A stretch of DNA of 62,766 bases, the filler included, from Basidiobolus ranarum (Eukaryota): the NCBI GenBank assembly GCA_040143965.1. It is 33 parts of 33 records of this genome, joined end to end, with 100 filler letters (N's around TTAATTAATTAA, not from the genome) between each part and the next. Parts side by side here need not be neighbours in the genome. Positions count along the whole stretch, not along the records: positions 5,743 to 7,555 come from JASJQH010004281.1; 32 more parts are not named here. One strand, written 5' to 3'. Shown piece by piece: positions 1 to 62,766 of this stretch. A program made the translations under genes and the position numbers. How positions within the stretch are numbered: position 1 is the stretch's first letter; each line of letters begins with the position of its first letter. The notes beneath the pieces are model-generated. The model saw nothing but the letters and a program-made list of their open reading frames with translations, made no database searches and was not told where the DNA came from.

Positions 1-465
1 TTTGATTTTTTCAAGCATTTTCCCCATTGATCCAAACATTGATCCTGTCTCAAATGGCTCATTCATATTGAATTTTCCACTATATAGCTGAGTAAGTAGT
101 ATCAGAATGTTGTTGAATAGTATGTGCATAGTGCCTAATTGGAAACTCTGACTCCAGCTGATCCCTCTTAGCAATATAATCTTAGGCTTGCAGCTAATAC
201 CATGTTAGATGTTAGACTGACTATTTGGTGAATCAATATCAGTGATCATGTTAAAATCTAACCAAGCTCTTGATGGTAAAATCATGGAGTTTAGTGTTGT
301 ATTTGGATAGTAGTAATGTGTATGCCTGAGAGAGTAAACTCCATTGATTTGATAAAATCTACTGCAAGATAGTTCATTGTTCCTGCAAAAACCTCCAAGT
401 TTACTGATGGCAGGAGTGTCACCAATTTATATAATGATATTAGCTTTAATAAGATATTCACCTTA
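1..465 (-). mobile_element. Degraded CACTA/En-Spm-like transposase fragment
   Basis: Reverse complement matches the transposase region at about 14060-14510 (DTPAISKLGGF..C..C region), with frameshifts. Confidence 0.7.
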
Positions 466-640
466 GGTCTCCCCAAAACTCTCATTATGAGAGTCCCCAG
501 GCACTCACTTCCTTGGTGGAACAAAGGTTCAGGCATTCATCAGGCAATGGGAACTATTCTGCCAAGTTTACAAAGTTCCTCAAGACAGAATGGCTGATTA
601 TTTTTATTATTAATATGATATTATGATAGCACTTGAAGAC

Positions 641-973
641 TGTTGAAATGAGGTAAATAGCAACTCATTATTTAGTCTGATCATTTAGCACTCAATTCTG
701 ACATTCAAAAATGTGTGTTTAATGCTCTAATTGATTGATATATCAATTGGATCACTGTTACCAATTTTCACCTTTTCTCAAAACTTCTCCATATCACCTC
801 AAATTTTCACCCATGCTTAACAGGCACTTTTGTTATGATCTAAACATGTCCTATAGTCCTATTTCATAGTAAACTATAAATAGGTTGGATTCAATTTAAT
901 AAAACTCAGGTGTCTAATTCTTAAATCCAAATCTTGTACAAAACACTTTCAAGTCCCCTAAACACTTTCATCA
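641..973 (+). mobile_element. Copia LTR family A, solo LTR
   Basis: TGTTGAAA...ATCA ends. Homologous to 11940-12291, 16250-16600, 38375-38726 (rc), 38997-39344 and about 55500-55700 (partial). Confidence 0.85.
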
Positions 974-1815
974 CATACTTACAAAAGTAGATTAAGAAAC
1001 TACTGCCAATCAACCACTGACATTTCCTCTGTTGCCAGCATGAAGAAAGCCCTTCTAGCCAGTCAGGAGAACTCAACACTGATGAGGATGCTTCAGAAGA
1101 GCAGTGAGCAACAGCAACCAAGCCCAAAAGAACCTTTAACATAAAGTAGAACAATTGAAATTGAGCAAGAACTATCCAACATTCTCCAACTGAGGAACTA
1201 AGACCTACTGGTACACAGAAGGCAAGATTTTCTGAGCCCAAAGTTGCTGTTGAGAAAATTCCAAAGTCATCATCAAGGACATCTGGGGAAATATCTTGAC
1301 AGCCTAACTAACAGATGCAATCAAAGAATAGCAAGAAGGCAGATCCTAAGGCACCCACCCAGAGAATCTGAGACCCTTACTTTTTGGTCACAATTGGAAA
1401 ACTTGTTGCTGTTTCACTCACAGTCAGAAACTACCTAGATGACAGCATATGTGCTAGGAAACAAGCTATAGATCTACCCTGTGCAAAAATGATAAACACA
1501 TCACATGATGAACCACTTCACAAGATCATAAAGGAAGCACCTATATTGACATTCTACTCAGTGACTACTTCTATAGTTGGTAGAACTGCACATGAAGACT
1601 TTATACAATGCCATATTGATACTGCGTCAGAGATCTGTGCAAAGCCAATGGATTTCTAAAAGTTATTACCATTCAAACTTTTGCTTCCAGTATATACTGA
1701 TATTCACTGGAATTTGTGTGAAGCCAACACTGGAGTCTCCTCACTCTTATGGGTTATTCATGAATTTCCTACCAACATACAAGGAGTAGAGCACACTATT
1801 CCTGTTTTTATCTGC

Positions 1816-1915
1816 NNNNNNNNNNNNNNNNNNNNNNNNNNNNNNNNNNNNNNNNNNNNTTAATTAATTAANNNNNNNNNNNNNNNNNNNNNNNNNNNNN
1901 NNNNNNNNNNNNNNN
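1816..1915. other. Artificial contig-joining spacer N44-TTAATTAATTAA-N44 (first of 32; last at 60870-60969)
   Basis: Identical 100-bp spacer about every 1.9 kb, with stop codons in all six frames. The intervening segments decrease steadily in length from 1815 to 1797 bp. Confidence 0.99.
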
Positions 1916-2995
1916 GCTAATTCTCACATTATTCACATATATATATAATATATGTTCCAATTTTCAGCTAAGTGATATTTGACTAAGTAATGTTAACTAA
2001 CTTATATGTGATATATGAAATAGTTAAGTGTATAAAGATAGCGATAATGAATATGATAAAGATAATAAACTTCAACATGGACTTGATTAACTTGGAAATT
2101 TTGGTATCAGAGAGTCTGTAGGCCTTAGGTTGAGCAGAATAACCAAGAAATATGCATTTCTTACTTTTTGGATCAAATTTAGACCAATTTCTGGTCATAA
2201 TTTTGACATAAGCAATGCTTTCAAAGTTCCTCAAATGTTTTACTTCAGGTTTGACTCCAAGCCAAGCTTTATAAGGTGTAGAATTGGACAGACTTCTAGT
2301 AATATTCCTATACTTCATACATACAGCTGTAGCAACAGATTCCACTCAAAGGTTGTGAGATAAATTTTATGCATTTATCATAGATCTTGCCATTTCTATT
2401 TTAGCCCTGTTAGCTCTTTCAGCAGCTGCATTTTTTTTGAGGTGAATAGCAGGTAGTAGTTTTTTGCTAATTCCAAGAACTTTGCAGGAGTGCTTAAATA
2501 TTGTTGAATTATATTTTCAACTATTTTCAGTACATCTCTTCTTGAATTTAGTCCCAGGTTCAGTCGCCACAAGTGTTTTAAAATCTCTAAAGACAGAGAG
2601 AGCTTTTTCTTTTCTTTCCATCATGTGGACCCAAGTGTATCTTATATAATCACCAATAAATGTGATTAAATATCTTTTTTGGCAAAAACATAAAGTTTCA
2701 ATTGGTCAACACAAATCTGAATGAGTTAGATCCAATTTTCTGACACATTTGATTAAATCAGAACTCTTGAATGGTTGCCTGTCCTGTTTTCCATATATTC
2801 AACCTTTGCAAGTTTCCATTTTGGTTGGGGGATTAATTTGAATTCCTGAAATTATGCAATTTTTTATCACTTTGCTCAAATAATCAAATTCAACAAGGCC
2901 TAATCACTTATGCCCTAATTGAGTAGTTTTTTGATTGGAATAACTTATGTTTACACATAAACCTCTTGGATTATAAGTAGGTTTGTATAAGTTCT
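1916..2995 (-). mobile_element. Copia GAG-pre-integrase/integrase remnant interrupted by partial LTR family C (1916-2076)
   Basis: ORF 1983-2345 contains TPYKAWLGVKPEVKHLR..SKFDPKSKKCIFLGYS, a copia integrase C-terminal motif. Closely resembles 57174-58280. Confidence 0.85.
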
Positions 2996-2999
2996 GATC

Positions 3000-3729
3000 C
3001 CCTAACAAAAATAAAAGCAATTTGATCCAGATGAGATCCACCCTCCAAAAGAGTAAAACCATCAGAGAACTGTCACAATATTGGTGGCTTTCACTCTGCC
3101 AGGGATTTTGATGGTGTGACCATGGTTTCTTGATGGTATTCTGACAGTATCCATACATGTTAAAATATTGATCCTCAAATTTTGCATGTGTTATTCAATA
3201 TCTGGCAATTTTGCAAAATGTAATTTTCAAATGGCAAATTGCTGGGTTTACTGCTGTAAGAATTTGAATTAATATGCATGCCTTTATTTAGATATTTTTG
3301 GCTTTGTATTCCAGCCATAATGAGAAGCAAGAAATACCAGAATCTTGTTATGTTTAGTCTCTACATATTCACATACTTGACTGATTAGACATAACTCAAC
3401 AACATCAATATGCTTTACCAGCAAACTAATGGTGGAAAAATTGCTAAACATCTAAAATTTTGAATAGCACTGACACTTGGCAAATAGCTGACTCTTGTTA
3501 CCATTCACAATGAGAATAAGCTCTTGGATTTTGGCAAATTTCCGTAAAGAATTCAGCCAATATATCCCTGACTTGCAGTCAACAAATGTCCTGCCATAAG
3601 TAGATGTGTCATTGCTTGAATAGATTACCCCATGGCTAAAACAATAATACTGCGTATCTCCATCTATCTCACCAAGAAGTCTGTCTTGCAGCTTTCCTAA
3701 GAATACCGTCAGATTATCACACAAGCAAA
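3000..3729 (-). mobile_element. CACTA-like element, 3' coding region remnant
   Basis: Same sequence recurs at 15945-16860 (+, downstream of the transposase), 18405-18875, 39510-39967 and 55276-55500. Confidence 0.6.
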
Positions 3730-3829
3730 NNNNNNNNNNNNNNNNNNNNNNNNNNNNNNNNNNNNNNNNNNNNTTAATTAATTAANNNNNNNNNNNNNNN
3801 NNNNNNNNNNNNNNNNNNNNNNNNNNNNN

Positions 3830-4286
3830 TCTTGACACCATTTACATATGTCATAATATCTGAATCCTCAGACATACGAGAGTTTAAGAATTTTCTTCAT
3901 AGCATCATCAAGTGAGCAAGCCCTTTTTGCTCATGATGTTCCACTAGGATTTCCCATGCATTCTTGGCAGAGTCAGCATCTCTGACTAGCATAAGTTGTT
4001 TTGATCCCAGTCTTGGACATATTTCCCTAAATGCCAATCTGTCTTTTTCTTTCAAGGTTGCCCTGGCTTCTTTACATGTTGGCTTCTCTGTATCAGTGTC
4101 AGAATCTAAACTTTCTTTATCAGAAGTTTCTTCTTCTTCATCTAGTTGAACTACTTCCTCAACATGTTTCCCTTCAAGCACAAGTTGCATCTTAAATTTC
4201 CATACATTGAAATCTTCCCCATTGAATGTTGGAATATTAGTAATCTCTTTTTGGGAAGAAGACTCTAATTCACCCACTGCTACCAT
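3830..4286 (-). mobile_element. gag: Copia gag N-terminus (family D), degraded
   Basis: IPTFNGEDFNVWKFKMQLVL...SAKNAWEIL is a copia gag (UBN2-like) N-terminal motif. It directly follows LTR D and a PBS. Confidence 0.85.
4272..4285 (-). promoter_or_regulatory. Conventional primer binding site TGGTAGCAGTGGGT (tRNA 3' end, probably iMet)
   Basis: Begins with TGG immediately after the LTR terminal CA and resembles the complement of iMet tRNA ...CUGCUACCA. Confidence 0.65.
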
Positions 4287-4601
4287 GTTGGAGGATCTTG
4301 ACATAATGGGGGTAGACTTGGTATATTAGAAGTAACTTATGATAGTTTGCTTTAGTTACTTTATTCTTAAGAGTTTATGGTGACTTATATAGAATAAAAG
4401 TAAAGCAATTGTTTGAGAATTCAGGAGTTTGTGCAATAAAATTTAATAGATAAGTAGGGGTAATAAGACATACTTGTTATATAGATATAGAGATATTCCT
4501 ATTTAGAATATAGTGGCTATAGATACGTTGCTTTCTGTCTCTGATATATGTATCACAACTAGAGTTAATTAAGATGCTGAATAAAGATTAATTATCCAAC
4601 A
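4286..4601 (-). mobile_element. Copia LTR family D (5' LTR, 316 bp)
   Basis: TGTTGGA...TCCAACA inverted termini. Copies at 58281-58597, 30280-30452 (partial) and 49368-49475 (partial, opposite strand). Confidence 0.9.
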
Positions 4602-5030
4602 ATAGCTTAATACTTCACTATCCTATATTGCCTATTGCTCTTAATTGGAATATACTTGGAATACTTTTATCAATTTAGAAGTTCTCAGAAATATTGATTT
4701 TTCAAGCTTCAAAATACAAGCAAGATACCAGGTAGAGTGTGTCAAGAAAGGTCCCAGAACCATGTGTACAAAGTTTTGGGCTTCTATTATATGTTTGAAA
4801 AATTAATATATCTGAGAACTTCTATGTAAGTGTCAATATTCCAAGTCAATTCCTTATAAGAATAATGGGTAATATCATTGTGAAATATAGGATAACTAAA
4901 TAATAAGCTATATATTACCATATGAATGCTTAGGCAATGCTAATTTCAACAAATAAATTAACAAGTGAAAACCATTAATTTCTCTATTTCTCCAAACTAC
5001 TTCCAACAACCTCCCAAAATAGTTTAACAG
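4602..5030. mobile_element. Jumbled copia LTR family B fragments in both orientations
   Basis: Pieces match LTR B at 32600-32945. Confidence 0.7.
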
Positions 5031-5742
5031 TATTCACGTTTATATGCTAATTGAAAATTTTGAAAATTTATTGATCTATATTCCAATGCTTGAAATATAG
5101 AAAATTTATTTATCAATCATCCCATCACCATATTCTAATCTACAGGGAAATATTTCTAATAAATACTAATGAGAGATCCCAAATTCTTACAAATCGGATT
5201 ATTTTTACCAAGAAATAAATTAACATTCCAAGATCACAGTTAATAAAAATCCAACAAAATTCATGATTTTTAAAATATTCTTAAGAGATTATTAGAGTAT
5301 TCAATATGCTATAAATTGAACTATCCGTTTACTAGAAAATCATTTTAATGGTTTTTCAAATGGTTAAGTTTAAATAATCATTTCCAATTGAATTATATAT
5401 GGAAATGTTGATGACAAATTAAAAATTCTTTATAAGTGAAAGGAATTCAATCGAATTTTCTTTCATTTTCTATTTATATAGTGATTCTAGAACGGGATTT
5501 AACTTGTGCGATACAGGGGCGTTGGAAAGATGAGGGGGCGGGGGGGTAAAATATGGGCATTGGCAAGGGAGAGAATTAAAATAAATTAAGATAAAATATT
5601 TTTAAAAAAAATAATGATACAAAATTTTAAAAATATATAATANNNNNNNNNNNNNNNNNNNNNNNNNNNNNNNNNNNNNNNNNNNNTTAATTAATTAANN
5701 NNNNNNNNNNNNNNNNNNNNNNNNNNNNNNNNNNNNNNNNNN

Positions 5743-6021
5743 GCGAGCATCACCCCACCACTCCGTATGCTGGCAAGTGAGCTCATAGTAGCGGGCATCA
5801 GCCCAGTCGGTACATTGGCCATTGTTGAAGCGGAAGCTGCGAGAGCAAGAGGCCAGCACGCTGATATTAGCGAGTTTACTGGATGTGCTAGCTACCTCAG
5901 TTTGGTTTGAAGAATTAGGAGCAGCAACTGTATTGTGAGTTGGTAGGGCTTCAACGGAAGAGGCTATGAAAGTGGCAGCTGCGAGAAACACGCAAGATAA
6001 AGGAGATGTAAGATTGACCAT
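5743..6021 (-). CDS. Secreted CHAP-domain peptidoglycan hydrolase, N-terminal half (runs off the contig end)
   Basis: Signal peptide (CVFLAAATFIASSVEA-LP) and S/T/N-rich linker, then NGQCTDWADARYYELT...WWGDAR, matching the CHAP catalytic Cys motif GQCT and the downstream WG-N/D-A motif. Confidence 0.85.
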
Positions 6022-6087
6022 TTTGATGTTTAGTAGTAAGTTTCTAACAGTAAGCCAGTACTACTTATAACTTAGCTTCGATCCCGC

Positions 6088-6094
6088 TTATATA
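6088..6094 (-). promoter_or_regulatory. Candidate TATA box of the CHAP gene
   Basis: TATATAA on the minus strand about 70 bp upstream of the ATG at 6021. Confidence 0.5.
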
Positions 6095-7290
6095 CATTTT
6101 TCTTGCCTCCACCATCCATTTGAGTTAGTAATCATTCTATGTGACTCACAGGTCCCAGTCCACAGTTTTTTATTATTAAAAATGAAAGGGCCTCGGGAAC
6201 CATAAGAAGAAACTTTGGGATTGCCAAAGATATAAATTTCAATTGTGAACAAATTTCTGGAGCTATTTACGATGCAATCTGATGTGGCTTTGAAAGACCA
6301 TTTGTGAAAGTATAGACTGTGACCAGTAAGGCAATTACGTTAATCGTAGGCAGTTCAGTAATCATTAGAAAATACGAGTGCCTAGTATTAAGCTGGATGT
6401 TGGGGCTCATATTGAATTTGAGTTATATAACTTGTACTGCAGTGTAAACAGTTGATTGAGAAAAAGGTATCTTTAATGACGACCAAGGTAGTAACGAATA
6501 TCAGTATAATCAGTAAAATATACAATATCAACTCACTTAAAAAATGGGAGGCAAGTATTGGTGAGTTTATGTTGTGTACAAGTTACATCACGTTGCTTCA
6601 ATGACTTGAAACGACAATTGCAGTGAGATTTTTTCGGGTTCTTCAATCAAAGTGGTTCCGGTGTGTATGCACCAATGAGTTTCATTCAGCTCTCATGGGT
6701 TGAAAATTACAACTGTAACATGACCTTTAGGGAAGTTTGCCCGGATATAAATCAGTGCTCCCGTATAGATAGCAATAAGTTCTATTCAGTCTGTTAATTT
6801 ATAGATCCCGATCCATACGTCCCAATCATATTTTTCTTTATATCGTAAATAACCCAATAGAATCAAAATGAGAGTGTTGTTCTTTACTATCGTGACTAAA
6901 AGGATCCAGTTTTGTGGACTTAATGTATAGAGAATGATTCAAAAGCGCATCTCCATGAAGCAACTGATCGAGCCATCTGAATCTGATTGAAAACTATTTG
7001 ATCCTAATTTGGATAAAAGAAATCTAGATTTCATATTTTCAACCTACTCATGTTCACTAGGTAATCGGACAATAAGGGTGTGAACTGGTGATTGAAATTA
7101 TGAAATCTATTTATATACAAAATCACTTAAAACTAGACAACTTGATCAGAAATTTTAACCATTCGCATTATGATACCACGTTGTGAATGAGTAGAATATT
7201 TATTATTTGCGCTTATTGAGCATGAAGTTTGAAATCTGCACAGCAGATAGTTTGTCTATTCTGAATTTCTTTTAGGCCTTAACAACGATT

Positions 7291-7555
7291 CTATTGATGC
7301 CAGAGGAAGGATACTCCACTGCCAGTATTGAAGTTTCCATAGGATGTAGAATAAACTCCGCCTTGCCCGTTGAACTTGTAGTTCCAGTTACTGGTGTACA
7401 CGCTTCCATCATTATTTATACGCTCTACAACGGCGACATGCCCTGTTGATCCACAGCCTTGATAGCCTGGCTGAATGACAATGATGGAGGGAACGCGTGG
7501 TTGACTAGAGACAACCCATCCGTTGACATTGCGGGCACTGTTGGGCCAGGTGCGA
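7291..7555 (-). CDS. CHAP-domain hydrolase, C-terminal half of an upstream tandem copy (absent from the ORF track)
   Basis: Manual translation of 7554-7291: RTWPNSARNVNGWVVSSQPRVPSIIVIQPGYQGCGSTGHVAVVERINNDGSVYTSNWNYKFNGQGGVYSTSYGNFNTGSGVSFLWHQ*. GHVAVVE is the CHAP catalytic His motif. Confidence 0.88.
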
Positions 7556-8389
7556 NNNNNNNNNNNNNNNNNNNNNNNNNNNNNNNNNNNNNNNNNNNNT
7601 TAATTAATTAANNNNNNNNNNNNNNNNNNNNNNNNNNNNNNNNNNNNNNNNNNNNACTGCTAGGAGATCATGAAGTCAGAAAATTTGCTTCCTTTATAGA
7701 ACAAGCTGAGAAGCCCTCCCTTGCCTACAAGGAATACTTGGTGGACCTTTGGCAGCAATATCTTCAGAAACACACTCCCTTTATGCTTTATGTTAATCCT
7801 AGTCTCATTCCACTAATTTCAATTGTTGACAAACCATTTTTACCTTTGTTACTCCCTCCCACTCCACTTAATAGTGTCTTAGACTCTACTGACTTAACTT
7901 TTCTACTTTGCAACATTCATACCAATACTCCTGATCTCCATACATTAGTTAAGAAACTACAAAAGTAGTTATGCCTTCTTTGTTTTGTTTGAAAGAAAGA
8001 TTTCACCTGTTGGTGACTGTCTCCCCCCCTAAGTGACATTGCTATCATCCCCTTGAATGTCAGATAGATGACGTAAGTTGGCAAGTAAGAGAAGGGTTGT
8101 GCCGTAAGATATATTCAGAGAAAGTGCCTACCAGATGATACTATCTCACCTTTTCTAAAGCTGATAAAAAGACTTCATCGTTGTGGAGCTACTTTTCGCT
8201 TCTGATGTGCGTAAAGCCTTTATCCACCATTAGATATTCTTGAATCTCACAGGAAAAATGCAGCGCAACCGCTACTCGGATACTTCTGGATTGGAATTGG
8301 AAAAGATTTATTTACCACCTTTAAAATTCTATCATTAACGTTATTATACTAAAATTTATCTTCATAACAGCCCGACTTGAATAACCAGA

Positions 8390-9467
8390 TTACCCTTCTA
8401 GAGTACCACTCTCACCCTTTTCCCAATCACCTAATCTAAGAGTCTTGATCTTGCGTCTGGTCCAAAGTACCGAAGTAACCCCCGGAATTATGATCCAAGC
8501 AGTGATAACTAGCCAATTGATCCACATCTTATCTATCAGCGATCCATAAAAGATGCTTCGCATCCCACGGACACCGTAATGCATCGGAAATGCCACGCCT
8601 ATTCTAGCAAAACCTGGCTGTAGCTCTAAAGCGTAAATACCTCCGGAGGTAGTCAACTGCAAGATCATGAATAACGCACATGGGATTTGGAAGAGTTCGA
8701 ATGTGAAGAGATTTGCGGCCAGAAAAAGGATGCTTTGAAAAGACAAGCTAGTATACCACAAAAAGGCAATGGCGTACCCAGCATTTTTCCATTCAAACTG
8801 GTGATGCCTTAGGCTAACAAATGGTACAATGAGGATAATACTTTGCATTAAGGTCAAGAATGCTGTGATTAATCTCCAGGTTATCACGACACGAAATGCG
8901 GGGTACCTCTTTGACTTCAGCATGTCGCCAATTCTCGATAACCTGTATACCATAGCCACTGTTAAGAGGCAAACAAGGTATGAGACAACAAAGGTCAGGT
9001 AGCTTGCAAAATTGGACCCGTAATTTTGTACAGGATGAAGTGCCGTTTCATGTATTTCAAGCAGATTTGCCCAAAATATTGGATCAAAAGCTTGAACTAG
9101 TACAGGGCCTGCCTTACTGGATAGAAACTGACTCGCTAGAGAAGTAGAGAACGATGAAAACACCAGCGACTTGGCGTCGCATAAGAACATCTGGGTGTTC
9201 GGATTTCGGCCTTGATCAAAGATCCATTCCGCTTCCCAAGGATGGCGAGTAGCACGGTTAGTCGCGGACAAGAAATTCTGCGAAAAGTTCGATGGGATGT
9301 ATAGCAGAGCCCAGGAGGCTCCGCGGCTCACATGCTCCATTGCCTGATCTCTAGATGTGGTGTCCGGCAGCTGATTCCACTCGAGGGAGTGATAGATAGG
9401 AAGGGCGGGATCCATTATAGTGCCAGCAATAAAGGCTCCTGCAGTGTGTCCATTGAAGAGCTTAGCG
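8390..9467 (-). CDS. DUF3533 / Sng1-like (YhgE/Pip, ABC-2-type) multi-pass membrane protein, 5' truncated
   Basis: Open frame to the contig edge. Soluble domain with WALLYIPSNFS..F, then about 6 TM segments with LQLTTSGG...LQPGF.RIG.AFPMHYGV.GMRSI. Confidence 0.75.
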
Positions 9468-10505
9468 NNNNNNNNNNNNNNNNNNNNNNNNNNNNNNNNN
9501 NNNNNNNNNNNTTAATTAATTAANNNNNNNNNNNNNNNNNNNNNNNNNNNNNNNNNNNNNNNNNNNNTCTTGGAAGATTTGTCATATAATGAACATCACA
9601 AGCTGATTCGTTTTGTGGTAGAGCTTCAACCCCCCCTGACCAGAGATCAACATCTCCTCAACATAACCGTTGGTTAATTGCCACTGCCATTGACACGTAA
9701 GTTCCTTTTTTGTCTTAATTCACTAGGGTGGAGAACATTGATTGCTTGCTTGAGTGTACTGCATGAATTGTCAATAGATCCACCAATTGCCTTGACGACC
9801 AGAGCTTCTATTGGATTCTCAACTCTTGTCTGAATCAACATACCTTAGTCCAATCCGAAGCGGTAACCTTTATTTGTCATAATAGATTCTAGACAGAGCT
9901 TTATACTGACAAATGGGCTGTTAATAGTCGACGTTTTCCGTGGCAAAGTATTCGGTGTAGATAACGGATGCACTCTGACGAGTCTCTTCTATTGGTAGTC
10001 CATCAGTAAATGAGATGATTGTATACAAACACAGCCTCTAGTACGCATGATACTTTCCACACTATTCGGCAACAGACTCCTATTAGACTTGACGTTCGAT
10101 CATCTAAGTAGCTTAGTACCAGCGAATGGATAGTCGTGTTAGCAAGTTACCATATGTCAAGTAAGTAATATATATGTAAGTATATTCATCAATCCGTAAC
10201 TATGATCCAAATATTCCTAACATAATGCATGCCAAATTTTGGAAATATAAACACAAAAGTAGATTCAATTTATTTTAATTGATTAAAGAAAATTTGGATT
10301 CTCTAAATTTACTGTAGTTTGACAAGTGGCCAACGAAAAAAAGAGAAAGAAATTCGAACAAATCAATCGAAAAGAGCAGTGGTAGATAGGGTTGACATTC
10401 ATAAATGATGCGGTTGAAGATACATAGGACAGAACAGCTAACATTAAGGGAGGGAATTCGAGAAAAAGGAAAGAGCGATACTAGTGTGACAAAATATACA
10501 AATGG

Positions 10506-11378
10506 TCAAGAATGCTCGAGATCAAACTCTGGTTCACCAGAGATCTCACTTGTATCCATGGGGATATGGTCTGAGGGCGAAGGGTCAACACTTATGTTTC
10601 CGCTTCCATTTCCATTCTGAGACCAATCCTGATCAAAGTCCATTCCGTTCTCCACCAAAGTTGTATTGGAAGGATTGTTGGCACCAGTGATGGAGCCAGG
10701 CTCGGGGGGAGATACAGTACCATCGGAATTGAATACACACCCAGTTACCAACTCAAGCTCCTCTCCATCCCTTAGGACCTTGATAGTTTTAGTGTTGTAA
10801 GAGTTGCAGCTGGCACATTTATGATATAAAAAGTGATATTTGGCAACACTCTTCTTCTCGCAATCATTACATAGAATGATCGAGCGGTAGTTTTCGTACT
10901 GTGGCGGCATCTGTTGCGACTCCATCAGCGCATCTAAGCTTCGAAAGTACTGAGTCATATCTGCCAGTGATTTTAGACAAGTGGGGCACTGATAGGAGGT
11001 ACGAACATATCTGCGATGACACATATAATGTATACAATGCCCGCAAGGCTTTGTTTTTGAGTTTGGTGAATAAATATTGACAACAAGTAGCAATTGGTCA
11101 AATCAACATACCATGAAAATAACTGTGGTTGTAGAGGTAAACATATATTCTCCACAAATAGGGCAATCACTTTCCAGATTTCTCTCGATACATTTATGTT
11201 TGCTTCTGAGGGAGATCGCCATGCACACATTACATTTCTTACAATGGAAGTAGTCCTTGTCTAATCCTTGGCCAACTCTGCAGATCCCACAATCTGGGCA
11301 ATGATAAATGCTTTTGTTTGGTGTGTCATCCCTTGCGGACGGGTGTTCGGGCATTTTGAGCGGGGCTGCAACCTCTAT
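10506..11378 (-). CDS. RCHY1: RING and CHY zinc finger E3 ligase (Pirh2/RCHY1-like), 3' part; 63-bp intron at 11049-11111
   Basis: IYHCPDCGICRVG..DYFHCKKCNVC..HKCIE..DCPIC.EYMFTS. A GTATGT...AAAG intron splices IFM to PCGHCIH. C-terminal ILCNDC..YHFLYHKC..C.SYNT zinc ribbon. Confidence 0.92.
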
Positions 11379-11478
11379 NNNNNNNNNNNNNNNNNNNNNN
11401 NNNNNNNNNNNNNNNNNNNNNNTTAATTAATTAANNNNNNNNNNNNNNNNNNNNNNNNNNNNNNNNNNNNNNNNNNNN

Positions 11479-12291
11479 GGGATGAACCCTTGATGATCAA
11501 AGATTAAAGACTGGGTATACTTTTCCCTATGTTCATGGAGCCATAACTTGGAATAGTAAGCAGCAACCACCTATAGCACTTTCCACTACAGAAGCAGAGT
11601 ATATGGCTGCCTCTGCCGCTACACAAGAGCTATGTGGTTAAGAAAGTCATTCACACACTTGAGACACATGCAATAATGTGCTATTACTGTATTTGAAAAT
11701 AATCAAAGTTGCATTTCATTAGCTAAAAACCCTATATTTCATGTTAGAACAAAACATATAGATATTAGGCATCATTTTGTTAGAGAAGCAATAGAGAATG
11801 TAATAATTGAACTTGTCTATGGCCCTACTGAAGAAATGATTGCTGATATCTTAATCAAATCTTTAGCTAAAGCACAATTTGAATTATCAATACATAAGTT
11901 AGGTTCAACAGAAATACAAAACAATTAGTTGAGTGTGAATATTGAAATTAGATAAATAGCAACTCATTATTTAGTAGTTAGTTTATTCATATTCTGATTG
12001 TTTAGAACTCAATTTTGTCATTCAAAAATGTGTGTTTATTGCTCTAATTGATAGAAATATCAATTGGATCACTTTTACCAATTTTCATTATTTTCTTAAA
12101 ACTTCTCCAAATCACCTCAAATTTTCACCCATGCTTAACAGACATGGTTGATATGATCTAAGCACATCCAATAGTCCTATCTCATAGTAAACTGTTAATT
12201 GGACATATTCAATTCAACAAAACTTAATTGTCAAGTTCACAAATCCAAATCTTGTCCAAAACACTTCTAAATCCCCTAAACACTTTTATCA
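11479..12291 (+). mobile_element. Copia RNase H end, PPT-like tract and 3' LTR family A (11940-12291)
   Basis: ALSTTEAEYMA and RTKHIDIRHHFVRE motifs, followed by TTGAGTGTGAA and the LTR. Confidence 0.88.
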
Positions 12292-12299
12292 AGGTGATG

Positions 12300-13030
12300 A
12301 TAGCAAAGCCAGTAGTTGCAATTGGATGATCATACTCCACAACCCAATGTTTTTGTTTTTGAAATGTTGGAGGCTCCACAATCAATATACCATGTATGAG
12401 AATCTCTGTTGGTAGCCATAGGAAGAACAAATATATGCAATCCCAACAGACATTTGAGGATTGCTATTGTAGAAAAACCATCACAATTTTAATCCATTTT
12501 GGATTTACCATTTACTTACTGTCATTAAATCATCATGTTAGATTTGATTTTAATCAGCTTTTTAGTTTCAAGAGTGACATTTCATGATCTTGTAAAATAG
12601 TTGCACATGACTGACTACAGTCTCAGAGAACTATGGATCAACACATGTCCAAAAAACATTACTCAAATTTTATATATTTATCATTTGCGTGCTTGTTGTC
12701 ATCTTTGAAAACCTTGGTTTCTTTGATATATTCACCTGAATATTTTTATAGAGTTTTTCATACCCAAGGTTTAACTCATGTGTAACAAGCACAAGTTTGT
12801 GTTAATATCTCCATCAAAGCCCACCATAGTATTAATGTTCCTGAGTCAACATTCTTCCAGCTATCTGGCAGATACCCTGCAATATTGTGCCACTCTGTAT
12901 TAAGCTCTTCCCAGATATTGGCACAGTCAACACCAGACTGAATGTCAAGTTGAATGTTCTTCTTCTGAAGCCACTCTCTGCATACTTGCACTGCATTTTG
13001 CACTTCATACTTTTGTAAATACTCCGCAAG
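12300..13030 (-). mobile_element. CACTA-like element, downstream coding remnant
   Basis: Homologous to 19116-19650 (+), 29075-29680 (-) and 16860-17020 (+). Confidence 0.55.
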
Positions 13031-13063
13031 CCCTATGTTTTGAAATTATTTAGGGAGAAATAT

Positions 13064-13136
13064 TGGTCTGGCCAAGATTTGAACCTGGGACCTCCTTCAC
13101 TCTAGCAAGGTGCTCTAACCACTGAGCTACCAGTCC
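13064..13136 (-). pseudogene. tRNA-like sequence (pseudo-tRNA or SINE head), nominal anticodon AGA
   Basis: Folds as GGACTGG-TA-GCTC-AGTGGTTA-GAGC-A-CCTTG-CTAGAGT-GAAGG-AGGTC-CCAGG-TTCAAAT-CTTGG-CCAGACC-A. A and B boxes are present; the acceptor and anticodon stems each have a mismatch. Confidence 0.75.
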
Positions 13137-13519
13137 TTGTATGCTATGCCTATATTGCTAGGGAACCTTAACCTAGGCTGTCAATGTATGGTACTTTGGC
13201 ATTTCAGCTATACAAGCAACTGATTGGCCTTAGACTTTGTGTTCAGATGCAGTCACCATACTCCATATTTTCCTCTTTTAGGAATTACNNNNNNNNNNNN
13301 NNNNNNNNNNNNNNNNNNNNNNNNNNNNNNNNTTAATTAATTAANNNNNNNNNNNNNNNNNNNNNNNNNNNNNNNNNNNNNNNNNNNNCTGTTATTTATA
13401 CTATCACAATCCTTATAAGAAGATGATTGGCCTGACGACTCTTGACTATCTGATACCCTGTTCCAAAGGATTTGTACTGCAGCCGCCGCGGAAAACACTT
13501 CTTCAAACTACCTTATAAT

Positions 13520-15198
13520 CCTTCAGTAATTAAACTGCCTTCATTTCTAAATGGTGGTTTGGCTTTCACTGGTGATCTAAAAACCTGAAGTCATGTACTG
13601 TTTGCATACAATTGGCAATCACTGAATCAGGTAAATATTGTTCATATTTGGCTTACATACCATTGATTCCCCATCTTAAAGTTTTGATAAAATCTCCCAA
13701 ATATAGATCATTGATCCAATACCGGAGTACTCACGGTAAAGCTGATGGTATTACCAATATACTTGATGGATATCACTACCAGAATCTGCAAAGTCAAGGT
13801 TTCTTTGAGAACACATATGATCATGCATTTGCATTGGCTCTGGATGATTTCTCACTAAACAAATTTACCTTTGGAAAGGCTTGCTGGCCGATAATTTTAA
13901 TCAACTTAAATCTTCCTCTTTCTGAACAGTATAAGAGTCATAATATTTTGATACTATCCATCATATCTGGACCTAAATCACCGGTGTGTATAGATAGCTT
14001 CTTGGAGCCTTTGATTGTGGAACTTGAATGGTTATCTAATAGGGTTCAGATGGGTGAATATTTTATCAAAGCAAATATTGTTTTATGTATTGTTGACACT
14101 CCTGTCATAAGTAAACTTGGAGGTTTTTGTGGGCAAAATGCACTATCTTGCTGTAGATTTTGTCAAATCAATGAAGTTTAATCTATCAGGCATATGCTTT
14201 ACTACTATCTAAATACAACAGTAAACTCCATGACTTTACCTTCAAGAGCCTGGTCAGATTTCAACATGATCACTGATATCAGTTCCCCAAATAGTCAGTC
14301 TAACATCAAACTTGGTATTAGCCAATGGCCTAAGATTATATTGTTAAAGAGGATCAGCTGGAGCTAGAGCTTCCTATCAGGCACTATGCATTTACAATTC
14401 AACAACATCACAATACTACTTACTCAGCTATATAGTGGAAAATTAAATATGAATGAGCCATTTGAGTTAGGATCAAAGTTTGAATTGATTGGGAAAATGC
14501 TTGAAAATGGAAAGGTACCATCATATTTTACCAAGACTCCCATCAATATCCACTCATCTAGGCATTTATTCAAATGCAAAGACTGGAAGTATTGGATTTG
14601 TATATATTCAAGTAGAATCTTGTCAAGACTTCTGCATGATAGTTATTGGCAACAATGGGAGTTGTTTGTGGACATTATTAATATATTTTTAAGGCATCAA
14701 CTTACATTGGCAGATCTCAGTCCAATACAGCAACTGTGCAGAGATTTTGTAATTGGATATGAAAGATGTTTTTACAAGTTTAAAGAAGATAGACTGAATC
14801 TATGCCAGTATTCAATACATTCCCTGCTGCATCTTTCACAATGCTTAGAGATTATAGGCCCTTGCTGTACATTCTTGTAGTTCCCAATGGAGTGCACCTG
14901 CAGTGAAATGATGCTCTGTGTGAAATTGTCACTATTACTGTATGCTAATCTGCTTAACAATGTATCAGCAAAATCAGTGATGGATGTAATGCAATGGGTT
15001 AAGGAGACTCCAGAGTATATTAACCTTCCAACAAAGGGCTCTTTTCAATGTACTCAGGGGTTTTGCATTGTTTGAGCATAATAACAGCTACAAAGCCCAA
15101 GCCATGAATACAGAGTAAGTACATCAACAATTTGGACTAATTTGTTTTTGTGATAATCTGATGGTATTTTTAGGAAAGCTGCAAAACAGACTTCTTGC
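13520..15198 (+). mobile_element. CACTA/En-Spm Transposase_21 (Tnp2)-like pseudogene
   Basis: DG..Y, LALD-D/G-F, CWPIILINLNLP..E, IISGPKSP..DSFLEPL..EL, CRFC, then DWKYW and SIHSLLHL..C....GP.....FPME motifs, with many stops. Confidence 0.85.
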
Positions 15199-15298
15199 NN
15201 NNNNNNNNNNNNNNNNNNNNNNNNNNNNNNNNNNNNNNNNNNTTAATTAATTAANNNNNNNNNNNNNNNNNNNNNNNNNNNNNNNNNNNNNNNNNNNN

Positions 15299-17020
15299 TA
15301 TTGGTTTTCTTATACTTTTATCACAGTTGATTGGCAACTGTTGCTTGCCACAGACCTGGTACAAGTGGAAAACACTTGTCAATTGATGACTTTTAATCCT
15401 TCAGAAATTGAACTACCATCATGTCCAAATGGTTGTTTGGCTTGAACCGGTGATCTGAAAAACCTGAAGTCATGTATTGTTTGCACACCATTGGCAATCA
15501 CTGAATCTAAAAGTACTCATAGTAGATCTGATGGCATTACCAATATACTTGATGGATATAGCTACCAGAATCTGAAAGGTCAAGGATTCTTTGAGAAAAC
15601 ATATGATTGTGTGTTTGCATTGGCTCTGGATGGTTTCTTGCTGAATAAATATGCCATTGGAAAGGCTTGCTGGCCAATAATTTTAATTAACTTAAATCTT
15701 CCTCCCTCTGAATAGTATAACAGCTATACTATTTTCATAATATCCATCATATTGGGACCAAAAATACCAGTGCTTATAGATATTTCCCTGGAACCTTTGA
15801 TTGCAGAATTTGAATGGTTATAGAATGGGGTTCAGATGGGTGAATATTTTATTAAAGCACACATCATTGTGTGTATTTGTGATCCTCCTGCCATCAGTAA
15901 ACTTGGAGGCTTTTGCAGCCACAAAGCACTCTCTTACTGTGGATAATCTAATGGTATTTCTAGGACTGCTGTAAGATAGACTTCATGGTGAGATAGGTCT
16001 AGACATGGAGTATTATTGTTTTAGCCATGGGGTATTCTATTTAGGCAATGACATATCTACTTGTGGCATGACATATGTTGACTGCAAGTTGGGTATATTT
16101 TGACTGATTACTTTATGAAAATTTACCAAAGCCCAAGGGCTTATTCTCCTTGTCTAAGGCAATAAGAGTCAGCTACTTCCCAAGTGTCAGTGCTATTCAA
16201 TATAGGCATGCATTTGAATTGAAATTCCTACAGCAGTAAACCCAGTAATTGCTGAAATTAGGTAAATAGCAACTAATTATTCAGTGGTTAGATTATTCAT
16301 ATTCTGATTGTTTAGCACTCAATTCTGACATTCAAAAACATGTGCTCATTGTTCTAATTGATAGAAATATCAATAGATCACTTTTACCAATTTTCACCAT
16401 TTTCTCAAAACCTCTTCAAATCACCTCAAATTATCATCCATGCTTAACAGGCATTTTTGTTATGATTTAAACATGTCCAATAGTCCTATTTCATAGTAAA
16501 CTATAAATAGGACATATTCAATTCAGTAAAACTCAAGTGTTTAATTCACAAATCCAAATCTTGTCCAAAACACTTCCAAGTCCCCTAAGCACTTTTATCA
16601 GTCATTTGCCATTCAAAAATTAAATTTTTGTACAAATTGCTGGAAATTAAATAACACAGGCCAAATATGAGGCTCAATTTGTTAATGTATATGAATACCA
16701 TCAGGACACTGTCAAGAGGCTGCCAGCTCACTACCAAGACCCCTGGCAGAATGCAAGCCATTGATATTGTGATGGTTCTCAAACAATTTGCAACTCAGAA
16801 AGGTGCATCTAATCTGGGTCAAATCAATTTATTTTTGTTAGGGTCACCATTATAAAATCTTCAAGTTGGATTTGATTTTAAACAATTTTTTCAGTTTTGG
16901 GAGTAAAATTACAGGATCACACAAAACAGCAGCACATGATTGGCTACAATCTCAGCGAACTTTAAATTAACCAATGTGCAAAAAATTTGACTCAAATTCT
17001 ACAAATTTATCACTAGAATG
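15299..17020 (+). mobile_element. Internally deleted CACTA-like element with nested solo LTR A at 16250-16600
   Basis: Transposase motifs as above. The LTR is flanked by a 5-bp TSD (GTAAT/GTCAT), and the empty site is visible in other copies. Confidence 0.85.
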
Positions 17021-17207
17021 CTAGACTTGTTCCATTGGAGCAGGTCATGTTGAGCCGCTCAATCCAGCCTGCTAGCACACCATCTGGCATGATCTATCAA
17101 TTACCATNNNNNNNNNNNNNNNNNNNNNNNNNNNNNNNNNNNNNNNNNNNNTTAATTAATTAANNNNNNNNNNNNNNNNNNNNNNNNNNNNNNNNNNNNN
17201 NNNNNNN

Positions 17208-18025
17208 GGAAATAGGTTCCTTGTCTTGGCACTATATGTGAATGACATAATCATAGCCACAAATGATCTATAAGCACTTAATCAGACAAAAAGCAGCTTG
17301 TCAAACCAATTTCAGAGACTGATATGGGTGAATTAAGTTATTTTCTTGGAATCCAAATCAAGAGAAATAAACCCAATCAGATAATCATGCTGAATCAGTC
17401 TAGATACATCCTAGACTTCCTAAAACACTTCAACATGGAGAATAGCAAGCCTGTATCAACACCAATGGATCCCAATGTGAAATTAATCAAAATTGCATCT
17501 GATTTGGCCCAAAATGACTCAAATCGAAGCAAGGAGTTCCCTTATTAATCCATGGTTGGTAGTTTAATGTATACAACAGTTGGAGCATGTCCAGACATTG
17601 CTGTGGCAGTGGGAACTGTCAGCCAATACCTCAAAAATCCACTATCTGAGCACAAAACTGCGGTAAAATGAATATTCAGGTATTTAAGAGGAACTGTAGA
17701 TCTAGTTCTGGAATACTCTGCCACTCATCATGCACAAAATTTGAAGGCTACAGTAATGCAGACTGGAAAAGAAACCTTGATGATAGAAGATCAACAACTG
17801 GATACACTTTTCTCTATGGTAATGGAGCCATAACTTGGAATAGTAAGAAGCAACCAACCACAGCACTTTCCACTACAGAAGTAGAGTATATGGCTGCCTC
17901 TGCTACTACACAAGAAGCTATGTGGTTAAGGAAGTTATTTACAGACTTAGGATATATGTAAAAATGTGCTATTATTGTATTTGAAGATAATCAAAGTTGT
18001 ATTTCATTAGCTAAAAAACCCTATA
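17208..18025 (+). mobile_element. Copia reverse transcriptase / RNase H remnant
   Basis: LYV-N/D-DI, MGELSYFLGIQI, YS.ADW...DDRRSTTGY and SKKQPTTALSTTE.EYMA motifs. Confidence 0.9.
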
Positions 18026-18875
18026 TAGATAGATAACAGAGCCAAGTTAAATGGCAACACCAACCAGACCATCAACTTCCAGAATACCTGCAGCCCTGGA
18101 TTTGGAACATACTTCTGGAGCCAAGTTGGATAGAATCATTACCGCAAGGAAGTTGCAGACAGAACTCTGTAACAATTTGTGTGAGATAATAAGTAAAAAC
18201 TATGAAGTTGACATACCAGTCATGACAAGCAATGATGCAGCATTCTGAAACAACCAGTCCTCAGTTAGAGAGTCACTTTACTATAATACAAGACTTTGAG
18301 AATGGTGTACTGGAGCCAAACAGCATGTTGCTTGCTCAATCTATTCTCATATGGGACTTCAGTCAATCCTACTCTACACACTTGAATCTCTAACAAAAAT
18401 GATATTGATTTGATCCAGATTAGATCCCCCCTTTGGGATTGCAAAACATCAAAGAACTGTCACAATATTGGTGGCTTACATTCTGCCAGGGATTTTGATG
18501 GTGGGACAGTGTCTTCTTGATGGTATTTTGACAGTATTTATACATGGTAAAATTTTGATCCACATATTTGGCATGCTCTATTAAATTTCTGACAATTTTT
18601 GCAAAAATCTGATTTTTGAATGTCAAATTACTGGTTTTATTGCTTTAGAAATTCAAATTAATATGCATGCTTTTCTTTAGACATTTTGGGCTTTGTATTG
18701 CAGCCCTGATGAGAATCAAAAAACAGGAGTCTTTTTATGTTTAGTCTCCACATATACACATACTTGAATCGTGAGACATAACTCAACAACATTGAAATGC
18801 TTTACCAGCAAACTAATGGTGCAAAATTTGCTAAACATGTGACAGTTTGAATAGCACTGACACTTGGCCAATACT

Positions 18876-19015
18876 TGGCTAAGGAGTGATAATGGTGGAG
18901 AATTCTGCTCTAAAGACTTTACTAGTTTTTGCTCTAAACATGGAATTAAGCAACAAACTACTGTACCTTATACTCCACAGCAAAATGGAGTTGCAGAATG
19001 TGCTAATAGGACCAT
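18876..19015 (+). mobile_element. Copia integrase core fragment
   Basis: LRSDNGGEF...TVPYTPQQNGVAE. Confidence 0.85.
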
Positions 19016-21023
19016 NNNNNNNNNNNNNNNNNNNNNNNNNNNNNNNNNNNNNNNNNNNNTTAATTAATTAANNNNNNNNNNNNNNNNNNNNNNNNNNNNN
19101 NNNNNNNNNNNNNNNTGTAGAAAGTAGCTTCAGAAGAAGAACATTCAGCTTGACAATCAGTCTGGTGTTGCCCATGCAGATATCTGGGAAGAACTTAAAA
19201 CAGAGTGGCACAATATTGCAGGGTATCCACCAGATAGCTGGAAGAAGGTTGATTCCGCAACTTTAATACAATGGTGGGCTTTGATGGAGATATTGATACA
19301 AACTTGTGTTGGGTATGAGATAAACCTTGGGTATGAAGAACTGTATAAAAATATTCAGGAGAATATATCAAAAAGACTAGGGATTTTGAAGGTGACAAAT
19401 TAGCATTTGAGTGGTAATTGTGTAAAGTTTGAGTTATGTTTTTTGCACATGTGTTGATCCATAGTTCTCTGAGATTTTAGCCAATCATTTGCAACTATTT
19501 TGCAAGATCTTGAAATTTCACTCCTCAAGCTGAAAAAATTGATTAAAATCAAATCTAACTTGACAATTTTATGACAGGAAGTAAACAGTCAATCCCAAAT
19601 GGATTAAAATTGTGGTGGTTTTCCTACAGTAACAATCCTCAAATTTATGTTAGGGAGACTCTAGGAACCAACAAACCACAAACTTGAACAGACAAGCCAA
19701 CACATACCGCAGCACACTGACCTTAAGCCATAACTCATGCTGGCCAAGGTAGAGGAAGTTCAGCAGGATCAAACGAACCAACTCAGCGCAGAGGTTCAAG
19801 CAAAGTTCCTTCCGTGGAAATATCAAGGAGACAACAAAAGTAGCAGAAGCAAATCAGCAAGTACTGCTTCAAACCTATACAACTGCTGATTACTCTTGTT
19901 AATACTTACATTATCCTATCTTAACTGTTTAGCGCATCATGCAAAATTGATAAGGATAGCAGTTAAATATGGCATAAAGTGCTTTAGTTGGATCACAATT
20001 GCTTATGTCTCTATGAAACACTGATAGCATGGAATTCTCATATATCAAAAAAATCAATGAGCCCCTATTAATACAAGCAATTTCCCTACAATTAAATGAA
20101 AAATATCTGTCAATAAAAAGCTCATGCAGCTGTATTGGCTTGATATGGCTCAATCCATTCATATTCTCAACCTTAGAAGCTTACATGATTGAATGAATAA
20201 TTAGCTGATCTAAAATTGATGAATCAAGTGATCCTGATCACTACAATCATACTGCAGATCAATCCATCATTGAGTGCTGTGATTTGTCACCAGTGTGCCA
20301 AACTACTGGTGTTTCATAATGCAGGAGCTGTTGGGCTCAATTGAAATTCAGGATACTTTGTTATTGAGGAACAAATGGGTGACCCAAAAACATGTGAATG
20401 TCTTAGTTAAACATTTGATTCGGTAAGTTACAGTATAAGTTGTTTATTGTTATACAATCATTAATTTGTAAGTTACAAACTAGGGGATGAACTTGCTTTG
20501 TCAGTTACCCAAAATCTTAATTTGGCAATACTAAATTGGGTAACTTGGTACAGGCTGGCACAATATTTCCAAGAAAGTCATCATGTCAATTGTGGTGGGA
20601 TAGTGCCATATTGTTCCTTGTAGTGTCCAATCAGGTGTTATAGGACCCAGCCATGGTATGACAGATTGTGCCAGATGGTGTACTAGCAGGCTGGATCAAG
20701 TTGCACAATCTGAACTGGCCAAATGGAACAAGTCAACAATCTATCTTCTTTCAACCTGTAATAAAGTTGTTCATATCCAGTTACAAAATCTTAGCACAGT
20801 TGCTGTATCTGCTTGAGATCTGCTAATGTGAGATGATGCCATAAGAATATATTCACAATATCCACAAAAAACTCCCAATGTTGCTAATACTTATCAGGTA
20901 GAAATCTTTATAAGATTTCACTTNNNNNNNNNNNNNNNNNNNNNNNNNNNNNNNNNNNNNNNNNNNNTTAATTAATTAANNNNNNNNNNNNNNNNNNNNN
21001 NNNNNNNNNNNNNNNNNNNNNNN

Positions 21024-21906
21024 CCTTCCGCCTTGCACTCCCAGCCAATTTCAAAGTCCACAATGTAGAGTCTCTTAGAGCCACATGTCAGAAACACCTT
21101 CCAGGGCCAATCCATTGACCCACCTCCAGCAATTCAAGTGGAAGAACACCCAGAATATGAGGTTAGCAAAATTCTAGATTCCAGAATTTATCGACGTAAA
21201 TTGCAATATTAAGTGGACTGGAAGGGTTATTCAACAAATGATCAATCACGGGAGCCAGCAACAAATCTTTCCAATTCCAAGGAACTTTGCCAGGAGTTTC
21301 ATGAAGCCTACCCAGAAAAACCTGGCCCTATGATTTCTGGAAGCCATTACTAAAAAAGGGGATACTGTCATGATTCTGATCTTGGTATACTGATCCACAG
21401 CAAATAGAACTCTTCTATTATTAGATTATGACATCATATCAGATATGCCATCCCTTCTTGGCAATCTGATGTCAGTTCACCCAGATTACCTTATATGGAA
21501 ATCATGTTCTTTGGAACATTCCATGCAACCTAACCAATCATGTCATCCCACACATGGTGTATTTCCACCAAGACCTTCCATGGAAGGTCACCTGATCATT
21601 CTTACTTCATCCTTACATCATCCCTCTTTGTATTGGTCCTTGTAGTCCCCAACACCCCAACTCTCAAACTTGCGACAGTATATTCCCTATTCAGTGTATT
21701 ATGTTTCACCTTGCAATATCTATATAAGCCCCATGTATTCCTTGATCAGATCTCAGTCTGATCAATGCCAGTTATCACTAAAGATTCTTGCCAAAGTATC
21801 TTCTTTGTCCAGTCTTGTCTTGTCTTATGGTCTATGCCCAAACACTCTCCTGTCTTCTAGCCTCTTGTTGGTGTTTCCAGTCCTTCTCAAGTTTCTTATT
21901 GTGACA
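21024..21906 (+). mobile_element. Ty3/gypsy chromovirus 3' end: chromodomain, PPT (21352-21365) and 541-bp LTR (21366-21906)
   Basis: EYEVSKILDSR...LQY*VDWKGYS....S.EP..NL chromodomain, AAAAAAGGGGATAC PPT and TGTCA...TGACA LTR. Partial LTR copies at 26743-26853 and 45469-45673 (rc). Confidence 0.9.
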
Positions 21907-22492
21907 GTTGTTGCATAGTGCATGAATAGTGCCTGATAGGAAAGTCTGGCTCCATCTGATTGCTTTAGCAGTATAATCATAGGCTGTACTGCTAGTACCA
22001 AGTTTGATGATGGACTGACTCTGTGGTGAGCTGATAACATTGATCATGTTGAAATCTGTCTGGGCTCTTGATGGTAAAATTGTGAAGTTTAGTGTTGCAT
22101 TTGGATAGTAGTAATGCAAATGCCTATTAGAGTAAACTCCATTGATTTGACAAAATCTAAAGCAAAACAGTGCGTTGTGCCTGCAAAGGCCTCCAACTTT
22201 ATTGATGGCAGGAGTGTCACTAATACATATAATGATATAAGCTTTGAAAAGTATTTGCCCATCTGAATCCCATTGGATAAACATTCAAATTCCTCAATTG
22301 AAGGGTGCAAGAAGCTATTTATAAGCCATGGTGATTTAGGTCAAGATATGATCGAAAGTATCAAACTATTATGACTCTTATACTGTTCAGAAGGAGTAAG
22401 ATTTGAGTTATTTAAATTTATCAGCCAGTAGATCTTCCCAATTGTAAATTGGCTCAGTGAGAAACCATCCAAAGCCAATGTAAATACATAAT
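21907..22492 (-). mobile_element. CACTA-like transposase remnant
   Basis: DTPAINKVGGLC.HNAL..FRFCQINGVYS motif. Confidence 0.75.
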
Positions 22493-22674
22493 GGACTTGT
22501 TCTCTGTGATAGTGCCATATTGTGCTGTATATATCATATTGAATAAATTATTCTAAAATTTATGTGGCACAATTTGGCACTATCCATCACCCTCTGGCAT
22601 GATCAATTTCAATCACACTTACTCTAATATATTGATCCAAGGTCTGATAAATCCTGGCACAATGGAACAAGTCC
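22493..22674 (+). mobile_element. 182-bp MITE with GGACTTGTTC...GAACAAGTCC terminal inverted repeats
   Basis: Full-length rc copy at 50024-50205; partial copies at 30553-30663 and 50418-50512. Confidence 0.8.
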
Positions 22675-22931
22675 TATATATCATATATGTTCCAATTTTT
22701 GGCCAAGTGATATTTGACCAAGTAATGTTAACAAACTTATATGTGATATATGAAATAGTTAGGTGTATAAAGATAGAGATAACAAGTATGATAAAGACAA
22801 TAAACTTCAATATCCCTGTTTGTATTGGTCCNNNNNNNNNNNNNNNNNNNNNNNNNNNNNNNNNNNNNNNNNNNNTTAATTAATTAANNNNNNNNNNNNN
22901 NNNNNNNNNNNNNNNNNNNNNNNNNNNNNNN

Positions 22932-23815
22932 TGGCAGTTTTTTATACTCTGTAGTCTCCGTATCCCATTGCATTACATACATAACTCATTTTGCTGATAC
23001 ATTATTAATCAGATTAGCAAATGGTAATACTGACAATTTCACATGGAGTATCATTTCATCACAGGTGCATTCCATTGAGAACTCCCAGAATGTATAGCAA
23101 GGGCCTATAAACCCTGAGCATTGTGAAAGATGCAGCAGGGAATGTACTTATCACCAGCATAGATTCAGTCTATGTACATTGAACTTGTAATAAGGTTTTT
23201 CATATCTTTTTACAAAATTTTTGCACAGTAACTGTATCTACATGAGATCTGCCAATGTGAGTTGATGCCACAAGAATATATTAACAATGTCCAAAAATAT
23301 CTCCCATTGTTGCCAACACTTATCAGGCAGAAATACTTCCAAGATTCTGCCTGAATATGCATAAAGTCAGTACTTCCAGTCTTTCCATTTGAACAAATGC
23401 CTGTACGAGTGAATATTGATGGGAGTCTTGGTTAAATATGACAGTATCTTGATGTATTCAAGCAATTTATCAATCAATTCAAGCTTTGATCCTATCTTGA
23501 ATGGTTCATTTGGATTGAATTTTTCACTATAAAGCTGGGCAAGTAGTATTCATGTTGCTGAATAGTAAGTGCATGGTGACTGATGAGAAGCTCTGTCTCC
23601 ATCTGATCCCCTTGAGTAATATAAACTTGGGCTCATGGCTAATCCCAAGTTTGATGTTAGACTGACCATTTGGCAAATAGATATCAGTGAGCATGTTAAA
23701 ATCTGATTAGGCTCTTGATGGCAAAGGCATAAAGTCTAGTGTTGTATTTGTATAGTAGTAATGCATATGCCTGATAGAGAAAACTGCATTGATTTGATAA
23801 AATCTACAGTAAGAT
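22932..23815 (-). mobile_element. CACTA-like transposase remnant
   Basis: Reverse complement aligns by eye to about 14150-15010. Confidence 0.75.
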
Positions 23816-24737
23816 GTTTCTAAGAAGACAATTCTTGAACTTAAAGATTAAGCCATGAGAAGACATTAAATCACTAATCAATTGAGTCACTATATTAGTT
23901 GATGATATGGAATGCATTGGGTTATCTACTACTGATCAAGATATCATAGTTAAAGTCCTGAATAGCCTGCCACACAAGTTTCAGAGCCTAGTATTAGCTC
24001 TAGAATTAAGAAGTGAAAATTTGACCATAAATTATATTTTTGGCTGACTTCTGGATGAGGATTTACACAAAATGGGATCCAAACAAAAGAACGATGAAAA
24101 TCCTGTAATAGGCTGTTGGAAGCTTTCCAATAAAGGTCAAAAGCACTTTAAGAAGCAAAGCAACATATTCTCTGATCACTTCAAAGAACTGGACATTAGT
24201 GCAAAGATTGCTCTAAAGAATTGTAAAAGAAGATAAACATTCTGAATCTGGAAATGTGGTTACACCAGAATATCACTTGTTCATAGCTGCTCTATCTATA
24301 ATTACCAACAAGGATTCTCAGACATGGTATATTGATTCTGGAGCCTCCCAACATTGCACAAATAAAGAACATTGGTTTGTGGAGGATGAAGAAATCCCCA
24401 TTAGAAAGGTTTTCATTGGAGATGACTGCACATTGGATGCCACTGGAAAGGCATTAATTTACAGCAATATAACTGAAGCTTCTGAAGAGAAAGTGCATAT
24501 TTTAAGAATGTATTGTATATTCCAGATATTACCAAGAATTTCATACCTCTAAGAAAGGCCACCTCAAAAGGGCTAAAATACAATTTTGAACAGTGCGGAT
24601 ACACCATTACTGATCAAAATGGGAATTATTTTGCTTTGGGAGAAAAGGATCAAAACTTTTTCAAGGTTACATATTAACCAAGAGGTCTATGTGTAAATCT
24701 AGGTATTTCCATTCAAGAAACTGTGTAATTATGGCCC
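23816..24737 (+). mobile_element. Copia gag-protease remnant
   Basis: WYIDSGASQH protease motif preceded by gag LNSLP..F. Confidence 0.85.
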
Positions 24738-24837
24738 NNNNNNNNNNNNNNNNNNNNNNNNNNNNNNNNNNNNNNNNNNNNTTAATTAATTAANNNNNNN
24801 NNNNNNNNNNNNNNNNNNNNNNNNNNNNNNNNNNNNN

Positions 24838-26642
24838 CTCAGGGCTTTTGAGTGATGTATTTTCAGCCATGTTTGGCCAATTTTCATCATTTTTGATGGG
24901 ATTTTTGACTAGTTTCACACCTGGATCCATGGGAGTTGCTACTGGCTTACAATTCTCCATCCTGTAATGTCTGAGAATGTCTGAGATGTATTTAGATTGA
25001 TTCATAGTAATAGATTTACTCAATACATCTGTAAGGATCTGTGGGCCCCAAATATACATAAGTTCTCCTAAATTGTTCATCTTGAATTAGACTGATAGAT
25101 CTCCTTTGGTGTTCTGGAGAGCTTCATCATTATTGGTAGCTATAATCAGATCATCTACAAATAAGGCAAGTATCACCTTACTATCCTTATCTATCTTAAA
25201 GTAGATCTCAAAATCCACCGTACTCTTTTGGAAATTAAGTGATTCCAAGTATGTGTCAATCTTAGTGCACCAGACCCTGGGTGATTGTTAAGTCCATAAA
25301 GTAATTTTTGTAGCTTAAACAAGTCCTCAGGGTGCTCTAGATCCACAAAGCCATCTGATTGATCCATGAATATATCCTCTTCCAAGTCCCCATTCAAAAA
25401 AGAAGCTTCAACATCAATTTGGTGGTTTTTAAGCTGTGTATTGCTGCTACTGCTAGTATGGTTCAGATGGAATTAAACTTTGCTACAGGAGCAAATGTTT
25501 CATTGTAGGCCACTCCTTCCATTTGAGAGTATCCTTTAGCCACAAGTCTGGCTTTGTATCACTTTACAGATCCATCAGCTAGCTGTTTAACTTTAAACAC
25601 TCTTTTGCATACAATTGATTTTTGGTCATCAGGTAACTTAACCATGATGAAGTTTATTGTCTTTATCATATTTGTTATCCCTATCTTTATACACCTAACT
25701 ATTTCATATATCATGTATAAGTTAGTTAACATTACATAGTCAAATACCACTTAGCTGAAAACTGGAACATACATTATATATATGTGAATACTGTGAGAAT
25801 AAGCAAATCTATATTGGAAATTTCAAACTCTTCCAAATTGCCCCAAAATTAGCTCATTTTACTCCCACACATGTTCTGAACACAATCCCAGTGTTAGTTT
25901 TCTCTATTTCCATCAATATGTATAAATACATTATTTCTGGAGAATAAATAATTATCTTACCAAGCTATTGACAACTCCACTTTTCCAAAGTTCCTCTCTA
26001 GAAGTAAGCACATTGAGATTCAACATCACTTTGTTAGGGAAGCTATTGAGAATAAGCACATCCAACCACAGTACTGTCCAACTGAGGACATGCTTGGTGA
26101 CATCCTTACCAAACCATTACCCAAGCCAAAATTTGAAGAATTGAGAATTAAGTAAGGATTAAGATATATGAATATTTAGTTGAGTGGGAGTGTTGAAGTT
26201 TATTGTCTTTATCATATTTGTTATCCCTATTTTTACACACTTAACTACTTCATATATCACATATAGGTTAGTTAACATTATATTGCTTCAGTAAAGTTAA
26301 AGACTTTTTATCCACTTTTCTCTTGGACAAACAGTTTCCTTAACCACATAGCCTCCTTTGTTGTATGTGATGCGGCCATGTATTCTGCTTCAGTTGTTGA
26401 AAATGCTACGGTGGGTTGTTTCTTGCTATTCCAAGATATGGCTGCTTCACTATAGAGAAAGGTATATCCAGTAATAGATCTTCTGTCCTCAATATCATGT
26501 CCCCAATCTGCATCACTAAACCCAATTAGATCCTTATTCTCATAAGAATATGTGTATCTTAATCCCAGATCAATTGTCCCCTTCAAATATCTGAAAATCC
26601 ACTTAACTGCTGCATAATGCTCAGATCCTGGGTTTTGCACAT
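24838..26642. mobile_element. Nested copia RT (-), LTR C copies (25645-26000, 26191-26280) and RNase H pieces on both strands
   Basis: NGDLEEDIFMDQ and FSDADWG..EDRRSITGY motifs; PPT TTGAGTGGGAG precedes the LTR at 26191. Confidence 0.85.
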
Positions 26643-26853
26643 NNNNNNNNNNNNNNNNNNNNNNNNNNNNNNNNNNNNNNNNNNNNTTAATTAATTAANN
26701 NNNNNNNNNNNNNNNNNNNNNNNNNNNNNNNNNNNNNNNNNNACTGACACCAGATTGCCGAGAAGGGATGGCACAGTAGATATGATGTCATAATCTAATA
26801 ATAGAAGAGTTCCATATGCAGTGGATCAGTATGCCGAGATCAGAATCATGACA

Positions 26854-27800
26854 ATATTCTCCACCATTATCCATATATATGTTCTTGATTTTAGTTCCAG
26901 TATTCACAAGTGTTTTGAGGTCTCTAAAGATAGAGATAGCTTCTTCTTTTCTATCCATAGAGTAGACCCAAGTGTATCTGGTATAATCATCTATTAATAT
27001 GATTAAATATCTTTTTCTGCCTAAAGATATATTTTGCATAAGTCCACACAAATCTGAATGAGTTAAATTCCAATTTTTGGCAGATTTGATTACACCAGAG
27101 CTCTTCAACAGTTGCCTGCCTTGTTTTCCAATATACAACCCTCACAAATTCCTATTTTAGTTGGGAGTTATTTTGATTTCCAGAAATTAGGCAATATCTG
27201 ATTGTTTTGTTCCAATAATCAAATCCAATATGGCCAAGTCTCTATGCTATAATTGAAAAGTTTCTTGATTGAAATAACTTATATTTATGTTGAAATTTAT
27301 TGTCTTTATCATATTTGTTATCTATATCTTGATACACCTAACTATTTCCTATATCACATATAAGCTATTTAAGACTACTTAGTGAAACAACACTTAACTG
27401 CAAATCAGAACACATATTATATATAAACATGAATGATGTGAGAATTAGCTATACCTTATTGGAAATTTCAAGCTCATTCAAATTGCCCCAATTATAACTC
27501 AGTTTACTCCCACAGATGTTCTGAACCCAACCCCAGTGTTAGTTTTCTGTATTTCCACCACAATATATAAATGTTTCATTTCTGGCCAATAAACATTTAT
27601 CTCACCAAACTATTCACCACTGCACTTTTCTGAAGTTCCTCCAAGCAGCACACAGTTTGCTAATAACTTACACATAAGTCTCTTGGATTATATGTTAGTT
27701 TGTATAAGTTGTGATTTATTTCTCACAAAGTTAAATGATTCCTATTTTGATCATTGATGGTGCATCCAGATGTATCAAATTTGATTTTTAGCCCTTCTGA
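26854..27800 (-). mobile_element. Copia integrase remnant interrupted by solo LTR C (27288-27665)
   Basis: HSDLCG, IDDYTRYTWVY and DNGGEY motifs. The LTR is flanked by a 5-bp TSD (ATTTA/ACTTA). Confidence 0.85.
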
Positions 27801-27804
27801 GGTG

Positions 27805-28395
27805 TAGCTAGTACTTAGTTATCCTACATTTCACTAAGATATTCCTCATTTTTCTCATAAGGAATTCACTTTGAAGTTCTCAGATATATAGATTTTGATA
27901 ACTTGTGATAGAAGCACCATGCTTAATGCACATGTTCCTAAGACCTTCCTTAACACATTCTACACATTAATTTGTTTACATCTTGGCCAGACTATAAATG
28001 TCAAATTTCTACTCAATAAAGCAATCAGTGTAAACCATCAATTTCTCTAATTCTCCACACCACTTCCAACAGGCTCCAAAATACTTTAATAAGTTATGAG
28101 CCCCAGGATTGCACTCTCTGCAATGTTTACTTCCCAAATTTATGGAACTTTTCCCACTTCTGAAAAATTGCATGGAACCAATTATCAAGTTTGGAAAATT
28201 AAAATGAAAATGCTACTGCAAGAAAAAGGTCTGGAATACAGTTGTAGGAGAAGAAAACAATGCAAAACTAACTGAAACCAAAGTTTTACTCCAGGTTAAA
28301 AAAGAACAAAGTACCTTTAGCACAATTTCTCTCAATTTTGAAGACAATTTTTGATTCAATGTTCAAGAGCTAAGAGTGCCAAGAAGGTATGGAAT
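27805..28395 (+). mobile_element. Copia family B 5' end: partial LTR, PBS (28092-28104) and gag start
   Basis: The LTR end is followed by AGTTATGAGCCCC and gag EKLHGTNYQVWKIKMKMLLQEKGL. Confidence 0.85.
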
Positions 28396-28759
28396 ATTGG
28401 GAAAATATGGGCTGTTTGAAGGAACTTTAGAAAAGCGGAGTTGTGAATAGCTTTGTGAGATAATTGTTTATTGTCCAGAAATAAAGCATTTATACTTTTT
28501 GGTGGATATACAGAAAACTAACACTGGGGTTGTGTTCAGAACATCTGNNNNNNNNNNNNNNNNNNNNNNNNNNNNNNNNNNNNNNNNNNNNTTAATTAAT
28601 TAANNNNNNNNNNNNNNNNNNNNNNNNNNNNNNNNNNNNNNNNNNNNTCAGTTGGATTCAAGTAAAGGGATTCTGTCCGGAAAGCTCCTACTAATAGCAA
28701 TTTGACGAATTTCATCAATTTGTGGTCCTAAACCCTCGATAACGTTGCCCGCCTCAATT

Positions 28760-30452
28760 TCCTTGTTGCATCTTTCACAATGCTTTGAGATTATAGGCCC
28801 TTGCTACACATTTGGGGAGTTCCCAATGGAGTGCACATGTGGTGAAATGATGCTTTGTGTGAAATTGTCAGTATTACCATATGCTGATCTGATTAACAAT
28901 GTATCAGCAAAATCAGTGATGGATGTAATGCAATGGGTTAAGGAGACTCCAGAGTATATTAACCTTCCAACAAAGGGCTCTTTTCAATGTATTAATGGCT
29001 TTTTGCATTGTTTGAGCACAATAACAGCAACAAAACCCAAAGTATTGATCTCTAGATGTGAGACACCTTAACCAAAATTTGAGAACTGTTATTGCTAGAA
29101 AACCATCACAGTTTTGATCCATTTTGAATTGATCATTTACTAATCATCATAAAATCATCAAGTTAGATTTGATTTTGATCAATTTTTTCAGTTTCAGCAG
29201 TGAAACCTCAAGATCTTGCAAAACAGTTGCACACGATTGGCTACAATCTCAGAAAACCATGGAGCAACACATATATGAGAGATATAACTCAAATTTTATG
29301 CAATTACTACTTGAATGCTAATTTTTCACCTTCAAAATACCTAGTTTCTTTGATACATTCTCCTGAATAACTTTATAGAGTTCATCATAAGCAAAGTTTA
29401 GCTCAAATCCAGTACAAGTATATAACAATATCTCCATCAAAGGCTATCATTGTATTCGTGTTCTGAATCAACATTCTTCCAGCTATCTTTCAGATGCCCT
29501 GCAATATTGTGCCACCCTGTATTAAGCTCTTCCCAGATATCTGCATGGTCAAGAACAGACTGAATGTCAAGCTGAATGTTCTTCTTCTGAAGCCACTTTC
29601 TACATACTTGCACTGCATCTTTTGCTTCATATCTTTAACAATACTCTTCAAGCACTTTGACTATTTTATACATCCTTGTAGTGTGACACTACTTAGTGTA
29701 CTTTGGGGTGTTTGGGTGGCTATTTGCTTGCCATAAAGTTTGGGGCTATTTTTTGTTAAAGTGTTTGGGAGCCTGTTGGAAGTGGTTTGGAGAATTAGAG
29801 AAATTGGTGATTTCCACATGTTGAGTTATTGAGTAAGAGTTGACATTTATAGTTTTGTCAAGTTATAAACAAACTAATGCCTAGAATGTGCCAAGGAAGG
29901 TCCCAGGAACATGTGTGCAAAATTTAGGGCTTCCAGCACTAGTTTAAAAATCTATATATCTGAGAACTTCTAACTTGGTAAGAAATTTTAAGTTCCAATT
30001 GAGAATAATGGATGATATCTTTGTGAAATATAGGATAACTAAGTATTAAGCTATATATGACTACATAGGTGTTTAGGCAATGTGAATTTCACCACCCTCC
30101 CACAACTAAATAGTCACATAAACTAATCCTAAGGAAGGTCTAAATTTCTCAAATTTCTGTCTAGCTAATGGTTTAATAAATATATCAGTAATTATCTTCT
30201 ATAGAACAATAAGTTAAGTCAATAAACTCATTCTCTATAGTCTCTCTAATGAAGTGATGTATAGTACATATATGTTTTCTGTTGGAGGATCTTGACATAA
30301 TGGGGTAGACTTTGAGTATTAGAAGCAACTTATGATAGTGCGTTTTAGTTAGTTTATTCTTAAGAGTATATGGTGACTTATATAGTAGAAAAGTAAATCA
30401 ATTGTTTGAGATATTCAGGAGTTTGTGTAATAAGATATAATAGATAAGTGGG
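28760..30452. mobile_element. CACTA remnants on both strands, LTR B (rc, about 29754-30092) and partial LTR D (30280-30452)
   Basis: Homology to other copies in the window. Confidence 0.75.
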
Positions 30453-30663
30453 NNNNNNNNNNNNNNNNNNNNNNNNNNNNNNNNNNNNNNNNNNNNTTAA
30501 TTAATTAANNNNNNNNNNNNNNNNNNNNNNNNNNNNNNNNNNNNNNNNNNNNGCGGCACAATTTGGCACTATCCATCACCCTCTGGCATGATCAATTTCA
30601 ATCACATTTACTTTAATATATTGATCCAAGGTCCAATAAATCCTGGCACAATGGAACAAGTCC

Positions 30664-31500
30664 TATATTTGGGTGATTTCATCAAAACTTTAAGACGGGG
30701 AATCAACGGTATGTAAGCCAAATATGAACAATATTTACCTGATTCAGTGATTGCCAATTGTGTGCAAACAGTACATGACTTCAGGTTTTTCAGATCACCA
30801 GTGAAAGCCAAACAACCATTTGGACATGAAGGCAGCTTAATTACTGAAGGATTATAAGTCATACAATTAACGAGTGTTTTCCACTTGTACCAGGTCTGTG
30901 GCAAGCGACAGTTGCCAATCAACAGTGGTAAAAGAGTAAGAAAATCAATAAACACCTGGTTGCTAAGACTGGATTGAACTTGCCACTCCTCAATAATCAA
31001 AGTTGCTTTCTTTACTGTGAGTGTTATGAGTGGACTAATGTTTGCTGATAACAAAGAGTCCGTAACAAAACCGTTGTCTTCTTCTTCAACTTCTGATATA
31101 CTACCATCAGTACTGGAGTAACCAAGGTCAACATCTAGCAGCAAGTCCTCAAAGTTGTCTGGACTTACTGGTTCAACTAAAGTTGCATTTTGACCTACAT
31201 CATTCTGGTCCTATAACTGTGGTAACTCCACGGTATGTTGACCTTTGGCAGTGTAACCAAAACTTTGAGGCAAGCTACATTCAGTGGACCCTATAGGCAA
31301 AACTAAAGTCAATTTAGTGCACTTATTGCTGTTGTTATACACCAGGCTTTGTGCAGATGGTGACTTTGTACAGTGACCATGCTGTGATTATTTTTTCTAT
31401 GAAGCCTCTGGCTTTCATAGCACAAGAATTTGCAACAATGATAGCAGGGCTTCTTTAAACATTTGTGTTGCAGCATGAGAAGGATATTATAGAAAAAAGA
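30664..31500 (-). mobile_element. CACTA-like transposase N-terminal region
   Basis: CPNGCLAFTG....LKSCTVC...YIPLIPRLK is typical of the Transposase_21 N-terminus. Confidence 0.8.
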
Positions 31501-31688
31501 ACACCTCCCACACAAGGGTGGTATTTTAGGTATAGCCCCTCAATATCATCAGCTGATTCTGAGATGGTGTCACATATGAGTAATCAGGGTATTTACAAGA
31601 TATTTCCGGTAATGGATGGCAATTTTGGCTTATTATAAGCTGTTTCTAAGCATTTTCATTATATCAAATTTACCATCTGAAAATCTCA

Positions 31689-32279
31689 ATGCCATTCAAA
31701 AAGCGTTCAAAATCTAAGTCAAAATTGGCTTCCAAGCCAAAGCCTGCTGGCACAAAAGGAAAAAAACCAGCAAGAACAGAGGACTTAATTGATGAGCAGT
31801 CTAGCAATCCACTATCCACTTTGGAAGGCATTAACATGCCAGAAACTAACTCAAGTAATGATGAAGCATTAATCAATTTACCAGATGTGTTCCTTTCCAG
31901 CAATAGTGCAAGTGAAGAGATTGTAATCCCCCAATTACATAGTAAATCAATAGTTGAGCAAAGTTCAACCAAAACACCATCAAGACCATCAACTTCCAAA
32001 ATGGCTACTTTGCCCACTATTGAACAACCCTCCATAGAAAATTTGGATAGAATTATTACAATAAGGGAATTGCAGGCAGAACACCATAATGATTTGTATG
32101 CAATCATAAGTAAAAACTATGAAGTTGCTATACAGGCCATGACAAGCAATAATGCCACAATATTGCAATTAATGCAGCATTTGGAAGCAACTAGTCAACA
32201 GTTAGAGAGTCACTCAACAATGATACAAGACCTTCAGAATGCTATCTATTTATGGAAGTTCCGAATTGCTTATGTATGA
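31689..32279 (+). CDS. Repetitive ORF of unknown function (basic N-terminus, coiled-coil-like end), probably TE-borne
   Basis: 196-aa ORF with decayed homologues at about 34445-35140 (-) and 18040-18390 (+). Divergent from the transposase on the same contig. Confidence 0.5.
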   Translation: MPFKKRSKSKSKLASKPKPAGTKGKKPARTEDLIDEQSSNPLSTLEGINMPETNSSNDEALINLPDVFLSSNSASEEIVIPQLHSKSIVEQSSTKTPSRPSTSKMATLPTIEQPSIENLDRIITIRELQAEHHNDLYAIISKNYEVAIQAMTSNNATILQLMQHLEATSQQLESHSTMIQDLQNAIYLWKFRIAYV

Positions 32280-32456
32280 TGTAGACAAAGTAATTGTCGG
32301 CATGGACTTAGAGGCAAGTTACTCCATTAGAAATATCAGTAGCCCGTCATCTAAGCNNNNNNNNNNNNNNNNNNNNNNNNNNNNNNNNNNNNNNNNNNNN
32401 TTAATTAATTAANNNNNNNNNNNNNNNNNNNNNNNNNNNNNNNNNNNNNNNNNNNN

Positions 32457-32945
32457 CAAAGTCCTTTTTCTTGCAGTAGCATTTTCATTTATATTTCAAA
32501 ACTTGATAATTGGTTCCATTTGATTTTTCAGATGAGGGAAAAGTTCCATAGATTTGAGAAGTAGACATTACAGAGAGTGCAAGCTTGGGGCTCATAACCT
32601 GTTAAAGTATTTGGGAGCCTGTTGGAAGTGGTTTAGAGAATAAAGGGAATTGGTGGTTTTCACTTATTGATTTATAAGTTAAAAGTTGACATGTATAGTT
32701 TTGTCAAGACATAAACAAACTAAGATGTAGAATGTGTTAAGGAAGGTCCCAGGAATATATGTGCAAAGTTTGGGGCTTCAGACACAAGTTTGAAATATCC
32801 ATATATCTGAGAACTTCAAAGTAAGTAAAATATTCTAAGTAAATTCCAATCAAGAATAATTGATAATATCTTAGTGAAATATAAGATAACTGAGTACTAA
32901 GTTATATATGACTACATAGGTGTTAAGGCAATGCCAATTTCAACA
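32457..32945 (-). mobile_element. Copia family B 5' end: complete LTR (32600-32945), PBS (32587-32599) and gag start
   Basis: TGTTGAAATT...TTTAACA followed directly by GGTTATGAGCCCC. Confidence 0.9.
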
Positions 32946-34259
32946 ACATCCAATTACAAAATCTTTACACAGTTGCTGTATCTGCCTGAGATCTGCCAAT
33001 TTGAGTTGATGCCTTAAGAATTTATTAACAATATCAACAAACAACTCCCAATGTTGCCAATGCTTATCAGGCAGAAATCTTTTCAAGATGCCACTTAAAT
33101 ATATACAAATCCAATACTTCCAGTCTTTGCATTTGAATAAATGCCTAGGTGAGTGGATAATGATGGGAGTCTTGGTAAAATATGATGATATCTTGATGTT
33201 TTCAAGCATTTTCCTATTGAATTCAAACTTTGATCCTATATCAATTGGCTCATTCATATTGAATTTTCTACTATATAGATGAGTAAGTAGTATTGAAATG
33301 TTGTTGAATAGTGAGTGGATAGTGCCTAATGGGAAGCACTGGCTCCAGCTGATCCTCTTTAGCAACATAGTCTTAGGCTTACAGCTAATACCAAGTTTGA
33401 TGTTAGACTGACTATTTGGTGAATTAATACCAGTGATGATGTTGAAATCTGACCAGGCTGTTGATGGTAAAATCATGGAGTTTAGTGTTGTATTTGGATA
33501 TTAGTAAAACATATGCTTGATAGAGTAAACCCCATTGATTTGATAAAATCTACAACAAGATAGTGCATTGTGGCTACAAAAACCTCCAAGCTAACTGATG
33601 GCAGGAGTGGCACCAGTACATACAATGATATTAGCTTTAATAAAATATTCACCCATCAGAACCCCATTAGATAACTATTAAAATTCCACAATCAGAGGCT
33701 CTAAGAAGCTATCTATATGCACTGGTGATTTGGGTCCAGATTTGATAGATAGCATCTAAATATTATGACACTTATACCATTCAGAAGGAGGAAGATTTAA
33801 GTTGATTCAAATTATTAGCCAGGAAGCCTTTCCAACAGTATATTTGTTTAGTGAGAAACCATCCCAAGCCAATGCAAATGCATGATCATACATACTTTCA
33901 AAGAAACCCTGACTTTTCAGATTCTGGTAGTTATATACATCAAGTATATTAGTAATATAATCAGCTTTATAGTGAGTACATTGATATTGGATCAATGATC
34001 AATATTTGGGTGATTTCATTAAAACTTTGAGACAAGAAATTAATGGTATGTAAGCCAAATATGAACAGTATTTACCTGATTCAGTGATTGTCAATTGTGT
34101 GCAAACAGTATATGACTTCAGGTTTTTCAGATCATTGGTGAAAGCCAAACAACATTTGGACATGCAGGAAGTTTAATTACCAAAGGATTACAAGTCATAC
34201 AATTGACTAGTGTTTTCCACTTGTACCAGGTCGGTGGCAAGCAACAGTTGCCAATCAAC
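32946..34259 (-). mobile_element. CACTA-like transposase pseudogene (host of the copia B insertion)
   Basis: FALAWDGF and HLFKCKDWKYWICIY motifs. Confidence 0.85.
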
Positions 34260-36262
34260 NNNNNNNNNNNNNNNNNNNNNNNNNNNNNNNNNNNNNNNNN
34301 NNNTTAATTAATTAANNNNNNNNNNNNNNNNNNNNNNNNNNNNNNNNNNNNNNNNNNNNTATCATTTTAGCAAGATCTTACTGCCATGTCACTGAACGTG
34401 TGTAGGTTTGCCAGTTCTCCTATCCGATATCAACTTTCAGGAGCTCAAGCAGTTTTGGGGCATTGTATAGCCTTAATGGTTTGACATATTTTCTGCTCTG
34501 CTAGATTGTGATGGTGACTTTCATATGTATGGTATGGGATTGATTGAATTCCTGTATGAGAATGAACAAAGGGAGCAGTATGTTGCTGTAGCTCCATTAT
34601 AGCATTCTGAAAGTCTTGTATCATTGTTGAGTGACTCTCTAGGTATTGACCAGCTGCTTCAGCATGCTGCATTAATTGCAATATTGTGGCATTATTGCTT
34701 GTCATGGTTTGTGTAGCAACTTGGTAGTTTTTACATATGATCCATAAGAATCATTATGGTGTTTGGCCTGCAATTCCCTGGTTGTAATAACTCTATCCAA
34801 GTTTTCTATGGAGGGTTGTTCAATAGTTGGCAAAGTTGCCATTTTGGAAGTTGATGGTTTGTGATAGTGTTTCTTTTGAATTTTGCCCAACTATTGATTC
34901 CCTATGTATTTGGGGGATTACAATCTCTTCACTTAAATTATTGTTGCAAACAAACACATCTGATAAATTGATAAATGCTTCATCATTACTTGAGTCAGTT
35001 CCCTGCATGTTAATGCCATCAATAGTCAATAGTGAAGTGCTAGACTGCTCAGCAATTAAGTTCTTTGTTCTTGCTGGTTTTTGCATTTTGTGGCAGCAGG
35101 ATTTTGCTTGGAAGCCAATTTTGATTTAGATTTTGAATGCTCTAATGTGAAATAGGGGTGATAACTTAAATATTCAATAATAAAGCTTGATCCCACTGCA
35201 AATATCCAGCAAAGCTTAATTTTTTATACTGGAAGCTTAAAAATATTAATAGGAAATAGATTCATCAATCTGTCTTTAAAGCATAAAGATGCATTATAGT
35301 ATGTCAATAGCTTGAAGACTTTCTGAGAAAAGATCATCTCCAATCATAGAGCTATTACAAATGTTTAATACAACAAGTATGTATGAAATACTAGTGGTTT
35401 TTTTAACTTGTAGTCTGAAGAAAAAAATATAGCTCTATATGATTGGCAAAGACTTTGATTAAGGGTGAAGCTTATTCTATGGCTGTAAAAGTGAAGTTAA
35501 CTATGAAAAATCTGAGGTGCAATTTGGAATATAAAAGCCTAAGCAAGCTGCAATAGGTATCTTTACTATCCTACTATGATGCAGAGTAGAAAATCTGGTT
35601 TAGACAAGGATAAAGAATATGATGTAGTTTTGAATGGTTCTAAGGCTAGAAGCTTTTAACTTGGGAGAAGGATGGCTTATGTAAAGAAATTGCTTAGATT
35701 AAACACAATGATTTGCTGGCTGAGTAAAAATGCTCTCAGTGAGAGGCTTAGCATCAATATGCCAGTAATATCACTCATATAGCAGTTGTAACTTTGAAAC
35801 TTTGAAGACATTAGCATCTAGTACTGTTGCAGGTCTGTGAAGGACCTGAAGAGAATCTGTTGGCTGGTTCACAAGTTAGCACCAATTTTGATAGCATCTT
35901 GAGGTCATGAATTCCTGTGTTTTGAATATATGCTAGTTTATATTTTTGTAATGGCAATTTTGAAATGGATGTAGCTCCACCAATAATTAATAATATCTTA
36001 TGATTCCTGCATGGTTGCAAAGCTCTAACTGCAGTGCCTATGATTATAGTGGAAGTTACTGTAATCAGTTAAGTATTGATGTGACTAAAAGTAATTGAAT
36101 ATTCTTGATCTTTTTCTAGATCTGAAATAATATTTTAAGACAGCAATAGATAACATTCTCTCNNNNNNNNNNNNNNNNNNNNNNNNNNNNNNNNNNNNNN
36201 NNNNNNTTAATTAATTAANNNNNNNNNNNNNNNNNNNNNNNNNNNNNNNNNNNNNNNNNNNN

Positions 36263-37680
36263 AATGCTTAATTTCTGGTCAATAAATAATTATCTCACAA
36301 AGCTATTCACAACTCCACTTTTCTAAAGTTCCTCCAAACAGCCCATATTTTCCCAATAGAAAATATACTTCAGCAATACTTAATTGCTTTCACAAAGTTT
36401 TTGGAAATAAGCAAGTAACTACTGCCCCCTGTTTCCTCAAAAAAATAGAGTTGCTGAAAGAGCTAACAGTACTATAATAGAAATGGCAAGATCTACAAGA
36501 AATGGTTGAAATTTATCTCATAACTTTTGGGTAGAATCTGATGCTATGGCTGTATATCTGAAGAATAAGAGTTTTGCTAGAAGTGTCTCCAGCTCTACAC
36601 AATATCAAGCTTGCTTTGGAGTTAAACATGATGTAAGACATTTCAGGATCTTTGAATGCATTGCTTATCTTAAAATTAAAACCAAAAAATCATATAAATT
36701 TGATGCAAAAAATAGGAAATGCATATCTCTAGGTTAAAGTACTCAAACTAAGGTCCATAGAATCTATAATACCAAAATTTCAAAGATAATTAAGTCAATG
36801 GATTTTTTGTTTAATGAAAATGAAGAATATTGACCTAAAATGTCCTCACATCAAAATGAAATTCAATTTTATCCTCATCCAATCATTCAGATAGCTTCAA
36901 ACCAAAACAACAAAAAAAATAGCACTCCTATGGACTCTTCAACCAGAATTCAGCCTACTGAAGTGCCTAATACCATGCCAGAAGTTGTGGTACCATTATC
37001 CAAGCTAGGTTATCAAATTGGATCAGAAATAGCCCCAATTAGTATATTATTAGGTCCAAATATTGGGCCCATGCCTGCACAGATCAAGTGAGCAAGCCCA
37101 AGACTTTTGAACAGGCCCTGAATGGCCCTCACATGAGATTTTGAAGATCTGCAATGGCTGATGACTCCAAGTGTTGATAGAATATCAAACTTAGATTTTA
37201 ATGAACTTACTTGATGATTGAAAATCCATTGGCTGCTAATGAGTATTTAAAGTTTAATACAACTCTGATGGCAATACAGAAAGGTACAAGGCTAGAATAA
37301 CTGCCAAAGACTATTCCTAAACACCAGGATCAGATTATATGGATACTTTTGCCACTGTAGAAAAATATAACTCAATAGATTGTTTTCAGCAATTTCAGCT
37401 AAATATCAGTTGATTTTACATCAGATGGCTGTTGAAACTGCTTTTTAGAGTTGTGGGCTAGCTGCAGAGATTAATATGGACAAGCCCAATGAGTTTGTGG
37501 ACCCAACAAACCCTGAAAAAGTTTGCAGACTCAAGAAAGCAGTCTATGGCTCAAAACAATCTCCAAGAGATTGGAATACCAAGACAGATGCTTATCTGGA
37601 AATAATCAAATTCCAAAAGAGTAATGCTAACTGTAGTATCTACTTCAGGCCAGATAAGACAAATCCAGCTTTACTAGCCT
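36263..37680 (+). mobile_element. LTR C 3' part plus heavily decayed copia integrase-RT
   Basis: VCRLKKAVYGSKQSPRDW (RT) and KFDAK.RKCISLG (integrase). Confidence 0.85.
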
Positions 37681-38165
37681 AATACACTGTAGTTGTTTTA
37701 GGGTGTAAGCAGCAACTATAACTGCAATATCCTAAGGGTTTTGTGAGGTGTCCAAAGGGTGCAATAACCACGGTTGAATAACTCTGGGATGTACTGTAAT
37801 ATGGGTCTGTCTCTTGCCTCTTGGGTCTTTGTGAAAGGGAATCAAGCCTCTAGAAATGTCTAAGGACTGATAAACCACAATGCAATGTCCAGCTTTCTGT
37901 TGAATAATATGCTGGCACCTGACAAAAGAATATACTGGCTTCAGCGTCCTTTGAGAATGATCAGATAAAAAGGGTATATCCAATCAAAAACAACTGTAAA
38001 CTCAGCCAGCAGGGTCTTGAACGAGGATGCACTAGTAGTGATTTATCCAAGGATATGAAAAAGTTNNNNNNNNNNNNNNNNNNNNNNNNNNNNNNNNNNN
38101 NNNNNNNNNTTAATTAATTAANNNNNNNNNNNNNNNNNNNNNNNNNNNNNNNNNNNNNNNNNNNN

Positions 38166-39344
38166 TGTGAAAGGCAAGGATAGCTTCTGGTGGTCCCTTT
38201 GGCTCTATTTCTTCTGCTGTAACAACTCCCCAAAGGCCCTTGTCTTCTAGCACTATTTGCATCTTAAACTTCCAAAGGCAGAAGTCTTTACCATCAAACT
38301 TCTCTGTGGATGCAAAAACTTTGGCAATAGTACTGGTAGACATTCCTTTAACAGCTAGCTCAGGGCCCATAAGCTGATAAAAGTGTTTAGGGGATTTGGA
38401 AGTGTTTTGGACAAGATTTGGATTTGGGAATTAGGCACTTAAGTTTTATTGAATTGACTATGTCCTATTTATAGTTTACTATGAAATAGGACTATTGGAC
38501 ATGCTTAGATCATAACAAACATGCCTGTTAAGCATGAGTGAATATTTGAGGTGATTTGGAGTAGTTTTGAGAAAATAATGAAAATTGGTAAAAGTGATCT
38601 AATTGATATTTCTATCAATTAGAGCAATAAACACACATTTTTTAATGACAGAACTGAGTGCTAAATAATCAGAATATGAATAAACTAACTGCTAATTAAT
38701 GAGTTGCTATTTACCTAACTTCAACAGCAACAATATGCTATTACTCTATTTAAAGATATTCAAAGTTGTATTACCTTAGTTAAAAAGCCTAGATTTCATG
38801 CTAGAACAAAACATATATGTGTTAGGCACTGTCTTGTTAAAGAAGCAATAGAGAATTATATGATTGAACTTGTTGATTGCCCTACAAACAATATGATTGC
38901 TGACATCTTAACTAAACCTTTTGCTGTGGCCCAAATTGAATTATTAACTTATAAGTCAGGTTGAAGAGAAATACAAAAAAACTAGTTCAGTGGGAATGTT
39001 TAAATTAGAAAAAAGCTCCTAATTATTTGGTAGTTAGTTTATTCCTATACTGATTATTTAGCATACAATTCTGACATTCAAAATATGTATTTATTACTGT
39101 AATTGATAGAAATATCAATTAGATCTCTTTTACCAATTTGCACTATTTTCACAATATTTCTCCATGCCATGTCAAGTTTTCACTTACTGTACAGGCAAGT
39201 TTGTTATAATCTAAGCATATTCACTAGTCCTTTTTCACATCAAATAATACATAGTACAAACTTAATTCAATAAAACATAAGTGTCCAATTCACAAATCCA
39301 AGTTTTTTCCTAATTACTTCCAAGTATGCTAAACATTTTTATCA
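38166..39344. mobile_element. Copia family A 5' end on - (LTR 38375-38726, PBS 38363-38374, gag) and a family A 3' end on + (RNase H, LTR 38997-39344)
   Basis: gag EKFDGKDFCLWKFKMQIVLEDKGLW; PBS GCTTATGGGCCC. Confidence 0.88.
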
Positions 39345-40067
39345 AATTTTTATGGAGGTTTGATCCACAGGCTGCTTCCAGGAACACAAGCTGTCATCTA
39401 TAGTCTTCCTGACTGTTGGGGAAGCAATCACAAATTCAGCAGTATTGACAGAAGGGTGAGACTTCTGTGTCTCTCTCAGTTGAGGTCTCAAGAGCTGCCT
39501 TCCTGCTCCCTAACAAAAATAAAATTGATTTGATCGGGATCAGATCAACCCTCCAAAATAGCAAAACCATCAGATAACCTTTGCAATATTGTTGGCTTGC
39601 ATTCTGCCAGGGATTTTGATGGTGTGACGGTGGTTTCTTGATGGTATCTTAACAGTATTCATACATGTTAAAATAATGTTCCTCAAATTTGGTATGTGGG
39701 ATTCAATATCCGGCAATTTTTGCAAAAATATAATTTCGAATGGCAAATTACTGGGTTTACTACTTTAGAAATATGAATTAATATGCATGCCTTTATCTAG
39801 ATATTTTAGGCTTTGTATTCCAGCCATAATGAGAATCAAAAAATACAAGAATCTCTTTGTGTTTAGTCTCTACATATGCACATATTTGACTGATTAGACA
39901 TAACTCAACAACATCAATATTCTCTACCAGCAAACTAATGGTGGAAAAATTGCTAAACATCTGAAATNNNNNNNNNNNNNNNNNNNNNNNNNNNNNNNNN
40001 NNNNNNNNNNNTTAATTAATTAANNNNNNNNNNNNNNNNNNNNNNNNNNNNNNNNNNNNNNNNNNNN

Positions 40068-40496
40068 GCAGGTGATGCTACCCCTATTGGCTCTAACATT
40101 CCTAAATCACCAGGGGCACCTGCTGGAGATACCGACAGTTTGCCAAGCGGTATACCTGGAGTTCCTAGTTCCCCAGACAACTTCAGTAACCCACTCAATC
40201 GAGGTGAGAATTCATCCGACACACACTCTGGTCGTTGTGAAGATATTGCTGTTAAAGTTCGCCAATTGTTGGGAATGAATGTTGAGGCTGTTGTATGTAT
40301 TGACAGGCTGATCAGGGTTGATACTCATGATCGCTCCAGCAATGGTCTGGGCGGCATATTACCAGGGGTGTTGAATGATGGTGATGGTGAAAAGCACCGA
40401 CGTGAGATCTGCGAGGCAATTAAGGCGCATGCCAATATACTAGGAATCACGGTGGATGCAGTCACATGCTTACCTGAGGTTGTGATAAGAGTGTAG
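40068..40496 (+). CDS. C-terminal part of an unknown protein: P/G/S-rich linker plus two Cys-bounded hydrophobic repeats
   Basis: Open from the contig edge to TAG at 40496, with gene-like GC and CpG content. Repeats are CEDIAVKVRQLLGMNVEAVVCI and CEAIKAHANILGITVDAVTCL. Confidence 0.7.
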   Translation, partial: AGDATPIGSNIPKSPGAPAGDTDSLPSGIPGVPSSPDNFSNPLNRGENSSDTHSGRCEDIAVKVRQLLGMNVEAVVCIDRLIRVDTHDRSSNGLGGILPGVLNDGDGEKHRREICEAIKAHANILGITVDAVTCLPEVVIRV

Positions 40497-40840
40497 GTAT
40501 CATACTTATACTTTACAAGATTCCTTAATTCCTCTATACCCTCACACTCATGTAATGGATAATCTTCATTCTATCCCAATTGACCCCAAGTTAGTCTAGA
40601 AAGTATCTTGTCCATTTTATACTAAATAGTGATTGAATATATAATAGTTGATTGTTTTTAGTAAAGTCACTGCTGATATCTAATATACTTTTGAATTCGA
40701 GCTGTTGGCTGGTAATGTGATGCTCCTATGGAATAAATACTGTCATTAAGAAGCATTGAAATATTCAATACACCGTCCAGGGAGGAGGAGGAAGAAAGTT
40801 GGAGATGGAAAACGAAGTTGAGGAACAACACTCATCTTGA

Positions 40841-41073
40841 ATAGAGTTTGATCTTGGCTCTGAATGGACGCTATCTATAAGCTTGACACATGCAAGTCGA
40901 ATGCCGCTGGAGCCCCCGCGCGGCCCATCCCGTTCTCCATCCACGCCCCTCCCACCCTATCCCGAACGGGCTGGCACGACTCCCTCAGTAGGTGGGGAGA
41001 AGTACGCTCGAAGGAATGGTGACCGGGTGAGGTAAGCATAGGAAAGCTACCCGTGAGGCTGGGGAGGTATTCC
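40841..41073 (+). rRNA. rns: 5' fragment of a 16S-like (probably fungal mitochondrial) SSU rRNA; likely NUMT
   Basis: AGAGTTTGATCTTGGCTCTGAATGGACGCT...GCTTGACACATGCAAGTCGAA, then CGGGTGAGGTAAGCATAGGAAAGCTACCC. Similarity stops after about 230 bp in AT-rich DNA. Confidence 0.8.
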
Positions 41074-41969
41074 ATTCAAATCTCAAGATTATTAGCAAAG
41101 TACTGTCTCCTCAATCATATAGCTCACAAAAGGTGCTGTCTATTATGTGAGCATGAGTAATGTTACTACATTAAAATACAAATTGAGTATATCCCTTGAG
41201 CTCCAAAGCAAACATTCGCCAAAACTCAAGAATGAAGTTTACGCACTATTAGGTTTGTCATAAGTGCGATTGAGATAAAATTCGAGTGATTTGCTAAGCA
41301 TTAGAAATGGCGAACATTTGGTTCAAATTTGGATGAAAACCTCTACACTTCATTGTAGGCTTCTTCAGTATATTTCATCCATTTTGACTAATAAACCTCA
41401 GCAATAAATTCGCTTCAGTATACTCAACTAGAAACACATACACGCTTTTCTTCGGTGATAGGCAATGGAAAAACAATCTTAAAGTATGAATATCAATGCA
41501 TTCGTGATAGCTTGCCGTTTTAGAATATCAAGTGCTTTTATAATTCCAATACAGATACTAAGTTAACACTTACGAATAAGCTGAGTTGAACTTAGGCGCC
41601 AATAATTTTCATTGAATCACAAATGCTGACAAAGGTAATGTACTGAAAATCGATTGGTGTTTGATTTACCAGGGAAATAAAATCATTAGGCAAGCTAGTT
41701 TTCGCAAAGTTTTCAACTAGGAATACTGTCCAAGCTAAAGATGAATGAGGTATTGTCATCTTTTTGAGGTGTGGCAAAGGCAATGGAATTTAGTTAGTTG
41801 TGAATTATGTTTAATCAACGTAATCATCGTCTTACCTTGGGTAACGCTCATGTTTGTGGGGAAGCCTTCNNNNNNNNNNNNNNNNNNNNNNNNNNNNNNN
41901 NNNNNNNNNNNNNTTAATTAATTAANNNNNNNNNNNNNNNNNNNNNNNNNNNNNNNNNNNNNNNNNNNN

Positions 41970-43771
41970 TATACAAGCAACTGATTGGCCCTAGACTTTG
42001 TGTTCAGATGCAGTCACCATACTCCATATTTTCCTCTTTGGGAATTACTGCTTGTACCACAAGTCACCAGACTTTCAACAAACTTAGCAATGGGAGAAAA
42101 TGTTTCACCATAGTAAATGCCACATTTCTGAGCACAGCCTTCTACTACTAAAATTGCTTTGTACCAGTTGATAGATTCATCTGAGTTAAGTTTCAATTTC
42201 AGCACCAATCTAGTACCAACATTTTTCTTTGTGTAGGGAAGTCCACAAGGATCCATGTGTTATTCTTGATTTGGATTGAACTTCATCATCAGTGGCTTTA
42301 CTCCATTCTGTCACTTCATTAGATTCCAGAGCATGTGTCAAATATCTGGTTCAGAAAATGCTATATGTTCACATATATGTCACTCATTTTCTGAATTGAA
42401 ACTGTTGATTTCATGCTCTGATTTGAGACATCCAAAGTCCTTGGTAGAATGGTCAGATGTTCCACTTACAGGATGTTTCTGATTTCCACTTGGTAGGATT
42501 TCTGAGACCTGATTGCCTGACTTTTGTGATTGATTGAATACTTATGGTGATCGATTGCATACTTTCAATAATTGATTGCATTAAATATCAGCCAATTAGA
42601 GAGTAGGGTATTTCATAGGTATGTGATTTGTCAGAAAATTCATGCCTTGTTTCCAAGCCCAATTTCCTTGATCCTGATTGGCTGGAAAAGTATCCTTTTC
42701 CTGATTATCATATTTTTCATTGGCAGAGATAATATGCTGATTTCCAGAAGCCGGTTCCAAATATCAGTATTCTTGGTGAAATCAGGTTTTCTGGCATAAA
42801 ATGATGCATTTCCAGTGCTGCCTAATGTTTCCCTACTCATATAGCTGCTTGATTCCAGAATATTATATAATAGTTTGTTCTCCTTGATTTCAGTACTTGT
42901 AGTAAAGTTTGAGACAGGATTATTGCTTATTGGTTTTCTGCTAGGAATATTCATCACAGTGATTGGTAATGATTTGAGCTTTGTCATATAATCATTGGTG
43001 GCTGATGTTTTAGACCTTATCCCAGATGTGATATTTTCTAAAATTGGATAATGTTGATAGATAGTTTCAGATTCCAAATTTGGCCTAATTTCAGTATTTC
43101 CAATGTATCATTTTCCAAGTTGGTTTCAGTGCTTGTTTGCTCAAGACTGGTTTCAGAACTTGTTAACTCAGAATTTGAGTTATTGAGAAATTATTTTCAG
43201 CCAAAATCAAATTTGCTTGATTAAAAGATTTGAGATTTTCTTCAACAAATATAGTATCTCTGGAGTTGATGATTTGATTTACGCCAGCATTTAGGAGTTG
43301 AAAGCCTTTGTTCTGATATTCTAATATGATACATTAAATTGCCTTTTTGTCCAATTTCCTATGCTGAGATTTAGGAATATTACATATACTATTGATCCAA
43401 AAATTCTGCAATGATTCAGATTAGGCTTGTTTCCAGTCCAGATTTCAAAAGGAGTTTTAGAGTCATGGTGCTACATGTTGGACTTCTATTCTGGAGATAT
43501 GTAGCTGTCAAAATAGCTTCAACCCAATAGGTCTTAGGCAGATCTGAATCAATCAGCATTGTTCTTGCTTTCTCTACTAAAGTCCTATTCATCCTTTCTG
43601 CAACTCCATTTTGTTCTGCAATATACGCAACAGTAAACTGCTACTGAATTCCCTTTTCCTGACAAAAGCTAGTCATGGCTTCATTGCTAAATTCAGTGCC
43701 ATTAGTGTTGTGTAGGTATTTGGTTTTTCTTCCTGTTATGGTTGTGACCTGTGCTTCAGACATCTTGAAAA
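41970..43771 (-). mobile_element. Decayed copia integrase, long linker and RT start (distinct family)
   Basis: EQNGVAERMNRTLVEKARTML and YKA.LV..G..QK.GI.Y.ETFSP. Confidence 0.85.
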
Positions 43772-43871
43772 NNNNNNNNNNNNNNNNNNNNNNNNNNNNN
43801 NNNNNNNNNNNNNNNTTAATTAATTAANNNNNNNNNNNNNNNNNNNNNNNNNNNNNNNNNNNNNNNNNNNN

Positions 43872-45250
43872 TTCTAAGTCAAGTTTATAGATTTTATGCT
43901 CTGATTTGAGTTCTCCATAGTCCTAGGTAGAAAGATCAGGTGTTATTCTTATAAAAGAATTTTTATATTTTTCATTGGCAGAGATAGCATGCTGATTTGC
44001 AGAAGCTGATCCTAAGTTATCAATTTCTTCAGAGTAAAAATAAGGCCACCTGGTTAAATTGGTGCATTTCCAGTATTGTCTGATGTGAAACTACTTGTAT
44101 AGCTGCCTGATTCCAAAATATGGTAAAATGATTAGTTTACCTTGCTTCCAGTACTTGCAGTGAGACTTAATACAGGATTATTACATGTTGGTTTTTTGCT
44201 ACTAATATTGAACACAGGGAGTTGTAATGTTTTGAGTTTGTCATATATTCATTGCTGACTGATGATTTAGTTCTTGTCCCAGATGTAACACTTTGCAAAC
44301 TAGGATATTGTTAATTCATAGTTTTGGGTTCCAAATTTGGCCTAAATCCAGTGTCTATTTCCAATATATCAGTTTTCAAGTTGGTTTCAGTACTTGTTAG
44401 CTCAAGATTGGTTTCAGAACTTTTAAACACCAAGAGAGAGTTATTGAGAAAATGATTTTCAGCCAAAATCAAATTCCCTTGATTACAAGATTTGAAATGT
44501 TCCTCAATGAATATAGTATATCTCAAGTTGTAATTTCATTAGCACTAGCAATAGAAGACAATACACTTTTTTTTGATGTCCTAACAGAATATATTAAGTT
44601 GCTTTTTTGCCTGATTTCCTATGTTATGGTTTAGGAAAATAAGCATATAGAGTTGATCTAAATATTCTGAGCTGATTCCAATTAGGCTTGTTTCCAGTTC
44701 ACATTTCCAAAGAAGTTTTAGGGTGGTGGTTGTTACATGTTGGACTTCTATCTTGGAGATATATAGATGTTAAAATAGCTTCACCCCTATAGGTTTTAGG
44801 CAGTTCTGAATCAATCAGCATTTTACATTTTTTTTACTAAAGTCCAATTCATCCTGTCTGCAACTCCATTTTGCCCTGCACTGTTTGGAATAGTAAGTTG
44901 TTAATGAATTTCCATTTCTAGGCAAAAGCTAGCCATGGCTTCATGGGAACATTGCTAAATTTAGTTCCATTATCACAGCATAGGTATTTGCTGTTTGATC
45001 CCATTATGCTTATGACCATTGCTTGATATATCTTGAAATAATAAAACATTCTTCATTTACTAGACAGAAGATATGACATTGTGAAGTAAGATTCATCATG
45101 AGTAAAGATGAGTAGATATACCTGCCTACTCAGTGTCAGAGTTGGCATTGGGCCTCATAAGTGAGTATGAATAAGATCCAAAAAATACTTGGCTCTGATA
45201 GCTCCTTCTTTTGAAAATGTTTTTCTAATGATTTCCCTTTAATAAAATTT
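43872..45250 (-). mobile_element. Second decayed copy of the same copia integrase/linker region
   Basis: Aligns by eye to about 42700-43771. Confidence 0.8.
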
Positions 45251-45773
45251 TCATATTTGGCAATATCTGAGAGCTTATGATCCATTCCAGTGCATAGGAC
45301 ATTTTTGTATTACAGTTGCACACTATTACAGCCCCAACAAAAAATAAATCAATTTGATCCAGATTGGATCCACCCTGGTGCAGCACAAAACTATCAGAGG
45401 ACCATGAAACTATCAATGGCTATTATTCTACCAGAGATTGTGATGACATGATGATAGCATCATCATGGTGTCACAATAAGGAACTGGACAAGGACTGGAA
45501 ACAATGACAAGAGGCTAGAAGGCAGGATAGTACTTGGGTGTAGACCACAAGACAAGACAAGTCTGGACAAGGAAGATACTTTGGCAAGAATCTTTATTGA
45601 TAACTGGCATTGATCAGACTGAGGTCTGATCAAGGAATACATGGCGCTTATATAGATATTGCAAGGTGAAACANNNNNNNNNNNNNNNNNNNNNNNNNNN
45701 NNNNNNNNNNNNNNNNNTTAATTAATTAANNNNNNNNNNNNNNNNNNNNNNNNNNNNNNNNNNNNNNNNNNNN

Positions 45774-47574
45774 TGACAAAGGGTATGGTGATAACAAACA
45801 GCGGGTATGTGAAAGACTGATAGAGAGTTTACGAAGTGCTAATGACCCCTAACAAATGATGAAGAGTAGGGTGCCAAAAACGACAGGTATGGGAAACACT
45901 AAAAGGAGAGGCTTCAGAGTGCTAAAGACTGCCTGGAAACAATGAAAGTTATGATAAAGACATGGTGCCAAGGAATGAGCAGTATGTGAAACACTGAAAA
46001 GAAATTTATGAAGTGCTAATAGCCACTGACAAATGATGACGAGTATAGTGCCACAAACAATGGTAATGGGAAACACTTAAAGGAAAGCAAATAAAGTGGT
46101 AAAGAAGTGCTAAAGAGTACTGAAAACAATGAAGGGTATGGTGATAACAAACAACTGGTATGGAAAACACTTAAAAGAGAGTCTAGGCAGTGCTGAAGGC
46201 TACTGACATGCGATGAAGGGTATGGTGTCAAGAAATGACAAGTATGGATAACACTTAAAGCTGAGTCTACGAGCAGCTAAAGACCACTGATAATTGCCAA
46301 AGAGAATGGTGCCAAGAAACATCAGGTATGTAGATAAAGACTACTGACAGATGACAAAGCATATGTTACCAAGAAACCACTGGTATGGGAAACACTTAAA
46401 CCAAATTTTATACAGTGCTAACAACCACTGACAAATGATGAAGGGTATGGTGAAGAGGAATGAGCGGGATGTGAAACATCTGAAGAACAGTCTATGAAGT
46501 GCTAAAGACCACTGACAAATGACAAAAGGTTTGTTGACAATAAACAATGAGTATGAAAAACACTTAAAAAAGACTTTATGTAATGCTAAAAACCACCAAT
46601 AAGTGACAAAGAGTATGGTGACAACAAACGAAGGGTATGGGAAACACTTAAAAAAGATTCTACAAAGTGTAAAGACTGCTGACAAGTGACAAAGGGTATG
46701 GTGAAAACCAATGGCAGGTGATGGAAACGCTTGTGAAAGAGTTTACGAGCCTTAAGGACTGCTGACAAATGACAAAGCGTACGGTTATGACAAACGACGG
46801 GTATGAGCAATACTTTAAGAAAAGTCTACAAAGAGCTAAATTATAATGACAAATGATGAAGGGTATGGTGATAGCAAATATCGGGTACAGGAAACACTGA
46901 TAGCAAAGTCTACTAAGACCTAAAGCCTGCTGACAAAAGACAAAGGGTACAGTGATAACAAACACCCGGTATGAGAAAGGCTTAAAGAGGAGTTTATAAA
47001 GTGCTAGAGACTATGGGAAACACTGATAGCAAAGTCTACAAAAAGGTATACACTGATGATATGTGACAAACTGTATGGGCATACAAAATGTTGCATTTGG
47101 GAGGACACTAAAAGGAGAATGAGTCTACAAAGTTGTAAAGAATTGCTAAAGACTACTGACAAATGACAAAGAGTACGGTGATGACCAACGACAGGTGTGA
47201 GAAAAACTTAAAGAAGAGTGTACTCCAAGCAGTCTACAAAGTGCGTGAGACTACCGTTAAATGTCAAAGGGTATGGTGTCAAGAAACAACGGGTAGAGGA
47301 AACAATAGTACCGCAAAACTATTTCTCTGCCAATTAACGAGCGTTATGGGACACACTAAAAAGAAAATGCAAGCAGTGCTAGAGACTACTGAGAAATGAC
47401 AAAGGGTATGAGAAACACTTAATGTAGAGTTTACGAAGTCCTCAAGACTACTGAAAAAAGACAAAAGGTATGGTGATAATAAACAAGGGGTATGGGAAAC
47501 ATTTGCAAGAAAGTCCAAGCAGTGCTAGATACTACTGACAAGCGATGAAGGTTATGGTGCCAAGAAATGACCGG
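45774..47574. repeat. Degenerate 84-bp tandem repeat array (about 20 units) filling the contig
   Basis: A TGACAAAGGGTATGGTG-like anchor recurs at 46127, 46211, 46295 and at 46352, 46436, 46520, 46604, 46688 (period 84). Confidence 0.92.
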
Positions 47575-47674
47575 NNNNNNNNNNNNNNNNNNNNNNNNNN
47601 NNNNNNNNNNNNNNNNNNTTAATTAATTAANNNNNNNNNNNNNNNNNNNNNNNNNNNNNNNNNNNNNNNNNNNN

Positions 47675-48010
47675 CTTGTGCGGGGGAGTGGGGTCTCCAA
47701 CCAACAAGTTGCTGAGTTGCTATTGACAACGAGTCTAATAGGGACATCTGCCTGTGGATAGCGTGAACCAGCTGGAGAGCAAGATCTCTGCGCATGGTGT
47801 ACCGGGCACTACCATGGATGTGCTGAATAGCCAACGTCGTAGGAGAATCGGAAATATCTTTTGACGGATATCCGTCACCACTAAACCTGCAGTTGCAATT
47901 CTCAAACACGCCAAATATAGATGGGTTTCCTTCACTCTTCCGCTTACATTCATTGGCTGATCAAGGTCATGATGGTGAGGAACATACATACCTGATCATT
48001 TTGTGATGAA
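47675..48010 (-). CDS. Possible 5' end of a spliced host gene of unknown function
   Basis: ATGATCAG|GTATGT donor near 47992 and CTGCAG acceptor near 47887 give MIRFSGDGYPSK...LQLVHAIHRQMSLL, open to the contig edge. CpG-rich. Confidence 0.35.
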
Positions 48011-49130
48011 TACGTATCTATTACTACTACCATGGTGACCTGGTCACATCTAGCAGTCACCTAACTAGTCAATACCTCTCCAATGATAACACGATTCAAC
48101 AAACCCGAATGGCCAATCATCGTCATTGCTACGATTGTCGAACTGATGATTGACAGTACTAACACCAACATTATCTTGCATAAGATGGGTTGCAAACAGA
48201 CTTCCATAGACGAAATGTAGCAGTAGATGGTGAACGTGCCAGTTGGAGAGAATTGGGCCTGCGATTACTTTGAATTGAAATTTTAGCTTGCTGCAGTATA
48301 GTGGACTTGGCTTTGAGATTTAAAGAGTCAGAGTAATTAAGACTCGACCTATACACTTAAACATGCACAAGATAAGAGCCAATAGTATGGAAAATGCTTA
48401 ACTTACCTTCTACATAACATTTCATTTTACTGAATCTGTGTGACGAGGTTTGGAGGGGTTTCTTCTATCACCTGTTTCTTATTGGCGTTTCCAGTTTGCA
48501 AACCTGCAGAAGACCTTTGAAAACCATTGTTTCCCGATATGTATCAGTGGTATTTTTTTCCATATTACTGAATATTAATGTTACTATATATAATTAACGC
48601 AATAGCGCGCAACACGAGTGAGATGGTCGGCAACTCTATACTCAAGTTCCCATTAATAACAAAGCTCAGATTTATGTAGTGTAGATAGTCAAGACCTTTT
48701 ACAGGGTTAATCTACTGGTTGGAAATATAGATTCTTGGAATACTCAGACATAAACATCAATAGCTACGTTTGCTATACTGAGTATTTATAGAGTTTGAAA
48801 GGAAGGTTTAGGAAGGATTCTATGTGATGTTTATTATCCCTATCCGTATGCAGCTAATGATATCATGATCACGTCCAAGTTAACTAGCATTTTTTTGTTC
48901 AAAATCTCCACATATTTCGTTAAGTATCTTACACACTTCCAATTCATTTCGAATACTTAAAACACATATGTTGTTTACTTTTTGTCTCATTTAATAGAAA
49001 AGAGGTATTTATAAACGTGATAGAAACAGAAAAAAATGGAGTCATGTAGCTAGGGTACTGTGTTGAAATTAGCATAGTCTGAACATCTATATAGCTTATT
49101 TCGGTCATAAATATACATTTTATAGTCAAT

Positions 49131-49475
49131 TCTGTTGAAATTAACATAGCTTAAACATTAATATAGTCATATATAGCGTAGTATTTAGTTATTCCACATT
49201 TCACTAAGACATCACCTTCTATTCTCAATCGAAATCTACTTAGAAGTTCTCAGATATATAGATTTTTCAAACTTGTTCTAGTGGCTCCAAACTTTCCTGG
49301 GACTTTCTTTAACCCATTCTACACGATTTTTTGTGAATCCTTTGACAGAACTATAAATGTCAACTTTTGTTGGATAATTAATCTTTATTCAACATCATAG
49401 TTAACTTTAGTTATGATACATATATCAGAAACAGAAAGCAACGTATCTATAGCCCCTATATTCTAAATAGGAATA
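49131..49475 (+). mobile_element. LTR B interrupted by LTR D
   Basis: TGTTGAAATTAACAT start; switches to TGTTGGATAATTAATC at about 49368. Confidence 0.75.
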
Positions 49476-50023
49476 NNNNNNNNNNNNNNNNNNNNNNNNN
49501 NNNNNNNNNNNNNNNNNNNTTAATTAATTAANNNNNNNNNNNNNNNNNNNNNNNNNNNNNNNNNNNNNNNNNNNNACTTCCTACCTTCAGAACATGGTAG
49601 CTCATTGTACCATGGAAGCAATTGTTGCAACAAGCAATCAACATACAAATCTTGGTTCATTTGTCCTATTCTCCATTTGGTTTGTATGGAATATCTTCCT
49701 TTCTGCTTACCACCTTTACCTCTTAACACTCTATTTACATCCTCAGAACTGGATTACATTGATCATAAAGTTAAGTTTGGATATGATCCAGTTTTGTCAC
49801 AATATCTTAAAGATTGATGTTTTGATTGTCACTTTGTTAAGATTAGTATACAAGCCAAATGAAGTCTACACCACCTGGTCCTTTTCATCCCCCTAAGGTA
49901 ATATCGTAGTGAAATATGAGATAACTAAGTACTAAGCTATATATGACTATATAGATGTTTAGGCAATGCTAATTCTAACAAAAATGATACAAATAGGCAC
50001 AAGATTATGTCAACTAGAATGAT

Positions 50024-51376
50024 AGACTTTTTACATTATACCAGGATTTATCAGACCTTGGCTCAATATATGAGTGTAATTGTGATTGGAATTTATCATG
50101 CCAGAGGGTGCTGTGCAGTGGCAAATCATATTACCTAAATTTTAGAATACTTTATCCAATATGATATATACAGCACAATCTGGTACTATAACTGGGAACA
50201 AGTCCAATGAACAATAGAGTTAGATAATCTGGGCTGATGAATTTAAATTTTGCAGATTTGGCATTGATGAGAAGTCAAAAGTTCTGAGAAAGGAAAGTGA
50301 ATGTTGTAAGAGCTGCCAGTTCCTAAGAACTGTAGAGTTTGGTGGGGGCAGTGGATGATTTGGTCCTGTTTTTGGGCTGGCAGCTAGAGCCCATTAGCTT
50401 TTGTTGATGGCATCATGGGACTTGTTCCTTCTGATAGTGCCAGATTGTGCTGTATATGTTATATTTGATAAAGTAATCTAAAATTTATGCAGCACAATTT
50501 GGCACTATGCAGTGTTAAAGTATTTGGGAGCCTGTTGAAAGTGGTTTGGAGAATTAGAGAAATTGGTGGTTTTCACTTATTGATTTTACTGGGAAAATAT
50601 GGGCTGTTTGGAGGAACTTTAGAAAAGTGGAGTTATGAATAGCTTTGTGAGATAATTGTTTATTGTCCAGAAATAAAGCATTTATACTTTTTGATGGAAA
50701 TACAGAAAACTAACACTGGGGTTATATTCAGAACATCTGTGGGAGTAAAATGAGCTATCTTTGGGGCAATTTGGACAAGTTTGAAATTTCCAATATGGAA
50801 TTGCTAATTCTCACATTATTCACATATGTATAAAATATATGTTTTGATTTCAAGCTAAGTGATATTTGACTAAGTAATGTTAACTAACTTATATGTGATA
50901 TATGAAATAGTTAGGTATATAAAGATAGAGATAACAAATATGATAAAGACAATAAACTTCAACAGTACTAATGATCATATCTGGACCTAAATCACCAGTA
51001 CTTATAGATAGCTTCTTGGATCCTTTGATTGAGGAATTTGGACAGTTATCTAATGGGGTTCAGATAGTCAATATATTATTAAAGCTAATATCATTGTATG
51101 TGTTGATGACACTCCTGCCATCAATAAACTTGGAGATTTTTGTGGACACAATGCACTATCTTGCTGTAGATTTTGTCAAATCCATGGATTTTACTCTATC
51201 AGGCATATGCATTACTACTATCCAAATACAACACTAAACTCCTTGATTTTACCATTAAGAGCCCAGTCAGATTTCAACATGATCACTGATATCAATTCAC
51301 CAAATAGTCAGTCTAACATTAATCTTGGTATTAGCCATAAACCTAAGATTATATTGCTAAAGGGGATCAGCTGGAG
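50024..51376. mobile_element. Nest of MITEs (50024-50205, 50418-50512), LTR B end, full LTR C (rc, about 50589-50964) and CACTA transposase fragment (+, 50970-51376)
   Basis: Homology to copies elsewhere in the window; IISGPKSPVLIDSFLDPL motif. Confidence 0.8.
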
Positions 51377-51476
51377 NNNNNNNNNNNNNNNNNNNNNNNN
51401 NNNNNNNNNNNNNNNNNNNNTTAATTAATTAANNNNNNNNNNNNNNNNNNNNNNNNNNNNNNNNNNNNNNNNNNNN

Positions 51477-51573
51477 CGGCACCGAGAGCGGTAATAACGT
51501 TGTACATACCTGGGCAGCAGAAACAAGCGAGGCCCACCAGGACAACCTGGACCATTGGGGAATTAAACCGCAT
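51477..51573 (-). CDS. UNC-93-like MFS protein, N-terminus of a downstream tandem paralogue (absent from the ORF track)
   Basis: Manual translation MRFNSPMVQVVLVGLACFCCPGMYNVITALGA matches the UNC-93-like N-terminal motif (NSP..QV...G..CF.CPGM.N). Confidence 0.85.
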
Positions 51574-52805
51574 TATAGTAATAAAGCCTGATGTAAGAGA
51601 AGAAAGTCAACTCAAGATTGCTATTTGGCGAATGCTTTATCTCTTTAGTTGGGAATTGTGGAGGGTATTTATATTGTTTCTTTTCAATAGTTGTTAAAGT
51701 GTTCCTATTATGTACTAATCGACAATATCAGGTGTTATATTGTGGAACCAAGGTGAGCTTATTGTATCGTATGACAACTATAAGCAACGATATATACATT
51801 ATTGCCAACGCATGTTAAATAAGGTTTAGTACTCTGTTGCCAGCTACTCACTATGTAAATCTGTGTGGTAATGCCAAATAACCAATGCCGAGAGATTTTT
51901 CGACTAATTGCAAGTGCACATTTAACTGTTGGCCTTCTTAAAAAGAGTATTTGCTCACAATGGTCATGAGTGCAAAGTCAATGTACTAAGAGAGTCTAGC
52001 CAATATTCCAAGTAATGTCTGTGTATCTGTAATCTGGATGTATTGGAAAAATACAGCATGATGAGAAAAAATACAGGAATCTTTACAAAATGTACCCATC
52101 GAACAGCTGGTATACGCTTTCTAATGGGTAAATATGTATAAGGAATAATTTTGACGCCTATCTGAACCGAGTGCTAGAGAACACTATAGTTGGACCATAA
52201 CGGTTAACCTGTCATTGCCCAAGAAAATTGCCATAACTAACGAGTAAAACCGGTTGGAAGATGCAAACCACTAGATTCAATCAGCATATTTTTATTTGGG
52301 AAAAACTGCAAGAATTCCTCACTTATCTTATGACACTATTCTAAACTGTGCATCCTAAGATCTCATTTTTTGTTACTAAAATTCTCATTAAGAGCAAAAT
52401 AACGTCAATTGTGATTTTGTCTACAATAGACGAATTACGCCTAAGTGATATATGATGATAACTAACATAGTTGGCCCAGCATGCAGATCCACAATCAATG
52501 CGGTATACCTTCTAATCCGGTAACAATAATGGGGTTGATTGGTGGTGTCGTTGATACAGTTTTGCCGATAAAATTACTGTTGAACAATTTCAAAATGCTA
52601 TCCAAGAAATAGATTTGTCAGAAAGATCTCGTATGGCTTAATCCAGTTGAGATTCATATCGAATTAGAAAAATTTATTTAAGGTATTATGCATTAAAGAC
52701 TTCAACTAAATAAATCTGTTAAAGGATGTGACATATTCGGAATCAAGTTACTGTGGGGATGAAGAGCTCCGCTCATTAGTACTTCATAACAAAGTGAAAC
52801 AGGGA

Positions 52806-53276
52806 TTAAGCTTTGTCTTGTTCAACCACACCCTTTTCGTGTTCACCTTCAGAAGTATCTTTAATACTTCTGGCAACAATGAAGGAGAAGGGAAGAGAAG
52901 CAGTCAACAACACCCAGTTAATAATGAATTGGGTCATCAATGGGTTGCGCTTGGCATCAATATCCCAGGCAATGGCTGCACCAGCTGATTGAACTCCCTT
53001 GTAGAATCCTGCATAACGGGCAAGAACATGGGAGTCGTTGGATAGGGCACCCATCAACCAGTAGGCATATGTTTGCAAAACGGCATCACAGAGACCATAG
53101 GATAAGAATAAGACAACGAGAGGTCCGTAACCAGGACCATTGATGAAGTCAATATTCTTGGGGTGATTCTCACGAGTGTAGTTGAGTTGAGAGGCAAGAC
53201 CACCACCCCAGGTGATGGTGTTAAGAACAGCTACTACAGCTAATCCGTAGATAGCACGAGTACGACGATTGAGCTT
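52806..53276 (-). CDS. UNC-93-like MFS protein, C-terminal part
   Basis: WGGGLA.Q, YGLCDAVLQTYAYWLMGALSND...LARYAGFYKGVQSAGAAIAW. Confidence 0.9.
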   Translation of the reverse strand, partial: KLNRRTRAIYGLAVVAVLNTITWGGGLASQLNYTRENHPKNIDFINGPGYGPLVVLFLSYGLCDAVLQTYAYWLMGALSNDSHVLARYAGFYKGVQSAGAAIAWDIDAKRNPLMTQFIINWVLLTASLPFSFIVARSIKDTSEGEHEKGVVEQDKA

Positions 53277-53376
53277 NNNNNNNNNNNNNNNNNNNNNNNN
53301 NNNNNNNNNNNNNNNNNNNNTTAATTAATTAANNNNNNNNNNNNNNNNNNNNNNNNNNNNNNNNNNNNNNNNNNNN

Positions 53377-55175
53377 CTTAAAGTAGATCCCAAAATCCGC
53401 CGTACTCTTTTGGAAATCAAGTGATTCCAAGTATGTGTCTATCTTAGTGTACCAGGCCCTGGGTGATTGTTTAAGTCCATAGAGTGATTTCTGTAGCTTA
53501 CACACATCCTCTGGGTGCTCAGGATCCACAAAACCATCTGGTTGATCCATGAATATATCCTCTTCTAAGTCAACATTTAAAAAAGCAGTTTTAACATCCA
53601 TTTGATGGATTTTCAAGCTGTGTTTTGCTGCTACTGCTAGTTTGGTTTGGATGGAATTAAACTTTTCTACAGGAACAAAAGATTCATTGTAGTCCACTCC
53701 TTCCATTGGATAGTATATTTTAGCCACAAGTCTGGCTTTTTATCTCTCTACAGATCCGTCAGCTTGCTGCTTGACTTTAAATACCCATTTGCATCCAATT
53801 GATTTTTGGTCAACTGGAAACTTAACCAAAGTCCAAGTTTGATTATCAATGAGTGACTGTTACTCCTCTGCCATTTTAGCACTCTAAAACTTTGTGTATG
53901 GACTCTCCATAGCCTCCTGTACTGATTTGAGTTCATCAGAAAAGGCTAAATTGGCACCAGGCTCCATTTGGCTAGTGTGAGAGTAGTAATAAGGCACAGA
54001 TCTCATCCAATTGGATCTCCTAAGATGAGAAATTGGCACTACAACTTGTGGTACCAATTTAGGCAATAAAACAACCTCAGGCTTGGTTGAGGACACTGCA
54101 GGTGAGAGATTTTCAGTGTTTTTCTCACTGATCAAGATCTGGTGAGAGAAAGTAGAATTTTCATCAATTTTTGGTTGTTTTTCTTGATCCTGGATTGTTT
54201 TGACTGAAAATTTTTCTTCTTCCACAAATTCCACGTCCCTTGACTTGATTAGCTTCTTATTTTCAGTGTCATATAGCCTGTACCCTTTTGTTCCATCACA
54301 ATATCCCAAAAAAAGACATTTCTGGCTTTTTTGGTCTAATTTTGATCTCTTCTGGTCTGGAATCATTGCATATGCAGTACTTCCAAAAACTCTGAGATTA
54401 GCCACATCAGGTTTACTTCCAAACCAAGCTTGATAAGGTGTCATAGCCAATAGAGACCTAGAAGGACATCTATTCCTAATATATACTGCAGTTGCAACCA
54501 ATTCAGCCCAGAACTGTTTTGGTAAATCTTGATCATGAAGCATTGATCTTGCCTTTTCCATTATTGATCTGTTTGCACGTTCTGCTACTCCATTCTGCTG
54601 TGGAGAATATGGCACTGTAGTCTGCTGTTTTATCCCATGTGTTGAGCAGAAGTTAGAGAAGAGTTTTGAGGTATATTCCCCTCCATTATCTGTACAGATA
54701 ATCTTAATCTTTAGACCTGTTTTGGTCTCCACCATTACTTTGAACTTCTTGAAGGTATCAAAGGCTTCATCCTTACTGGCCACAAAGTACAACCAAGTAT
54801 ACTTTGTCATATCATCAATAAAGGTCATAAAATACCTTTTTCTGCCAAAGATTTTGTCTACATTGGGCCACACAGACCTGAGCATATCAGGCCTCATTTA
54901 TGATCAATTTTGCTCATTCCAGAGCCCAGAAACAGCTGTCTGTGTTGCCTACCATATAGGCAACCTTCACATAGCTCCAGATCCAGTGGAATTACAAAGT
55001 TTAGTCCCAAAACTATGTTGTGTTTGATTAAATTTCTCATATTTTCAGCTCCTAGACGACCCAATCTCCTATGCCAGATTTTCCAGTCTATCTCTTCAGC
55101 TGTGGCAGTATTAACTTGTTCATATATTGGCCTAATGTAATGAAGTTTATACAAGTTATTTTGCTTAGCTCCAGA
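53377..55175 (-). mobile_element. pol: Relatively young copia pol (GAG-pre-integrase, integrase, RT) with few frameshifts
   Basis: WHRRLG, CEGC, FIDD, TDNGGEY, PQQNGVAERANR, HQMDVKTAFLN and LYGLKQSPRAW in integrase-before-RT order. Confidence 0.95.
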
Positions 55176-55499
55176 NNNNNNNNNNNNNNNNNNNNNNNNN
55201 NNNNNNNNNNNNNNNNNNNTTAATTAATTAANNNNNNNNNNNNNNNNNNNNNNNNNNNNNNNNNNNNNNNNNNNNTTTGCAATGAGAATAAGCTCTTGGA
55301 TTTGGGCCAATTTCCATAAAGAATTCAGCCAAAATATTCCCAACTTGCAGTCAACAAATGTCCTGCCACAAGTAGATGTGTCATTGCTGTATTAGATTAA
55401 CTCATGGCTACAACAATAATATTGTTCATTTTGATCTATGGCACCAGGAAGTCTGTGTTGCAGCTTTCCTAGAAATACCATTAGATTATCACACAAATA

Positions 55500-56930
55500 A
55501 TTTTCACTATTCTCTCAAAACATCTCTGAATCACCGCATATTTTGACCCATGCCTTACAGGCATGTTTGTAATGATCTGAGCATATCCAATAATCCTAAT
55601 TTATAGTAAGTTATAAGTAAAACATATTTAATGTAGTCAAACTCAAATGTCTAATTCACAAATGCAAATCTTATGCAAAAAACTTTCAAATCCCCTAAGC
55701 AATTTAACAGCTAGCTTAGGGATTATAACCTGATAAAAGGAATGTCTACCACTACTATTACCCATGATTTTGCATCCACAGAGAAGTTTGATGAAGCAAA
55801 ATTTGGCCTTTGGAAGATCAAGATGCAAATGGTGCAAGCAGACAAGGACCATTGGGGGTTGGTTACAGGAGAAGAAATAAAGCAAAAGGGACCACCAGAG
55901 GCTATTCTTGCTTTTCACACAAAGCAGAGGAAAGCACTCTCTACATTTTGTCTATATCTCAGAGACTCTCAATTGAGGCATATACACTCAGAAGAAATGT
56001 CCAAACTGCTTGGAAAACACTTGAAAGATTACCTGTGACAAAAAGTCTGGCTAATACACTATATGCCAGGTCTACATTATTTTCAATTCAGATGAATTCT
56101 GATGATTCTATGGCTAATCACATAAATTGGATAAAACTATGGCAGAACAACTCTCATCCATTAAGGCACCTCTAAATGAAAATGACATAGTCATGACATT
56201 ACCACGGAGCCTGCTGCACAAGCTTGGGAATCTCATAATTGTCCTAAATTTGAGATTAAACCATTAACATGGGACTATGTGGGTGCTAGGCTTTTGCATG
56301 AGGAATTAAGGGATTCAAATTCTCAGTAAAATAATGCTGATAAGGCATTTTTTGGAGATGTAAAATGTCTAATTGGCTTCAATGATGGTGCTGCTAATAC
56401 AAAATCCATCATCTGCAAATATGCAAGAAACCAGGTGCTTTAATCAAAAACTGTGGTAAAAGATTTTTTGCATAAGCTAAAATCCAAACAAGCAAATCAA
56501 GTAAGCACTGATAGGGAACATAGATTTGCAACTGCCCTATTAGCAATCACTAAGGAAGACTCAGAAATGTGATACAATCATTCAGGAGCTTCCCAGCTTA
56601 TGTCAACCAAGAAAGATTGGTTTCAAGCTTAACACTAAACCAAACAAGCAAAGTCTTTTGGGTCATGACTATGCAATAGATGTTGCTGGTAAGGGCACAG
56701 TTGTGCTCAACTTAGACCAGAATTCAGCTACACCAGCTACATAATTGGTTGATGTATTATATTTACCAAATATAGCCAAGAATCTACTGTCAGTAAGCCA
56801 AGCAACAGCTTAAGGACTAAATTTTGCATTCAACAAGTCTGGATGCACTATCACAGATCTGAATAATATCAAATTAGCTACTGGGTTCAAAACACAATAC
56901 TCATACAAGCCTGCAATCAGTAAATTCCCT
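55500..56930 (+). mobile_element. Copia family A 5' end: partial LTR, inverted PBS segment, decayed gag-protease
   Basis: Homologous to 38166-38726 (rc); gag EKFDEAKFGLWKIKMQ. Confidence 0.85.
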
Positions 56931-57173
56931 TATGAGCATTGAAACTTGGCCAAACTGATAGAATAGACTTGTTCCATTTTATTGAGCCAGATCAGGCCAG
57001 CTAAAAAGTGTGCCAGCACAAATTGGCATGATTGGGCACTATCCGGCACGATGTTATTTACCATTTTTGAAACNNNNNNNNNNNNNNNNNNNNNNNNNNN
57101 NNNNNNNNNNNNNNNNNTTAATTAATTAANNNNNNNNNNNNNNNNNNNNNNNNNNNNNNNNNNNNNNNNNNNN

Positions 57174-58280
57174 ATTTGAATGATTGGATCAGGAGAAAAT
57201 TGATTTTTGTCATCATCTGAGGTCATTTTGGGTGAAAATTTTTCATTTTCATTAAACAAAACATCCCTGGACTTGATTAACTTGGAAATTTTGGTATCAT
57301 AGAGTCTGTAGGCCTTAGTTTGAGTACAATAACCCAGAAATATGCATTTCTTACTTTTTGGATCAAATTTAGACCATTTTTTGGTCATAATTTTGACATC
57401 AGCAATGCATCCAAACATCCTCAAATGTTTTACATCAGATTTAACTCCAAGCCAAGCTTGCTATGGTGTAGAGTTAGACAGACTTCTAGTAAAACTCCTA
57501 TTCTTCAGATATACAGCTGAAGCAACAGGTTCCACCCAAAAGTTATGAGATAATTTTGTGCATTTATCATAGATCTTGCCATTTCTATTATAGTCCTGTT
57601 AGCTCTTTCAGCAACTCCATTTTGTTGAGGTGAATAGGGGGCAGTAGTTTCTTGCTTAATTCCATGAACTTTGCAAAAGTGCTTAAATAGTGTTGAAGTA
57701 TATTCTCCACCATTATCAGTACGTATTTTCTTGATTTTAGTTCCAGTTTCAGTCTCCACAAGTGTTTTAAAATCTCTAAAGATAGAGAGAGCTTCTTCTT
57801 TTCTTTCCATAAAGTAGACCCAAGTGTATCTTGTATAATCATCAATAAATGTGATTAAATATCTTTTTCTGCCTAAAGATAAATTTTGCATAGGTCCACA
57901 TAAATCTGTATGAGTTAGATCCAATTTTTGGACAGATTTGATTAAATCAGAGCTCTTGAACAGTTGCCTGGCTTGTTTTCTAAATATACAACCCTCACAA
58001 ATTTCCATTTTGGTGGGGGGATTAATTTGAATTCCAGAAATTAGGTGATTTTTGATCATTTTGCTCAAATAATCCAATACAATATGGCCAAATCTCTTAT
58101 GCCATAATTGAATAGTTTCTTGCTTGGAATAACTTATATTTACACATGAATCTCTTGGATTATATGTAAGTTTGTATAATTTTGATCCTTTTCTCCCAAA
58201 GCTAAATAATTCCCATTTTGATCAGTGATGGTGCATCCTGACTTATCAAAATTGAATTTTAACCCTTCTGAGGTGGCCTT
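57174..58280 (-). mobile_element. Copia integrase region
   Basis: HTDLCGPM, FIDDYTRYTWVYF, RTDNGGEY and PQQNGVAERANRT. Confidence 0.92.
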
Positions 58281-58971
58281 TGTTGGAGGATCTTGACATA
58301 ATGAGGGTAAACTTTGAATATTAGAAGCAACTTATGATAGTATGTTTTAGTTAGTTTATTCTTAAGAGTATATGGTGACTTATATAATAGAAAAGTAAAT
58401 CAATTGTTTGAGATATTCAGGAGTTTGTGTAATGAGATATAATAGATAAGTGGGGGTCATAAGACATACTTGTTATATAGATATAGAGATATTACTATTT
58501 AAAATATAGGGGCTATAGACACATTGCTTTCTGTTTCTGATATATGTATCATAACTAAAGTCAACTACAAAGTTGAATAAAGATTAATTATCCAACACCT
58601 TCCCGTAATTCTTATTCAGCATTGTGCTCATATTCACAAATGCCTATTCCTGCTCTTAACTTCTCAAAGCTTGAAGTTTTGAGTGGTTTTGTTAGTATAT
58701 CTGCAAGCATGTTTTCAGTATTACAACAAATAAAGTTCACTTCTTTGTCTTGAACTTTCTCTTGTATAAAATGATGTCTTATGTCAATATGTTTCATCAT
58801 TGAGTGATGCTCAGGATTCTTGGTGATCTGAATACAACTAATATTATCTTGATATATTGGGGTAGAATTAACTTGATCATATCCTAGTTCCTTGAGAAGA
58901 CTCCTTAGCCATATAGCTTCTTGAACAGCCATAGAGCTTGCCATATATTCTGCTTCTGTAGTTGATAATGC
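58281..58971 (-). mobile_element. Copia family D 3' end: RNase H, PPT and 3' LTR (58281-58597), inserted into another copia
   Basis: KHIDIRHHFI and LADILTKPL, then AATTACGGGAAGG followed by TGTTGGA. Confidence 0.92.
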
Positions 58972-60335
58972 NNNNNNNNNNNNNNNNNNNNNNNNNNNNN
59001 NNNNNNNNNNNNNNNTTAATTAATTAANNNNNNNNNNNNNNNNNNNNNNNNNNNNNNNNNNNNNNNNNNNNGATTGGAGTACCGCCCCTGAGGAAGCAGC
59101 TGAACAGATATAAATTTTTGTCACTGTATGTTCCCAGTATTTCCGCTTGTATTCTTCAACACACTTGTGATTCCATCATCATGTATATCTTCAGATAAAT
59201 TTCTAACATCTTAAAATGAAACTACCTCGATATAAATAATCTTCCCACATGAACAATTCATCCTCAAGATATGTTTAATAAACAAGATTCCACGATATTA
59301 GTAACAAACAATGAACACCTTAGAGCCAATTGGTCAGGTCAGGCCTCATTAATATTGAAGCTAGTATCAAGTTAGTATAGCACATACATACCACCGGGGT
59401 AGTTTAGATTTTTCAATAACGATGTAGATACTGATGTTTTAGATGGTGATTGGATACACGAGTGAGAACACATAAACTAGAGTTGTAGTGCAGAGTTGAG
59501 AGAATCATATGTTTTCACAAGAAACTCCCTCCGTTTCTGGTTTAATTAGTGTAATCCATGAGTTCATCCAAATCACATTCAGTCGCCCGTTTCAACACAA
59601 TGATACAGGAAACTACCTAGTTTCTGTTAGTACTTGAGACCCATCTCACCAACCCGAAGCTTTGGATGAAGACCATTAACATGTGAAGATCATTGGCTGT
59701 GGCTAATGTTAAAGGCTTGATGGAATGGTTAGGATTTGGCTTTTTCGAATTGGTAAACATGTTTCTATACAGGATGATGACCTATCATCCAAGTCGTACA
59801 GAAGCTAATTGTAACTAAGAAACCAGCTACCTTGTTTCAAATCTCTAAATGATAATAATATCACAACATGCACATTATCGGTGTGACCAACATCAAATTA
59901 CAAAGATTTGGATGGGATGGGATGGTATCGAGTTGTAAAAGTATGAGTAGTGACTTTGTAGGGCCATCCGTGTAACACGCAAGTGCAAGATTCAAGACAA
60001 AAGATAGGGGGTTTCACACTATGGACCCATATTCTCACTTTTATCTCATTGAGTGGCTTTGTAATAATAAGAGAAGGATTCCGAATGTGAGGAAGAATTT
60101 TGAATTCAATGATTACAGCGCCTGAACCCTCTACAATTGGTAACCAAGGATGAAGTGTAGTTGAGTGTGGTGATATTTCTCTTTTCCACAGATGTAAACG
60201 GTAAAGTGGGATATAGCTCAACGTCAATGAAGAAAACACACTAAAAGTCAGTTACAATCAAGAGGCGAACAGCACTTAGACAAATTGAGCAAGCAACTCC
60301 TTTATCGCAATAGGGATGAAAAACTCTCAGATTCC

Positions 60336-60869
60336 ACTAAGATATGACCCATTGTTCTCAATTAGAATTTACTTAGAGTATTTTTACCAACTTAGAAGTT
60401 CTCAGATATATAGATTTTTAAACTTGTGCTAGAAGCCCCAAACTTGGCACACATGTTTCCGGGACCTTGTTTAACACATTCTACATGTTAGTTTGTTCGC
60501 ATCTGGACAAAAGTATAAATGTCAACTTTCAACTCAATAAATCAATAAGTGAAAACCACCAATTTCTCTAATTCTCCAAACCACTTCCAACAGGCTTCCA
60601 AATACTTTAACAGTATGCTTTTGACTTGTACATGTTGTATCTGTTGAAATTAGCATTGCCTAAACACCTATATAGTCATATATAGCTTAGTACTTAGTTA
60701 TCTTATATTTCACTAAGATATTATCATTATTCCCATAAGGAATTTACTTAAAAGTTCTCAGATATATGGACTTTTCAAACTTATGCTAGAAGCCCCAAAC
60801 TTTGCACACATGCTCCTGGTACCCTTCTTAACATATTATACATGTTAGTTTGTTTACATATTGACAAAA
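60336..60869 (+). mobile_element. Two adjacent LTR B copies (about 60336-60612 and 60642-60869)
   Basis: Homology to LTR B. Confidence 0.8.
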
Positions 60870-60969
60870 NNNNNNNNNNNNNNNNNNNNNNNNNNNNNNN
60901 NNNNNNNNNNNNNTTAATTAATTAANNNNNNNNNNNNNNNNNNNNNNNNNNNNNNNNNNNNNNNNNNNN

Positions 60970-61545
60970 GAATATCACAACTTGGTCAACATACTCTCCA
61001 AAGATATCATTCATTGTATGTTGAAAGACTGCAGGGGCATTGGTAAGTCCAAATGGCATGACATTGTATCCAAAGTGTCCATAGCAAGTTTGAAAGGCAG
61101 TTTTCCATTGGTCTCCTGGTTTGATTCTTATAAGATTGTAAGCACCTCCTAAATCAATCTTTGTAAGCACCTTGGCAGAAGCAAGCTGGTCCAAGAGCAA
61201 GCTGATTAATGACAAGAGGTATCAATTTTTTACTGTCATGCTATTTTGGCCTTGATAATCAACATGGAGACGGAGGGATCCATCCTTTTTCTTAACAAAT
61301 ATGATTGGAGAGCCTGCTGGGGACTTTGAAAGTTGGATAAATCCTTTCTCCAGATTTTCTGCAATGTACTCTTTCAGAATGTTGAGTTCTTGCTGGGTCA
61401 GCCTATATATAGGCCCAAATGGTGGATGTTTTCCTTCTTGTTGATCTAAAGGGCAATCATGTGGGCGGTGAGCTGGGAGTATATCAGATTTCTTCTTGTC
61501 TAAGACATCAGTAAAGGCCTGATATTTGGGTGGGAGCTTATGAAC
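60970..61545 (-). mobile_element. Ty3/gypsy reverse transcriptase N-terminal remnant
   Basis: [33 protein letters not shown]...[19 protein letters not shown]. Confidence 0.92.
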
Positions 61546-61891
61546 AATAGGTTTTGTTGGTTACAGCTCTTCAGCAATACTGTCAATGAATATTAGCTTC
61601 ATAGATGTTTTCAGGAGTTGGGCTGATGATGAGTTGGATACTTTGCTGGTTGACAAATATGGACTAAGAGGTGGAGTTTGCTTAAACATGATAATCTTCT
61701 TCATCCTAGACATCAGCAAATGCTTGGTATTTGGGTGTGAGCTTATTAACCATAGGTTTTGTTGGTTTCAGCTCTTGAGTAATACTGTCAATGGATGTTG
61801 GCTTCATAGATATTTTTAGGAGTTGGGCTGATGATGAGTTGAAGACTTTGCAGGTTGGCATATATGGACTAAGAGGTAGAGTTTGCTTACA

Positions 61892-62766
61892 TGGGGGGGA
61901 GGGGCCCGTAGGTTGATCGAGAGATAGCCCCCATAAGATAGCTGGGTTATCTGGTACAGAGCCAACCCAGTGCTTCGCTCTTTATTATCCCCCTCGGTAG
62001 AGGGGAGGGCCCCTTTGGAGGGGTCCCCAGGGGGGGGGGCAACCCTTTTCATACCAGGGGGATCGAAAGAGAAAAGGGGTGAGTTTGGTTTAATAGCTAA
62101 TTTATGCTATAAGTGAGCCCCCCCCATCTGGCCAACCGACCGAACCCCCCCCCGAAAGGGGGGGGGGGGGTGGGGGGCCCCCCCCCGGGCGGGGGCGGGG
62201 TGCCCCGGGCCCCGCCGGCGGGGGGGCCCCGCGGGGGGGGGAAGCCCGGCCCCGCCCCCCCCCCCCCCGGGGGGGGGGGCTTTACGGGGCCCCCCTGGGC
62301 AGTTTTATTGCCCCCCCGGTGGGAGAAGCCATAGGGGGGGGGCCACCCTCCCCCCCCCACCTGCCCGTAGGCCCCCGCCAAGGAGGGGGGGTAAAAGGCC
62401 CCCCCCCTAGCTAAGCTAGGGGGGGGTGTAGGGTTGGGTGGGGGGGGAATTTATCAATTGATGGGGAGGCTTCCGGGAGTGGGTGGGGGGGAAAAGCAAA
62501 AGGCCAAAGGGATCGGCCCCGATAGTAGCTGCAGAGCCGGTAGGGGTTAATTAGTCCAGATCTCCCCCCACCCCCTACCCGGGGGGGTGGTCACCCGAAG
62601 GTGCACCCCCCCCTTAGTGTGGCCCCCCCATTGGTAGAGGGGGGAGGCTGGTCCTTCGGCAGGGGGGCTCCCCCCCCCCGGTAGGGGCCCCCCGAAAGGG
62701 GGGATATTCCCCCCCCCGGCCGGGGGGGGGGGGGGGGCGCCCCGCGGCGGGCCGGGGGGCGGCCGC
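61892..62766. other. Low-quality G/C homopolymer-rich contig tail
   Basis: Abrupt shift from AT-rich gypsy sequence to long G and C runs that worsen toward the contig end. Confidence 0.8.

Follow-up and report, generated by a model that had tools for sequence, protein, structure and literature searches.

A putative secreted CHAP amidohydrolase of probable bacterial origin in a multicopy gene family of Basidiobolus and insect-killing fungi

We identified a 1813-bp contig (JASJQH010004281.1) in an assembly of the fungus Basidiobolus ranarum (GCA_040143965.1) that is best read as nuclear Basidiobolus-like DNA, the repeat unit of a tandem gene array encoding a secreted CHAP amidohydrolase of bacterial origin that would act on peptidoglycan. 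We give this reading a probability of roughly three in four. The contig would be a single unit of an array of head-to-tail, near-identical genes, opened at an arbitrary position within the coding sequence, each gene specifying a small intronless protein of 179 aa. A signal peptide would direct this protein into the secretory pathway, a glycosylatable disordered linker would follow, and the C-terminal ~115 residues would form a CHAP (papain-like Cys/His) amidohydrolase with Cys70 as the nucleophile and His131 as the base, oriented by Asn148/Asn150. The analysis shows the domain, its residues, the fold (through a 94%-identical proxy), the distribution, the monophyly of the fungal members and the permuted contig; the substrate, biological role, copy number, timing and secretion are inferred.

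A CHAP gene divided between the two ends of a contig

The window, by which we mean the whole stretch of DNA that was analysed (62,766 nucleotides), consists of 33 unlinked contigs of ~1.8 kb each, set in descending order from 1815 to 1797 bp and parted by 32 identical 100-bp artificial linkers (Table 1). The finding occupies exactly one stand-alone contig, which has no physical linkage to the other genes of the window. The Pfam content of the other contigs (DUF3533, RING/zinc-ribbon, Transposase_21 and a copia-type integrase) is eukaryote-like but not diagnostic.

Read along the minus strand, the contig passes from the C-terminal half of a coding sequence, through 1269 bp of AT-rich DNA, to the N-terminal half. 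A first-pass annotation of this DNA had proposed two open frames, 6021-5743 and 7554-7291, that could be joined into a protein of about 179 aa, and both the frames and their join were recovered here. The first frame gives 93 aa, starting with Met and a hydrophobic stretch and ending in GQCTDWADARYYELTCQHTEWWGDAR, and the second gives 87 aa before a stop and holds PSIIVIQPGYQG, GHVAVVE and TSNWN. The contig ends share a 4-bp overlap, TCGC (no other contig among the 33 of the window has an end overlap of at least 4 bp), and a scripted join of the two halves over this overlap yielded 179 aa, in frame and stop-free. The joined reading is colinear, with neither gap nor duplication, with P0001 (K493DRAFT_368928 of B. 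meristosporus CBS 931.73), a protein that is also 179 aa long and has the same order of signal peptide, linker and CHAP domain. P0001 is named 'Peptidase C51 domain-containing', a name that in the B. meristosporus and B. ranarum relatives comes from automatic annotation.

Since the in-frame join matches this 179-aa B. meristosporus protein residue for residue, we regard the contig as a circularly permuted unit; unlike P0001, the window gene is seen only in this form, on an unplaced contig. On the coding strand the C-terminal half precedes the N-terminal half, and the spacer is therefore intergenic, between two copies or across the closure of a circle, rather than an insertion within a gene. 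Virtual joins of the other 32 contigs, made as a control, produced chance frames as long as 214 aa where ORFs run off the ends, so that this control does not discriminate and the permutation argument rests on the colinearity with P0001. The permuted unit most likely derives from a collapsed tandem array. In the relatives, family paralogues share contigs and carry consecutive locus tags: K7432_005993/005994/005995 lie together on one 19,377-bp contig, and one contig of 122,520 bp carries three family members.

The same arrangement allows for another reading, which we consider unlikely though deserving of weight, in which the contig begins midway through one paralogue and ends midway through its neighbour, a different paralogue, making the 179-aa protein a composite and the abutment of its halves an accident of assembly. 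In a tandem array the two halves of the contig do belong, by position, to neighbouring copies, and in the relatives diverged paralogues cluster on single contigs (60-86% identity among P0001, P0002, P0003, P0006 and P0009). The N-terminal half is 72% identical to residues 1-93 of P0001 and the C-terminal half 94% identical to the B. meristosporus protein, a difference that could point to different partners; however, throughout the family, conservation is generally lower in the signal and linker regions. Both contig ends also halt at the same codon, meeting over 4 bp without gap or duplication relative to P0001, a coincidence to the base that one would not expect if two diverged copies had broken independently but that would follow directly if an assembler made a single circuit of near-identical units. 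A gene split over both ends of a small unplaced contig can signal a collapsed tandem array, a lesson for assembly.

The spacer had been described as a 1.27-kb AT-rich non-coding stretch. Its length and composition stand, and it contains no ORF longer than 83 aa and no Rfam match between 6022 and 7290, but the record holds a permuted unit rather than a contiguous gene and spacer. The coding halves have a GC content of 0.50, and four ORFs on other window contigs range from 0.44 to 0.48. The TATATAA reported upstream of the gene is present 5' of the ATG, yet it is found three times in the contig and so counts for little taken alone. Both this motif and the AATAAA past the stop codon are common in AT-rich DNA.

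Table 1. Features of the CHAP contig and its boundaries, in window coordinates
Feature	Coordinates	Strand	Basis or remark
Artificial linker (44 N + TTAATTAATTAA + 44 N), contig boundary	5643..5742	.	Read from sequence
Artificial linker, other contig boundary	7556..7655	.	Read from sequence
Circularly permuted CHAP gene unit with intergenic DNA, period 1809 bp	5743..7555	-	4-bp end overlap, colinearity with P0001
N-terminal coding half, residues 1-93: signal-like start, linker, first ~25 CHAP residues	5743..6021	-	ORF
Predicted signal peptide, residues 1-25	5947..6021	-	Kyte-Doolittle profile, hydrophobic core at residues 7-20
S/T/N-rich linker, residues 26-58	5848..5946	-	N-x-S/T sequons at residues 36, 39 and 52
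Codon of Cys70, putative catalytic Cys in GQCT	5812..5814	-	Invariant; aligns with GQCT Cys of solved CHAP domains
C-terminal coding half, residues 93-179, bulk of CHAP domain	7294..7554	-	ORF, PF05257 match
Codon of His131, putative catalytic His in GHVAVVE	7438..7440	-	Invariant; aligns with GHVA His of solved staphylococcal CHAP
Codons of Asn148-Trp149-Asn150	7381..7389	-	Place of the staphylococcal S-E-x-N motif
Stop codon TAG	7291..7293	-	Sequence
Possible polyadenylation signal AATAAA	7199..7204	-	87 nt past stop; motif position only, putative function
AT-rich non-coding spacer, 1269 bp, from gene-copy end to next start	6022..7290	-	GC 0.346
Possible TATA box TATATAA	6088..6094	-	73 nt 5' of ATG

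Protein architecture, catalytic residues and modelled fold

As the first-pass annotation had suggested, the joined protein begins with a predicted signal peptide and an S/T/N-rich linker, and it is predicted to be secreted by this route. V-E-A precedes the likely cleavage point, and an (S/T)EALP motif is common to the paralogues P0001, P0002 and P0009. In the AlphaFold model of P0001, residues 1-59, which match the signal and linker region, are disordered (pLDDT <50). The C-terminal half matches the Pfam CHAP profile PF05257 with an E-value of 5.4e-10 (40.1 bits against a cut-off of 26) over profile positions 29-80 of 81, while the N-terminal half alone has no Pfam match in a scan at E up to 1, as only the first ~25 residues of the domain lie there. 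The full domain of P0001 matches the same profile at E 2.6e-15 (57.1 bits, positions 6-79 of 81), and the CHAP assignment made earlier is upheld. Pfam scans of the two halves and of P0001 indicate that the window protein has no cell-wall-binding module of the SH3b or LysM type.

The GQCT cysteine, the GHVAVVE histidine and the TSNWN motif named earlier are all present. Cys70, His131 and Asn150 are invariant in an alignment of 15 fungal and bacterial sequences (alignment A1), and across 46 fungal proteins they are found in 45, 45 and 46, respectively, with Asn150 also kept in all 14 bacterial proteins checked. The third member of the CHAP triad is a polar residue (Glu, Asp or Asn). Asn148 of the window protein takes the place of the acidic residue (Glu) of the staphylococcal S-E-x-N motif and Asn150 that of its Asn; among relatives position 148 is N, D or A. 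The window protein and P0001 also have the same extra cysteines at positions 59, 83 and 126. At positions 83 and 126 the window subgroup has Cys, whereas the 14 bacterial proteins checked have Gly at the former and Ala or Ser at the latter.

The Cys, His and Asn motifs align with solved staphylococcal CHAP domains (5t1q, E 6.6e-17; 2k3a, E 1.1e-15), the Cys and His motifs also with 2lrj and 9eum. We read the fold from the AlphaFold model of P0001 as a proxy, this protein being 82.7% identical to the window protein over the full length and 94% identical in the CHAP domain. Block-mean pLDDT is 89-97 over residues 71-179, except for 67 at 151-160, and the model has two helices followed by six strands, with a helix beginning at residue 70 and a strand at residue 131. 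Foldseek searches of the PDB with this model gave 5t1q as the best match (E 7.8e-7), along with the phage phi812 hub, 2k3a, PcsB, LysGH15 and CHAPK, and the descriptions of the top 12 matches all name a CHAP domain or a CHAP-type peptidoglycan hydrolase. By way of this proxy, the window protein is modelled as having the papain-like CHAP fold. The solved staphylococcal and phage hydrolases (5t1q, SAOUHSC_02979; 2k3a; the SsaA-like 2lrj; the phi812 hub, 9eum; LysGH15, 4olk; CHAPK, 4csh; PcsB, 4cgk) have the same fold and Cys/His positions. Cell-wall amidase or endopeptidase activity is annotated or known for these proteins or for their families, but they are only 18-27% identical to the P0001 model in structural alignments.

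CHAP domains also include amidases that act on substrates other than peptidoglycan, such as the glutathionylspermidine (Gsp) amidase, and the peptidoglycan substrate of the fungal enzyme is therefore putative. A real secreted enzyme could instead serve in host immune evasion, for example by trimming peptidoglycan fragments to blunt immune sensing in insects or amphibians, or it could act on a different compound with a gamma-glutamyl or amide linkage, in the manner of that amidase, or remodel a component of the fungal surface, alternatives that we regard as improbable. Lower matches in the fold search do include the E. coli Gsp amidase (3a2z, E 1.6e-3) and a trypanothione synthetase (2vob, E 2.8e-2), and the family is kept in the obligate insect pathogens Entomophthora muscae and Massospora cicadina, where host immunity matters. 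The best matches in both sequence and fold, however, are all CHAP domains of cell-wall hydrolases, with the Gsp amidase matches ~1000x weaker by E-value, and in the nearest bacterial relatives the CHAP domain comes after a hydrophobic segment that probably spans the membrane, an arrangement one would expect of enzymes directed at the wall of their own cell.

Family distribution, bacterial relatives and phylogeny

The family counts at least 20 proteins in B. meristosporus, at least 19 in B. ranarum, six in E. muscae and one in M. cicadina, and the named eukaryotic relatives among the matches listed come only from these fungi (39 proteins from the two Basidiobolus species). An exhaustive phmmer search returned 955 subfamily members, and among the best 150, which were examined, ranks 1-12 and 14 of the representatives are all Basidiobolus. 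The first 36 of the 120 rows listed from a profile search are Basidiobolus (34) or E. muscae (2), and these 120 rows name no eukaryote beyond the two. Being close but not identical to P0001, the window protein is either a close paralogue of it or the corresponding orthologue from a different strain or species of Basidiobolus. In B. meristosporus the relatives lie on fungal contigs of 83-268 kb, and those of E. muscae and M. cicadina on contigs of 120-260 kb; this, along with the GC content of the coding halves (0.50, against 0.35 in the spacer and 0.44-0.48 in the four ORFs on other window contigs), speaks for residence in a fungal genome. A literature search found nothing specific on this CHAP family in fungi.

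The contig closes on itself in frame, and circles are known to arise from tandem arrays, so the unit might also be an extrachromosomal circular DNA of ~1.8 kb, instead of or besides a chromosomal array. We give this a slim chance, as the unit carries no replication-like function (spacer ORFs of at most 83 aa and no Rfam match) and the relatives have chromosomal clusters of the CHAP family.

The best named bacterial matches (Thermogemmatispora, Ktedonobacteraceae and Dictyobacter, ~60% identity) are all Ktedonobacteria, and a scan of prokaryote genomes with alignment A1, using patterns drawn from this CHAP subfamily itself, placed all 76 of its best loci in Ktedonobacteria or Chloroflexota. A scan with P0001 alone gave 129 pattern matches, none of them confirmed. 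The resemblance to Ktedonobacteria that the first-pass annotation proposed is thus substantiated. The related proteins of Thermogemmatispora, Ktedonobacter and Dictyobacter are 300-360 aa long, with a CHAP domain ~60% identical to the fungal one, and are labelled 'CHAP domain-containing protein' or 'surface antigen'. They consist of a long low-complexity N-terminal region, one hydrophobic segment (probably membrane-spanning, and read by eye from A1), a QAATATAV.QDG linker and the CHAP domain. The fungal proteins have none of these three N-terminal elements, with only the CHAP domain in common (GQCT.WA, PSIIV.QPG and GHVAVVERIN.DGSVYTSN.N), and instead carry a cleavable-looking signal peptide and an unrelated linker. 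As in the fungi, the bacterial copies are multiple and tandem, with 3-10 matches per genome and, in one genome (G004), six in a row.

In a careful maximum-likelihood (ML) tree of 101 rows and 116 columns, rooted with 11 IMG/VR CHAP sequences, all 32 fungal rows form one clade (100/99), a grouping also recovered in three quick trees (support 96, 95 and 96). The window protein falls with P0001 in a five-row Basidiobolus clade (98/81). P0117, which comes from a metagenome and has the domain layout of the Ktedonobacteria proteins, is sister to the fungal clade (88/81), and 40 Ktedonobacteria-type rows come next outward (89/86). The tree thus favours a placement of the fungal clade within bacteria, but without significance in the AU test: constraining all 58 bacterial ingroup rows to one clade cost only 11.2 log-likelihood units (p-AU 0.24). 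The sister group shifts between trees, from an N-terminal-CHAP group, an unresolved placement and a Dictyobacter group in the three quick trees to P0117 in the ML tree. Monophyly of Basidiobolus is not rejected (p-AU 0.56), and the gene tree within the fungal lineage is compatible with vertical descent.

The N-terminal-CHAP group (P0129, P0131, P0211 and others), in which the CHAP domain is followed by a C-terminal hydrophobic tail, was considered as a donor and dropped, as it is basal in the rooted ML tree; it adjoined the fungi in the first quick tree only. Searches for close relatives of this group found none in IMG/VR (identity at most 45%), in phage records (at most 42%, all Staphylococcus phages) or in plasmids (at most 45.5%). 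Against 301 sampled Chloroflexota genomes, 21 matched, with at most 60% identity among the matches listed, many of which run straight into a stop, as a CHAP domain at the C-terminus would.

A bacterial contaminant in the sequenced culture might be suspected as the source of the contig, given its length of just 1.8 kb, its lack of linkage and the bacterial type of its CHAP domain, but this is very unlikely. The closest proteins belong to four fungal genomes assembled independently of one another, on contigs that reach 268 kb, and in the tree the window protein groups within the fungal clade beside P0001. A eukaryote-style signal peptide and sequon-bearing linker stand where bacteria have their N-terminal region and hydrophobic segment. 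The bacterial homologues are tightly packed, with matches ~1.3-1.45 kb apart within open frames of ~290-390 aa, whereas here a non-coding spacer of 1269 bp with a GC content of 0.35 adjoins a gene of 0.5 kb.

With all fungal members in one clade, the transfer would be old. The earlier proposal of a horizontally acquired gene holds as regards its bacterial-type origin, but the gene is neither private to this genome nor a recent gain. One old transfer followed by expansion fits the data, whereas recent gain or contamination does not, and Basidiobolus and its insect-killing relatives probably took this gene family from soil bacteria long ago. The CHAP domain would have been acquired once from a Ktedonobacteria-type bacterium, in the form of the extracellular C-terminal domain of a membrane-anchored protein, and the transfer probably predates the split between Basidiobolus and the Entomophthorales. 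A eukaryotic signal peptide would then have taken the place of the membrane anchor and N-terminal region of the bacterial protein, and the gene would have multiplied, largely through tandem duplication.

Relation to known systems and possible role

Outside the hypha, the enzyme may cleave the stem peptide of bacterial peptidoglycan at an amide or peptide bond, which would lyse or weaken the bacteria that share gut, dung, soil and insect cadavers with the fungus, in the service of competition or nutrition. Such a putative bacteriolytic role would have parallels among eukaryotes. Domesticated bacterial peptidoglycan hydrolases include the Dae amidases of ticks and other animals, the NlpC/P60 enzymes of Trichomonas and GH25 lysozymes, all biochemically proven cases that have a common logic, in which a wall-cutting enzyme from bacteria acquires a eukaryotic signal for secretion and is turned on bacteria. 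The fungal enzyme, with its putative role, differs from these in belonging to the CHAP family, the Dae (Tae-type), NlpC/P60 and GH25 enzymes being other protein families, and Pfam scans for Tae/Dae homology gave CHAP only (halves at E up to 1, P0001 at up to 0.1).

A closer parallel may be the oomycete Saprolegnia parasitica, likewise an animal-associated filamentous eukaryote, for which a secreted CHAP family of seven genes, expanded by duplication and of proposed bacterial origin, has been described (PMC3681718). Saprolegnia belongs to another eukaryotic kingdom, and the authors of that paper named no donor. No Saprolegnia protein appears among the named matches listed in our searches, so the Saprolegnia CHAP family is probably an independent acquisition.

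A more far-reaching version of the history, which we hold only tentatively and at somewhat less than even odds, is that a single very old transfer took place from a Ktedonobacteria-like mycelial soil bacterium to the ancestor of Basidiobolus and the Entomophthorales. The gene, refitted with a eukaryotic signal peptide, would persist catalytically intact in dozens of copies as a lineage-wide antibacterial arsenal, with some arrays of near-identical units still expanding, as the self-closing contig suggests. Some paralogues appear to have gained N-terminal cysteine-rich or proline-rich modules, and one subgroup has extra cysteines. If this version is true, the arsenal would be comparable to the animal Dae amidases but much more expanded.

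Basidiobolus inhabits the guts of amphibians and reptiles, where its interplay with bacteria is under study, and Entomophthora and Massospora kill insects. Only a handful of cases are known in which eukaryotes have borrowed bacterial wall-cutting enzymes for use against bacteria, and fungi supply few of these. Extensive gene transfer into Basidiobolus is on record, with 806 candidates reported in one strain (PMC7466969), and our finding is to that extent only moderately surprising. What is new is that one early-diverging fungal lineage has a large CHAP family, of probable bacterial origin, in which nearly all members keep the catalytic residues. In practical terms, the family may be a source of small single-domain lytic enzymes, given their putative activity. 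For the biology of these fungi, it provides testable candidates for how they may shape their bacterial surroundings.

Contig layout and the split CHAP gene

The window (1-62766) is a pseudomolecule of small unplaced contigs, 33 in all, ordered by length from 1815 down to 1797 bp and divided by 32 identical 100-bp linkers, each consisting of 44 N, TTAATTAATTAA and another 44 N. Because the linkers are artificial, any feature spanning one is without real linkage, and the 1813-bp contig at 5743-7555 has no physical link to the sequence on either side. Every feature that the first-pass annotation had listed on this contig was recovered when we checked the sequence and its open reading frames (ORFs).

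Both coding halves have a GC content of 0.50, and the two ends of the contig overlap by four bases, the only end overlap of at least 4 bp among the window's 33 contigs. Joined computationally over this overlap, the halves give a 179-aa protein with no stop, and its junction (WWGDAR-TWPNSA) matches, with no gap, the 179-aa protein P0001 of Basidiobolus meristosporus (WWGDARTWPSSA), which serves here as its proxy. Since the join is gapless and stop-free, as in P0001, the gene is circularly permuted on the contig, which runs from the end of one copy through intergenic DNA to the start of the next. Such a self-overlapping contig would result if an assembler made a single lap of a circle, or of a cycle formed by near-identical tandem units, and we infer that this accounts for the exact meeting of the ends. 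Had two diverged neighboring genes broken independently, their breaks would be unlikely to coincide so exactly. No second CHAP copy was found elsewhere in the window. The split appearance of the gene is probably a feature of the assembly, one that marks a tandem array.

Features of the window, with strand and basis of assignment
Feature	Position	Strand	Basis or remark
CHAP protein, C-terminal 87 residues	7554-7294	-	ORF
Stop codon	7293-7291	-	Sequence
Non-coding spacer, 1269 bp, GC 0.346	7290-6022	-	Sequence
TATATAA	6094-6088	-	Motif
CHAP protein, N-terminal 93 residues	6021-5743	-	ORF
tRNA gene	13064-13136	-	Sole Rfam match in the window, 53.8 bits
Transposase-family fragment	13576-14181	+	Pfam Transposase_21 (tnp2), E 2.5e-13
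Transposase-family fragment	14368-14880	+	Motifs by eye
Fragments of the same transposase family	21832-22284, 30608-31210, 32940-33500	-	Obvious motifs in common, by eye
Copia-type retrotransposon integrase fragment	53884-54897	-	rve and retroviral SH3-like domain
Copia-type retrotransposon integrase fragment	57505-58221	-	

Domain, catalytic residues and predicted role

The proposed CHAP domain was borne out: the C-terminal half by itself scores above the Pfam cut-off for CHAP (E 5.4e-10), and the full domain is detected in P0001, where it shares 94% identity with that of the window protein. Cys70, His131 and Asn150 occupy invariant columns of the fungal and bacterial alignment and correspond to the GQCT, GHVA and S-E-x-N motifs in CHAP domains of staphylococci and phages with solved structures. 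In the P0001 model, residues 1-59 are disordered, and block-mean pLDDT is 89-97 over most of residues 71-179, with a value of 67 at residues 151-160. The top structural hits to this model are CHAP peptidoglycan hydrolases (5t1q, the phi812 hub, 2k3a, PcsB, LysGH15 and CHAPK), with glutathionylspermidine amidase ranking far lower.

The N-terminus of the window protein has a hydrophobic core at residues 7-20 followed by V-E-A, and the linker carries three N-x-S/T sequons; the protein is predicted to be secreted. The best-supported reading is that a signal peptide would direct secretion and that the Cys/His pair would then cut a stem-peptide bond in peptidoglycan. CHAP domains of known structure comprise amidases as well as endopeptidases, so the target bond is not readable from sequence. 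Such an enzyme might help the fungus to compete with bacteria, or to feed on them, in gut, dung, soil or insect cadavers; a role in immune evasion, or one not involving peptidoglycan, is a minority alternative.

Three extra cysteines, at positions 59, 83 and 126, always co-occur and are found in 13 of 46 fungal proteins, all in one Basidiobolus subgroup (P0001-P0009, P0269 and P0271-P0273) to which the window protein, with all three (codons 5847-5845, 5775-5773 and 7455-7453), also belongs. All 14 bacterial proteins checked lack them, with Gly at position 83 and Ala or Ser at 126. This pattern hints at a disulfide gained after transfer.

Fungal and bacterial relatives

A word-indexed search with the C-terminal half returned 102 matches, of which the best 14 were from B. 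meristosporus or B. ranarum (60-94% identity) and the remainder bacterial or metagenomic, the named ones being Thermogemmatispora or Ktedonobacteraceae at up to 67-68%. An exhaustive phmmer search with P0001 gave 955 proteins with E up to 0.001; among representatives, ranks 1-12 and 14 were Basidiobolus, and rank 13 fell in a Thermogemmatispora tikiterensis cluster. Four lower-ranked representatives came from Entomophthora muscae (three) and Massospora cicadina (one), and a search from one of these four added three E. muscae proteins. With a profile of 12 fungal sequences, the best 120 of 123 matches began with 36 from Basidiobolus (34) or E. muscae (2) and included no other named eukaryote.

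Counted as representatives of 90%-identity clusters, the fungal family comprises at least 46 distinct proteins (at least 20 in B. meristosporus, 19 in B. ranarum, six in E. muscae and one in M. cicadina), some of which may be alleles rather than paralogues. Cys70 and His131 are each kept in 45 of the 46 and Asn150 in all. Several relatives occur together on one contig or bear locus tags that run in succession (e.g., K7432_005993 to 005995 and DSO57_1023045 to 1023047), which fits tandem duplication. Four Basidiobolus proteins of 237-249 aa (P0010, P0011, P0013 and P0014) have an added N-terminal Cys-rich module of about 55 residues (C-P-x-G-N-G-L-Y-C-G ... C-x-x-G-C), then an Asn-rich linker and the CHAP domain; the module has no Pfam match and may be a binding module. 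Two E. muscae proteins, P0184 and P0185 (322 and 474 aa), have long proline-rich tandem repeats ahead of the CHAP domain, with units like PNPNPYPNNPFLPKKP, and differ mainly in repeat number.

A prokaryote scan of one genome per species, using patterns from an alignment of this CHAP subfamily and therefore biased towards it, confirmed 262 relatives. The best 76 were named as Ktedonobacteria (63, including Thermogemmatispora, Ktedonobacter, Dictyobacter, Thermosporothrix, Tengunoibacter and others), 'uncultured Chloroflexia' (11) or 'Chloroflexota bacterium' (2). Together with the named matches of the word-indexed search, this upholds the likeness to Ktedonobacteria that the first-pass annotation had suggested. 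In the Ktedonobacteria-type proteins (300-360 aa), a low-complexity N-terminal region is followed by a single hydrophobic, seemingly membrane-spanning segment, a QAATATAV.QDG linker and, at the C-terminus, the CHAP domain, which is the only part shared with the fungal proteins. Four Ktedonobacteria genomes hold 3-10 matches apiece, often in back-to-back arrays. One (G004, C1:6649313-6656443; loci L078, L082) has six homologous CHAP genes head-to-tail, about 1.3-1.45 kb apart, and another (G003, C1:1391859-1394835; loci L079, L084) has three.

A further group (P0121, P0129, P0131, P0171, P0181, P0211, P0237, P0241 and about 30 more phmmer representatives) lacks a signal peptide, opens with the CHAP domain at the extreme N-terminus and ends in a hydrophobic tail; some members carry the motif LISNDGF.GIALA.DEAE. 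Neither the phage, plasmid and IMG/VR collections nor a sample of 301 Chloroflexota genomes yielded a close match to this N-terminal-CHAP group.

Origin of the fungal genes

A quick 228-row tree (24 Basidiobolus rows besides the window protein, 127 other phmmer representatives and 76 named loci, leaving out P0113, ten other short-match rows and all but three of P0015-P0102) placed Basidiobolus in one group (support 89), joined by four Entomophthorales rows (96) and then by the N-terminal-CHAP group. In reduced versions, the fungal clade held at 95 and 96, and its sister group differed between them.

The careful tree had 101 rows and 116 columns, with 25 Basidiobolus rows including the window protein, seven Entomophthorales, 27 of the 76 named loci, 16 N-terminal-type and 15 other representatives, and 11 of 39 IMG/VR CHAP sequences as the outgroup. 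It recovered a fungal clade (100/99) containing an Entomophthorales clade (99/96). The fungal sister was P0117, a metagenome protein of Ktedonobacteria architecture (88/81); outside these came 40 Ktedonobacteria-type rows (89/86), with the N-terminal-CHAP group basal. Basidiobolus as a single clade was not rejected by the AU test (a slightly better tree, p-AU 0.56), so the gene tree is compatible with one gain before the Basidiobolus-Entomophthorales split, followed by separate expansions. Nesting of the fungi among the sampled bacteria is favored by this tree but not secured, since a tree uniting the 58 bacterial ingroup rows in a single clade was not rejected either (log-likelihood difference 11.2, p-AU 0.24). 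Alignments of about 115 columns can be expected to yield little further resolution.

Bacterial contamination is a very unlikely source of the contig, since the protein falls inside a clade from four independent fungal assemblies on contigs up to 268 kb, has a eukaryote-style N-terminus, lies beside a 1.27-kb AT-rich non-coding stretch, and has a coding GC near that of four ORFs from other window contigs (0.44-0.48) and the B. meristosporus mean given in PMC7466969 (0.49). Other contigs carry eukaryote-type content, including a DUF3533 membrane protein, a RING/zinc-ribbon protein, Transposase_21 fragments, a copia-type integrase and one tRNA. The last contig (60970-62766) has a GC content of 0.548, against 0.30-0.43 in the others, with a low-complexity G/C-rich stretch at about 62100-62450 and ORFs resembling reverse-transcriptase fragments by eye.

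As first proposed, then, this is a real CHAP gene of bacterial ancestry in a fungus, with Ktedonobacteria proteins as its nearest named bacterial relatives. Tabima et al. (2020, PMC7466969) reported 806 bacterial-transfer candidates in B. meristosporus CBS 931.73; the main text, as far as consulted, mentions no CHAP, peptidoglycan, Ktedonobacteria or Chloroflexi, and the fungal CHAP genes may already be among the candidates in its supplements, where the gene lists sit. The family is likewise absent from the consulted parts of a transfer survey of 44 early-diverging fungi (PMC11291939), a protein-family expansion survey (PMC8778642), a preprint on 19 Basidiobolus genomes and an E. muscae transcriptome preprint. 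Full-text searches found no publication on a CHAP domain in Basidiobolus or CHAP in Zoopagomycota; the portions retrieved on Entomophthora, transfer and peptidoglycan held nothing specific to the family, nor did listings on Ktedonobacteria-to-fungi transfer show anything specific. The nearest published parallel found, judging from the parts of PMC3681718 consulted, is a secreted, duplicated CHAP family of proposed bacterial origin in the oomycete Saprolegnia parasitica. The window protein adds a member to a fungal family that is already in the databases but unstudied, and it comes from a genus with a record of heavy gene uptake.
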